DNA of 64,000 bases from Phyllosticta citribraziliensis (lineage: Eukaryota): NCBI RefSeq assembly GCF_038025025.1, contig NW_027117339.1:2666001-2730000 (forward strand), read 5' to 3'. This document shows, piece by piece, positions 1-64,000 of the stretch. The notes below the pieces were generated by a model. It made no database searches, was not told the origin of the DNA, and worked only from the letters and a program-made list of their open reading frames with translations. The translations under genes and the position numbers were made by a program. The first letter of the stretch is position 1, and each line of letters opens with the position of its first letter.

Positions 1-1238
1 CCCATGCTGAACATCATGTTAGCGATTGCCTTGTAGGTTGGCTACCTGGTGAACTTACGGAGTGATGGTCTTCTTGGAGACGTCGAACTCGGTCGAGGCG
101 TTGCCAGCGTCTTCACCCTTGCCGATGCGGTAGATCTTGTGGTTGACGGAGGTACGGTGGTGGTAACCCATTTGACCAGCACGGGCAACGGTCCACTGGA
201 CGTGGGACGGATGCCAGGCACCGATACAGGCGACCTTCCTGAGACCCTTGTGCGTCTTCCTCGGGAGCTTCTTGGTGCCCCACCTGGAGGTGACACCGTT
301 GAAACCGTGGCCCTTGGTGACGGCGATGCAGTCAATCATCTCATCCTGCTCGAAGATGGAGGTGATGTCGACGGGCTTCTCGAAGAGACCCTGGGCGAAC
401 TCGACCTTGTCGGCGATGCTGCCACCGTTGACCTGAACCTCCATGAGGTGGGCCTTCTTCTGCTTGAGAGGGGTCTTGGAGATCTGGGTGTGGGCAAGGA
501 CGCGGACGACGGTGCAGTACTTCTTGATGCGCTCGAGCTCGCGGGTGATGCTCTTGCCGCTGTTGTCGGCGTACTGCTTGGCGTACTTGGTGAAAGCCTT
601 CTTCTTGCTCTTGTACCAGTTCTTGTAGAACCTCCTCTTGACCTCGTCCGACAAGTGCTCGGCCCAGACGGTGGTGAGCGAGCGGAGACCGCGGGGAGTC
701 TCGATGTAGCCGACGACACCAACGACGACAAGCTGCAAATTTGTAAGTACGGGTCACTGTGATGGTTTCGATGGCGGTCGATTGTACGTACGGGAGGAGT
801 CTCGACGACAGTGCAGGCCTCAACAATCTCCTTCTTGTGGTTCTTGGCACCGGGACGGTCCAGGTCGCGGACGATGGTGGTCATGCCGGCCTTGTAGCCC
901 ATCGAGGCGGTGAGGTGGACGGGCTTCTTGGAGTCGTCCTTGGGGAAGCTGTATTGTTGCCCATGTTAGCTCTCATGCCCAAAATCCGGGGTGCTCGACC
1001 AGTGCCGCGGGAGCGCTTTGCGTCCAATTCTTCGCGGGGCTGACGATTTCGACTGGTGGATCGCCCGGGCCCGTCATATCCATCTCTTTTGGTGTGCAGC
1101 GCTCCCGGGTCGGAATTGCGAAAGTGTGAACGAGGGCCGAACGTACCTCTTGACCTTACCCCGGTGACGGGCAGCCCTCTTACGGGGCAAGAAGGCCAGC
1201 GAGCCGTGGCGAGGCGCCTCGAACTTACGGTGGGACAT
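1..1238 (-). CDS. RPL3: 60S ribosomal protein L3 (5' portion; continues off the left edge)
   Basis: Exon 1238-1147 gives [30 protein letters not shown]; exon 948-792 gives ...[18 protein letters not shown]; exon 732-59 gives ...[17 protein letters not shown]. Introns are GT-AG. Confidence 0.98.
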
Positions 1239-2664
1239 TTTCGCGGTAAGTCGAGGTTGGTTGTCGTCGTGTCGTCGTCTCACCGGAGAGAGTTCAAGAG
1301 AAAGTGGACTTGCTCGAATTCTACGAGTGCGTCTAAGCGAGTGGTCCGTGCATGGTGGGATCACGTGCCATCGCCCCTTCCCCGGCCGTGACGACTGGAG
1401 TTACGTCAAGCATCGTATGGATGCTGCCAGCAGCCCAGGTGTCGAAAAAGTGAGCATCTTTTATTCCAGCTGCTGTAATGAACGACAGTCCCCTAAGCCC
1501 ATCTGTGGTGACGGCAACAGCTCCCCAAGCATTACGTTGATAGCGGATGACTGCCAGCAGCTTTTGGCAACGAATGCTCCCTGCCGGCTGGCGTTTATTC
1601 ATGGTTCTTGTCAATTCTGACAGGCAGGTGAGCATTTCGAGGCTCTCAAGTAGGTTCAATTATTTGTTGATGCAGCGTCCTCGTCGCTGCGCATCAAGCT
1701 CCCTCATTGCTCTGGCAAAATTTGGAACTTCCCCAGGCAATGGACGGTACAAGAACCTCGTAGCTGTATATTCTACAAGATTGGGTTTCGACATTCATCA
1801 TTGCTCGCCTTTTCAATTCACAGTTGATGCTGGATGCTGCTCTCGGGTTCCCGTTGCGTGCACCACAGGAGGTTGAGTCTTTGATCTGGCTGCCTCATAT
1901 GGCGTCATGCAAGACTGCCCACCACCAGGCACAGATTCGGCCTGAAAACAAAGAACAGCCATCCCAAGTGACTACGTGGACGCGTACGAGGGCTGTCAGG
2001 CACAGGGTAAGCGCTGGTGATGCTTCCACGCGCCCTCAGGCTTCCGCTACGTCATATGCACACGACTGGAAGAGACTAGCACAACGGGCACAGTGACTTT
2101 TCGGAGTGCAAAAGTACGATGGGAGATTGACGGAGCAAAGCGCAAATGTTCACGGCAAGCGCTCGATTCATTGACGTGCAAGAATCTGACGTGTGGTCGT
2201 GGGTGCACCTCAGGGCAGAGAGGCTTGGCAGAACAGTCAGCCAGTGCCGCCGCCAAACCTGACGGGAGCCAGCCAGTCCAATCCCCGCTGCACCCAAACA
2301 TTAACCTCACGCCCGTCCCCAGACCCGACTATCTCCGTACGTAATTGACCTCTGCTGGCCTTTGCTGCCGTCGACTCCAGCTCATCCTCGTCCCAGCCGG
2401 AGAGACGACGCCTCCGCCGGCCGCGCCTTTCCCTGCCCTCGACACTCATTCTACGGTGACGCGCCCAGCCCTAGCCGCTTTCGTCCAGCCGTACTCCGCT
2501 GGGACATTGCCTCAACGCCCTCAACAGCACCGCTAATACCCTCCGAAGCCCTCGCGGATCCCCTCGAGCAGCTTGTCCTTCCGCTGCAGACCTTTTGTGC
2601 CCACGTCTCCGACACCGTCACCGCCTTCTCGACCTCGAACACCAGTTGGCGCAGCTTGGAAAAG

Positions 2665-4561
2665 ATGGTAGAAGCAGAGGGCAACCCCACCACGTGGAAG
2701 TTCACTCAGTAAGCAAGCCCCTACAATACGCGGTCCGTGGTGTTTGCCCCGGAGCAAAACAAGTCACGACCCATCGCTCAAAAATCTCGCCCTGAGCCTT
2801 GAACCTCGCTGCTTGGATCGTTCTTGGCTGCCCCTCCGTCATGGACAAACAACCCGGCCCTCACACACCTGCAGCGGCTAACTGGACGTTAACCAGGTGT
2901 TTCGGTGACAAGGGAGATGTTGAAGATATCACGGAAGGTTTGTGTTTAGACCGTCGAGTCCTTTTTCTCCTCGCTTCGGCTTTTTCTTAGGTTCACGCTT
3001 ATGCTGTCTTCATTTCGCAGCTGACGTCAAGTCCAAATCAGCCGATATCATATCTACCGTCGAATTCGATGAAACGGGTGATTATCTGGCCACGGGAGAC
3101 AAAGGAGGTAGAGTCGTGCTGTTCGAGCGCAATAGGACTGTACGTGTTCAGCCCCTCGCCTACCCGCGCGGCTGACCGTTTCTGCAGAAGAAGACTTGCG
3201 AGTACAAGTTCCACACGGAGTTTCAATCACACGAGCCCGAGTTCGATTACCTCAAGTCCCTAGAGATCGAGGAGAAGATCAACAAAATCAAGTGGTGCAA
3301 GCGCCAAAACCCCTCCCACTACCTCCTCTCCACCAACGACAAGACGATAAAGCTATGGAAGGTCTTTGAGAAGTCCCTCAAGGTTGTGGCCGAGAACAAC
3401 CTATCGCAAGAGTTGACGCCAGCCGGCGTCCCAAGCGCTGGCGGTCCTGTGCAGCGCCCTCGCTTCCGCGGCGCCCATGATCTCAAGCTGCCTCGCCTTA
3501 CTCTTCACGACACGGTCGTCGCCGCGGTACCTCGCAAGACCTACGCCAATGCGCATGCATACCACATCAACAGCATATCGGTGAACAGCGATGGGGAGAC
3601 GTTCATTAGCAGCGATGATCTTCGGATCAATCTGTGGAACCTGAACATTCAGGACCAGAGCTTCAACATTGTAGACATCAAGCCTGCAAACATGGAAGAG
3701 TTGACGGAGGTCATAACTGCGGCCGAGTTCCACCCCGAGTCTTGCAACTTGTTCATGTACGCCAGCTCCAAGGGAACGATCAAGTTGGCCGATATGAGGG
3801 AGAGCGCCCTGTGCGACCAGCATTCGAAGCGTGAGTGGAAACTTCCGTGGCGATGGAGGTCTTGTCCGCTGACTTTGCGCGCCCAGAATTTGAACAGGAA
3901 GAAGACCCGCAATCCCGTTCCTTCTTTTCCGAAATCATCTCCTCCATCTCCGACGTGCGGTTCTCTCGGGACGGCCGCTACATTCTCTCCCGCGACTACC
4001 TCACCGTGAAGATTTGGGACGTGAAGATGGAGAACAAACCAGTCAAGACCATCCCTATCCACGAGCATCTCAGGCCGCGGTTATGCGACACGTACGAGAA
4101 CGACAGTATTTTTGACAAGTTCGAGGTCGTCTTTTCTGGCGACGCCAAGAACGTCATGACGGGCAGTTACAACAACAACTTCATGATCTACCCCTCGGAC
4201 CCGGACAAGGAGACGGAAGTCGTGCTGCAGGCCGACAAGTCGGCATTCAAAGCTAAGAAGGTTGGAATTCCTACCCCGATGGGTAGCAATGCGTCGACAA
4301 GCCCGACTGGCTCGGGCAAGAAGGGCAACTCGAGGGCAGGCAGCCCGGCAGCTGGTGCGATTGGGCCCGGACAGCGGATGAGGAAGGAGACGGACGCGGA
4401 TCAGATCGACTTCAACAAGAAGATCCTGCACATGAGCTGGCACCCCAACGAGGACAGCATCGCCATTGCGGCCACCAACAACGTGAGTACCTCGTCCCTT
4501 GTGGCTTGTGAATTTGGACTTGAGCTGACCAGAGCAGCTTTTTGTCTTCTCCGCATTGTAA
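2665..4561 (+). CDS. CDC55: Protein phosphatase 2A regulatory subunit B (B55/Cdc55, WD40), multi-exon
   Basis: Motifs [69 protein letters not shown] and [10 protein letters not shown]; ends AATNN|LFVFSAL-TAA at 4559-4561. Confidence 0.97.
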
Positions 4562-5477
4562 GAAGGTTCCAAAGTTGGGTTGTCTCAAAGGCGTTGGTGA
4601 AGCCGGGAAGCCTAGGTCCTCCTCTAATCCAGCGATTAATTCCGTTGTTCGCAATGATGCAGCTAGATGGCATTCTCATGAAGTCGATGAGCCAAGACAG
4701 TAGAATAGGGATGGGGCGCATCGACGTGGTCTTGAAATGAAACGTAAAAGGGAATAGCTCCAAGTGCAGTGCTCTGTGTGATATTGAACCGCGCAGTTGC
4801 TTGACATGTCGTGGGGCTTGGGGTAGACAAATAGAGCAAGACGTCGAGGAGCTTTTCCGCGCTGCATATATTAGTCCTGTACCAATCAACCTAGCGATGC
4901 CGTGCCGTTCCGTCGGCGGGTTCTGGCGTGGGTTCTAGCAGGGAGCTTGATGTTCAGCCCTACAGACGGCGAAGAAAAGCCAAGAGGCGCATGGGCATTG
5001 CCGACTCGATGCCACGGTAGCCGGATCCTCGCTCACAACTTTGCATTCGCCGCACTCACATCTTAGACAGCCCAGGATGATGGCGTAACAAGAACTGGAA
5101 GAGCTACGTACCTCACGCTTTCAACCAGGGTTCGTCAAAATTAGTAAGCACCCTTCTCAAACCACTGGCTCGAGGCCACCTTTTGTGATGTTACCTCTGT
5201 GCTCCCCCTCGGTATTGGCATGAAATAGCGGCGATCTCCGACTGCGAGCCCATCCATCTGCTGCCTCCCGTCGAGAAAGACGGCCAGGCCTGCGCGCCAA
5301 CGACTCGACTCGACTCCTCTCTGACCCTGGCTTCTAGCAGACGAGCAAACCCTTGCCTCTTCGAACCTGGCCGAAGCTTGGCCCTTTCAGCTTTCCATTC
5401 TTTTCCCGGGCCCCATTGCATCTTTGGTTTGATCGCAAGAGCGTCCAGTTAGCTAGCATAGACTGCAAGTAATCATA

Positions 5478-6738
5478 ATGCTGCCGCTTGCACCAATTGG
5501 CATCACGGCCCTCATCTTTGGAGGATGCTGCTCCAATGCAAGTCTCCCAGCTCACATCACCGCGCGTTCTTCTTTTTGACTAATTTCCTGCAGGTTTACG
5601 CCCTCGAGGCAATCGTCAAGTAAGTACGCATGCCACAAGTCTCGACGCATTAACTGACTCTGAGTAGGCGAGAACCAGACAGTGGTATGTACCGCTCGAT
5701 TCGGCCATTTGGGTTTCATTCTGGATTAACACGCTCCAGGCCTCCTCATAACCCTTGGACAATTCATTCTCACGGTGCTGGCTACCTTTCCAGCTCAGTT
5801 TGATTCCAGTCAGCCCTATTTCCTGAAGCGGAGCTCCGTACCCCTTTACAAATGGTACATGAGCGCAGCCATGTTTTTCGCCGTCAACATGTTGAACAAT
5901 TGGGCGTTTGCCTTCAACATTGCCGTACCCGTCCACATTGTTCTGCGGAGCTTCGGCAGTGCCAGCACCATGACCGCCGGATGGCTACGTGGGAAGCGCT
6001 ACTCCACTCTGCAAGTGTTTTCCGTGGCACTTTTGACGGTTGGCGTGATAGTCTCTGCTCGTGCCGACGCGGCAGGAAAGGTCAGTCATCGAATAAGCCG
6101 AGATTTTATGCGTGCTAGTCTGACATCAACCTCAGGGCAAGTCTGTGAGCACCAAGGGCATCAATTTCTCGGATGCGTCGTTCGAAGCAGGCCTGGTCAT
6201 TCTCCTAGTCGCGCAGCTCCTGTCTGCGTACATGGGCGTCTACGTGCAAGACATCTACGAGCAGCACGGCAAGCATTGGGACGAGAACTTGTTCTACTCG
6301 CATTTCCTTAGCATCCCCTTGTTCCTGCCCCTCCAGGGCACTCTGCGGAGCCAGTTCAATCGCCTGGCAGTTTCGCCGCCGCTGCGTGTGGCCGGAGTCG
6401 TGTCATCTTCGTTGCCGAGCTCGGCAGAGAGACTGCTGTCGTCGATGCCCGAGTCTGTTTTCATGTTGTTGCTCAACTCGATCACGCAATTGGTGTGCAT
6501 CAGCGGCGTCAACCTGCTTAGTGCAAATACGACTGCCGTCACGGTCACGATTGTGCTTAATATTCGCAAGCTGGTCAGCTTTCTCATAAGCATTTGGTTG
6601 TTCGGGAACAAGATGAGTGGACAGATGCTCTTCGGAGCGATGCTGGTGTTTGGGGCCGGAGCATTGTATGGATGGGAGTCGACGGTTGGCATCAAGAGGA
6701 GACAGGGCAGACAGGCAAAGGAGACGAAGAGCAGGTGA
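5478..6738 (+). CDS. YEA4: Nucleotide-sugar (UDP-GlcNAc/UDP-xylose) transporter, Yea4/SLC35B4 family
   Basis: Spliced N-terminus LIFGGCCSN|VYALEAIVK|REPDSG|LLITLGQF; motifs VPVHIVLRS, ENLFYSHFLSIP and TVTIVLNIRKLVS; hydrophobic TM segments. Confidence 0.9.
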
Positions 6739-7423
6739 CGCAAGCCGGCGAGGAGAAGAGAGCGATAGATGAGATCGGCGTGGCCTCATGCCAATAACAA
6801 GAAAGAATTGTGATGGAGACATTCCACGCCGACAGATGCCGCGCGTAGATCCACTCATGTTTCGTGGCGCCACGGACAGCATCCCGGCCGCTAAGGTACG
6901 GAAATATGCTTAACGGGACGGCTGGCGGCCAAGACGACGGCGACGGAGGCGGAAGCGGCGGCGGCGGAGGACTGACTGGCTAGCGGATTGCGGCCACGGT
7001 AGGCGGCTCTGCATAGATAGTGCGGTGGTGATTGATAAAACAAAGCTCTGGTGTTTGATGTTTCGACGCGGGCGGGCAGCCCGGTGGTGGGGCTCGCCAG
7101 GGGAGAAGTGAGAACCGAAGTGACAGCCCAGGGCCAGAAGAGGGAAGCAGGGGGGATCATGTCCAGCAGTCCGGTACGCACTGGCGCGTTCTTTGGCCTC
7201 CAACAAGAACACCTAACCTGTACCACCAACACACCACCCTCGCTCACGTCTTGAATTCTTGTCTTCACCATCCTCCTTGGTTCCCTTTTTATTGTTGCCC
7301 CGTCCTTGCCCCCTCCATTGTCTGTAAGTCGCCCTCTCCGCCGTCTCCAACATGCGGTCGCGATCCTCTAACCCGTCCTTTTCATCCCAGCTCTCCTCGG
7401 CCGCACGTAGCCTGTGGCCCACC

Positions 7424-9877
7424 ATGTCTTCGCCCGCCCCCGTGCGGTATCGCGGCAAAGACAAGCCCAAGCGCTCCGCGACGCCCTCCCTCGAGAATTC
7501 GTCCGCCGACAGCAGCGATGCCGACAAGGTCAAGGCGAAACCGAGCCCCTCCAACGGACTCGGCAGGGAGTGGGACTACAAGCTTGCCATCACCGTGATC
7601 ACGGCCCTGGCATTCATCACTCGTTTCTGGAACATTAGCCACCCTGATCAGGTCGTCTTTGACGAGGTCCACTTCGGCAAGGTGCGTGTCTACAAGTCGG
7701 TGGTTTGGAGCTTCGAGGCACCCAGGGATTTTTTTGCGCCGGCCTGAAGCTGACTCGATCTTGACAGTTTGCCTCGTACTATCTGCAGCGGACCTACTTC
7801 TTCGACGTTCACCCTCCTTTCGGAAAGCTTCTCTTTGCGTTTGCCGGCTGGCTGGTCGGATACGATGGCTCGTTCCTCTTTGAGAACATTGGCGACTCGT
7901 ACATCACCAACAAGGTGCCTTACGTTGCATACCGCGCCATGCCAGCTACCATGGGCGCTCTGACTGTTCCCGTGGTCTTTCTTATCATGTGGGAGTCGGG
8001 CTACAGTTTGCCCGCCTGCATAACTGCTGCTGGACTGTTGCTCCTCGACAATGCGCATATCGGCCAAACGCGTCTGATTTTGTTGGACGCGGGGCTCATC
8101 CTGTCCATGGCCTTGAGCGTGCTCTGCTACATCAAGTTCTACAAGGAGCGCCACGTTCCCTTTACGGTCAAATGGTGGAAGTGGCTCCTTCTGACCGGCG
8201 TCTCCCTCAGCTGCGTCATTTCCACCAAGTACGTGGGACTTTTCACGTTCCTCTCTGTCGGTGTCCCCGTTGCGATCGACCTGTGGGACTTGCTCGACAT
8301 CAACCGTCGTCAAGGTTCTCTTTCTCTGCCTGAATTTGGCAAGCACTTTGCTGCGCGCATGACGGGACTCATTGTTATTCCCTTCCTTCTCTACCTCTTC
8401 TGGTTCCAGGTCCATTTCACGATTCTCACGAGGTCTGGCCCCGGCGACGACTTCATGACCCCTGAATTCCAGGAGACGTTGAGCGACAACATCATGACGC
8501 AGCAATCTGTCGACATTAGCTACTTCGACGCCATCACCATTCGCCACAAGGAGACCAAGGTTTATCTTCACAGCCACCCAGACAGGTACCCGCTTAGATA
8601 CGACGATGGCCGCATTTCTTCCCAGGGCCAGCAAGTCACTGGATATCCCCACAACGACACCAACAACCAGTGGCAGATCATCCCTGCTCAGGCTCCGGTA
8701 GACACGCCGCGCCCCGTGAAAAACGGCGATTTGGTCCGCTTGCTTCACATGGGCACTAACACGGTTCTCCTCACTCACGATGTCGCTTCTCCGTACTTCC
8801 CCACCAACCAGGAGTTTACGACTATTGACCTGGAGACTGCCAACGGCGAGAGGTTCAACGACACGGTCTTTGAGATCAGAATTGAGAATGGCCGCCCCGG
8901 ACAGGACTTTAAGAGCATGGCTTCTCACTTCAAGCTGGTCCATTTTCCGACCAAGGTCGCCATGTGGACTCACACGACGCCTCTCCCGGACTGGGCTTAC
9001 AAGCAGGCCGAAATCAACGGAAACAAGGCAGTCCAGCAGTCCAGCAACGTCTGGTACGTTGAAGAGCTTCCGTCTGTTCCGGAAGACAGCCCGCGTCGCG
9101 CGCATGAAGCTCGCAAGGTCAAGAAGTTGCCCTTTTTCAGAAAGTATCTCGAGCTGCAGCGTGCCATGTTCTTCCACAACAATGCTCTGACTAGCAGTCA
9201 CCCGTACTCGAGCTTCCCCATTTCCTGGCCGTTCCTCCTGCGCGGTGTCAGCTTCTGGACGGACAACGACACCAGGGAGCAGATTTACTTTGTGGGCAAC
9301 CCTCTGGGATGGTGGATTGCTAGTAGCTTGCTTGCTGTGTTTGCGGGTATCATTGGCGCAGACCAGCTGGCCATACGCCGGGGCGTCGATGCGCTTGATG
9401 ACCGTAAGTTTAATGTTATTGTGTGCTTTGGAGAAGGCTTTGCTGACAAGGGCGCTAGGCACTCGGTCACGTTTGTACAACTCGACAGGATTCTTCTTCC
9501 TTACTTGGGCTGCGCACTACTTGCCATTCTTCATCATGGGACGTCAACTCTTCCTCCACCACTACCTTCCCGCGCACCTGGCGTCAGTGCTTGTGACCGG
9601 AGCCCTTGTTGAGTTCATCTTCAACATTGAGCCCCCCACGGTCGCCGAGTTGAACGGCAAGAGCAACAAAAAGGGCATGGTCCGCAGGAGACCTGTGCGC
9701 GAGAGGATCATCGGACAGTCGATGCTGGCGTCATGGGGCGCCGCTGGCGTGATTCTTGCCGTGGCACTCTGGAGCTTCCTCTTCTTTGCACCGCTCACGT
9801 ATGGCAAGCCTGGCCTCGACGTGCCACAGATTCTTGCCAGGAAGTGGTTGAACTACGACCTGCACTTTGCCAAGTAG
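7424..9877 (+). CDS. PMT4: Dolichyl-phosphate-mannose:protein O-mannosyltransferase, PMT4 subfamily
   Basis: Motifs VVFDEVHFGK, FFDVHPPFGKLL, MIR region HSHPDRYPLRYDDGRISSQGQQVTGY, SSHPYSSFP and RQLFLHHYLPA; two introns (about 7682-7768 and 9404-9458). Confidence 0.95.
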
Positions 9878-10634
9878 AAACAGTGAGGCGTAGCAGTAGT
9901 GGTGAAGCGTGGCAACATGAGAGAGGGTTTTTGGCGTCTGCATAGATGAAGATGGCAAAGGCGATGGTCGCACTGTAAGACGAGTAGGATTCTTCGAGGC
10001 AGGGATCCAGTGGCTGCAATGCACAAGGGCGCACGGGGATTGATTCTGTCACATTTTCTATTTTGTAGAGGCTACCTAGGGCGAGCGTGCATGGTTTCGG
10101 TGGTAAAAGTTAGCTTGCAAGGGACCAAGGGTCTTGAAGGAAAAGAGACCTCCTGGCAATGCAACTGCATGCAGGGAGCGTTCGTTCACTGCCAGTTACG
10201 CCCATCGAGTTGTCGTCCGCTATCGAATTGCGCTTAGAGGCGAGAGTAGCCCTCTGCGATCACATCTCGCTGAGGTAGCAGTTGTCTGCCGTCACGGTTG
10301 TGCTGAGGGAACAGTCGTCCGTCTGCAGCTTCTCATCCTCGACAGGAAAGTAGTGGCTGATGGACAGTGTGGCTAGGGATTTTAGGGTGGCTGGAGCTTT
10401 GACTTTCCCCAGCCGTGTCGGTTAAGGTACCGGTACCCGAAGCCTCCCGGGTCCCGCCCTTTGAGCTTGAATCAACATCCTCCACAGCAACTTTCTACAA
10501 ACTGAATCCTTTGTCGCCTCAGAGCTGCTTCGACGTCGGGATTCTCAGCCAGAAACACAGGTGTCCTAGTTTGTACAATGGCATATCCAGTTTGCGTGTC
10601 GCACTAACGTCGCCTCAGGAAGCACAGAGTATCC

Positions 10635-11618
10635 ATGTTCACGCCAAAACGTGCGAGCGCGTCTGGTGGGCAGACACGAGGAAGACCATATCGGGGCAAC
10701 GGCGGCGGCAGCACGCCATCCAGTGGTCGAAAGGGAAGAGCCCAAGGCAGCTTCTACCACGACACTTGGTATTGCGCCTGCAAGCCAAAGCTGCCGGCGA
10801 AACACCTGCAGTCCAGGACGTCTAGAAACCCGGGCCGGTGGTTCTTCATTTGTCCGCAGCAGCATAACGAGGAGCAGTGCGGCTTTTTCATGTGGGAGGA
10901 TGAGGCAGAAGCAGCATCGAAGCGAGGCCCTGATGAGGACAGAGACGGCGGTCCAGAGGATTCCATGACAGCACGCAACCGACACACTCTGGATGAGCGG
11001 AACGGGATTCCAACATCGCCCCCGCCGGTATACCAGTCTCAGGCCACGCCCAGCGCCAAGCGGAAATTCCAAGAGGAGGCTGACGGAGGCTTGGAGGACG
11101 AGCTTGGCTTCGAGGTCGCTGCCTCGGAGGCATGGCAGCTAGGGCGTGCGATAGCTCCCTTTACCCCACGAAAGGCGAAGAGGAGCAGCACAGGTGCGAC
11201 GCCAGCGGCAGCACATGAGCTACCAAAAACACCATTATCAGTGAGCAAAACGGTGACGCCAACAAGCAGCCAGCCCTTTCGGACAGCAAGGGACAGGGAC
11301 ATGGCAAGTCCGGCAGGCTCGGGCGACAAGGATGTCGGAGAAACGCTTGTGGGCGAGGTCATGGGGCTGTTTAGGGACCGGCGCGTCGACGTGGGAAAAG
11401 AAACGGCCGAAGCGCTTCAGAGCATGCTTCGCAGGCACGTATTACGCGCCCAGGGCATCGCCAGGGGCAGAGAGATTGCTCGGCTGGCGCTGAATGAGAA
11501 GATGGCGCTGGTAAGCGAGCTACAGGCGAAGATTCAGACGTTGGAGGCCGAACTGGAGACACGCAAGGCGATTTTGGACAAGATCAGCTGGCAGCGGGAG
11601 ACGGGGCAGTTTGAGTGA
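10635..11618 (+). CDS. GRF-type zinc finger protein with C-terminal coiled coil (function unknown)
   Basis: Single-exon 327 aa ORF; WYCAC...NPGRWFFICP...CGFFMWED matches the GRF zinc finger pattern; heptad-like C-terminus. Confidence 0.8.
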   Translation: MFTPKRASASGGQTRGRPYRGNGGGSTPSSGRKGRAQGSFYHDTWYCACKPKLPAKHLQSRTSRNPGRWFFICPQQHNEEQCGFFMWEDEAEAASKRGPDEDRDGGPEDSMTARNRHTLDERNGIPTSPPPVYQSQATPSAKRKFQEEADGGLEDELGFEVAASEAWQLGRAIAPFTPRKAKRSSTGATPAAAHELPKTPLSVSKTVTPTSSQPFRTARDRDMASPAGSGDKDVGETLVGEVMGLFRDRRVDVGKETAEALQSMLRRHVLRAQGIARGREIARLALNEKMALVSELQAKIQTLEAELETRKAILDKISWQRETGQFE

Positions 11619-11818
11619 CGAGGGGGCCAAGCCAGAAAAAGAAGGACCATGTCGTGAGGGTGGAGTGCCGTGGTACACTGGCTGCGAGGGGCCTGTGCAT
11701 GGGGTGTGGTGTTTCATGGTGATGACGTGCGTCGAGACGAGACGAGTCGAGTCGAGCAGCGCAGTGGGCGCGTGGAGAAACAGATGAAGAGGATGCAGTC
11801 TTTCCCCTGCGTCGACCA

Positions 11819-11844
11819 CAGCACAGCATCAGCGCAAGGCCAGC
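11819..11844 (-). promoter_or_regulatory. Cluster of four GCTG cores, candidate Ace1/AceA-type copper-responsive elements
   Basis: CAGC occurs at 11819, 11824, 11830 and 11841 (one reads TTGCGCTG on the minus strand), about 340 bp upstream of the Cu-ATPase ATG. Confidence 0.3.
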
Positions 11845-12177
11845 GACGGGATGAGGTTGTTTGGTTTGGTCTGGTCGGCGGGCGGAGCGGCACGTCAGGC
11901 GGGAGGAAAGCTTAGCTTGGGGGCGTCCGGGTGCGGTCCTTGTGCGGTTGCGCGAAAAGTGCGACTGGCTGCCCTGCCACCACGGAATGCGCAGACAATC
12001 GTACAAGAATGCTCCGCGCAACCCACCCACGGCATCCACCTCGCTCCCTCTTCACCACACCACCTGCATCACGACCTGCATTGCCCTTGCTGCAGCCCAC
12101 AAAAGTTTCACTCGGGGTTTCAGCCACATTCCGCTGCCCAGTGCGACCTGGACCTGCACCTGTCCCAAATACCACCC

Positions 12178-15100
12178 ATGCCGGGCCACGCCTCCCACGG
12201 CCCTGTCCGCAAGGACACGACCATTTTCATATCTAACCTGCACTGTCCCTCCTGCATCACAAGCATCCAAGAGTCTCTGGCAGGCCTGTCTCCGCCCCCG
12301 TCGCATATTTCTCATTCCATCGTCAACCACTGCGTCACCGTCCACCACGACTCCCGCCTGCCCCAGGACCAAATCTTGAAGGCCTTGGACCTCGCTGGCT
12401 TCGAGATCCACAGCGTCTTCGACGGCGCTACCCCAGTAAACTCTCCCAGGATCACCTCCTCCTCGGATCAGGATCCCGAGTGGGCTTCTAGCCTCGACCA
12501 AGCCGTCCGCTACTGGACACAGTCATGGACTACTAGCAGCAAAGCTCCAACCACCGACACCGAAATGCACAAGCGCGAGAGACACCTTGCCCAATGCGCC
12601 CTCTGCGCCGCAGAGGTCAGCCCGGCCGATGCTCCCCAAAAGGTCCACCCTGACGCTGGCGTCGAATTGGACGTCCTCCGCCTTGTTGACAAGAAGGAGG
12701 ACTACGACATTGAAAAATACAGCATCGACTCTGGAATCTCGAGGTGGAGCTTGGACTCCGTCATAGCCACCGAACCAAAAGCGCCCCAGTCCTTTCAAGC
12801 GACGATCGCCATCACCGGCATGACGTGTTCCGCTTGTGTAGCCGCTATCACGCGCATGGTGCAGGAACTCCCTTGCGTCAAGTCCATCGCCGTCTCTCTC
12901 CTGACGCACAGTGCCCAAGTTCAGTTCCGGGACAAGGGGAATCTCGATGCCATCATTGGCACAATCGAAGACGCCGGGTTCGACGCTGCTCTTGATAGTG
13001 TCGAGGAGATTCAGCAGAATGGCCAGAGAAAGTCCATCATCGAGCCGCCGAATGACAAATGGAAGGCAGTCTACTCCATCGGGGGCATGACCTGTAGCGC
13101 ATGCACCAACAGCGTCAACGATGCACTCAAGATGGTCGACTGCGTCGACACTGTCGATGTCAACTTGATTTCCAACAGCGCCACTGTTGTCTTTACCGGG
13201 AAAGACAATGCGGACCAGATCAAGGAGGCCATTGAAGATGCCGGATTCGATGCGGCCCTGGACAGTGTCCAAGCAGCGGGCCAGGACGAGGTAAGAGATG
13301 CCAAAAGGACCGTGTCTATCCGCGTCGACGGCATGTTCTGCCACCACTGTCCTGCTGTTGTCACAGGTGCCATCACGCGCAAATTCGATGGAGCTGTGGT
13401 AGTGTTGAAAGAGGCTACGTTTGACGACCCCATAGTCCAAGTCAAGTACGTGCCAAAGGTTCCCACTCTCAGTATCCGGACGATTCTTGCGTGTATTTCA
13501 GAGGCCAACTCTGCATTCGAGCCTTCGGTCTACAAACCTCCAACCATTGAAGAGCGCGCTCGGGAGTTGCACGCCAGAGAAAGAAGGAGGATCTTGGTGC
13601 GCCTTGCGCTGTCCATCACAATCGCCATCCCCACCTTTGTCATCGGCATCGTCTACATGAGCCTGGTGCCCGAACACGACCCAGGGAAGATGTTTCTCAT
13701 GGGTGGCATGTTCTCGGGGCACGTCAGCCGCACCCAGTGGGCTCTCTTCATCCTCGCGACCCCTGTGTACTTCCTCGCGGCTGACACCTTCCACAAGAAG
13801 GCGATCAAGGAAATCAAGGCCTTGTGGCGCCCTGGAAGCAAAGTGCCGATCCTCCAAAGATTCTACCGTTTCGGCAGCATGAACATGCTCATGTCGCTCG
13901 GCACCTCGATTGCATACTTCGCTTCGGTGGCCGAACTTGCTCTTAGTGCGACAGGGACAGAGCATGTGGGAGATGAAAATTTTTACTTCGACTCGGTCGT
14001 CTTCTTGACCATGTTCCTGCTCATTGGCAGGTTCCTCGAGGCTTATAGCAAGACCAAGACCGGGGACGCAGTGACGGCTCTGGGCAAGCTGAGACCAGAC
14101 GAGGCGACTCTGGTTGACCCGGTGCAAATGCAAGATCAGAAAATCAGCGTCGATCTGCTTGAAGTTGGTGACACCGTTCGGGTTCAACACGGAAGCTCGC
14201 CCCCATTCGACGGAGAGGTGCTCGACGCCAGCACCAAGTTTGACGAATCTAGCCTTACGGGAGAGTCGCGGCCGGTGACGAAAGAGATTGGAGACACTGT
14301 CTTTGCGGGCACGGTCAACAAAGGAGGGCCGATCCAAGTCAAACTCTCCAGCATCTCCGGTACATCGATGCTTGACCAGATCATCAAAGTCGTCCGCGAA
14401 GGCCAGACTCGCCGAGCCCCTGTCGAGCGGGTTGCAGATCTCATCACCGGTCACTTTGTTCCTTGTGTCGTGCTCATCGCCGTCATTACATGGGTCGTGT
14501 GGCTCTCGCTGGGTCTTAGTGGCACGCTGCCACAAGAGTACCAAGGTGGCCACACTGGTAGCTGGGTGCTGTGGTCTTTGCGGTTCGCGATCTCACTGTT
14601 CGTTGTCGCCTGTCCTTGTGGTATCGGTCTTGCGTCGCCGACAGCGCTCTTCGTTGGTGGTGGTTTGGCCGCAGGTTATGGGATTTTGGTCAAGGGTGGT
14701 GGCGAGGCATTCCAAGAAGCGAGCGATCTTGACTGCATCGTGTTTGACAAGACGGGTACACTGACACAGGGAGGTGACCCAGCGGTGACAGACGCAGAGA
14801 TCGTCCGAGGCCAAAATGCCATGGAAGTTCTCGGTGTCGCTCGTAGACTTGAAGAAGCCAGCGGACATCCCATAGCCACCGCCATCACGTCTTACTGCGC
14901 CGCCCACACCACCGAGGATTATGAAACAGTCTCAGTCGAAGAGATTCCTGGCAAAGGCCTCAAGGGTTCCTTTGAGTCGAAAGAGTTCTCCGACAGGTCC
15001 ATGGAGGCCATTCTGGGAAACGAGGCCTTGATGGCCGACCACAACGTATACATTGGCTCTGCAACGACGGAACTTTTGGACAGCTGGAAAAGGCAAGGCA

Positions 15101-15873
15101 AGTCGGTCGCCCTGATGGCCGTCAAGTCAGACGATGCCTCGACCAAGAGTCTCGCAGACCAAGATTCCTCAGACCGCTGGAAGCTCGCCGCGCTCTTCGC
15201 CATCTCCGACGCTCTCCGTCCTGAATCCGCCGCCGTCATCGCCTCGCTCCAACAGCGCGGCATCGACGTGTGGATGCTTTCTGGCGACAACCCGACCACG
15301 GCCAACGCCGTCGGTTCGCAGATTGGCATTCCTTCGTCCAACATCATCGCCGGCGTGCTCCCAGACCAGAAGGCGGATAAGATCCAGCACCTGCAGAAGA
15401 CGCTGCCCTCGCGGAACAAGAAGAACCAAAAATCCGGCCGCGCCATCGTCGCCATGGTGGGCGACGGCATCAACGACTCGCCGGCGCTGACAACAGCCGA
15501 CGTAGGCATCGCCATCGGCTCCGGCTCCGACGTGGCCATCTCGTCGGCCGACTTCATCCTCGTGACGTCGCACCTCGAGGCGGTCCTCACGCTCGTCGAC
15601 CTCAGCCGCAAGGTGTTCCGCCGCGTGTGGTTCAACTTTGCCTGGGCCCTCATCTACAACCTGTGCGCCATGCCCATCGCCGCCGGCGTGCTGTACCCGA
15701 TCAAGAGCAACGGCTCGCACATCCGCCTCGATCCCGTGTGGGCCAGTCTGGCCATGGCCTTGAGCAGCGTCAGCGTCGTCTGCAGCAGTCTGCTCTTGCG
15801 CAGCCGCATCCCTGGCGTTGGCTTCCGCCGCGGCACTCCAGTGCAACAACCGCAGCAGCAGCAGCAGCAGTAG
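12178..15873 (+). CDS. crpA: Copper-transporting P1B-type ATPase, CrpA/Crp1-like copper-resistance exporter
   Basis: HMA motifs LHCPSC, GMTCSAC (x2) and GMFCHHC; LTGES, ACPC, DKTGT, SGHP, MVGDGINDSPAL, TM7 YN and TM8 MALSS; intronless. The CrpA versus Ccc2 subfamily call is from recall. Confidence 0.9.
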   Translation: MPGHASHGPVRKDTTIFISNLHCPSCITSIQESLAGLSPPPSHISHSIVNHCVTVHHDSRLPQDQILKALDLAGFEIHSVFDGATPVNSPRITSSSDQDPEWASSLDQAVRYWTQSWTTSSKAPTTDTEMHKRERHLAQCALCAAEVSPADAPQKVHPDAGVELDVLRLVDKKEDYDIEKYSIDSGISRWSLDSVIATEPKAPQSFQATIAITGMTCSACVAAITRMVQELPCVKSIAVSLLTHSAQVQFRDKGNLDAIIGTIEDAGFDAALDSVEEIQQNGQRKSIIEPPNDKWKAVYSIGGMTCSACTNSVNDALKMVDCVDTVDVNLISNSATVVFTGKDNADQIKEAIEDAGFDAALDSVQAAGQDEVRDAKRTVSIRVDGMFCHHCPAVVTGAITRKFDGAVVVLKEATFDDPIVQVKYVPKVPTLSIRTILACISEANSAFEPSVYKPPTIEERARELHARERRRILVRLALSITIAIPTFVIGIVYMSLVPEHDPGKMFLMGGMFSGHVSRTQWALFILATPVYFLAADTFHKKAIKEIKALWRPGSKVPILQRFYRFGSMNMLMSLGTSIAYFASVAELALSATGTEHVGDENFYFDSVVFLTMFLLIGRFLEAYSKTKTGDAVTALGKLRPDEATLVDPVQMQDQKISVDLLEVGDTVRVQHGSSPPFDGEVLDASTKFDESSLTGESRPVTKEIGDTVFAGTVNKGGPIQVKLSSISGTSMLDQIIKVVREGQTRRAPVERVADLITGHFVPCVVLIAVITWVVWLSLGLSGTLPQEYQGGHTGSWVLWSLRFAISLFVVACPCGIGLASPTALFVGGGLAAGYGILVKGGGEAFQEASDLDCIVFDKTGTLTQGGDPAVTDAEIVRGQNAMEVLGVARRLEEASGHPIATAITSYCAAHTTEDYETVSVEEIPGKGLKGSFESKEFSDRSMEAILGNEALMADHNVYIGSATTELLDSWKRQGKSVALMAVKSDDASTKSLADQDSSDRWKLAALFAISDALRPESAAVIASLQQRGIDVWMLSGDNPTTANAVGSQIGIPSSNIIAGVLPDQKADKIQHLQKTLPSRNKKNQKSGRAIVAMVGDGINDSPALTTADVGIAIGSGSDVAISSADFILVTSHLEAVLTLVDLSRKVFRRVWFNFAWALIYNLCAMPIAAGVLYPIKSNGSHIRLDPVWASLAMALSSVSVVCSSLLLRSRIPGVGFRRGTPVQQPQQQQQQ

Positions 15874-16846
15874 GCAGCAACCCAAAGAACGATTTTTCGG
15901 TGCGGATTGAGCAAATGGGGAGGAGTGCGCAAAAGAAGAACGATGAGAAACAAGCTGCCTTTAGCGCGACGATGACGCTTACGACTTGTAGTGATACCCG
16001 GCGTGGTCGTGCCCCCCCACCAAGTCGATCTTGGTTGGGCGTGCTGTCAAATGGTTGTTGGATTGATTTTCTTGGATGGCTTGGGTCGTCTACCTACCTA
16101 CCCTTTTTCCCTTTTCCTGTAGCAAGGATTCCAAAGTCTCTATTTTCTATCATTCGTTGGTGTCATTGTTGATGTCATGTGCGCGTGGTGCTGTGAATGC
16201 TCACCACCTGCAGGCTGGCTTGCATTGAATCAAGATCGAGCTCGGCAGTTGGTGCTAAAGAATTGATACCCCTGGCACTGCAACACATCTAGGAAGCATC
16301 CGTTTGCGACCGTGGATGAAGTTAGGGAGCTGTCATCCACGACCGCAGCTACACGCAGAGCATCATCCCTTTCGACGCCCACCTTAGCCACGACCCGACA
16401 CATATTCTCCAGCAAGTGCAGCAGCGGGCTTCAGCTTGATTGATGGGTCGTGAAGTCAGTCTTGAATGCTCCTTGTGACTAGCCCTTGTAGACGCTTGAA
16501 TGCTCCTTCGTGTCTGGCCAAAGGTGGCTGCAATGATCCCCGTCAATTAGAAGTCAAAAAGTGTGGGTGCTTTCGAGGTCTCAGTCCTCCAACAGCAGAT
16601 TCCACGGCCTTGCCCTGTCGAGAGATGTCTTGGATTCAAATAGAAATTACACACTAGACAGGTCTTCTGTTGGTTGCACCACGAGGTAGGTATTGCATCT
16701 GCTCTCTCAATTGGAATAATTGGGTGTACAAAAGAAAAAAACAGAACCAACATGGTATCACTTTTCCACCACGCTCGCTCAGCAACCAAATCTGCAATCC
16801 GCCTCGAATAACCACCACCGCGACTACATTACAACTACGCTAGCGT

Positions 16847-18722
16847 TTAAAAGTCAAGGTCGACATCGACGTCAATGCCCTCGGACGAGATGGAGGCCGA
16901 GATGGTGAGGCCGCCAATCTTGAGCTCGCCAGAGATCAGCTCAATCTGCTCGGCGCAGCCAAAGTAGCCCTCGACGCCCCACTCGCCGCCCTCCTTCCAG
17001 GTGTCGTCGCCGTAGGAGAAGAGGACCGAGTGGGTACCGGCCTTCTCGATGATGCTCTTGATGGCCGTGGCCTGCTCCGTGGTGCCGGCGATGGCGTTGG
17101 CGTTGTTGCTGCTGCTCTGGTGGGGCCAGCCGGACTCGAGGTTGAAGACCTCGGTCACGTCGCTGTGCGACGGGCAGGCCTTGGAGGCGAGACCGAGCTG
17201 GCTGACGACGAAGTCACCGGCGTCCTCGGCGGCGGTGTTGCCGTCGAAGAAGGGCTGGACGTTGACACCGATGACATCGATGGCAGGGCAGATGTAGGTG
17301 TTGAAGGACTCTTGCTGGACAATGTTGACCGTCTCACTCGTAGTAAAAGCCTTGGAGGCCAGGCCGGCGCTCTTGAAGGTCGACTTGACGGTGGTGATGA
17401 ACTCTCCGAGCTCCTGGGCGGTGGCCCAGCCGTTGAAGACAGCCTCGTTACCGATGACAACCATGTCGACCAAGTCCCAGTTGCTGCCCTCCTTGGCCCA
17501 GCTCTGGATCTCGGTAACCTGGTCCTGAGTGTCCTGGGCGGAGATGCCGTCAGACTTGACGTAGATGCCAATGATCATCTTGAGGGTGGACTCGGAGCAG
17601 GCAGCACCGACGTTGACGAGACCGTCGCAGTCGGTGGCGTACAGGCGGACAGTGGTGAAGCCCTTGTCCTTGATGTCGGCAATGTCGGTCTTGACGTCGT
17701 CGGCGCTCTTGCAAGTGCCGTCAGAGTTGTAAGGCGTGTAGGTAATGGCCCACTGGTTGCCGTTGGTGGTCAGTCCGTTGCCGCCGTTGGCCGAGGTGGA
17801 AGGCGAGGCAGAGGGAGTGCTGGCGGAGCCCTGAGCAGAGCCAGTGAGAGCCGGGGTCGGGGTAGCAGAGTTCGCGACGGGAGCGCTGCTGGAGGGGGTG
17901 GCAGAGGCACCGCCGACGGCGCTCGAGGCCGAGATGGGGCCAGTGGCGGTGCTCTCGGTGCCGTCAACCGGGCAAGTGTAGACATCGTTCGTCTTGGTGA
18001 TGGTGACGGTGCGCTCAGGCTGAGTGTAGGTGCCGGGCGTGTAGGACGTCACCTTGGGGTAGTCGGCGGTGGTGTCGGCGGGGACGGTCGTGGTGACCGG
18101 GGGCACGACAGTGTAGACGCCGTTGCCGGGGCAGTAGTACGAGGTCGTCTTGATGACGCTGGTGGTGGTGGAGCCAGACGTCTCGACGGTAGCGTAAGGG
18201 CACGTGACGGTGGTCTCGGTGACGACCGAGGTGGTGACGCCGCCGTAGGTGTTGACACCGGACGTCAGAGTCTGGGTGGTGACGACGGGGACGGTGGTCA
18301 CTTGGGTGAGGGTGACGGTCCTGGCGGGAATGGTGTAGGTGCCCGGGGTGGCGTAGGTGGTGATGAAGGGAGTGGGGACGTTGTCCGGGACAGAGGAGCT
18401 GGCAGCCGGAGTCGAGCTCAGAGCCTCAGTCGACGGGGTGACGGCGGGCGTCGAGGAAGCCGGGGGCACCACCTGGGTCTGGGTGACGACTGATGGAGCA
18501 TAAGCGACTGGGCCGAAAGAGGAATTGTCGAAACTCACGCTGAGGGGGACCCGTGACGGTGGTAACGTAGGTGCTGCAGACGCACTCGTCGGCGGCGTCG
18601 CGGAGCTCGAGCTGACCCGGCTGGCGGCGCTGGTGGAAGCTCTGGTGGCTGTCGTGGCCATGGGCGGCCGCCGTGTTGCCGAGCAGGGCGCCGGCGGCCA
18701 CGGCCAAGAGGGCAGACTTCAT
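16847..18722 (-). CDS. btgE: Secreted cell-wall GH17 glucanase/transglycosylase, BtgE-like
   Basis: Signal peptide MKSALLAVAAGALLG; intron 18538-18490; Ser/Thr-rich region; GH17 domain with ITYTPYN, VRLYATDC, IGNEAV and ESGWP. Confidence 0.88.
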
Positions 18723-19635
18723 GTTGGACGTTTTTCGTTTGTGTCAGAAGAGAGGGCAGGTATCCGCTGAACGAGTGAAGCGGACTGGAGAGATGTAGAG
18801 CGAGCAAAAAGAACGACTGAGGCTGGGCCCTTGTGAAGTGGAAGGCCGTCGAGGGCGAGGGACGGTGGGCTTTTGATAGACGGCCAGGGGCGTCGTGTTG
18901 GAGGGCCATGGTGCACGAGGAAATTGGGCCTCTGGGGATCCGCAGCGACAGGCCACTCAGAGGCTGCCCCTGGCGCGCGGAGTGTGCTCTGGCTTCTGCG
19001 CTGCTCAGCCCAGTGGGCGAGGGCGAGGGGACCAAGTGACGTCTCCGCCATCGAGCGCCAAGGCGTCAGAGCACAGTCGGTCCAAATTTCATCACGACGA
19101 CAGCGGCATCGATCCACGCCCTCGGCCCTGCTGCACCACACCACATTTCGATCAGCTCGAGCCGTGGCTGTACGAGTAGACTACTGGAACGGTTCGAGAG
19201 TATCGTATTTGCCGGCATTGATGGCGTCGCGTGTTGAAGATTCGACCAGAGGTTGAGGCTCTGCTCGGAGCGGGTGCGAGCTAAAGCCGGCCCCATCAAC
19301 CACCAACTCCTTTTTCCTTTTCCTGTTCCTATTCGCCTGCCACCACCACTTCTGTACCGATGCCGGGAGCAGTTAGCCCTCCCGCGTGCCGTCGTAAAGC
19401 GCGGAGAAGCTTACATGTTGAGTTGGTTGGCGCGCGGATTGCTGCGCTGCCCGTGACGTGACGTGAGCCCATCTCGTTTACCGCCCTCTCGTGTCCGCGT
19501 TTCCCCTTTTGGCTCCTCGGCTGCCTTTGCCGTCGACTTCGACTTCATGCTGCCACAAACATGGCCTCTCTCCGCCTCGCCGTGGTTATTTTGAGCCTCC
19601 CAATTCATGGTCCCCGCATTCCATCTCATCTCTCT

Positions 19636-21239
19636 TCACCTCACCTCCTCGTTCCTGCTCTTCAATTTCATCCACCCGTTAGTGCCTCGTGTCTTGCCCT
19701 GTCGCTCATCCGTGCTCCCGTATCCTGGTCCCGCACTTGTGACCGTGGTCCCGCTCCATGTCCTCTTTACAGTGGCCCCGTTGTCTTCCTTGGCCCGTCC
19801 CGCGACTGCCTGCTCTTCCTCCTCCCTCTCCCATTCCTTTTCGTCCAACACCTCCCATTCTGCCCCCTGCATTTCGCCAAGCAAATACGACTTGACCTTG
19901 TCCACCGTCCTGGTCGGTGTCTGGAACTTCCAGCCCTTCACGAAGCTCGTGCCCTCGGCGCTTCCGAGAAACCCCTTCGACGTGCCGTGTGAAAAGTACC
20001 CCATCATGACATCGCCCCCCTGCGTCGATTTGGCCTTGGGTTCAGCCCTGCCCTTGGCATTCTCCGATTCCAAAGTCGCCAGAGTGCTGTTTGCTTCGTC
20101 AATCAGCAGTCTCCACACATTCTTCCCCAGCGGACAAATGTCCTCCCACTCATTGAATCCGCTGATTCCCTGTGACCGACACAGCCAGGCAATGTCCCAG
20201 GCCAGGAGGCTGACCCCTTCGACAAACAAGGAAAAGGCCACTGGATCCTCGTTGGCAAGCTGCGGAAGCTTTCGGTCAATGTACAAGGGCCGTGGGTGGG
20301 GCAGCGGCCGTTGGTGGTCCAGAGTACGAGAAGCGTCGGGACTGTTGCTCGACGACTGCGGCGTGCTCCCGGGGAACGGCACGTCCTTGTACGTGTAGGA
20401 CGACGATGGCGGCAATACGGTGGGGAGCGGGTAGTCTTTGTGCGGCAACGTAATCTCCGCAGGCAAGCGAATGGCCAGGTAGTTGGCAACCCGCACCACA
20501 AGGCCAGCCAAGAGATTCAACGACGTCGTGACTTGTGAGGGCGGAACAGCTGTGCCAGAGTCAAAAGATATCCCTTGATAGTACCAAGTGTAGATGACGT
20601 ACTGTTCAAGTCTCGTAGATCATGCACGCACACTCCTCCCATGTAGTACTCGGTCTTGACTTGTCCATCGCGGGTCCGACGTCTTCGCTGCTTCAAGCCA
20701 GCAACCTCTGCCGCATGCTTGCAGTGCCAGACCTTGCTCCGTATGTCATCTCGGTGTCCGACGTCGTCTGCCTCTTTGACTGCCCGAATAGCACTCTTGA
20801 CGTTGGTCAGATCCTTGCCTCGTCGCTCGTCTATGTTGTAAGTCGCCGACTCGAGGTCGGACCGGCGCTGGCTGATGGCGGCTTTGCGAGCCGACATCTC
20901 CCTCTTTCCATCCTCGAGTTGCCTTCGCAGCAGGTCAGCCTGTTCAGTTATCTGGCGCACGCGTTCTTGGGACTCGGTGGCCGCCGCGTAGTCCCGCTCG
21001 ACTGCGCTCCTCTTGGAACTTTCGTGTGTGTCAACCAGTGTCTCACCGAGTGACACGGCTTGCCCGGCTTGGTCGTCGGTCCCGCTCACCACGGCTTCGA
21101 CATGTTTCGACAGCAGCTCTCTCTCCAAGAGGACTGTGGCTAGATCGATGCGCATGTTGTAGAGGGCTGCGCGGGCGCAAGTTGGGCAGTGGACGCGGAC
21201 TTTTGGACTCAAGTCCTTGGCGCAAATATCACACTCCAT
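19636..21239 (-). CDS. ATG14: Atg14/UVRAG-family PI3K complex subunit
   Basis: N-terminal CxxC...CPTC, long coiled coil, and motifs YLAIRLPAEITLPH and EGVSLLAWDIAWLC; one intron near 20600-20550. Confidence 0.75.
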
Positions 21240-21634
21240 GGCGAACGGTAGTGACGTGGAAGTCGCTGCTTGTTGGGTCAAGGTTCCGTGGTTGTGATTG
21301 TTGAGCAGTGGTTCCGATTATGCAGCTGGTGGCGCATGATGACATTTGTTGGATACCGCCCGAGTCGCTAGTCATCCATGTGAGGCCGGGAAGGGAAGCG
21401 TGAGAGGTGACAGGGAGAACCGGTGCCTTCTAGATGATGGCGGAGGTGGTTGGGAATGATGCTGCAGTGCCTTGTGAGTGAGTGAGCGGACTTTCCGTTG
21501 TTGCGACCGGGAGTGGCTTCCCTGGGCTTGTGACGCACTGCAGCGGCCAGGACCCTGCCGCCGATCTTTCGGCTCTTGGCCAAAGCTGCATCAGGTCCAT
21601 TCACCAACTCAACTCCAACAATCTCACATCCACC

Positions 21635-22288
21635 ATGGCGTCTAGACGCTCGTCAATCGAGAATGATCCAGTCTTTTCAAGTACTCCACGCAAACGGTCG
21701 CACGACATGACGATTGAACCAGGTCCAAGAACCCAATCATCATCCCCGACTTCTCAGGGCACCCAGAGAGGCATTCGCACTGCCTCGCCGACCCGTACAG
21801 ACCAGCAATCAGACCAGCTTGAAGATGGTGACTTCGATCCAGACGAGCCTTTGCCGGGCCTGGATTGGACTGACCTCGAGACCCGCTACCACCAAGCCAT
21901 GGAGAAACACAATCAAGAAGAGCTGAAGCTGCAGCAAGATTTCGATGCTCTCACAAAGGTGCAGATGGTGCCGTTGCTTTCTAAATGCTTTTGCTGAAGT
22001 TTTCTAGTACTTTCAAGCATGGACCAGCACGACAACCCACCATGAAACCGATCGTTCTTTTGCGCGGTAAGATTGCCCTTGTCAATTCTGATTCCCTACT
22101 TACCATGGACGCGCTGTAGTTACAAGACACGCGTGGCTTTTACAAAGCACACCGAGGAAGAAGGCGAACAGAAGCGACAGCATTGTAAGTCATTCGACCC
22201 GGCTCAACCACTCCTGCTAACGGGACATACAGATCAAAAAGTGGTGCAGGCTTTGCAAAGTGCGCTTGACCTCCTCAATGGCTCATGA
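21635..22288 (+). CDS. Small multi-exon hypothetical protein (coiled coil)
   Basis: Continuous frame across three GT-AG introns: DWTDLETRYHQAM...|YFQAW...|...KTRVAFTKHTEEEGEQKRQH|...QKVVQALQSALDLLNGS*. Confidence 0.7.
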
Positions 22289-22627
22289 AGCATTCCAAGC
22301 GCAAATTAACCATCCTGGTGCCATGCAGCTGCAATGGACGTCCTTGTTCAAGACGACAGCTCAGGATACCAGCGGCCGCCTAGATTCGCTAGCCGCGTGT
22401 CGATGACGGTCAATCTCGCAACATCGGTGACGGACTTGATTCCCAGGCACAGTCCCCACCCGGCTCGCTGCGCCATTTTGTAACCACTGGCTTCAAAGTT
22501 GCAACAGGACACGCATTAGGGGCATATGGCTCGACACTTTGGGGTTATCTCTTCAAATTTCTTAACCCGACTTGCTATCGCCGAATATAGCAGTCATCAT
22601 GGGCGTTGCTTGATGGTCCATGGTGGT

Positions 22628-23257
22628 TCAAGCCGAAGGTTCTCCAATATCCTCATTCCTAGCGGTTTGGTCAGCGGTGATTCTTTGACGGAAATGTGGA
22701 AAAGATGTACCAATCTCCCGGCTTTTCGTTGATAAATTTAGTCATGAGAGCCTCACACTCGGGGCTCTTGACGTTGATGACCTCGATGCCTCTGGACTTT
22801 AAGTATTCTTCGCCGCCGACAAAAGTGTTGTTCTCTCCGAGGACGACGCGCTTGACCTTGTAAAGAATGCATGCGCCGGTACACATGTCGCAAGGTGACA
22901 AGGTTGTGTACATGGTCGCACCTTCGTAGGCCGAGGCGGGCAGCCTGCCAGCATTCTCAAGGGCAGAAATCTCGGCCTGGACGGGCCATTGATCAGTCAC
23001 GTGTGGGCAGGAGGAAATCAACCGAAGGCGAAGGGCATACGTGAAGCGTGGCACTGCTATTCTGGACTCTCATGTTGTGGCCCCTGCCGAGAATTTTGCC
23101 ATGCCTTGAGACGAGACATGCGCCGACTGGGAGGGTGGGATTAGAAACATGATGATGATAAGGTGGCAGAGGGCGGCCTACTGGGAACGCCCCCCTCGCT
23201 GTAGCCTTGCTTGGCTTCGTCGAGGGCGGCCAAAAATCCAGCGTCAGTGGTGGACAT
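22628..23257 (-). CDS. FCY1: Cytosine deaminase
   Basis: Motifs EGGVPIGA, GRGHNMRVQ, TLH|AEISALENAG and TLSPCDMCTGA (Zn ligands HxE and PCxxC); ends W|NEDIGEPSA*. Confidence 0.96.
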
Positions 23258-23444
23258 GTTAAGGCGGTAGTGAGAGGAGAATATTGGAGAAAGAGACGGT
23301 GGAAAATTTGAACATGTCGGCTTCAAGGGAAGAAGGAATTGATAAGGCGAGAGTGGCCTGTGCGTGGGTGGTGAGGGAGAGAGAACCGGAAACGAGGTGA
23401 GGTGTGGCGGTGGTTGGTATCGAGGTGCAAAGGTGAGGCGCAGG

Positions 23445-23473
23445 CAGCCACAGCCACAGCCACAGCCACAGCC
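23445..23473. repeat. (CAGCCA)n hexamer microsatellite
   Basis: About 4.8 perfect copies in the FCY1-YDJ1 divergent intergenic region. Confidence 0.85.
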
Positions 23474-23961
23474 CGGTGCAAAGTGCTGGTGCAAGTGGAA
23501 GAAGGTCGAAGGCCAAAGAAGCGAGCGAAGCCCAAGCGACAGAAGATGCTAGGTAGCCGTGCAACTCGCCGCCAACCACCACCCCCGGCCGAAAAATATC
23601 AAGCCATCCGCTTCCTCTTCCGCTAGGCAATCCTTTTGCGATTCTTGACCCCACTCGACCTGGCCCCTCTTGCTGCTCGCGCGCGCATCCGACTACTGTA
23701 CGTCCTCCTGCTGTGCTGCTTTCGTCTCGGCACTACGCGCCATCTTTGCGGATTACACGCGCGACCATACCATCCCTCTTCCGCTCAACACCCAGCTCGC
23801 TCAACAAACATCGCGCTCACCCTTGTATCCTCCGCAGGCCTTCAACCGCGCTGGAACAGTTGCACCCCTCCCGCCGCCCTCTGTCCTCCACGCTCAGCCT
23901 TGCCTGACGCCCAACTCGCTGTTGACCTCATCGACTCCATTTGCCCTATCCGCTTGCCAAA

Positions 23962-25317
23962 ATGGTCAAGGAAACAAAGTTTTACGACATCCTCGGCGTC
24001 GCGCCCGACGCCACCGAGGCCCAGCTCAAGTCTGCCTACAAGAAGGGCGCCCTGAAATATCACCCAGGTATGTCGCTCATCCACGACCGAGGCCTACCTG
24101 CAAACGCTGACGTCGCCCAGACAAGAACGCACACAACCCCGAGGCTGCCGAAATGTTCAAGGAGCTTTCTCACGCATACGAGGTCCTTCAAGATTCGCAA
24201 AGGCGTCAGCTCTATGATCAGTACGGTGAGGAAGGTCTCGAGCATGGCGGAGGCGGCGGCGGCATGGCCGCTGAGGATCTCTTTGCTCAATTCTTCGGTG
24301 CTGGCGGCGGCTTCGGCGGCATGTTCGGTGGTGGCATGTCTGATATGGGCCCGAAGAAGGCCAGGACCATCTCGCACATTCACAAGGTTTCCCTCGAGGA
24401 CATTTACCGCGGCAAGGTTTCTAAGCTTGCCCTGCAAAAGTCCGTCATCTGCCCCAAGTGCACCGGCAAGGGTGGCAAGGACGGCGCCGTCAAGAAGTGC
24501 GGCAGCTGTGATGGCCGCGGTATGAAGATGATGATGCGCCAAATGGGCCCCATGATCCAGCGCTTCCAGACTGTCTGCCCCGACTGCCACGGCGAGGGCG
24601 AGACCATCCGTGACAAGGACCGCTGCAAGCAGTGCAACGGCAAGAAGACGGTCATCGAGCGCAAGGTTCTCCACGTCCATGTCGACAAGGGCGTTAAGAG
24701 CGGCACCAAGATTGAGTACCGCGGCGAGGGTGACCAGCTGCCCGACTGCGAGCCCGGTGATGTCGTCTTCGAGATTGAGCAGAAGCCCCACCCCCGTTTC
24801 CAGAGGAAGGACGACGACCTTTTCTACCACGCCCAAATCGACCTCGTCACGGCGCTGGCTGGCGGTACCCTTCACATCGAGCACCTCGACGAAAGGTGGT
24901 TGACCGTTGAGATAATACCCGGCGAGGTCATTTCTCCTGGTAAGTCTTTTCAACCATGGCTTAACTCTGGCCATTACTAACGTTTCCACAGGTGACATCA
25001 AGGTTATCCGCGGACAAGGTATGCCCTCGCCCAGGCATCACGACTATGGCAACCTGTACATCCAGTTCGACGTCAAGTTCCCGACCAAGCTTGGCGGCGA
25101 AGGCTCCCTCAGCCCCGAGGACAAGGCTGCTCTGGAACGCATCATCGGCCCACGGACCGTTACGCAGGAGCTTCCGCCTCCTGACGCCATGACCGAAGAC
25201 TTCCAACTCGACAACATTGACCCCACCAGAGAGTCCGGAAGGGCGCAAGGTGCCGCGATGGATGATGATGACGACGAACACCCTGGCGCAGAGCGCGTAC
25301 AGTGCGCATCTCAGTAA
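23962..25317 (+). CDS. YDJ1: Class A Hsp40 co-chaperone (Ydj1/Mas5)
   Basis: [10 protein letters not shown]-domain with HPD across an intron, G/F region, four CxxCxGx(G) repeats, and C-terminal CaaX motif CASQ. Confidence 0.97.
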
Positions 25318-26155
25318 AAAAGACGGGGAATTTTGGAGAGAGAATTACCGGACAATCATGGACTACTGAATGACGCTTACGAGGTTTGCTTTGCATAAGA
25401 CGACGACACATGCATGTTGAGGGGTATGGGCGCAAAATCTGTTTAATGGGGAGATAACAGACTTGCGCGTAAAGATGGGCGTCGATCAGACTCCAGAGCT
25501 GGATAGTAGTGGACGTAGCGGTCTGGATAAAAGCCTGGCTTCTACACCTTCTCGTCCACGCCGGTCTTCCTTTTCTTGCTTTCCCCCTTTTCCTTCACCT
25601 CTCTTTTCCTGTCGTGGTCGGCTTGTCATACTTTTTCCTTTTTTAGAGATCGAGACCACGAATGACCTTTTCTTTCCTGTCCAAACCAACCCACCTGCAT
25701 TTTCTCAGTTTGGCTGGGCACTGGCAGAATCACCCTGGTAGATGGCGGTTTTCTCGCGGTGTCAATGTCTTCGGACGGAGGCGGCTTGTTTCGAATAGCC
25801 TCCTCTTGTGGGTGTTTTGGTAATCGAAGTGTATTATCCTGAGCCAGGTCGTTTGCTCCCAAGTGACTTTGATTCTGACAGTCATCAGCGTACTGCTGTG
25901 TCTGTCAAATCTTTACTATGCGTTCCCCACTCTTTTCCGCCATCCTCGAGAACCCACAATCCTGGTGTCTTCGGATGCGTCATCGGCGGGCCGAGGACCA
26001 CGGACCCTGAGCAGGACATTCCTAGACCACCAACTGCTATTCTTATCACAACCCCCCTCTGTGGGTGGGCTATGACTGTTACATGCATTCTAGCTTCTAC
26101 AAAGACCCTAATCCATGTCACGTTCAACTCCAACAACAACCACCAACCATGAGCC

Positions 26156-27259
26156 ATGGAACAAATACGCATGCATCCGGATCCAGAGCAGACTCTCCTG
26201 CCGCTCTTGAAGCCATTCCTTCCATACAGCCTCCCCCTCTACCGGCGCATCCAATTCGGGCGGCACGGCAGCAACAACGCTCACGTCTGGGCATCAACTG
26301 CCCCCGAATGCACCAATTCAACAGACGACAAGAAAGAGCATGGCAAAGAGGCCGCATCAGTCTGTCTTGCCGCCGCATACATCGACCGCTCCGCGCGCCC
26401 CGAAACCGAAGCCTTCATCTTCCTGAGCTGGGACTCACCATCCCACAACCCAAGCACGCCATGCCACTGCAGCTCTCTGCTGCTCTCGCTGCTCCACCGC
26501 GTGTCCGAAATGCCTTTCACGCCGCTGACGGACGAGGACAAGGCCGACGCTCTGTCAGCAGTTCTTCGCACTGATGCCGCAACCGCGTCGCAACACCACA
26601 CGCACGCGTCCGCGTCCGCAGCCGCGTTCCTCAGCCACCTCGATGACCCTGACCTGTTGAAGCTCGGCACCCTGCATGAGCGCAGCGTGCGCGAACTCAA
26701 GGCGCGCGGATGCGTCAGGCTGGACCTGCCCGGCGCAGACTTTCCGTATTTCAAGTACCTGTTCCTGCAAGTCGCTGCGCGAGTGATTGATGAGCAGTAT
26801 GATGACGAGGAGCTCTTGAGCCGCCGTGGGTTGCGATGGGGCGCCCTGCGCGACGAGGATCTGGCGCTGGTTCGCAGCAGGACCGCGATTCCGCGTACCA
26901 ACCGTACGCTGCGCAGTCTTCCGGCCGCGGCGCTCTTCCCGGCCGCTGCGTCGCTGGATGATGCTACTGCTGCTCCCGTGGCTTGGGCCTTCCTGGGTGC
27001 AGACGGCAGTCTCTGTTCGCTACATGTCGAGCCCGACTATCGCGGCTACGGCTTGGCCAAGGCTGTTGCGAGGAAGCTGTTTAGGGAAGGATTCAAGTCA
27101 TTTGGGGATGAACTCGGTGGGCTAGCTCATGCGGACGTGGCGGAAAACAACGTGTCTAGCTCCGCTGTTTGCTTGAGCCTTGGGGCCTCGGAGGGTTGGG
27201 AGGTTTATTGGGTGAGGTTGGCACTGTCAAATGTACGGGCTGCAACGAGCAAGAAGTAG
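26156..27259 (+). CDS. GNAT-family (FR47-like) acetyltransferase
   Basis: 367 aa single exon; C-terminal AWAFLGADGSLCSLHVEPDYRGYGLAK contains the acetyl-CoA motif A (RxxGxA). Confidence 0.85.
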   Translation: MEQIRMHPDPEQTLLPLLKPFLPYSLPLYRRIQFGRHGSNNAHVWASTAPECTNSTDDKKEHGKEAASVCLAAAYIDRSARPETEAFIFLSWDSPSHNPSTPCHCSSLLLSLLHRVSEMPFTPLTDEDKADALSAVLRTDAATASQHHTHASASAAAFLSHLDDPDLLKLGTLHERSVRELKARGCVRLDLPGADFPYFKYLFLQVAARVIDEQYDDEELLSRRGLRWGALRDEDLALVRSRTAIPRTNRTLRSLPAAALFPAAASLDDATAAPVAWAFLGADGSLCSLHVEPDYRGYGLAKAVARKLFREGFKSFGDELGGLAHADVAENNVSSSAVCLSLGASEGWEVYWVRLALSNVRAATSKK

Positions 27260-27868
27260 ATTCAAAGAATTTCGTGGACACATTTATTTTCTATTCTGGC
27301 TTGAGGGTCTAAGGGGCCAAGGCAAGGGCCAAATCCAGAGTGGATGTCGCAGCTCAGGCAAATTACGTTCTACTTGGGCCACCTCCGATAGCACTGTCTT
27401 TGATTTAGCATGGCATTGGGCGATTCGGGCACACTGTATCAAGTCGAGATGACGGCGGTCTGATAGAGACTTCCAAGCCATTCTCGACCATCTCGAAAAC
27501 GGGCGGACATTGAGGAATCTACCAATATGGTTAGCACCAATACAAAATGCGTGTTGTAAAGGATTTGTGCAATGATGAAAGCTCATTAAAAAATTAGAGT
27601 GTTTGTTGCATATTTTTGATCGTCATGTGTGATCAGGGTTAAAAAAGTTTAATCATTGGGTGCTGGTGGGAAAGGAAAAATGTGACTTACCAACAATGCT
27701 GCAGAAACCATTCCAAGATCTCAGAATCTGGAACAACTTCACAGTGCAGGCGTAGATCAAGTCAACAGGAGGGTTAAAATTTCATTTCGACAAGCGAATC
27801 GAACGACGGCAGTTACGCGACAGTCATTCGCTGCTGGTTTGGATATCAATCGTCTTACCCTGACTGGC

Positions 27869-28968
27869 TTAGTCGAAAAGACCGAAGCCCATGTCGTCAT
27901 CCTCCTCCTCGGACTCCTCCTTCTTGGCCTCCTCCTTGGGAGCCTCGCCGCCAGCAGCGGGGGCAGAGGAAGCGGCGGGAGCAGCGGAGGCGTACTTGTC
28001 AGGGTTGGCAATGCGGTCCTTGAGCTCCTCAATGGCCTCCCAAGAGTAGTCGGTCTCAATGGCAATGGCCAAGAGCTTCTTGTAGGAGTTGACGACCGAG
28101 TGCATGACGGACGGCAGGGTGGGGAAGTTGAGGGCCAGCGAGATGGAGGCGATGGTGTTGATGGCGCTGGTGAAGGTGGCGAGCAGCTGGGACTCCTCAA
28201 TGTCGAGGACGGAGGCGTCGAAGCTCTGGCCCTGGTCGTAGATCTGGGCAACAACCATACCGTAGGTGAAGGGAGAGATGTTGAGCATGTTGAGCAGGGT
28301 AGCCTCGGAAGCACCGACCTGTTGCACTTGTCAGCCAGAGAGCTCAACGACGTTGTCAAAATGATTTTACCTTGCTGCTAGCCTCAACGAGCTTGAGGTC
28401 GCTGGTGATTTCAATGGTACCACGGGCAATCTTGGTAGGAACACCGAGGGCCTGGAAGAAAGAGGTCTTTCCGGGTTCCATACCAGTGTTGCCAGCGGGG
28501 ATCCAGACGTCAGCGGGAGCGACGGCACCAGCCCTGGCGGGGGCGGCGACACGGTTGGCAAGAATCTTGTCACGGATGTCCTTCAGGTCGCCGTTGGTGA
28601 AGATCTGCATGGAGAATGAGCACGATTGACCGGTCAACTGCCTTTGAGGGTTGACGTACGAAACCAATGTTGCCCTTGACGTGGGGAAGGAGACGCTCGT
28701 ACTCGGGGTGCTCGCCAATGAAGCCCTTGAGAGCACGGCGGACCATGGTGTTCTTACCCATCAGGACGACACCCTCGCCGCGGAGCGACTGGCGGATCTC
28801 GTGCATCTGCTGGGACGAGACACTGCGGGCGCGTCAGCATGTGAGCGGCCAATGGGTCTGGCGGAGAGCGTACTTGTCGACGCCAACGATGAAGATAGAC
28901 TTGAACTCCTCGAGGAGAGTCTTGAGCTTATCGAAGTAAGCGGCCTTGGTGTTAGACTTGCCCCCCAT
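27869..28968 (-). CDS. RPP0: 60S acidic ribosomal protein P0
   Basis: Motifs [12 protein letters not shown] and [16 protein letters not shown]; ends [16 protein letters not shown]; three introns. Confidence 0.98.
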
Positions 28969-29219
28969 AGCTTCGGTGAGGTATAGGATTTTTCAGGCGA
29001 AGTCGAAAGTCTGAAAACGGCGAGAGGAGGTCCAAATGGAACGGTTCGATGGTGTTGAGATGAGAGTGCGCGCGCAAATTGGGAGTATCAGCTACCATGT
29101 GCGCTTAGCGAGCCTTGGCGCGGCATCCGACACCGCCTTTGGTTCCGCCCGGAGTGCCCTCTCTCTTCTCTCTACACGCTTGCTCGAGACGAATATTTTT
29201 TGGTCGCCAGCACCAAATC

Positions 29220-30929
29220 ATGCAACACCCATACCAGTGCCTCCAAGTGCTGCGCCGCGTAGGCTCGCAGCCTGTCAACTTTCTACTCGCAGCTAGCTCC
29301 TACAAACTACTGAACATCGACCTGAGTACCGGCAACGTCCTCGCGTCTTGGTCTGCCGAGCCTCTCAACATCTCGACAGTAAGTCCATCTTGCTACGGGA
29401 AAGAAAAGGCTGGGCTAAGCATGACTTTCTAGGCGGAGGACCAACCCTCAGAAACACCCGAAGGTCCGCCCGGAAAGAAGAGAAAAGTTTCCCAAGACTC
29501 GTCCCGCCCCAACATCATCAAATTGACGACTAGTCATGATGGTGCCCACGTAGTAGCAATCACTGGCGAGGACAAGTGCGTCCGAGTCTTTGCAATTGCA
29601 GCCAATGGTGAATTGCAGCACGTGAGCGAAAGGTGATACCATGTACCTGCTTTCCAGTCATTTTAGAACCTCTGTTGAGCCCATGACGCAGGTCTATGCC
29701 AAAGCGCCCCTGCGCCGTCATCGTTACAGACGATGATCAGACAATCATCACCGCCGACAAGTTTGGAGATGTCTACGCCTTGCCTCTTCTCCAGTCCCAA
29801 GAGGAGGAAGACGCATTCTTGGCGGAAGCTGAAATAGCAGCACAAAAGAAGTACGCGCCTGCGGCAACAAATCTGACGGTGCATACTGGTCGGAACCGCA
29901 AGGCTCTCGAAGCACAGCTGAAGCAGCAGCAGCAACAGAGGCAAGCCACTGCAACCAAGACCAAAGAGCCGTTGAAATTCAAGCACGAGCTCCTACTTGG
30001 CCATGTATCAATGTTGACCGACATAGCGGGCATCACCCTGGATCAACAAGATCTGAACGCGGGACTCAACGAGCTTGCCTCAAAATCGCAGCAGTCGCGG
30101 AGCTATCTACTAACGGCAGATCGGGATGAACACATACGAGTTTCGCGGGGCCAACCGCAGACGCACGTCATCGAAGGGTTCTGCCTCGGCCATAAAGACT
30201 TCGTCAGCAAGATCTGTTTCGCCTCGCCACAAGTGCTGGTGTCCGGCGGCGGGGATGACGAATTGTTTGTCTGGGACTGGATCAAAGGCGGCCTACTGAA
30301 CAAAGTCTCAATCCAAGACATGGTGCAGGCTATACCCGATAATGGCGAGTCTGTCGAGGGTGGAGGGCGAGAACGCAACTTTGCTGTCTCTGGAATATGG
30401 GGGTATCCCCAGGATAGTAAACGCAAGGTGCGTGCGAGCCTGGAAGTTGTCCATCCCTGTTAGATATTGACAAGCGGCACGTGTAGAGCTCGATACTGGT
30501 AGCACTCGAAGGAGTCGCGGCCCTGTTTGCCATGGAAGCTCACAGTGTGCACGAGGCTGGAAAGACGAAGACCACGGTTGTTCCACTTGCAGGGAACGTG
30601 ATGGATGTCGCGGTGGGCGAAGGGCACGTCTTTGTCTCTGTGGACAATGTGCACGCTAAAGGGTCAACGAGTACCGTGCGGGCGGATAAGGTGAGCGGTC
30701 AAGCGTGCTTGGCGACGACAGAGTTCAAGGCTGACGTTTGGATGAATTCAAGGTTGCACGGCTGCAGGCATTGAAGGTGGACGATGGATGGCAAGTGTCG
30801 ACGGTGGACGTGGGCGAGCTGAGGGGGGCGAACGATGTCGGAACGGTTCAAGTGGACGACAAGGACAGGCTCGGCGAGACGCTGTACGGCATCTCCAAGT
30901 TGCGTAAGCGCGGTGGGGAGGAACCGTGA
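29220..30929 (+). CDS. TRM82: tRNA m7G46 methyltransferase non-catalytic WD40 subunit
   Basis: Motifs MPKRP, ADKFGDVY, LLLGHVSMLTD, TADRDEHIRVSRG, FCLGH and VSGGGD; ends LYGISKLRKRG. Confidence 0.92.
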
Positions 30930-31347
30930 TGATGATGTCGGGCAGTTGATGGGGGTCGAAGGTGGAGTGTCTGGATCGGGGTCGCTTACGCAGCGGCCTG
31001 TACAGGCGCATGGGTGCCGGGGACTCCCTCCAGATCCGAGCGGCGACCGGCGCCGATTCTTGCGCCAGCCATCGGATGGAGCTTTCGAGCGTCGACTTAG
31101 AAATCAAGCCCAACGTCGTTGATAAATACTCTATTGTCTCTTGAATCCCCTCTACATTTTGACTCGAACTCCCTCCCACAACCCTCTCGCCGTCGCCAAA
31201 CTGTTCGCCGCACTCTTTCGCCGAGCGACCGCCTCGCCCCTCCGCTCTTCGCTATCCCTCCCCACTGCCGTCGCCGCAACCTTTCAAACGCAGCAAGCCG
31301 GTGCCGTCACTTCTCCCGTTGGAATCGCCCTCAAGGGTTATCGGAAC

Positions 31348-32672
31348 ATGCACTCCAAGCTCGTCAGTAAGTGCTGTTCTTTGACGTGCCCCTCGTCTCT
31401 GACGACATCCGTTTGCTAACCCGGTTCCGCAGTCATTGGGTACGTCGTCCGACGCCGTCTTCGGCCTGTTTTTTGCCCGCCCTGCACATTTGCTGACGAC
31501 GGTTTTGGAACAGCTCTGGCCCCGCAGGTCACACTGCCGCAATTTACGCTGCTCGTGCTGAGTTGAACCGTGAGTTCCCAAACGCTCCGATCCTCACTGG
31601 CCCCGCAGCAACTCTAACACGCGAATAGCGGTCCTCTACGAAGGTTTCCTTGCACTTGGAATTGCCGCCGGTGGACAATTGACGACCACCGATGAGGTTG
31701 AGAACTACCCCGGATTCCAGAAAATCCAGGGTTCCACCCTGATGGTAAGTATCTGCTCCAGGGCGGCGGTTTTTAAAGCAATCCTCTAACCTGTTCCTTC
31801 ACCAGGACCAAATGCGCGCACAATCCGAAGCATGCGGTACCGAGATCGTTTCCCAAACCGTTGGCAAGATTGACCTCAGCGCCCGTCCTTTCAAGTTCTG
31901 GTTGCACCCTATGGGTGACGATGACACCCTCGAGGAGGAGACCCACACGGCCGACACTGTCATCATTGCCACCGGAGCCAAGGCCAGGAGACTGGCGCTG
32001 CTCGGCGAGGAGAAATACTGGGGTAACGGAGTCAGCGCCTGCGCTGTGTGCGACGGTTCCGCCCCCATCTTCCGCAACAAGCCTCTTGTCGTCATCGGCG
32101 GAGGAGACTCGGCCGTGGAGGAGGCCATTTACCTCACGAAGAAGGCTTCCAAGGTTTACGTTCTCGTTCGCCGCGATGTCCTGCGTGCATCCAAGTCCAA
32201 CGCCACGAGGCTGGCCACCCATCCGAAGGTCGAGATTTTGTACAACACCCACGCGACGGAGATCAAAGGTGAAGAGAAGGCAGGCGGTCTGATGACCGGC
32301 CTCGCCATCCACAACAACAAGACTGGCAAGGACGAGACTTTGGACGCCAACGGCCTTTTCTACGCCGTCGGCCACGACCCCGCCACCGCACTTTTCAAGG
32401 GCCAGCTCAAGATGGACGAGGACGGTTACCTCATCACGGAGCCTGGCCGCGGTCTCACCAGCGTCGAGGGTGTCTTTGCTGCCGGAGATGTTCAGGACAA
32501 GCGCTACAGGCAAGCCATCACGAGCGCCGGCGCCGGTTGCGTTGCAGCCCTCGAGGCCGAGAAGTTCCTTGCGGAGCAGGAATTGGAGAACCCGATTGAA
32601 GGAGAGAACCAGGCCGAAAAGGCACAGACGAACGGCGTGGTCCCTGAGTACCGATCGAACCCGCAGCTTTAA
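31348..32672 (+). CDS. TRR1: Thioredoxin reductase (low-MW type)
   Basis: Spliced [36 protein letters not shown]; redox motif [18 protein letters not shown]. Confidence 0.97.
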
Positions 32673-33264
32673 GATCTGCTAGAACGACTTTCACGAGTTT
32701 CCATCATCCCTTCATGTACAGAGGTTCTTTCTTACAGCAATTGCGATTGTCGGCATGCTCAATCGGCATGACCCTATAGAATCCTCTCTTGGGCAAGCGG
32801 AAGAAATGTTTTTTTTTTTTTTTGGTTAGAGACGGATAGAGAAAGAGAAGTTACCATCATCCAGCATGTCTTTGGATGGCAGCAGTCGACTGGCACGTAA
32901 AGTTCGTCCAGGTTGGATGGCCTGGCCATTTTCGTTGACACAGAAAACTGTACAACAGCGCAAAGTTGACCTCTGGAGGTCAGCGCCCACGGTGTCTTGA
33001 GTTCGATTTTCTATGATGATAGAAGCAAGCATAGCCTGATATCAATTGATTCTCACTCCTGATTTGAGCACCTTGATGACCTTGATCTAGTGTTGATAAG
33101 ATAATGCAATATGTACCGTAACGTTGGCTGTGGTACCTGTCTTGCGCAGAAGATATAGCGCTCATTGATGCGGCCAATTTTGCCAGGTACGATTCACAAC
33201 CTTCTCATAATTTTGGGTGCATACCGAGGGTGGAAGCATGGCATGGCTACTCGACAGTGTACCT

Positions 33265-34589
33265 CTATCTGCAGCAACGGTGAACTTCCTCGAAGAAGAA
33301 TCTCAAGTCATCAGGATTGACGAATGGAGTGATTCCTGTCGAGAATTAGCACGAGTCAACCCGAGATTGTTTGGGGCAAATTCTCACCGTGGCCTAGGTT
33401 GGCAATCCAGCCCTGTTTGCCTCTACCAAATCCCTTTGCCATGTTTTCCACGGTAGCAGTGATAGCCTCCCTGCTGCCGTAAAGGACACCAGGGTCAGCA
33501 TTACCTTGGACTACTTTGCCCTTGGCCTGCGCAATCTTGTACGCCTCGACCGGCTCATGTAGCCAGTCGAGCCCGATGACGTTGTAATTTGTGTTACACA
33601 AATCTTCAAGCGCATACCATGCTCCTTTGGCAAACACAGTCATCGGAACTGGCTTTTGTCCCAATTCGAGAAGGCGTTTGGGCAGGTTGTCGGCTATGTA
33701 CTCCAGGTAAGGAAGAGAAAACTGTTTGAAAGTGGCGGGGGAAAGCTCGCCAGCCCAAGAGTCAAAAATCTGCACCATCTGCAGCGAATGGCGGTTAGTA
33801 ATGGACGTCCTAAGATTTTTTCCTCTCGGGGTTTGCGAATACTTGCCTGAGCGCCGGCAACCACTTGATGGGCCAAATACTCGACACAAAGTTCGGAGAT
33901 TCTTTGCAAGAGCGCCTTGCTTGCATCAGAGTACTTGTAGACCCACGTCTTGACCTCCTTGAACATTTTGCTGCCACCTCCTTCAACCATGTAGCTGAGG
34001 AGCGTCCACGGCGCCCCGCAAAAGCCGAGCAAGGGAACCCGTCCCTTGAGCTTCTGCCTGGTGAGCGTAATGGCCTTGTACACGTAGTCCAACTCGACCG
34101 TCACGTCGACGTTGCGCTCCATGATCTGCTTGTACTGCTGGTCCTCTGGGGAGCGGAGCGGGTTCGGAAAGTGCGGGCCCTTCTTGTCTACCATGACGAC
34201 CTCCATGCCCATGGCTTGAGGAATCACCAATATATCAGAGAAGATGATTGCAGCGTCGATCAGGCCGGCAAATCGCTCAATGGGCTGAAGGGTCAGCGTC
34301 GAGGCAATCTCGGGTGACCGACAGCATTCGAAAAAGTCATGGCTGCCTTTCGCCTCGTGGTACTCGGGAAGGTAGCGGCCGGCTATTGGCATTTCAAAGT
34401 CAGAAACAGGCCAAAGGCAGGTGGAGAGCTGACTTACCCTGCCTCATCACCCACATGGGCGCGCGCTCGACCTTTTCGCCTAGACGGAATTGTAAGTTTG
34501 TCGAAAGCCGAATTATCGAGGAGATGCAGAGACTTACCGCGAGCTGTCCTCAGCAGCAGGTCATTCTTGAGGGGTTCGAATTGAGGCAT
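33265..34589 (-). CDS. HEM12: Uroporphyrinogen decarboxylase
   Basis: Motifs [45 protein letters not shown] and NLGHGITP. Confidence 0.97.
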
Positions 34590-34771
34590 GGTGACACAAG
34601 AGTTGGTTGTTGTGGGGCAAAGACAGACCTGCCGTCGCGTTTGCGGCGGAGAGCTTGCACTTCCGACGCGAACCGTCTACCTAGCTAAGCTGCTCCACCA
34701 CGTCATCCACGACGGGCAATAACCAAGCACCACTGGCAGAGGTCGGAATTCCACGCGTCGCCCACTCGATC

Positions 34772-37700
34772 ATGGGCCTGAGGCCGGCCTTTGTTGCCAA
34801 TGTCCCTCGTTTTCGACTGCCTTCACTAAGAGCGTGCCAAATTTCTCCGTTTCGCCCTTCGCCCGCATCCTGTCCGACATTTGGCTTGAGCTCGCCTGGC
34901 GGCTGTCAGTCACAACCATGGCGCAGTCTCCTTGTGCGCGGGAAGAGGACTACGACATTGAAAGCCAATGAGTTGCCCCAAGGACCAATTGACGCCGCGC
35001 CGCTTGATAATCTCGACGACGATGCTGGCCCGGCGTACCCAACCGTAATGCAGCAAGTGCGCAACAACATGCGCAAATTTCCACACTGCGTGGTCCTGAC
35101 GCGTGTTGGCAACTTTTACGAGGTAGACCTGAAAAAGCGCTCTGGAGTCCGAGACTAACTAGGCCAGCTCTACTTTGAACATGCCGAGCACTATGGTCCT
35201 CTACTTGCCCTTAAGGTCGCCCACAAGAAGACCAGTGTTGGCCCGGTATTCATGGCCGGGTTCCCCTATTTCCAACTGGACAGATTCTTGAAGATCTTGG
35301 TGCAAGATCTCCAAAAACATGTAGCATTAAGCGAAGAAATTCGAAATGATGTCTCGTCCAAAATCAAAGCTGGAGGGCTCATGTTCGATCGCCAGATTTC
35401 CCGAATCATCACTCCTGGGACTCTGATCGATGAAAAATTCCTGGACCCATGGGAGAACAACTACTGTCTCAGTATTCATGTTGATCCGTCTTCGTCCTCT
35501 TCTGACGGCTCTGAAGGTCCTGCAGGTTCCCAATCAGGGGGTGTAGGTCTGGCTTGGGTGGACATTTCCAGCGGCGAGTTCTTTACCCAAAGCACGACCT
35601 TCGGCAGCCTTTCCTCAGCTGTAGCCCTAATTGGACCCCGCGAAATCGTTCTCGAGCAGTCACATCAAGACCACAAGAATTCGCGTCTTTTGCAGGTCCT
35701 GGAGGGGGACCGCCACAAAATCACCTTCCACGAAGCCAAGGTACAAAATCAGTCGCCGGATGGGTGGGTTGCCACGTTGAAGGAGACTTTGGGCGAATTT
35801 AAAAGCGACAGCTATCAGCACTGTGAACTTGGCGCCGCGGGTTTCCTTTTGGAGTTTGTCCGCACACAGCTCCAACGTTCTGACATAGCATTGGAGGCAC
35901 CGGTTCGCCGCCAGGCCAGTGAGTACATGAGCATCGACAAAAATACCATGAAGGCTTTGGAGTTGAAGGAGACCCTGAGGGAAGGGAAACTCGAGGGCAC
36001 TTTACTTCATGCGGTCAGGCGAACATCTACCAAGGGCGGTGCTCGATTATTGACCCAGAGACTCAGTAAGTTTTGTTCTGTAGCCCGATCGGTCTGTCTC
36101 TCGTTGACAAACTTTGAGTCTCGCCATCATTGTCCCTTGGAACTATCAACGAACGCCTCGACTTGGTTGAGCGATTCCTGAGCGATGGAGTCCTTCGTCA
36201 GAGAATCGGGGGCATGCTTTCATCAACTGCCGATTCCACTCGCTTGGTTCAAAAGTTCGCCATGGGGAAGGGCGATGCCGACGATTTGCTTGCATTGGCC
36301 AAAACGATCCAGCTTACCGAGGATGTTTCCAATACTCTGGAGAGTGCAATGCTTGATGATGCAACTGCCCCAGGGTCGGTGTTTTCTGGCCTGTTGAATC
36401 GTCTATCGCTCCAAGGACCCAAGAGGCTGGCCAGAAGAATCAGTGTAGCCATTGACGAGGAAGGGCTTTCCGAACAACATCGAATTGAGGCTGACGAAGC
36501 AGCAACCATGGTGGGGCTTGCGGCTGAGGTTCTCAGTGAAGAGGGGGAAGAAAAGACAGGGAGCAAGGGAAAGCAAACAAAGTCAAAGCAGAGTGAGAGA
36601 TCGAGCAATTCTGACACAGTCCCGCGGGAAGTATGGATCATGCGGCGAAGGTAAGGGTTAGAATTCCTCATTTTGGGTGGTATTTTCTGATCCCCGCAGC
36701 GCGAGCAAAGCATTGGAGCGCCTCCATCGGGACTTAGATGAGCTTGATGAACAGCGAGAGGAGCTCTGCCACGAGCTGCGAGAGACTGCTGGTAAGTCGA
36801 TTGTGCGATACTTCAACAAGACCAGATTTCTGACTGGGGCAGGTACGTCGGGCTTGACGCTGCGATGGTCATCGGGTCTCGGACACCATGTCCACGTGAA
36901 GGGATCAAAGGGCAACATGTTAAATGTCGAATCTGCCCGACGCATCAGCTCAAGCAAGTCGACACAGTCATACTCTGTGCCCTTGTGGAATTTCCTAGGT
37001 TCCAAACTCGATGACGCCAGATCTAGGATCCGATCCGAGGAACAAAGGGTCTGCAGAGAACTAAGGGCAGAGGTGGTGCTCAACCTCGTGAAGATGCGAC
37101 GCAACGCGACTGTGCTCGACGAACTGGACGTGGCTTGCTCCTTTGCCACACTGACTGAGGAAAAGGGCTTTGTGCGTCCATTGCTGAACCACAGGACTTC
37201 CCACAACATTGTGGGCGGAAAACATCCAGTTGTCGAGGCTGGCCTCTTGTCTCAGGGCAGGAATTTCACTTCAAATGCCTGTAGCGTAGGAGAGGATGAG
37301 CGTATTTTGCTCATCACCGGGTATGTCACTCCTGAAACCTCCTAGCTGGTGCTAATCATGTTGTTGAGAGCAGGCCTAACATGGCTGGCAAGAGCACGTT
37401 CCTGCGACAGAATGCCTTGATTTCTGTTCTTGCTCAGACTGGTTCCTTTGTCCCCGCGCAGTTCGCAGAAATTGGTCTGGTAGACAAAATTTTCAGTAGA
37501 GTGAGTGACAGTAAGAATCTCGCTACCGCCTCATGTTGACATTGCTCTAGGTTGGATCCGCCGACAACCTCTACCAGGACCAGTCGACATTTATGGTCGA
37601 GATGCTCGAGACGGCCGAAATTCTAAAGCAGGCAACACCACGCTCATTTGTAAGCTTTGCTCTCGCAATGGTGATCGCAACTGACTCCAAGCACAGGTCA

Positions 37701-38091
37701 TCATGGATGAGGTTGGACGAGGTACAACTCCAGAGGACGGGATCGCGGTCGGCTACGCCTGCCTGCATCATCTCTACCACATCAACAAGTGCCGCGCGCT
37801 GTTCGCGACTCATTTCCACAAGCTCGCAGATATGACTGAGGGCTTTGAGAAATTGGGATGCTACTGCACAGACGTTGAGGAGTCGGCCGATGGTACTTTT
37901 GCCTACGTACATCGGTTAAGGAAGGGGGTCAACAGAAAGTCACATGCGCTCAAGGTTGCGCAAGTGGCGGGTATGCTCCCTCGAGACTCACGAGAACGCC
38001 GTGGCCTGCTGACGCGTTTATAGGGATGCCGAAGGAAGCAATTGAGGTAGCGAACGAGGTTTTGAAGGGCTTGGAGACGCCAGCATTATAA
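34772..38091 (+). CDS. MSH1: Mitochondrial MutS homolog
   Basis: Basic presequence; [14 protein letters not shown], Walker [38 protein letters not shown] and SHALKVA. Confidence 0.93.
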
Positions 38092-38568
38092 AAGTCAGAT
38101 GCGGTGCTGGACTTAGCCCCTCTCCGGACCAACAAGACAAAATCGCATCTCTTGCAGAGCGAACAGCGCAAAAACAGATGGAAAACTGATGCTTTGATGG
38201 CCACTTCAATGATTCAAGCACCTGGCATTATGCTGGTTCCACGTGACCAATGATGCTTGCCCGACAGCGCTCTACATACTCTTGCGCTGGCGATTATCGA
38301 CGGACATCTCTATCACGAATAGAGTAATTAAATGCACACCGTGCTTGCTGTTTGGTTGACAGGAGATTTGAGGAAATGAATTGCCAACACCAATCGCTAT
38401 CTTAGTGTACACCCATGAGAATCGGTTCGACTGCGAACTAAAGACTAAGATCGCACGCTGAGGTAGTTTGCGAAAAGCGTCGCCCATACACCACGTGAAG
38501 CCGTTGCCGTTTTGAGACCATGAAAATTTTCCCTCCGTTTGCCCGAAATCCCGAGAGAGCGAGAAAAT

Positions 38569-39493
38569 TTACTGAGGAGGACGAGGGGCCGACGGAGCGC
38601 TGAAGTCGAGCTTCAATGTCCTTCCGTGGATCGACCTGCCGGTCAGGATGTCCCTCGCCTTGCTCGCACTGACCTCGTCAATGAAGTCAGCGTGGGCAAA
38701 TCCCCTCGGCATGCCGGTCCTGCGGTCGACGGCCACTCTGACGTCAAGCACGTTGCGAATGTCGCGGAAGAGGTCGTTCAAGTCCTTGTCGGTCATTTCG
38801 TAGGAAAGGTTGCCGATGAACAGAGTCTTGGTAGGAGAAGAGGGAGCGCGGGGAGCGTCACGCTTGGGGCGGTTGTCCTGAACGTATACCGAGATGCGGC
38901 GGCCGTCCATGACGGATTGGTGCTTGTCCTGGGCAGCATTCACAGCTGCTTCGTTGGTTTCGAAAGTGACGAATCCAAAACTGCAAGCCAGTCAGTACAA
39001 GTCCGTATGGCCATGGTTCTGAGCACAACATACCCTTTGCTGAGACCGCGCGGGTTGCGGATGAGTCTGACTTCAGACACCTTGCCATACTTTGAGAATT
39101 CCGAGAGAATGTCGCTCTCCTTGGTCTGGAAGAACAGGTTTCCAATGTAGACCGAGTTCGATGGCGATGCCGCATCAGCAGATTCGGATGCGCCGTCACG
39201 GGCGTCGGCGGCGTCAGCGGCCTGCGCAGGCGCCTCGTTCTCGGGAGCAACCGACTCGTCCTCGGGGCGAGCGTCATCACTAGCAAATCTCCGCTGGATG
39301 GGGAGCAAGAACTTCTGGCGTTGCGGGATCGAGATAGTCGACAGGCGGGTGAAGGAGCGAGCACTGGTGGGGACAGCGAGGCGCGAGGACGCGAGGACGC
39401 GCACAGCGGCTCTACGGAGGGCAAACCTGTCCAAAAATGTCAGTGACAAGGTCAATCGAGCGACAGAGCGTTGGGCGCATTGAATACGCACAT
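38569..39493 (-). CDS. Two-RRM RNA-binding protein with probable mitochondrial presequence
   Basis: N-terminus MFALRRAAVRVLASSR; RNP2/RNP1 motifs VYIGNL, KGFGFVTF, LFIGNL and RGFAHADF; ATG split by the first intron. Confidence 0.85.
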
Positions 39494-39842
39494 GGTGACG
39501 AGGACGAGAGAGGTGGGTGTGATTGTCGGAGTGTTGGTTGGGTAGGTACGATGGGAGGCAAGAGGATTTCTTGCGAGTGCGACCAACCGAAAGTTCTAAT
39601 TGAGGCCAACCTAAGTCGAGCGACCGCCTGAGCGCCCGGCCGCTAGCTTGATCAGGCCTAGGCGGTGCGGCGGCGAGCGCTGATGCCGTGCCGAGGCTCT
39701 TGATTCCTTCCCCGCGCTTCCGCTCGTCGCCCTTGGTCAGCAACGCCATCGTCGTCTGTCGTGCCCCTCTTTCAACTCCCTCTGCGCGTCTCTTGGCTAT
39801 ACCGCCCTCCAGAACCTGTTGTGCCGCCACAGCTCTTCCAAC

Positions 39843-41846
39843 ATGTCGTTCCTAGGCGGGCCCGAATGCTCGACCGGAAGCAACCCGCTCGGCCAGTTCA
39901 CAAAGCACATGCAGGATGATAAGTCGCTCCAGCGAGATCGCCTGGTCGGCAGAATGCCTGGTCCCATGCAAGAAGGCATGAGGAGCCAGGCCATGGGCAA
40001 TGGACAAGACCACGTCCGGTGCTCCCCTCGTCATTTCCTTTGAGCCTCATCGCTGACGTGCCTCTTGCAGATGATGGATGACTTTATGAGAGAACACCCC
40101 CAGCTTCCACAGACCGGCAGCCCTGCCCCGTTCGCCATGGAGCAAATGCGCCGCGAGCTTGACCAGGTTTCCCATCATCGCAACGGCTCTTCCGGCTGGG
40201 CGGCCGAGTTCGACGTCGGCAGAGAAGCAGCGCACGCAGACCCAACTTTCCACAATGCTCCACCTGCCGGTTTCAACGCTGCGGAATTCGCCACGTTTCA
40301 GCAAATGGGATCAAACGGCCCTGCAAGAACAGCCAGCCCTGCCACGAGCGGGCCTTCGCACCTGGCAGGCCATCAACGACCTTTTGGATACGGCATGGGA
40401 ATGGGCATGCGCATGGGCGGTATGGGTGTTGGAATGGGGCCCGGCATGATGAATGGACAATTTGGCCCTCAAGAGCATGCCGACCAGGATGTCAAGGGCA
40501 AATCTCGAATGGTGGAACTAGACGATCACGACTGGGAAGCACAATTTGCTGAGCTGGAGTCGTCAGGCCAGCGCGACGCTGAAGCACTGGATAGGGAGGC
40601 GAATGCGGCCATGGAAGCCGAACTCAAGGACATTGACAGGTCAGTGCTCACCGAAACCAACGAGTTTGGCGATTTTGAAAGCATCTGGCGGGGCATCCAA
40701 GCTGAAACAGCAGATGCCAGGGCACTCGCGGCGGAGGACGAAGAATTTGCCAAAAACATGCACGTGGGCGATCTGGATCAATGGGAAGGCGTCGACATGC
40801 TCAACACGCACTCGTCTCTGCGCGATCCATACGTGGGCGACTACCTCTTTGAGCAAAACAACCCCTTCAAGTCGGCCACCGACCCATTCGCAGAAGGCCT
40901 CGCGATCCTCCAAAATGGCGGAAATCTATCTCTCGCGGCCCTTGCGTTCGAGGCGGCCGTGCAAAAGGATCCTCAGCATGTGGAAGCATGGACGAAATTA
41001 GGGGCGGCACAGGCCCAGAATGAGAAGGAGTCGCCGGCCATAAGAGCGCTGGAACAGGCCCTCAAGCTTGATCCAAGCAATCTAGAGGCGTTGATGGGAC
41101 TCGCCGTTTCTTACACAAACGAAGGCTACGACAGCACGGCGTACAGGACGTTGGAAAGATGGCTGGCGACCAAGTACCCGCAGCTCGTGGATCAGCCACT
41201 GTCTGCGCCGGCCGACGTAGGCTTCACTGACCGCATCTTGCTCCATGAAAAGGTGACGAATCTGTTCATCGCAGCAGCGCAGCTGTCGCCGTCGGGGGAG
41301 CAGATGGACCCAGATGTACAGGTGGGCCTCGGCGTTCTATTCTACGGGGCCGAGGAGTATGACAAGGCGGTAGACTGCTTTGGAGCCGCGCTGGCAAGCA
41401 CAGAATCGGGGACCAGCAACCAGCAGGACCAGGTGCATCTTCTATGGAACCGGCTCGGAGCGACGCTGGCCAATTCCGGGCGCAGTGAGGAGGCGATAGA
41501 CGCGTATGAGCGAGCGCTGGCGCTGCGGCCCAATTTCGTGCGAGCGCGCTACAACCTGGGGGTTTCCTGCATCAACATCGGATGCTTCGAGCAGGCGGCA
41601 CAGCACCTTTTGGGGGCACTGGCCATGCACAAGTTTGTGGAGCAGGAGGGCAGAGAAAAGGCGCGAGAGGTGGTCGGAGACGGCATCAGCGAAGGGGAGC
41701 TCGACAGGATCATCAGCCAGAACCAGTCGACCAACCTGTACGACACGCTGCGGAGGGTGTTTAGTCAGATGAATCGGAGGGATCTCGCCGACGGGGTCGG
41801 GGCGGGCATGGACATTGATAGATTCCGGGGGGAGTTTGATTTTTGA
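39843..41846 (+). CDS. PEX5: Peroxisomal PTS1 receptor
   Basis: MSFLGGPECS (conserved N-terminal Cys), WxxxF motifs (WAAEF, WEAQF), and TPRs including LWNRLGATLANS and RARYNLGVSCIN. Confidence 0.96.
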
Positions 41847-42544
41847 GGAGAGACAGGAGTGCCGGAGAAGGACGCCGAGCAGCACCACACGACGTACCTA
41901 CACTACTACAGTAGGGGACAGCAGGGAGTGGAGGACAAGGCACCGGAACGGAAGGCAAGGAAGACGGACGGCCGAGACGGAGGAATTCCGTCGACGTGCC
42001 TGAGGAGCAGAAAAATATGGGGCCGTCATGTTCGAGGGGCCAGCGAGCAGGGCAGGGCGTCAGGTCTTCGGTTCTTCATCACGCACCCACTCGGCGTGCG
42101 CCTGTGCTCGCTCCCCTTGCAGACGCCCGCACCCCCTGTGTCTGTGGGGTTGCTTGGTGGTTCTTGGTTTGTCCGACCTGGCTGGCTGACTGACGATGGC
42201 GCCGATTCAGGTGAGGGTCGCTCTCACCGGACGGACATGCATGGACCCAGGGCACAACACGTGCTGATGGGCAGCGGCATGACGATGGCGCCCGGCGACG
42301 ACGACATCTGATGCTCCTCAACCACCCACCCAGGCAGGAGAAGCAAAGCACGCGCCAGAAAGACTGCCTGTGCAGGCGCCCGAGCTCGGGGGAAGCGTCC
42401 GCGTTCTTGATGTTGTTATTATTATTACTATTGCCACGGCTGCTGCCCAACCCTGCTGCTCTACATAGTCAGTCTTGTCTGTTGTTGCTGCAAGGTGTGT
42501 GAGTGAGTGAGGGCGGACTTGCATGCTTCAAATGTTGCTGCATC

Positions 42545-44190
42545 ATGTCGGCTCCTCCTCGTTACCGCCCTTCTGCTGCTGCGCCTATATCTCATGGTCG
42601 TCGTCCTCATCCGCATCCTCATTCTCCTGCCAGCGTCGCTGTGCCCCCCAGCGCCCACCGAAGACCTGCCACCACCGAGACCACCTCGTCGTCGCCGTCT
42701 CCGTCAAAAAGGCCGCCTTTTCCCCCGAGCAGGATGCCCGCCCCGCTGCTCTCCGCCCAAGAATATGTCGCTCTGCCTCCCTCGGTCCAGTAAGCCCGCT
42801 CGCCCCCAATCAATACATTGAGACCTACAAGGTACAAAGACGGCTCGCTGACATCCATGCCCCCTCCGACAGACGCAAGTACTGCTCTTCGTTTGAGCGT
42901 CAGAGACTGGCCGAGCGCTCCACACCCGACATGAACTCGCCCTCGCCCTCGCCCTCGCCCTCGCCCCGGCGCCCGCAGACGTCGCACTCGTCCCAGCGCA
43001 GCGCCAGCCAATCAAGATCGCACAGTGCAACCCGCAAGAGACTCCGCAAGGCGCGCAACACGCTCGACTGCGACGTCACGCAAGCCGAAGCCCAGTGGTT
43101 TCTCTCATTGCCGGACAAGATCATCAAGACCTGCCTCAGTCGCGACGAAGCAATTCTGCTCGCTCACCGATGCGAGGCCCTCATCATCGACTCGGACTCG
43201 GAACATGGCCCCACTGGCGACGACGCCGATAGGAGAGGACGATGGCCTCACGAAGAAGCCAGTGGCCATTCTCACGACCCCGACGCTGCTGCAGAAAGCC
43301 CTCGCCCTTCCAACCACATGAGCCCCCGCCCGCTGCCTGCGCGCCCCAGCGTCAGTCCACGACCAACTCCGCTGCGCAAGGCCTTGCCGTCCACGCACGG
43401 CTTTGCTCGCCATTCTTCGGCACCTCCTCTTCCAAGCCCCAGCGCTCTTCCGCTTCATCACCACTCTGCGCGCCCGCGGGCTGCCTCCAATATTGTGGCT
43501 CCGCGCCACAGCGGCGACGCAAACGAGCCCTATGCAAAGCACTACCAGGATCCAGAAACGCGCTCCAAACTCCGCGAGTATCTCGCCTCCACGCAAAAGT
43601 TCGACGAGGTTGTCGAGTATGGCTTTCCGGCGTCCAAGCCACCCGTCGACCACTCCGCCGAAGCTCCCAGGTCGGATCCGTACTCGCGCTTGGCCAGCCG
43701 CGACATGCAGACCTTTCTCCGCGATGACGCCGTCTCTTTTCTCAGTAGCAGCATCGACGATGAGTCTGACGAGGAGCACAGCAGTGTCGCTGACATGGAC
43801 GCCCCCATGACGCCTCTTGATCACGACGAGGGCTTCCGAGCACAGCTGCCAGAATCCAACAAGTCTTCGATGGATTCAAGAGGTGGCGCACCCCAGCCTT
43901 GGCGTCCAAACGGGTCCCACGAATCACACCTGAATCCCTTGTCGCAGCCGATGGGAAATCGCGAAATGACGCTGCGAATGACTCTGACGAGGCCTGAGCT
44001 GCGCGCAGATGAGACGGAGCTCTACGGCTGGCAGCAATCCGAGGACAGGAAAAACGACCCCCTGGCTCTCCAGGACCTTCCTCCGGAGAACGATGACAAA
44101 ACCGGCATGCATGGACCCTTTGCGGCGCACGCGAGCAAACACACAAGACTCGTCCGCAAGTTCTTGGGCAAAGTAAAGAAGGGGAAGTGA
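42545..44190 (+). CDS. Low-complexity hypothetical protein
   Basis: One intron (about 42790-42871) joins EYVALPPSVQ|RKYCSSFER; ordered-looking blocks HYQDPETRSKLREYLASTQKFDEVVEYGFP and REMTLRMTLTRPELRA. Confidence 0.75.
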
Positions 44191-45044
44191 AGATTTGCAG
44201 TTTCACTTGATCAAGTCTCCCCTTTTATTTCTTCGATTCACCCCTCCCCGTCATTCTCGTGTATTGATTTATTTCGGTTTCGGAGCGACAGCGGCGTCAC
44301 GAAGTTACGATTCCCGTTAGAACTGTAAATGTATCTAGTTTTGTCCTTGTACTGCGCATCTGGAGGGCAGAGTCAAAGAGCGTTCGTGGGTGGATGGATG
44401 ATGGATGGACATTGCTGGGGCCAGTGGTCCGTGGTCGCACGGGGCGCATGTAGTCGTTGCAAAAAGGTGCGGAATCAATCAGAGTCTGAACGCTGCAAGC
44501 GCGCAGCTGCAGCGAGACCCCAAGTCTGTCCAGTAGAAACGGTGTTGTGCCTATCTATGCATGGAGGTTTTTCACTCACTCTGCATCCATGTTGCACATG
44601 GAAGAGGTTATTCCCGGTTTGGACGTGTCGATTGGCTGGAAGGCGGTACGGTACGCACGCGCGAGCCCGGGAAACCGGCCAGACCCGTCCGTCTCCGTCT
44701 CGGGCTCCCTGCTCCAAGCTGAGGACTACCAGTTCTCTTCCCTTCTCTTGGGCCTGTCCCTCGTCATCTCATCAACCTCTTCGCCGACCGAACCACACCC
44801 CTCCAACTCCGACGCCTCAGCCATGTCTGCTGCGCTCCACCGTCGCTCTTTCTAGCCTGTGGAATTCTTCTTGTCTAAATAATCCGACCGACTCGTGCTG
44901 GACGCGACTCTATACTGTCTCTCACTACAACGATTCATCCTACAAACAATTCTACAGCATCCCACTCTCTTATTCACTCATTCCTTTCCGTGCACAGACA
45001 TTTCCCAGCATCCTGATTTCACAAGACAAAGCTTTCCATTCAAA

Positions 45045-46766
45045 ATGCTGGGCGTCAACCTATCCGTCCGCTCCCTGATCCAAGCCAAAGGTCTGGGATT
45101 CTACCAACAGGTCAACGCCCTTAGCGACGATGGGCTAGGTCCCGACGAGGAGACAGAAGGAAAGGAAGAGGAATTCCAGGAAGAGCATGGGTTGCAGGAC
45201 TGCCGCGCCAACCACACGAAACAATTGATGTGGATCTATGTGGCGTATCTAGCTGAAGCGTGCGCGCCCCAGAGACCCTCCCCGACGATTCTCACTGACA
45301 TAACGGTACAGCGTTGTCGCTTCCAGCCTGCAACCCCAGCTCAAGATGCTCATATCCAACGAGGACTTTTGCGGCAGCTTGTCGACGTCGTATCTGCGAA
45401 GCATTCTCGATTGCGCCTACGCTTTCGGCGGCACCGTTGGAATCTTATGGGGATATCTGGCTGACCGTGTTGGAAGGAAGCCTGTCGCGCTTGGCGGGCT
45501 GTTTGGAATGGCCATTTGCTGCCTCTCCATGGGCTTCGCGACCGATCTCGTCACCTGTACCGTTCTCCGCTTCGCAGCTGGCCTCGTGAGCTCGTCCGTC
45601 GTCGTCAGCACACTCACCATGATTGGCGATCTCAGTTCGAATCCAGCGGACAGAGCACAAAATGTTGCCAGGCTTCCTCTCGTGGGCGTCTGTGGCTCCA
45701 TAGGACCCTTGGTGCAGGGGATGGTTGCTGGCAGCGTCAATGCGCACGGAGCTATATGGGAGAAATATCCGATTTTGAGCAGCCAAATTGCATGCGGCAG
45801 CCTGGTCCTGATCATTGCTGTCGCAGCCACATTTGCACTTGATGAGGTCAGTCGGGCTGGTGAAAGTCGTGTAGAGAGCGACGCGGTTCCCGCTAACCAG
45901 ACAAGTAGACCCTGCCTCGCATGGCCGCATCCCCTGATTCGACCGAGTTCGACTGCGAAAGAGCAGCGTTCCTGGGCCAAGATGACCCTGAGACGCCGTC
46001 AATCCGCGTCGTCGACTTTACTCGCCCAGAACCGATAGGTCTTGGACCTTTCCTGCGGGCGCCCTCTTTACTGATTCTCTTGTGTTCCTTTTCCATTCTC
46101 TCCCTCCACGCGTCGTCCTTTGACGTTCTCCTTCCTCACCTTGGGCACAGCAGCAGCCGCCACGGCGGAATGGGTCTCCCCTGCAACTATCTGGGCCTGA
46201 TTCTGCTCGCAGTCCGGGCAGTCGCTGGCATGGCGGTGCTGCACGCCATCCCGCGCGCAGTGGAAAGATTCGGACTGCTACGCCCATTCCGATCGCTTGC
46301 GCTCTTCTTCCCTGCCATTTACGTCCTGACTCCGATCCTCGTCTTCGTTTCCATGTGCTCTGCACCACTGACTGCCGTGACTTCGACGACGGCGATTTTC
46401 GTAAAGCATACACTGGCCAACGCGGCGCAGGCTTTGGTGACGCTGCTGATGCTCAATGTGGCGCCCGATGCTTTTTCGGCGGGCACGGTCATAGGGCTGA
46501 TGCAGACAGCGTGGCTGTTCAAGGCCCTGGCTGTTGCCGTCAGCGGCGCAAGCTTCTACTTGAGCAACGACTTTAGCGTCACGACGACCAACTATGCGTT
46601 GTGGATCAGCCTTGCGGTGCTGGGTGCAGCGGGTGCGGGGCTGGCATGGTTTGTTCGAGAGCGGCCCAGCGTGGAGAGGGACTTTCCTGCAGAGGTGCTT
46701 TGCTGGGAGACGTGTTTTGACGCCGAGGGCGAGGGGCCGGCGTACAAGGCGGAGGAGGAGGCGTGA
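45045..46766 (+). CDS. Major facilitator superfamily transporter
   Basis: MFS motif A WGYLADRVGRKPV; multiple TM segments; two introns. Confidence 0.85.
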
Positions 46767-47061
46767 GGGGTTGGTTGTTGTTTTTTTTGGATTTTTTGGT
46801 CTTTTTTCCGATTTTTGTCGCTACCTTAACCTGAGTCACTCCTTGAACTTAATCGTAGAACCAGATTGTACCCGCTATGACTTGCACGAGTGCAGTAGGT
46901 CGCGTGGTAGCGTGGATGAATAATGAACCTAAAGGGAGCTCCCTGGGTGACGGCCAGACGCGTCGGGCGATGGGTGACGGGCGACGGCGCAGGCAGGGCA
47001 CTGGGCAGCGGTGGGTCCCTCGCCGTCTCGGTCTCTCTGGGTCTGGGGTCTTGCCTGGTCC

Positions 47062-47100
47062 TGGTCTTGGTCTTGGTCTTGGTCTTGGTCTTGGTCTTGG
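47062..47100. repeat. (GGTCTT)n hexamer microsatellite
   Basis: Six or more perfect copies, intergenic. Confidence 0.9.
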
Positions 47101-47386
47101 TTGGATTCCCTTCCGTGCGCGTGCGGTTCCACCGCAAGCAAATCCAAGCACAAGCATAACCCATCTCAGGTCAAGTCGGCCAGCATCCACGGCAAGGAAA
47201 ACCGCCGCGAAGGGTTCGGACAGACAAACCGGCAGGGGCCACCCTTCTCTGTCGCACCATCCCAGTTCTCCTCGTCGTCGTCCCGTTCTCATTTGTTTAT
47301 TTCCTTCTGCTCCCCAAAACAACTGCGCTCCTCTCTCCCCTTCTCTCGCCGTCTTCTCTTCTCCCAATAACGACATATCCTACATC

Positions 47387-49106
47387 ATGGGCTTGCGCGC
47401 CACCTATGAAGCATTCCTGGCCTCCCCATCCGCCGCGGGGGCGTTGGCTCCCCAAGCTTCCATCAACTACATTCCCACGTTGACCTCCGTCGCCGACGCT
47501 GACGCCGTTCTCAAGCACCTTCAGGCGCAAACCAAAGTTCTGACCAAGAAGGACGAAAAGGTCCTGAGCGCTGTCGAAGCTGAATCTGCCCTGTGCTTGG
47601 ATATCGAGACTACGATTGAGTTCAACACTGGCGGCGGCGCCTACCTGCCGGGTCTCGATGACAACTTCCTGGCAGACCGTGTCGTCGTCTTCCCCATGGT
47701 TCGTGACCCCTTCGCAGTGTTTTTGGGACCGCGCCTGACCCGAATCTGCTCTCCAGGTCCACATTGTCCACTTTGACAGTCAGCAGAGAATACGCACAAT
47801 CCGTCTGTACTGGGATCAGGCGTCTCTTCTGAAGCAAGTTGAAGTCATTGGATCCCGCGCAAAGAACTGGCCGATTCGCGACGGCAAAGAGCAGGCTCGC
47901 TTGATCATTTCCAGCTCCTCGCCTGGACAGAAATCTTCGGCGTCTTCCGCTCGGAGCAGCTTCGCCGGAGATCCCCACGCAAGCTTGTCCCTCTTCCAGC
48001 CCTCTAGCAACCACGAGGACGACGATGTTCCTCGCACATCATTGGCGCCCCGCGCTACCTCGGCCAAACCACCACCCCGCGACCTTCATGAAATTCTCAG
48101 TCCTGAGCGTGCGCCAAGCACGGGTAATGCATCAATTCAGGCCAAGGCCGGCGCGAGCAAGAACTTCCAGCCTATCCGACTGTTTGATGAGGATGACGAT
48201 CCCACCCAATCGCCCTCAAAGTCTCCGACTCGTGGCAAGGCCGGCCCTAAGAAGTATGGGCACTTCGAGTTTGGCGATGGCGAGGAAGCCACCCCCAAGG
48301 CACTGGCCAACAAATCAGGCCTCAAGACCAAGAAGCACGCTCCTCAGTGGGACTTTGAAGATTTCGTGACTCCTGAGAAGCACTCGGTCAAGGTTCACGC
48401 GCAGAACGAGAGGCATTTTGGATGGAGCGACGACGAGGTATGCATCCAACTCGAGATGGCTGCAATGGGTCACTAATCTACATGTACACAGGTTGAGGAG
48501 ACGCCTATGAAGCGTCCTGTTGTCCACCAGCCTCGTGCTGGCACGCAGGCACACTTCGAATTCAACGACGATGCAACACCCACTGCTGACAAGGTCAAGG
48601 CGCCGAGGCTGCGTGCCCAAAATAAGGGCTTGGGCCTTTACAAGGATTCTGTTCTGGGTGAAGGCAGCGATGGCGATGATGCAGGAACCTCGAGCAAGAC
48701 TGACGCGCTCAACAATGTGACCAAGATGGTGAACAATGAGGGCCGTACGAGAGCGTTTGACAGCCATTTCGTCATGGCCGATTCAAGCCCAAACACCGGA
48801 GCTCAGGCAGGCGAGTCGGAGAATGTTGCGGCTCCCAAGAGTAAGAAGGGCCTCGACACCAACTGGGCTCTCTACGATCAGTCTCCGCGGCCATCTGCTA
48901 CCAAGGAGAATATGCCTCAAGGCGTTGCCAAAGAGCGAGGTATCAACATTGGGGGTGACGGCATGGGTGGTCGCAAGGGCTCTAGTCGAGCGTGGCTATT
49001 TGGTGACGATGGACCGGATGCCGAAACGGCGCAGCCTCGTCCCTCGCGCAAAGCTTCGGGAAGAGCTCAAAACACAGCCGCCGACAAGTCATTCTGGGAT
49101 TTTTGA
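47387..49106 (+). CDS. Hypothetical protein with N-terminal NTF2-like domain and disordered C-terminus
   Basis: Motifs GGGAYLPGLDDNFLADR, IRLYWDQASLLKQVEVIG, QWDFEDFVTPEK and GDGMGGRKG; ends SFWDF; two introns. Confidence 0.78.
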
Positions 49107-49661
49107 GCATCGATAAGTGATCGATTCGGAGGACTTTGGCGGCTACCTCGACCAGCTGGCAGCACGAAACGGTCTTTTCCTTGCAAGTTGGCCTACTGCA
49201 TCGAGGATCGGCAGGAGTTTGTATTGGCTCCGAGGTTGGATCAGAGGGCGACAGGCTTGTGTTTTGATTAATTGTATGTGGCGTTGACCTTCTGTTTTTC
49301 CTTTCTTCGAGTCTCTCACTCATCCACTCTCCCTCACCTCTTGAGCAGAGGTGTGTAGGGATTATTCCCTTGTATAGATTCCCCCGTCGTGTTGCACATC
49401 GCTCGCATCGTCTACTTCGATGGAACTCTTCAAATGAATAAAAGGCTCTTCGTAATGTGTGTATTTATGCGCTATCAAGACACGGTCAGGGCGACGTTGT
49501 AGGGAGCCTCCCGATGACTGTTTGGAGGACCTCTTTCCCTGGTTGATTCTGTACGGGGCCTAGACGTCGTCGATATTGGGGTATATTGCAGATCGATGTC
49601 GACAGCCCAGCACAGGCAGGGTCTAGTCCAGTCCCTCGTTTGGGGTGGCAGTGTCAAGTTA

Positions 49662-49993
49662 TTATGCGCTCTTGGGTTGCGCGGGCTTTTCGGGGACCTT
49701 GACGTCGTCGAAGTCGTCCTGGGCTACAGCGCGAATGGTAAAGGCATCTGTGGCCAAGTCAGGCACAAGGAAGGGGAACGACGCAAAGGCTCAGAGACTT
49801 ACAAACTCCAATCGCGAAGCCAAAAATTGCGGCGCCCGTGAGAACATTCTTGATCAGGTAGGGCTGTCGCGCGCGGACCAGAGCAGGCGACTGACGCCAG
49901 TGTTTGTCGTAGTATGATGAGCGCGGGATCCTTGGCCTATGGTTAGCTCGCCAAGCTGAGCGACAGGCCCTGGGTTGGTTTTACTCACGCCAT
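49662..49993 (-). CDS. COA3: Cytochrome c oxidase assembly factor 3 (Coa3/Cox25)
   Basis: Exons 49993-49989, 49936-49803 and 49747-49662 splice to MAPRIPRSSYYDKHWRQSPALVRARQPYLIKNVLTGAAIFGFAIGVYAFTIRAVAQDDFDDVKVPEKPAQPKSA*; single TM segment. Confidence 0.88.
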
Positions 49994-50344
49994 GGTGTAG
50001 GAGAGAGAAGAGACAGGCTGCACTGCACTGGTTTCTCAGCACACCACCTCCGATGGACACGACGGGACTTCGGTTGGAGGCGTCCGGTGCGCCAAGAAAG
50101 GTCCAAAGGCGGCAAGCCAGGCGGTCAGGAGTCGCAGTCCGTCGCGCCCGCCCGCCCGTCCTCCGCGAACCGCCATCCGCGAACCGCCCTCTGCCATCCG
50201 CAACTCCAACTTCAACCTTTACTGCTCTTCAACGCGACACTCAGGAAGCAATTTGATTGACAGAATTCCTCGCTCGATCGGCTAGGCATGGGCTGCCTTT
50301 GTGACGCGTGATCATCGACTTTTACACCAACACAACACCACATA

Positions 50345-53037
50345 ATGGAAGGTCAAGCATCGGCGACCTCAAACCCTCTGGTCGCCCAGCTGAAGCAGGC
50401 CCGCCAGGTCGTGCTTGAGAATGCTGCAAACTACCCGACCATCATCCCCAGCATCCTGCCCATCATTGGTGCTGAGGCCGACCTCGAGTTGCGCAGATGG
50501 GGTGCCGAGTTCCTCGCCGAAACCTTTGCGTCGCCCGTACTGCCTACCGAGCAAAAGCAGCAGCTGAGTCTTCCTGTGCTCGACAGAATCAAGGACTATC
50601 TGGACACGCCCGGCGAAGATGTTGCCGTGGTCAAAGGCGCCGTGCAGGCCGCCGCGAGCATCTATCCTCTGGTTTTCAGACACATGTGAGTGAGAAATGA
50701 GCAGCGCCCACCTCTCCATTCGACCCATGCCACATACGCGTCCCGGGACTGGTAAAGGATAATTTCTCATGCTTGAATCGTGTCCAGCATTTACAACCCG
50801 CACGACAGCTCCATCTGGACAAAAATGGCCGCAATCAAATCAAACATTCTGCGCAGGATGGATTCGGCTCCTCCTGGTGCTCGCATATGCTGCATCAAGT
50901 TTGTTCAGCGTGTCGTTCAAACCCAAACTCCCGGTTTGATCGCTGATCCTAGGGTGCGCTCCCATCTTGGTTGCTTGGCTGCCTGGCGTGTTGGCCCTCT
51001 AACTGCGTACAGCGACCCGAGCACAATGAGATATCGCTGGCTTTGGTACCGAGAGATCACCCTCTGATCCCGCCGCCAAACTTGGAGGCTGAGGCGTCCG
51101 GCCTGTTGGACAGGTTGCTAAGCATCCTTCAGGAAGAAGCAAGGTCAGGGCAGCGGGACGGTCATTTCGGAGAGGTTCTGACAGAATTCAGTGATGCCCT
51201 TCTCGTGACAGCCACTCTGAACTGTCTGGGTGGTTTGATCCGCACCCGTGCCTCTATTGCGAACAAGATAGTATCCACTGTCCTCAGCTTCAATCCTTTG
51301 AAACTGGCAAACTCGCCCATGACGCCGAAGAACAAGGTCATGGTAAAATCAATGGAACGCTCTACAAGGGCCCTTCTCCTGAATGTGATCAAAAAGTACG
51401 TCCGCGGCAGAGCATCGTAGGGTCTTGTTCTGATGTCTGTCTTTTAGGAACCCCAACCACCCTCTGGCAGCAAGGATCCAATCACACATCGACCGGCTTC
51501 ATCACACTCGTCTCGAGATTTTCGATGAAATCAGCCGCAAGAGACCGGCTCCCGCAGAGCCAACTGACGGCCTCGACCACGCAAAGCGACAGCGCTTGGG
51601 AGCAGATGTTTCCGGCATCATTCAGCCCCCTGCACTAGGATCCGGTCCTGTCAGCTACGCTCAGCTCTACACTTTGACGCAAGATGAAGGCTCCAAGAAC
51701 TTCGACGTGCAGGCAATACCGATTGACCTTCTGGTCAGAATACTGGTACCACTCATTGGGTCGATAGATAAACCACACCTCGACAATGCCATCAACGTAA
51801 GTCCATCCAAGTCCGCGGTATAGCCACGTCCATCGTTCTTCGCCTTTCGTTGCCGTTGTCGGGTGGTTTCGATGTCATGTCTTCATGCTACGGAAGGCTA
51901 GTATATGGTGTTTGCTGCGAAAGTTCAGGAGGGTACTTTGGCGTCCGGACCATTGGTTAACCATTCTCCATCACAGGCGGTCAGGTCACGCTATCTGTCC
52001 CTCACCAAAACCCAGCGCGTCGCACCGTTGTCCGCGGACCTCTCGAGTCAAAAATTGACAGCTGTCGATGAGGATGACGACTACGAGCCGGAGTTTCAAC
52101 CAACGGACAATTCCGATTCATTCGATACCAAAATGGACAACACACCCGGCGCTGCTCCACTGCAATTATTGCCAGAGACAACCCTGGGTACTTTCCATCT
52201 TCCATCACCACCTGCCTTGACGGTACGAGAAACGGCGGAGTATGGTCGATGTACCATAACCCGCGTTTTCGAGGTCATGGCCGCCTTGGATGATCCGGGT
52301 CGTGCTAAGGGCGCGAAGCACGGATTCAATCGTCTGGCAGCTAGCAACTACGATCGGGACGCATGGGTTACAATCATTACCCGCCTGGCCACTCGTGCCT
52401 CTTCTGGTCTGGAGGAAGGCCCGGTCAAGTCTGAGGATGAAGCTTCGCTGGCGAAGAATGCCTTCATCAGCAATTCCATTCGAGATTCACTTTACCTCTA
52501 CGTGCTCGAAGATTTTCGGCGCCGGATCGACGTTGCCATTTCATGGCTGAGTGAAGAATGGTACAACGATCGTCTCCAGCCACGCGAATCGGAAGACGAT
52601 CCAACTTCTCACTACGAGAAGTGGGCGCTCAAGGTGCTGGATGGCATTCTACCATATCTTGACGCCAAGGACAAGGTCCTCATCCGTTTCTTGTCCGAGA
52701 TCCCAGAGCTCGTCGAAGGCATGCTTGATCGCGTGAAAGGACTAGCACGAGATCCAGAGCGAATTTCTCTTGCGGTCAACTCCATACAGTGAGTCGCTTT
52801 GCCACTGCAGTATCTCCTACCGCTTGTCACTAACCGGTCATCTTCTTCGCAGTTACCTCATTCTCATGAGACCACCGGTGCGCGACGTCTGCATCGATGC
52901 GGTTGAAGACCTGTGGAGAAATTGTAAGTCTTTCCGTTCAATCATCCACCCGGGTTTCAACTGACTGCCGTGTAGATGAAGGAGCGAAGAGCGTGACGAC
53001 AAAGCTGATCTCGAAATGGCGTCCACACCTTCTTTAG
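50345..53037 (+). CDS. PTA1: mRNA cleavage/polyadenylation factor subunit Pta1 (symplekin-like)
   Basis: Motifs LRRWGAEFLAE, ICCIKFVQRVV, LEAEASGLLDRLL, EDFRRRIDVAISWLSEEWYND and LIRFLSEIP; last exon ends KWRPHLL-TAG at 53035-53037. Confidence 0.88.
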
Positions 53038-54440
53038 GGGTGGCTAGTAGAGGAAAGCATGATACATAGCTAGGCTTAGTATAAAATAAAGAACTTTGTC
53101 TTACTATTCATTATACTACATGTGTACACCATAACTGCCATTATTATATACTAAGTACCTAGGATACCTAAGGCTGTCAATATAGGCAGCGCACCGGCGC
53201 GCGCACCTATGTGAGCATAGATAGATCTAGGCCCTGTATAGTTGTATAAGATAGCCTAAGGCCACCTCTAGCTACTATAGCCTAAGGCTAATTAATACCT
53301 TATAATAACCTATTAATAGCTAATCTTACTATTAACCTAATATTAATTATTAACCCTTATATAAAGTATAAGAGGTAAATAGGTTTAAAGAAAAGGTATT
53401 ATAGTACCTAGTAGAGTAATTTAATATAGACTACTTTTAATTAATAGGTAGGGATAATATCTCTTAACCCTAAACTCTTTATACTAAGATTATACTACTA
53501 TTCCTTATCTAATTATAAAGATTTTTATAGTATCTTTCTTAGTAGGTCTAAAAGTACTAGATTATACCTTTATATTACTACTAGTATATATTACTATCTA
53601 GTAAGGGGGTAAAACCTAGTTTTTCCCTACCCTTTCTACTTTAAAAACAATTTCCTACCTACTAAGGCCTAGTACTACTTTAGAGAAAAAATAAAGTAAA
53701 TTTTAAATACCCCTCTAGACCTCTTAAATTTTTTCTAAGCTACCCTAAGCTACTACTAACCTAAATAAAATCTAAAAAGAATACTACTTTACTTATAAAT
53801 ATCTTAATACTAAGACTAGCTACTTAAATAAAACCTATATTATTTAAACTATCTAAGCCTACTTTATAAGACTCTAGTTTTAATATACTAAGAACCTACC
53901 CCTAGATACTAAAATAATATAAAATAAAAAATCCTTAAATAAAAAATACTTCTATTAACTATCTATTAGGCAATCCTCTAATTTTAGGGATTAAAAAAAA
54001 TAGAGAAATAGAATATATTCTTTATCTTAGAAAGCTAAGAAAAACCCCTAAATAATAGGGCTAAAAATAGCCTTTTTCTCTCTAGAAAATAGGTTTTTAT
54101 TTCTTTTTTAAAGAAATATAAACTAGAACTTCTCCTCCTAATCTCTACTAATTAAATCTAACCCTCTAAAATACTCCCTTACTAAGAACTAAGTAAGGAG
54201 GCACCTACTATTAAATATTACGCGCCTTAGCGCGCGTAGTTTATATTTTATAGTATTTAGTACTTAGTATTTACTACATATATATATACTAGCTATTTCT
54301 AATTAGTTAGGAAGTAGATAGTTATTCTATATAGGCTATATAATAACTACTCTTACTCCTTACCTATTAATTATTAGTAGTCTATATTAATTTACTCTAC
54401 TAGGTACTATAATACTATTAATAGGTCCTCTTACTACTTA

Positions 54441-55092
54441 TGAGAGGATAAGACTTATTATCTATCCCTTACTAATAAGTTTTCTTACTTTAATCATGTC
54501 CTATAAGGTATTAGGATAAAATACTATAGTTTTATAGAAGTACTAGGTATTATTATTTTATAGTCTATAGCCTTAAGTAAGGTATATAAGTAAGATTCTA
54601 GACTAAGATAGTCCTATTAGTAATAGAGATATAATATCTTATTATATTATATAGTTAATAACCTATATAATAGCTAAGAGTAGCTAGTCTACTAATAGTA
54701 TAGTACTATTAGCTACTCCTTAATCTATACTAATAGCTAGCTAGTAGTTATCTACTACTAGCCTATTATCTAGCTAACCTATTACCCTTTAGGGTAATAA
54801 TAATAATAAACTACCTACTAGTACTATAGTACTAATAACCTAATAGCTCTAGGAGTAGGTCCTAGGGCTTATATAGGTAATTTATAATAGGGGTAATATA
54901 CTAGGCTATAAGGTCTAATACTAATTTACTAATCCTAAGTACTAGTCTAGTAATAGCTTACCTAAGGACTATTATATATAGTATAGTAGTATTAAGGATA
55001 AGCTATTATTTAATAGTAGCTAGTATTAGAATAATATAGCTAAGGCTATATATATTTACTCTTACCTAGCTAGTAAGGCTACTTTAGCTACT

Positions 55093-55184
<92 letters not shown>

Positions 55185-56542
55185 GGATAATAGTAATAAC
55201 CCTACTACTATCTAGACCCTACTAGATAGCTTATATAGTATTATAGACTAGTAAAGCTATACTATTACCTAGCTTACTAGTATAGACTTAGTCTTAGGTA
55301 CTAAGGTAGTCTTTAAGATATTATTATAGATATTCTATATATTAGCTTACTAAGCTAGCTAGGATAGCTATATAACTAAAGATTAGCTAATCTATAAGCT
55401 CTATAAGCTATTCTATAATATTACTATTACTAATATTATAGCTAGTTATAGTAAGCTATTGTAGGTCTTAGACTAGGCTACTAATATTAGCTAGGCCCTC
55501 TTATTAGATAACTCCTACTATTAGTACTACTACTAATATTAAATAAGAGTAAACTACTATACTAGATAATTATAGTTATTAGTATTATAGTAGCCTAGGT
55601 TACTAGATAAAGGACTACCTATATATTAACCTCCTAGAGTAATATATAGTTTATACCTATACTACTACTAATATAGAGGAGGTTTAGAAGGACTTTATAG
55701 ATAGAGTTAAGGATTATAGAGTTATTATTATAGATATTAGTATAGGTAATATTATAGACCTAGATAAGATATTAGGAAATAAGTAGCCTCCTATAAAAAT
55801 ATAATAGAAGGTACTACCTTACCTATAAGATAGCTATTAGTTATTTAATATAATTAGGAAATAGAGTTATAGATCCTTCTTATTATTCTTATACTATATA
55901 TATCTATATATATCCTAATAAGCCTCTATAGCTAGTCTATATCCTTATTAACTCTAGCTATATAGGAGGCTTATATATAAGTTATTCCCTTAAGTATAAG
56001 CTTATTACTACTAGTACTTAGAAGTAATAGTTATATAGGCTCTAGATAATTAGTAACTATATATATAGCTAGACCTAATATCTTACCTATAAGCTTATTA
56101 CTAGCCTATTATTTAGCTTAGAATATAGAGATAGTTCTATATTTTTTAATCTATAGGCTTCTATAATAATTACCTAGATTAGTCCTTTATATAATTTATT
56201 TATTAGCTTAGACTATATATACTAGTTTAGTTTTATACTAGATCTAGGATATATATTATTAAAGATTAGAGGAGTAAAGTTAAGTAGGTTATACTAGTAT
56301 AGTACTAATTTATAAAATAATTTATTAGCTAAATCTTAGGATATTTTAGAAAGATCCTAGATAGCTTCTAAGCTAATTAAATCCTTACTACCTATCTAGA
56401 TATTATCTTAGGTATTATAGACTAGTATAGTCTATCTATATATATCTACTATAGATATACTACTACCTATAACTATAACTATAACTCTCCCCTAGACTAG
56501 TAGCTAGTTATCTAATAACTATACCCTACTATTATTACTATC
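54441..56542 (+). mobile_element. RIP-degraded retroelement gag-like fragment (boundaries tentative)
   Basis: 55577-55618 TAT TAG TAT TAT AGT AGC CTA GGT TAC TAG ATA AAG GAC TAC reverts to CQYCGSPGHRIKDC (CX2CX4HX4C). Confidence 0.5.
55095..55184. repeat. (AAT)n trinucleotide microsatellite, about 29 units
   Basis: Perfect TAA/AAT run seen directly. Confidence 0.95.
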
Positions 56543-59500
56543 TGAGATGAATTGACATAGATAGAGTAGATAGGTAGTAGAGTAGGTATAAGGCCTATAA
56601 GGATACTAAGGAGCAGGGTTAGCTAAACCTTAGTTATATAGTAGTATATATACCTAAGTAAGCTATAGGCTAAGTTAGCTATAGCTCTATATCCTCCCTA
56701 CTACTCTACCTTATAATTATTAATTATTAGCTAATTAACTTACCTTACTTAGTACTAATTTACTACTTTATAATATTATTATAAGGTTACCTTATTATCT
56801 CCTTAAGTAAGAGCCTAGGTTTCTATTCTAGCTAAAGACTTAAGCTAATAACTCTTCTTTTACTCTATTAGGTAAGTTTAGATTAAAATTACTATATATA
56901 TATATAATATATAAAACCTAGTTACTATATAATACTAACTAGATAGGTTACTAAAATAAGATATAGTACTATAAGTAGTATAGATAACTATACCTATTAA
57001 TATTATAGCTTCTAAGGAGTAAGTTATAATTAGTATAGAGGACCTTAAATTAATAAAGGATATAATTAATAAAGTTAGAGATATTAAGAATATAATAATT
57101 ATTAATAGCTAGAGTAATAAGTACTAGGTAGTCCTTAATTAGCTTATTACTAACTACTATAATAAAGATAAGTATTACTATAAGTATAAAACTAAAGTTA
57201 ATATACTCTAGAACTAACTAATAGCCCTCTAAAATAAGTATAATAAGTATAAGGCTTAGTAGCCTAATAATTTATATATAGTAAATAATAACCTTTAAGC
57301 TTAGTTAACTATAAGTAAGGATAATATTAAAGCCCTCTATAATAAGGCTACTATTTACTTTACTACTAATAGTAGCTCCTATTCTAAGCCCTAAGTCTAT
57401 AATCTAGATAAATTTAATACTAACCTAGATAAGTATAAGGACTAGTATAGTAAACTTAATATTAAGCTTTACCTTAATATACTTACTTAGGATAATAATA
57501 CTAAAGTTACTACTTATATCTTATCCTACCTCTCTATTAAAGTAGATAAAGCCTTTATTAGATACTAGAAGGATAGTATTATTACTATCTTATCCTTAAA
57601 GCTAAAGTATAAGCTTAATTCTATATATAATATTAAGAATAAGTAGGGTAATACTATTACTAAGCTTAGTACTCTTATATAAAGTACTACCCTACTAAAA
57701 GAGTTCCTTATTAAGTTCTAGTCCCTTATTATAGCTACTAGCTAGGATAATATAACTATAAAGGAAAGCCTATTAGTTAAGCTTTTATAAAGTAACTACT
57801 ATCTTATACTTACTTAATATAATAACTCTCTTAATAATATAATCTTATTTCTTATAGAGACTACTAATACTTAGGCTACCTATAACTATACCTTTAGTAC
57901 TAAGACTTATAAGGATAGAGATAATAATATATATACTAGTAGATATACCTCCTATAGAGGATATAGTAGATATAGAGGATTCTATAGTAGTTAAGGTAGT
58001 AATAGTACTAATACTAATACTACTTATATAGATAATAAGGATATAGAGAAGGATAAGAATATTACTAGTAAATATAATATATCTATAGTAAAGTATTATA
58101 ACTATAATAAGATAGGCTATATCTCCTATAACTACCTAGATAAAAATAAGGATAAGGTTTAGTCTATTTATATTATTAATACTAACTTAGAAAATAAGTA
58201 GCCTTACTTAAAGTTATAGAGTAGGGTATATAAGATAATAGTTTAGATAAGGATAGATTAAGTAGTAATAGACTCTCTTTATCCTACTCTTATATTATCT
58301 ATATATATATTATAGGATAAGTTATCCCTCTTTAAGCCCTAGTAGATACTAGCTATAGAGGGTATATATATATTAATACTTTATTAGTAAACTATCTCTA
58401 CTAGTATAGAGTATATAAGTAGCCTCTAGAAAAGCCTTATATTATAATAGATTTTACTAGAAAAGACTACTACTAACTTATATACTAATTAAACTTCTAT
58501 CTATAGGTAGGACTATATTATAACCTTTCTATACTATTTATAATTATACTACTTAATAAGGATTATAATATATATATTAGCTAGAAGTACTAAAGGTAGT
58601 ATAGCTTTATAATTAATATAGGAGCTAGTACCCTAGAGATTTAATAACTAGTAAATATAAATATAGGATTACTCTATAAGAATAGTAAATTATAGATAAT
58701 ACCTAAAATCCTAAAGAGGATTCTACTAGTAAAATTAGACTAATTAGAGTATAAGTAGCTAAGCTAGCTAGTTCTACTAGTAGAACTAGATAACTAAAAG
58801 ACTTAAGATAAAAGTAGAAATTCCCTAATAGAAACTAATACTAAGTATACTTATAGTAAAGAATTAATTATAGTAATAATTAGATATAAGGCTCTATTAC
58901 TATTACTATATAAGATATAAGTAAAGTAGGATAGTACTAAAGATATTACCCCTATCTTATAGTCTATATATAAAAAGATAATTAAGAAATATAGCCTAAA
59001 GGCCTATAGTACTATATTTCTACTTATAGATAATAATAGTAGGATAGAAATAATAGTTTATTATCTTATTAATACTAACTACCCTAAAGTAATTAATAGT
59101 ATATAAAATAAAGGAGTAAATTATATTAGCTAAGAAGACCTTAATTACTAATAGACTAAATACTTAAAACTAGCTACTAATCTAAAGACTAAAGTACTAG
59201 AGGAGTATTATAACCTACTTAAGGTATTTTTTAAAGAAGTATCTAATAAACTCCCCCCTTTCTATCCTAGACTAGACTTTAAAATTAAATTAAATAGTAA
59301 TACTATTAGTATTAGATATAGTAGGCTATTATATATATCTAAAGTAATAGTAGGTAAGGTAAAGTAGTATATTTAAGAGAATAAGGCTAAGGATTTTATT
59401 AAGAAAAGCTACTCTTCTATCTTATCTTCTATTCTACTAGTTTATAAGCCTAGAGATAGTATATAGTTCTATATAAACTATTAATATCTTAATAGTATAA

Positions 59501-60266
59501 TAAAGAAGGATAGATATACTATCCTATTAATTAATAAGACTATTACTCTTATTAGAGGAGCTAAATAGTTAACTAAAGTAGATATTAGGTAAGCTTTTAA
59601 TTATATCCTAGTAGATAAAGACTTATATAATCTTATAATATTTTAAATAAAATTTAGTACCTACTATTATAAGGTAGTATCCTTTAGTATTACTAATAGA
59701 CCTATAGTCTAGTAATACCTTATTAACTAATACCTTATAGAGTTTCTAAATAAGGTTTATATAGTATACCTAGATAATATACTTATCTATAGTAAGATAC
59801 TTAGTTAGTACTACTAGTATATCTGTAAAGTATTAAAATATCTCTAAGATTAGGGCTTATAAGTAGATTTCTATATATAAGAAATAAAGTTTTTAGGAGT
59901 GATTATTACTACTAGGGGCTAAAAAATAGACCCTATAAAGATTAAAGTAATTATAGGCTAGTAAGCCCCTTACTCTATATATAATATCTAATTATTCTTA
60001 GGATTTATAAACTTTTATAGGTATTTTATTTATAGATTTAGTAGTAAAGCTAAGCTACTAATATAACTAATAGGAAAGGATACCCTATTTATATAGGGAC
60101 TAGAATAGTAGTAGGTATTTAAGGCTCTTAAAGATACTATAATAAGTATACCTATATTATACTACTTTAACCTAAAGCTTAAGACTATTATAGAAACTAA
60201 TATATCTAATATTAATATTAGTAGGGTTCTCTCTTTAAAGATTAATAAATAGATATACCTAGTAGC
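56543..60266 (+). mobile_element. Ty3/Gypsy LTR retrotransposon relic A (gag-PR-RT-start of RNase H), interrupted at 60266; 5' boundary tentative
   Basis: De-RIP motifs: zinc knuckle CYNCDKIGHISRDC at 58094-58135; protease LVDTG at 58339; RT SPILLV.KP...FCVDY at about 59425-59490 and VYLD(D)ILIYSK at about 59764; RNase H ET(DA)S at about 60193. Confidence 0.85.
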
Positions 60267-61164
60267 TATAAGGCTTAAAGAGGCAAGTACTATATTTAGC
60301 TAACTAAAAGTCTAAGGTAAAGAGAAAAGGAGAAGTAGAGTAAGAGAGAAGGTAGAGAAGTAGTTATAGTAGGCTAATTACTTAGCCTACTAAGTAAGCG
60401 CATAGTTATATACTTACTTTTACTAGGTAGGATTCTAGTAAACTAGACCTTATATAGGTATAGGCCTAATACTACCCCCCCCCTCTACTAGGTAAAGTCC
60501 CTTAAGCTAGGGAAGTAGTAGTACTAGGTAGTCTATCCCCTAGATCTATCTAATTAACTAAGTTATCTAGAGGTAGTAGCTTATTTAGGTTAAGGTAGTA
60601 GTATTCTAGGATAAGGTTCTTTATATAGATAAACTTAGTCTAAGGGAGCTACTAGGGGTTAGTATTCTAGTTATCCTAATAGCTAATAAAGGTGGCCTTA
60701 TACTAGATACTAAAATACTTTATTTTATAGAAGTTAATAACTTTAGTAACCTCCTACTTACTATAAGGGCTATCCTTAGGGCTATTATAGGTAAGGATAT
60801 TAGGGCTAGCTAGCTCCTAGACCTAGCTAGGAAAAGGGGCTAGGATAAGGTAGAGTTTCTAAGGGTAGAAGATTAGGGTAAGGCCCTTAGTAAGCTTATC
60901 CTCTAGGATAGTAAGTTTACAAGCCTTATAGTTAATAATATACTTAATTAGCTAAGGGCTATACTATTTCTAATCTAAGCTCTTACTAGGCCGTATTATA
61001 GAGAAGTCCCTTATATCTATATAGATAAGGTCCCTAATCTTATAGTTTAGGTATAGGGTATAGTATAGATAAGTATCCTAAGCTACTAATTAATAGCTTA
61101 GGTCTAGGTAATAATATAGTTAGTATAGTTAACTCTAGGGTTTTAGTTAATATTTAGTAGTAGT
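60267..61164 (-). mobile_element. Chromoviral Gypsy relic B: integrase C-terminus, chromodomain, PPT and 3' LTR (60267-60471)
   Basis: Minus-strand de-RIP reading GDLVYV...RPSKSLD...GPW...IFHP...EWEV.EV...QYKATF; PPT GAGGGGGGGGGTAG abuts 60471; LTR ends TATAAGGC/GCCTAATA revert to TGT..ACA. Confidence 0.8.
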
Positions 61165-61845
61165 TGTCACAGCGCCTAGTAGAGCGAATTAATACTAACT
61201 ACTAATAATTAATAGGTAAGGAGTAAGAGTAGTTACTATAAAGCCTATATAGGAAGACTATCTACTCCTTATAGCTAATACTAACTATATATAGCTAGTA
61301 TATAGGAGAAAGGTATTACTAAAACCTAGAAATACTAGAGGTATACTAGCATATATAATACTACCCCCCCCCCCCCCCCCCCCCCTCCTAATAAGTAATA
61401 ACCTTATTACTTAGTTAGGAGTCTAGCTAATAGGTAGCTATAGTCCTAGGTGCCTTTTATAATACTATAGAATAATATTATATATAGTATTAAACTCTCT
61501 ATTTATTACGGCGCCTAGTAGAGCGAATCAATGCTGGCTACTAATAATTAATAGGTAAGGAGTAAGAGTAGTTAGTTACTATAAAGCCTATATAGTAAGA
61601 CTATCTACTCCTTATAGCTAATACTAACTATATATAGCTAGTATATAGGAGAAAGGTATTACTAAAACCTAGAAATACTAGAGGTATACTAGTATATATA
61701 ATACTACCCCCCCCCCCCCCCCCCCCCTCCTAATAAGTAATAACCTTATTACTTAGTTAGGAGTCTAGCTAATAGGTAGCTATAGTCCTAGGTACCTTTT
61801 ATAATACTATAGAATAATATTATATATAGTATTAAACTCTCTATT
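61165..61845 (-). repeat. Two adjacent direct copies (61165-61503, 61504-61845) of an LTR + G-run PPT + about 140 bp internal segment
   Basis: Near-identical units start TGTCACAGCGCC and TATTACGGCGCC; LTRs at 61165-61360 and 61504-61703; each is followed by CTA and C21-22. Confidence 0.9.
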
Positions 61846-64000
61846 ATCTATAGTATAAAATATATAGTCTAGTAGGTAATTTACCTATTAGACCCTAAAT
61901 TAAAGGCTACTATTAGCTAAGATCTAGTAGCTAATAATCTCTTTAACCTCCTATTTAGTATTCTTATTATTATCTTAAAGAGCTAGCCTAATAGCTAGTT
62001 ATTAGCTAGGTAATAGATTATTACTAGTAATAATAAGATAAGAGATATTAAACTTATTATAGGTTTAAGACCTAATAGGGAGCTATAATATAGCCTAATT
62101 ACTATATATATCTAGTATATAGTATAGGCTATTATTATAGTAATCTAGGGTAGCTAGCTAGCTATAAAGTATATAAGTATACTTAGTATAGATAAAAATA
62201 TACTTACCTAGCTCTACTATATAACTCTAATAATATTAGTTTACTTATATAGCTATTTACTATTATATAACTAATAGGCTTTATCTTATCTCCTCCTAAA
62301 CTTATTAGATAGTTTAGGTAAGGGCCTATATAGTTTATAACTAGAGGGAATAAGTATCTATAATTAGCCTATAAATACTATAGATAGCTACTTTAGTATT
62401 AAAATTAAATTATAGTTTATAGCTATAGTAGATATAGAAGGGAGAGTAGCTATTAAGGCTCTCTTATAGTATACTATTAGTAGTAAACTATATAATAGAT
62501 AATAGTAGTTTCTAATTATCCTAATAGAACCTAATAAATTATCTTAAGTAGTTCTTAAGGTCCTAGTTAGCTTATTTAGTTTATCTATTAGTTTAGGGAT
62601 AATAGCTAGTAGATAGCTTTATACTAATACTAATAATATAAGTAAGGCCCTCCTATAAGTAAGAGATAAACTAGTTACTATAGTCTAAGATAATAGAGAG
62701 AGGGAAACTATAAATAGTAAAGATATAGTCTATAAGTATATAAGCTATAGCTTTAGCTATAGTTCTATTATCTAAGGTATTTATAGTAATAAAGTAATAT
62801 ACTTTACTAAAGTAGTTATATACTACTAGGATTATATCTATATCCTTACTATAGGATAGTAGACCTATAAAATCTATAGTAATATATTACTAGGGATATA
62901 ATAGAATAGGTAGAGGCTATAGCTAGCTAGAGATTACTAGGTAAGTTTTATAGATCTAGATATATAAGGGATAGTTATGAATAACTTAGGTAATTAACTA
63001 GGTAAGATATAGAAACTAAAAATAGGGTATAAGTAGGTTATATAGCTAATTATAGCTAGGGTAGCTAGTAAGTAGCTACTTATAGATATAATAAATAAAG
63101 AGAGGTCTTAATTTAGTTAGGATAATAAGATAGCTATCTATAAAGATATTTCTATACCTATTAACTAAGAAGGGTAAGTCTAGCTTACCTACTTATCTTC
63201 TCTACTTATTTATCTTATTATTATTAGTAGCATTAGCTATAATTAAATAATATATAAGGAATAGCTCATTATTAGGGGTAATATCTATAGGAGTAAGCTC
63301 CTAAACCTTATATATATAAACTAAAAGTTTACTATCTAGTAGTAGGATTTAGTATTATTATTAGTACTAGGGGTTATTAGTACTAGGAGTATCCTATAGA
63401 TAGTAGGTAAGAGTATTAGCCTTAATATTAGTATAGCTAGGATAGTATATAATCTTAAAATTATATTTAGAGAAGAGTTTAGCCTAGTAGACTTATTAGT
63501 ATATTAGCTACTTAGTTATAGTAAAGTAGTATAGTATCTAGTAGTTAGTAAATACTATAAATAGTACCTAATAAGCCTTAAGATCTAGCTTCTATAGTTC
63601 TAAGGTATAAATAATAGCTAGGAGCTCCTTATTATAGATAGTATAGTTAAGCTCTACTAGGGCTATAGTCTTAGAGTAGTAGGTAATAGGGTATAGTTAG
63701 TTATTATTACTATACTATAAGAGTAAGCTACTATTTATCTAGTTAGATAAGTCTATTTTAACTACTATCTTATAAATAGGGTTAAAATAAGTAAGGACTA
63801 GTATAGTTAAGAGAGCCTTCTTAAGACTATTAAATAACTATTATTTAGTATTAGTCTAATACTATAGAATATCCTTATAAGTAAGCTAGATAAGTAGTCT
63901 TATAATCTTACTATAGTCCTTTATAAATTACTAGTAGAAATTAGTAGTACTAAGGAAGGACTAAACCTATTTTACTATTATAGGAAGTTCCTATAATATA
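61504..64000 (-). mobile_element. Chromoviral Gypsy relic C: RNase H end, integrase, chromodomain, PPT, 3' LTR (continues off the right edge)
   Basis: De-RIP motifs YRPG..NVKADALT at about 63447-63403, LDY..NGPY at about 62145, and chromodomain EWEVEEIVGHR...FRVQWVNYPPD at about 61955-61865. Confidence 0.8.

Follow-up and report, generated by a model that had tools for sequence, protein, structure and literature searches.

A conserved putative near-cognate start upstream of thioredoxin reductase points to a candidate mitochondrial isoform in Phyllosticta citribraziliensis and related fungi

The window analyzed here is a 64,000-nt stretch of the Phyllosticta citribraziliensis assembly GCF_038025025.1 (contig NW_027117339.1, positions 2,666,001–2,730,000, forward strand); all coordinates below are window coordinates. 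It holds a plus-strand thioredoxin reductase (TrxR) gene with five exons encoding 354 aa. Exon 1 (31348..31366) opens with the canonical ATG, which would start a short cytosolic isoform and lies in the context GGAAC ATG C; 52 of 61 distinct loci share the A at −3 of this ATG. Exon 2 is a 7-nt micro-exon (31433..31439), exon 3 (31514..31569) includes the FAD-binding GSGPAG region, exon 4 spans 31629..31744, and exon 5 (31806..32672) holds the CAVC redox center and closes with a TAA at 32670–32672. Spliced RNA contigs from four runs bear out every intron, and we judge the gene model sound. The micro-exon is flanked by introns of 66 and 74 nt, and its letters appear between both joints in all four runs.

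Sequence comparison identifies the enzyme. The translation carries GSGPAG across exons 2–3 and both CAVC and GGGDSA in exon 5; the CxxC center and the FAD/NADPH glycine motifs are what we take to be the defining motifs of a low-Mr thioredoxin-disulfide reductase. The closest database protein, the 354-aa Phyllosticta citriasiana TrxR (P0001), matches the window at 96% identity across exon 5 and scores 374.4 bits against NCBIfam TIGR01292 (thioredoxin-disulfide reductase; cut-off 343.45). Over profile positions 62–300, exon 5 of the window reaches 278.9 bits by itself, so that the pass above the cut-off belongs to the ortholog P0001. Among the best 120 TrxR protein matches, most named species occur once, a weak hint that the TrxR gene is single.

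Several neighboring features frame the gene. On the minus strand, a ribosomal L10/P0-family protein (PF00466) lies upstream at 28570–28833, and a uroporphyrinogen decarboxylase (PF01208; E 5e-65 and 2e-35 for its two exons) lies downstream at 33356–34443. The upstream plus-strand gene shows a weak, sub-threshold β-propeller match. About 140 nt past the TrxR stop, a run of 16 T occupies 32811–32826; RNA contigs end at ~32798, at a skipped repeat, which need not be the 3′ end of the mRNA.

Upstream of the canonical ATG, the TrxR frame stays open for 74 codons, back to an in-frame TAA (31123..31125, plus strand), and no in-frame ATG occurs from this TAA to 31348. Within this frame, a CTG at 31201..31203 follows GCCAAA and stands 49 codons ahead of the ATG. 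The first-pass annotation had proposed this codon as the start of a mitochondrial TrxR isoform, and its position and frame were confirmed when the coordinates were re-read from the sequence. As had also been claimed, the segment 31201–31347 is free of in-frame stops and ATGs; it lacks ATG in the other two frames as well, and its translation reproduces the peptide given there (Leu at the first codon), with zero Asp/Glu, four Arg, and one Lys. The resulting plus-strand extension of 49 codons (31201..31347) is presequence-like, with a net charge of +5. The nine nucleotides before the CTG (31192..31200) read GTCGCCAAA and include an A at −3. At the other end of the extension, a CGG (31342..31344) encodes an Arg two residues ahead of the canonical Met, a possible processing-peptidase R-2 site.

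Other potential starts lie farther upstream. Weaker in-frame near-cognates occur at 31126 (ATA), 31141 (TTG), 31156 (ATT), and 31159 (TTG), and we rejected all four as the start because conservation, described below, ends at the CTG. From an out-of-frame ATG at 31076, an upstream ORF of 22 codons runs to TGA 31142–31144; it would matter only for TrxR transcripts whose 5′ ends lie ahead of that ATG.

The window alone carries little statistical weight. Among 20,000 mononucleotide shuffles of 31201–31347, 41% were stop-free, 7.6% were also free of Asp/Glu, and 3.0% were additionally free of ATG in all frames. An open, acid-free, ATG-free frame is only weakly above chance here, because the stretch is 43% C. 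The significance of the extension derives instead from its conservation in relatives.

To avoid gene-caller bias, we worked with DNA rather than protein models and fetched loci from metagenome contigs using a TrxR protein alignment. This returned 80 loci: 8 end before the start region, 4 break off within the extension, their frame still open at the end of the contig, and 68 are usable. The upstream alignment that the first-pass annotation had called for gave a uniform answer: In all 68 loci, the ATG is preceded by a homologous extension of 44–68 codons that is in frame and open, with zero stops in the orthologous region. Among 58 distinct copies, frame 0 is stop-free in all 58, frame 1 in 20, and frame 2 in 32; an ATG in any frame between the near-cognate and the canonical ATG is absent from 58/58. 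The loci come from metagenome contigs and are phylogenetically related, so these counts overstate the number of independent events, and 68 loci are not 68 independent observations.

Conservation extends to the start codon. The first-pass annotation had suggested looking for near-cognate conservation, and the aligned first codon is CTG in 44, GTG in 19, and ATG in 5 of the 68 loci, and nothing else. Elsewhere in the extensions, CTG accounts for only 18 of 254 Leu codons and GTG for 18 of 113 Val codons. Although these two are rare elsewhere, the remaining Leu and Val codons are absent from the start, which makes the codon rather than its amino acid the target of constraint. Constraint confines the first position to CTG, GTG, or ATG, and the GTG and CTG forms are variants of one conserved element. 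On a maximum-likelihood tree of the large TrxR exon, about eight switches occur among CTG, GTG, and ATG, at least three of which are forced by well-supported branches.

The sequence around the start shows a matching pattern. The strong context noted for the window holds across relatives: Among 60 distinct sequences (window included), A stands at −3 in 55/55 non-AUG copies, and T stands there in 5/5 ATG copies. K, T, or N precedes the start, residues whose codons all have A as the first letter. Positions −9 to −1 are 62–95% conserved without codon periodicity, with the consensus ACCGCCAAA. The ATG-bearing loci (L024, L025, L028, L029, and L065) form one clade, nested among CTG lineages in the tree, in which the near-cognate is replaced by an ATG in weak context (TAC ATG T); their extension is a few residues shorter, with an altered N-terminus.

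Substitution patterns are those of coding sequence. Within the extension, codon positions 1/2/3 diverge pairwise by 0.49/0.34/0.64; at −60 to −13 ahead of the start the values are 0.70/0.70/0.71, so that conservation is lost and periodicity ends at the start codon. Among single-nucleotide codon differences in the extensions, 62.5% are synonymous. In a close relative represented by RNA run X8 (~94% identity), three of the four listed extension differences are synonymous third-position changes, and the fourth exchanges Thr22 for Ile, a residue common in that column among related extensions. The extension is under protein-coding selection, and its status as a translated, selected sequence is well supported.

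Composition points to an organellar targeting role. Across 60 distinct extensions, Asp and Glu together account for 19 of 3,170 residues (0.6%), and the first 32 residues are free of both; 63% of residues are Ala, Ser, Arg, Leu, or Thr, and net charge ranges from +4 to +8. Depletion of acidic residues is specific to the coding frame (0.6% vs. 3.9% and 4.7% in the other two frames and 4.5% in the upstream leader). The Arg at −2 from the canonical Met is present in 58 of the 60. In the window, the extension is without the long hydrophobic core of secretory signals. Its hydrophobic moment, taken as a gauge of an amphipathic helix, reaches a maximum of 0.61, vs. 0.53 ± 0.11 in shuffles, of which 22% equal or exceed the observed value; the difference is not significant. 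By composition the extension looks typical of a matrix presequence, and a mitochondrial isoform is a plausible identity for the long form of TrxR.

RNA evidence places the extension within transcripts. Four runs from three studies (X1, X15, X16, and X8) were compared with 30700–32900, and all yielded spliced contigs; those of X1, X15, and X16 are identical to the window. Contigs from every run span the CTG and the entire extension, and the extension region is thus transcribed. The first-pass annotation had named a transcription start downstream of 31201 as an observation that would speak against its proposal. In all four runs, contigs hold the CTG continuous with the spliced coding sequence, so such RNA exists in the species, though contigs cannot give the transcription start.

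The contigs differ in how far they reach. Their 5′ ends, which are not to be equated with transcription starts, fall at 31171 in X15 (30 nt before the CTG) and at 31197 in X16 (4 nt before it). The X8 contig covers 31191–31352 and then runs upstream into unlike sequence, and an X1 contig is unspliced from 30750 to 31366, reaching into the upstream gene. Given contig ends this near the CTG (X16, X15) and an X1 contig that reads into the neighboring gene, a substantial fraction of mRNAs could begin 3′ of the CTG. The same X1 contig (contig 1) runs unbroken from the upstream plus-strand gene across a ~270-nt spacer into the TrxR leader and is spliced at 30750; the 3′ end of that gene and the TrxR leader may therefore overlap, or the contig may reflect read-through.

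Transcripts from relatives show comparable leaders. One of them (L001) equals the genomic locus L061 minus the same introns, with an unspliced leader; the two are colinear for 281 nt upstream of the ATG, over which an in-frame stop is present and an ATG is absent. Thirteen short spliced transcript contigs carry 30–388 nt of leader before the near-cognate, and 11 of the 13 have no upstream ATG.

Database proteins retain traces of the same extension. The upstream peptide of the window can be aligned with N-terminal extensions of several TrxR homologs: P0082, P0094, and P0121 begin with a Met exactly at the CTG-encoded Leu, and P0011 starts with Val. Other deposited models reach a distant upstream ATG (P0091, Aureobasidium pullulans, 414 aa; P0100, Friedmanniomyces simplex, 480 aa; P0126, Boeremia exigua, 539 aa), and one, P0019 from Stagonosporopsis vannaccii, is labeled partial. 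These last four look like annotation work-arounds for a missing ATG. Public TrxR gene models almost always begin at the ATG, the closest (P0001) included. A profile built from 58 extensions recovered 9 proteins at E < 1e-5 and 10 at E ≤ 1 among 8,000 candidates scored, a search that was not exhaustive, as it missed P0082, P0094, P0091, and P0100. Used as a lone query against a 5.8-billion-sequence protein database, the window's 55-residue extension returned 138 candidates, none at E ≤ 10, because a query this short and simple in composition lacks power in a database of that size. Since models start at the ATG and few extensions are matched, the presumed mitochondrial TrxR is absent from annotation and from mitochondrial proteome predictions.

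We consider it likely that in this Dothideomycete one TrxR mRNA is read from two in-frame starts by leaky scanning, the CUG yielding a mitochondrial precursor and the ATG the cytosolic enzyme. A minority of scanning ribosomes would initiate at CUG 31201, aided by the conserved strong context GCCAAA with its A at −3, and produce a 403-residue precursor whose first 49 residues form a positively charged, acid-free presequence. This presequence would take the enzyme into mitochondria, where the conserved Arg at −2 could allow cleavage by a processing peptidase that leaves a product much like the cytosolic one. The majority of ribosomes would pass the CUG, meet no ATG in any frame, and initiate at ATG 31348 in its strong context, yielding the 354-residue cytosolic enzyme. 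The isoform ratio would then be set by initiation at the CUG vs. the ATG, and cytosol and mitochondria are probably served by a single gene. Of the possible mechanisms, leaky scanning is the most economical; alternative transcription starts may contribute.

Alternative transcription starts might set the isoforms in the main, with long mRNAs including the CUG and short ones beginning after it, an arrangement that makes use of a known route to dual targeting in yeast. The contig ends at 31171 and 31197 fit such a scheme, as does the motif GATAAATA at ~31121, which we take to be a TATA-like element; followed by a C/T-rich tract, it would put starts near the CTG. A near-cognate codon is inherently leaky, however, and makes a second promoter unnecessary. 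Leaky scanning also predicts what is seen in 60/60 distinct copies—strong context with CTG or GTG, weak context (T at −3) with ATG—and agrees with the lack of ATG in all frames of 58/58 extensions and with the 30–388 nt of leader that relatives' transcripts place before the near-cognate. The two mechanisms can coexist, and we regard transcription starts as the main determinant as improbable. We give a similarly small chance to an extension that is translated from the CUG and serves some purpose other than matrix import, whether delivery to the intermembrane space or another compartment or the tuning of stability or translation. Coding selection is silent on destination, the hydrophobic-moment test was not significant, and the mitochondrial location described earlier for yeast Trr1 is reportedly the intermembrane space. 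Against this stand a composition of matrix-presequence type (0.6% acidic, net +4 to +8, rich in Ala/Ser/Arg/Leu, Arg at −2 in 58/60) and the lack of a long hydrophobic core. That yeast Trr1 had been described as mitochondrial is stated in a section of PMC6582344.

Two further explanations would remove the non-AUG start altogether. The conserved stretch could be an untranslated element of the leader, or its frame could be open by chance in DNA as C/T-rich as fungal leaders often are, and the shuffles of the window, only weakly above chance, agree with this. It is nonetheless very improbable: The frame is kept in 68/68 loci despite length variation of 44–68 codons, the other frames are open in only 20/58 and 32/58 copies, and three-base periodicity, 62.5% synonymous changes, and frame-specific loss of acidic residues all mark a coding sequence. 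Even less credible is a true start at an upstream ATG in an unrecognized 5′ exon spliced to the extension, which would make the long isoform an ordinary AUG-initiated product. Database models that reach upstream ATGs (P0091 from Aureobasidium, P0100 from Friedmanniomyces, P0126 from Boeremia) speak for it, but the window frame is closed by TAA 31123, X1 is unspliced over 30750–31366 and X15 from 31171, L001 follows L061 colinearly through an in-frame stop and no ATG for 281 nt, and the sequence ahead of the near-cognate is not conserved (0.70 divergence). Initiation at the CUG with leaky scanning to the ATG thus remains the reading we prefer.

The proposed arrangement has partial precedents. 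In S. cerevisiae, ALA1 and GRS1 encode mitochondrial isoforms initiated at near-cognate codons; plant NTRA/NTRB each serve two compartments from one gene through alternative AUG starts; and the mammalian thioredoxin/glutathione reductase TXNRD3 has a CUG-initiated isoform. The last shares with the window gene a CUG start on an mRNA of the thioredoxin reductase family, but it is a high-Mr selenoprotein of unrelated architecture, and its extension is not known to be a mitochondrial signal. As in ALA1, GRS1, and the dual-localized fungal tRNA synthetases termed DualNCC, a non-AUG codon in frame upstream extends the protein by a mitochondrial presequence, here putative, and a downstream AUG gives the cytosolic form; unlike in the synthetases, the enzyme is TrxR, and its dual localization is predicted. 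With Plasmodium and with NTRA/NTRB, the window gene has in common the use, here proposed, of a single TrxR gene for cytosol and organelle by alternative translation starts, and it differs in that those genes use AUG codons. For Plasmodium TrxR, PMC3009606 reports one gene, two compartments, and alternative AUG initiation.

Evolutionary exchange of start codons also has a counterpart. Passages of PMC7049704 describe weak AUG and near-cognate codons swapping in evolution among the DualNCC synthetases, much as CTG, GTG, and weak-context ATG interchange in the fungal TrxR extension. Closest by enzyme is S. cerevisiae Trr1, which passages of Monteuuis et al. 2019 (PMC6582344) list among non-AUG N-terminally extended proteins that gain a predicted mitochondrial signal ("MT-NTE") and that were found in mitochondrial fractions; it belongs to the same enzyme family and would likewise have a non-AUG extension, a likeness by description. 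TRR1 and TRR2 are separate genes in S. cerevisiae, as the first-pass annotation stated and in agreement with passages of PMC2754438, which describe a dedicated mitochondrial TRR2. Yeast thus has TRR2 beside Trr1, unlike the single-gene supply proposed for the window, where one gene—presumably the sole TrxR gene—would do the job of both.

Non-AUG mitochondrial isoforms are an established kind, and non-AUG dual targeting in fungi is known; a conserved CUG/GUG extension of TrxR is an added case. In the literature searched, outside which most subscription journals lie, no filamentous fungus is described as having a conserved CUG/GUG mitochondrial isoform of TrxR. Ivanov et al. 2017 (PMC5487733) treat conserved non-AUG starts in Neurospora, and their main text contains neither thioredoxin, cys-9, nor mitochondrial.

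A broader proposal, to which we give somewhat less than an even chance, is that this unannotated non-AUG isoform is class-wide, perhaps wider, and is the only route of TrxR into mitochondria. Its share would be held constant by compensating changes of start codon and context (CUG/GUG with A at −3, AUG with T at −3), which together would act as one co-evolving dial for the mitochondrial-to-cytosolic ratio of an essential redox enzyme. If the two-start reading holds, it would explain how the mitochondrial thioredoxin system is kept reduced in fungi with one TrxR gene, and CTG, GTG, and weak ATG would form a class-wide natural series relating start-codon strength to isoform ratio. TrxR knock-outs and inhibitors would strike two compartments together, which bears on stress-defense and drug-target work in fungi whose presumed mitochondrial TrxR is missing from current annotation.
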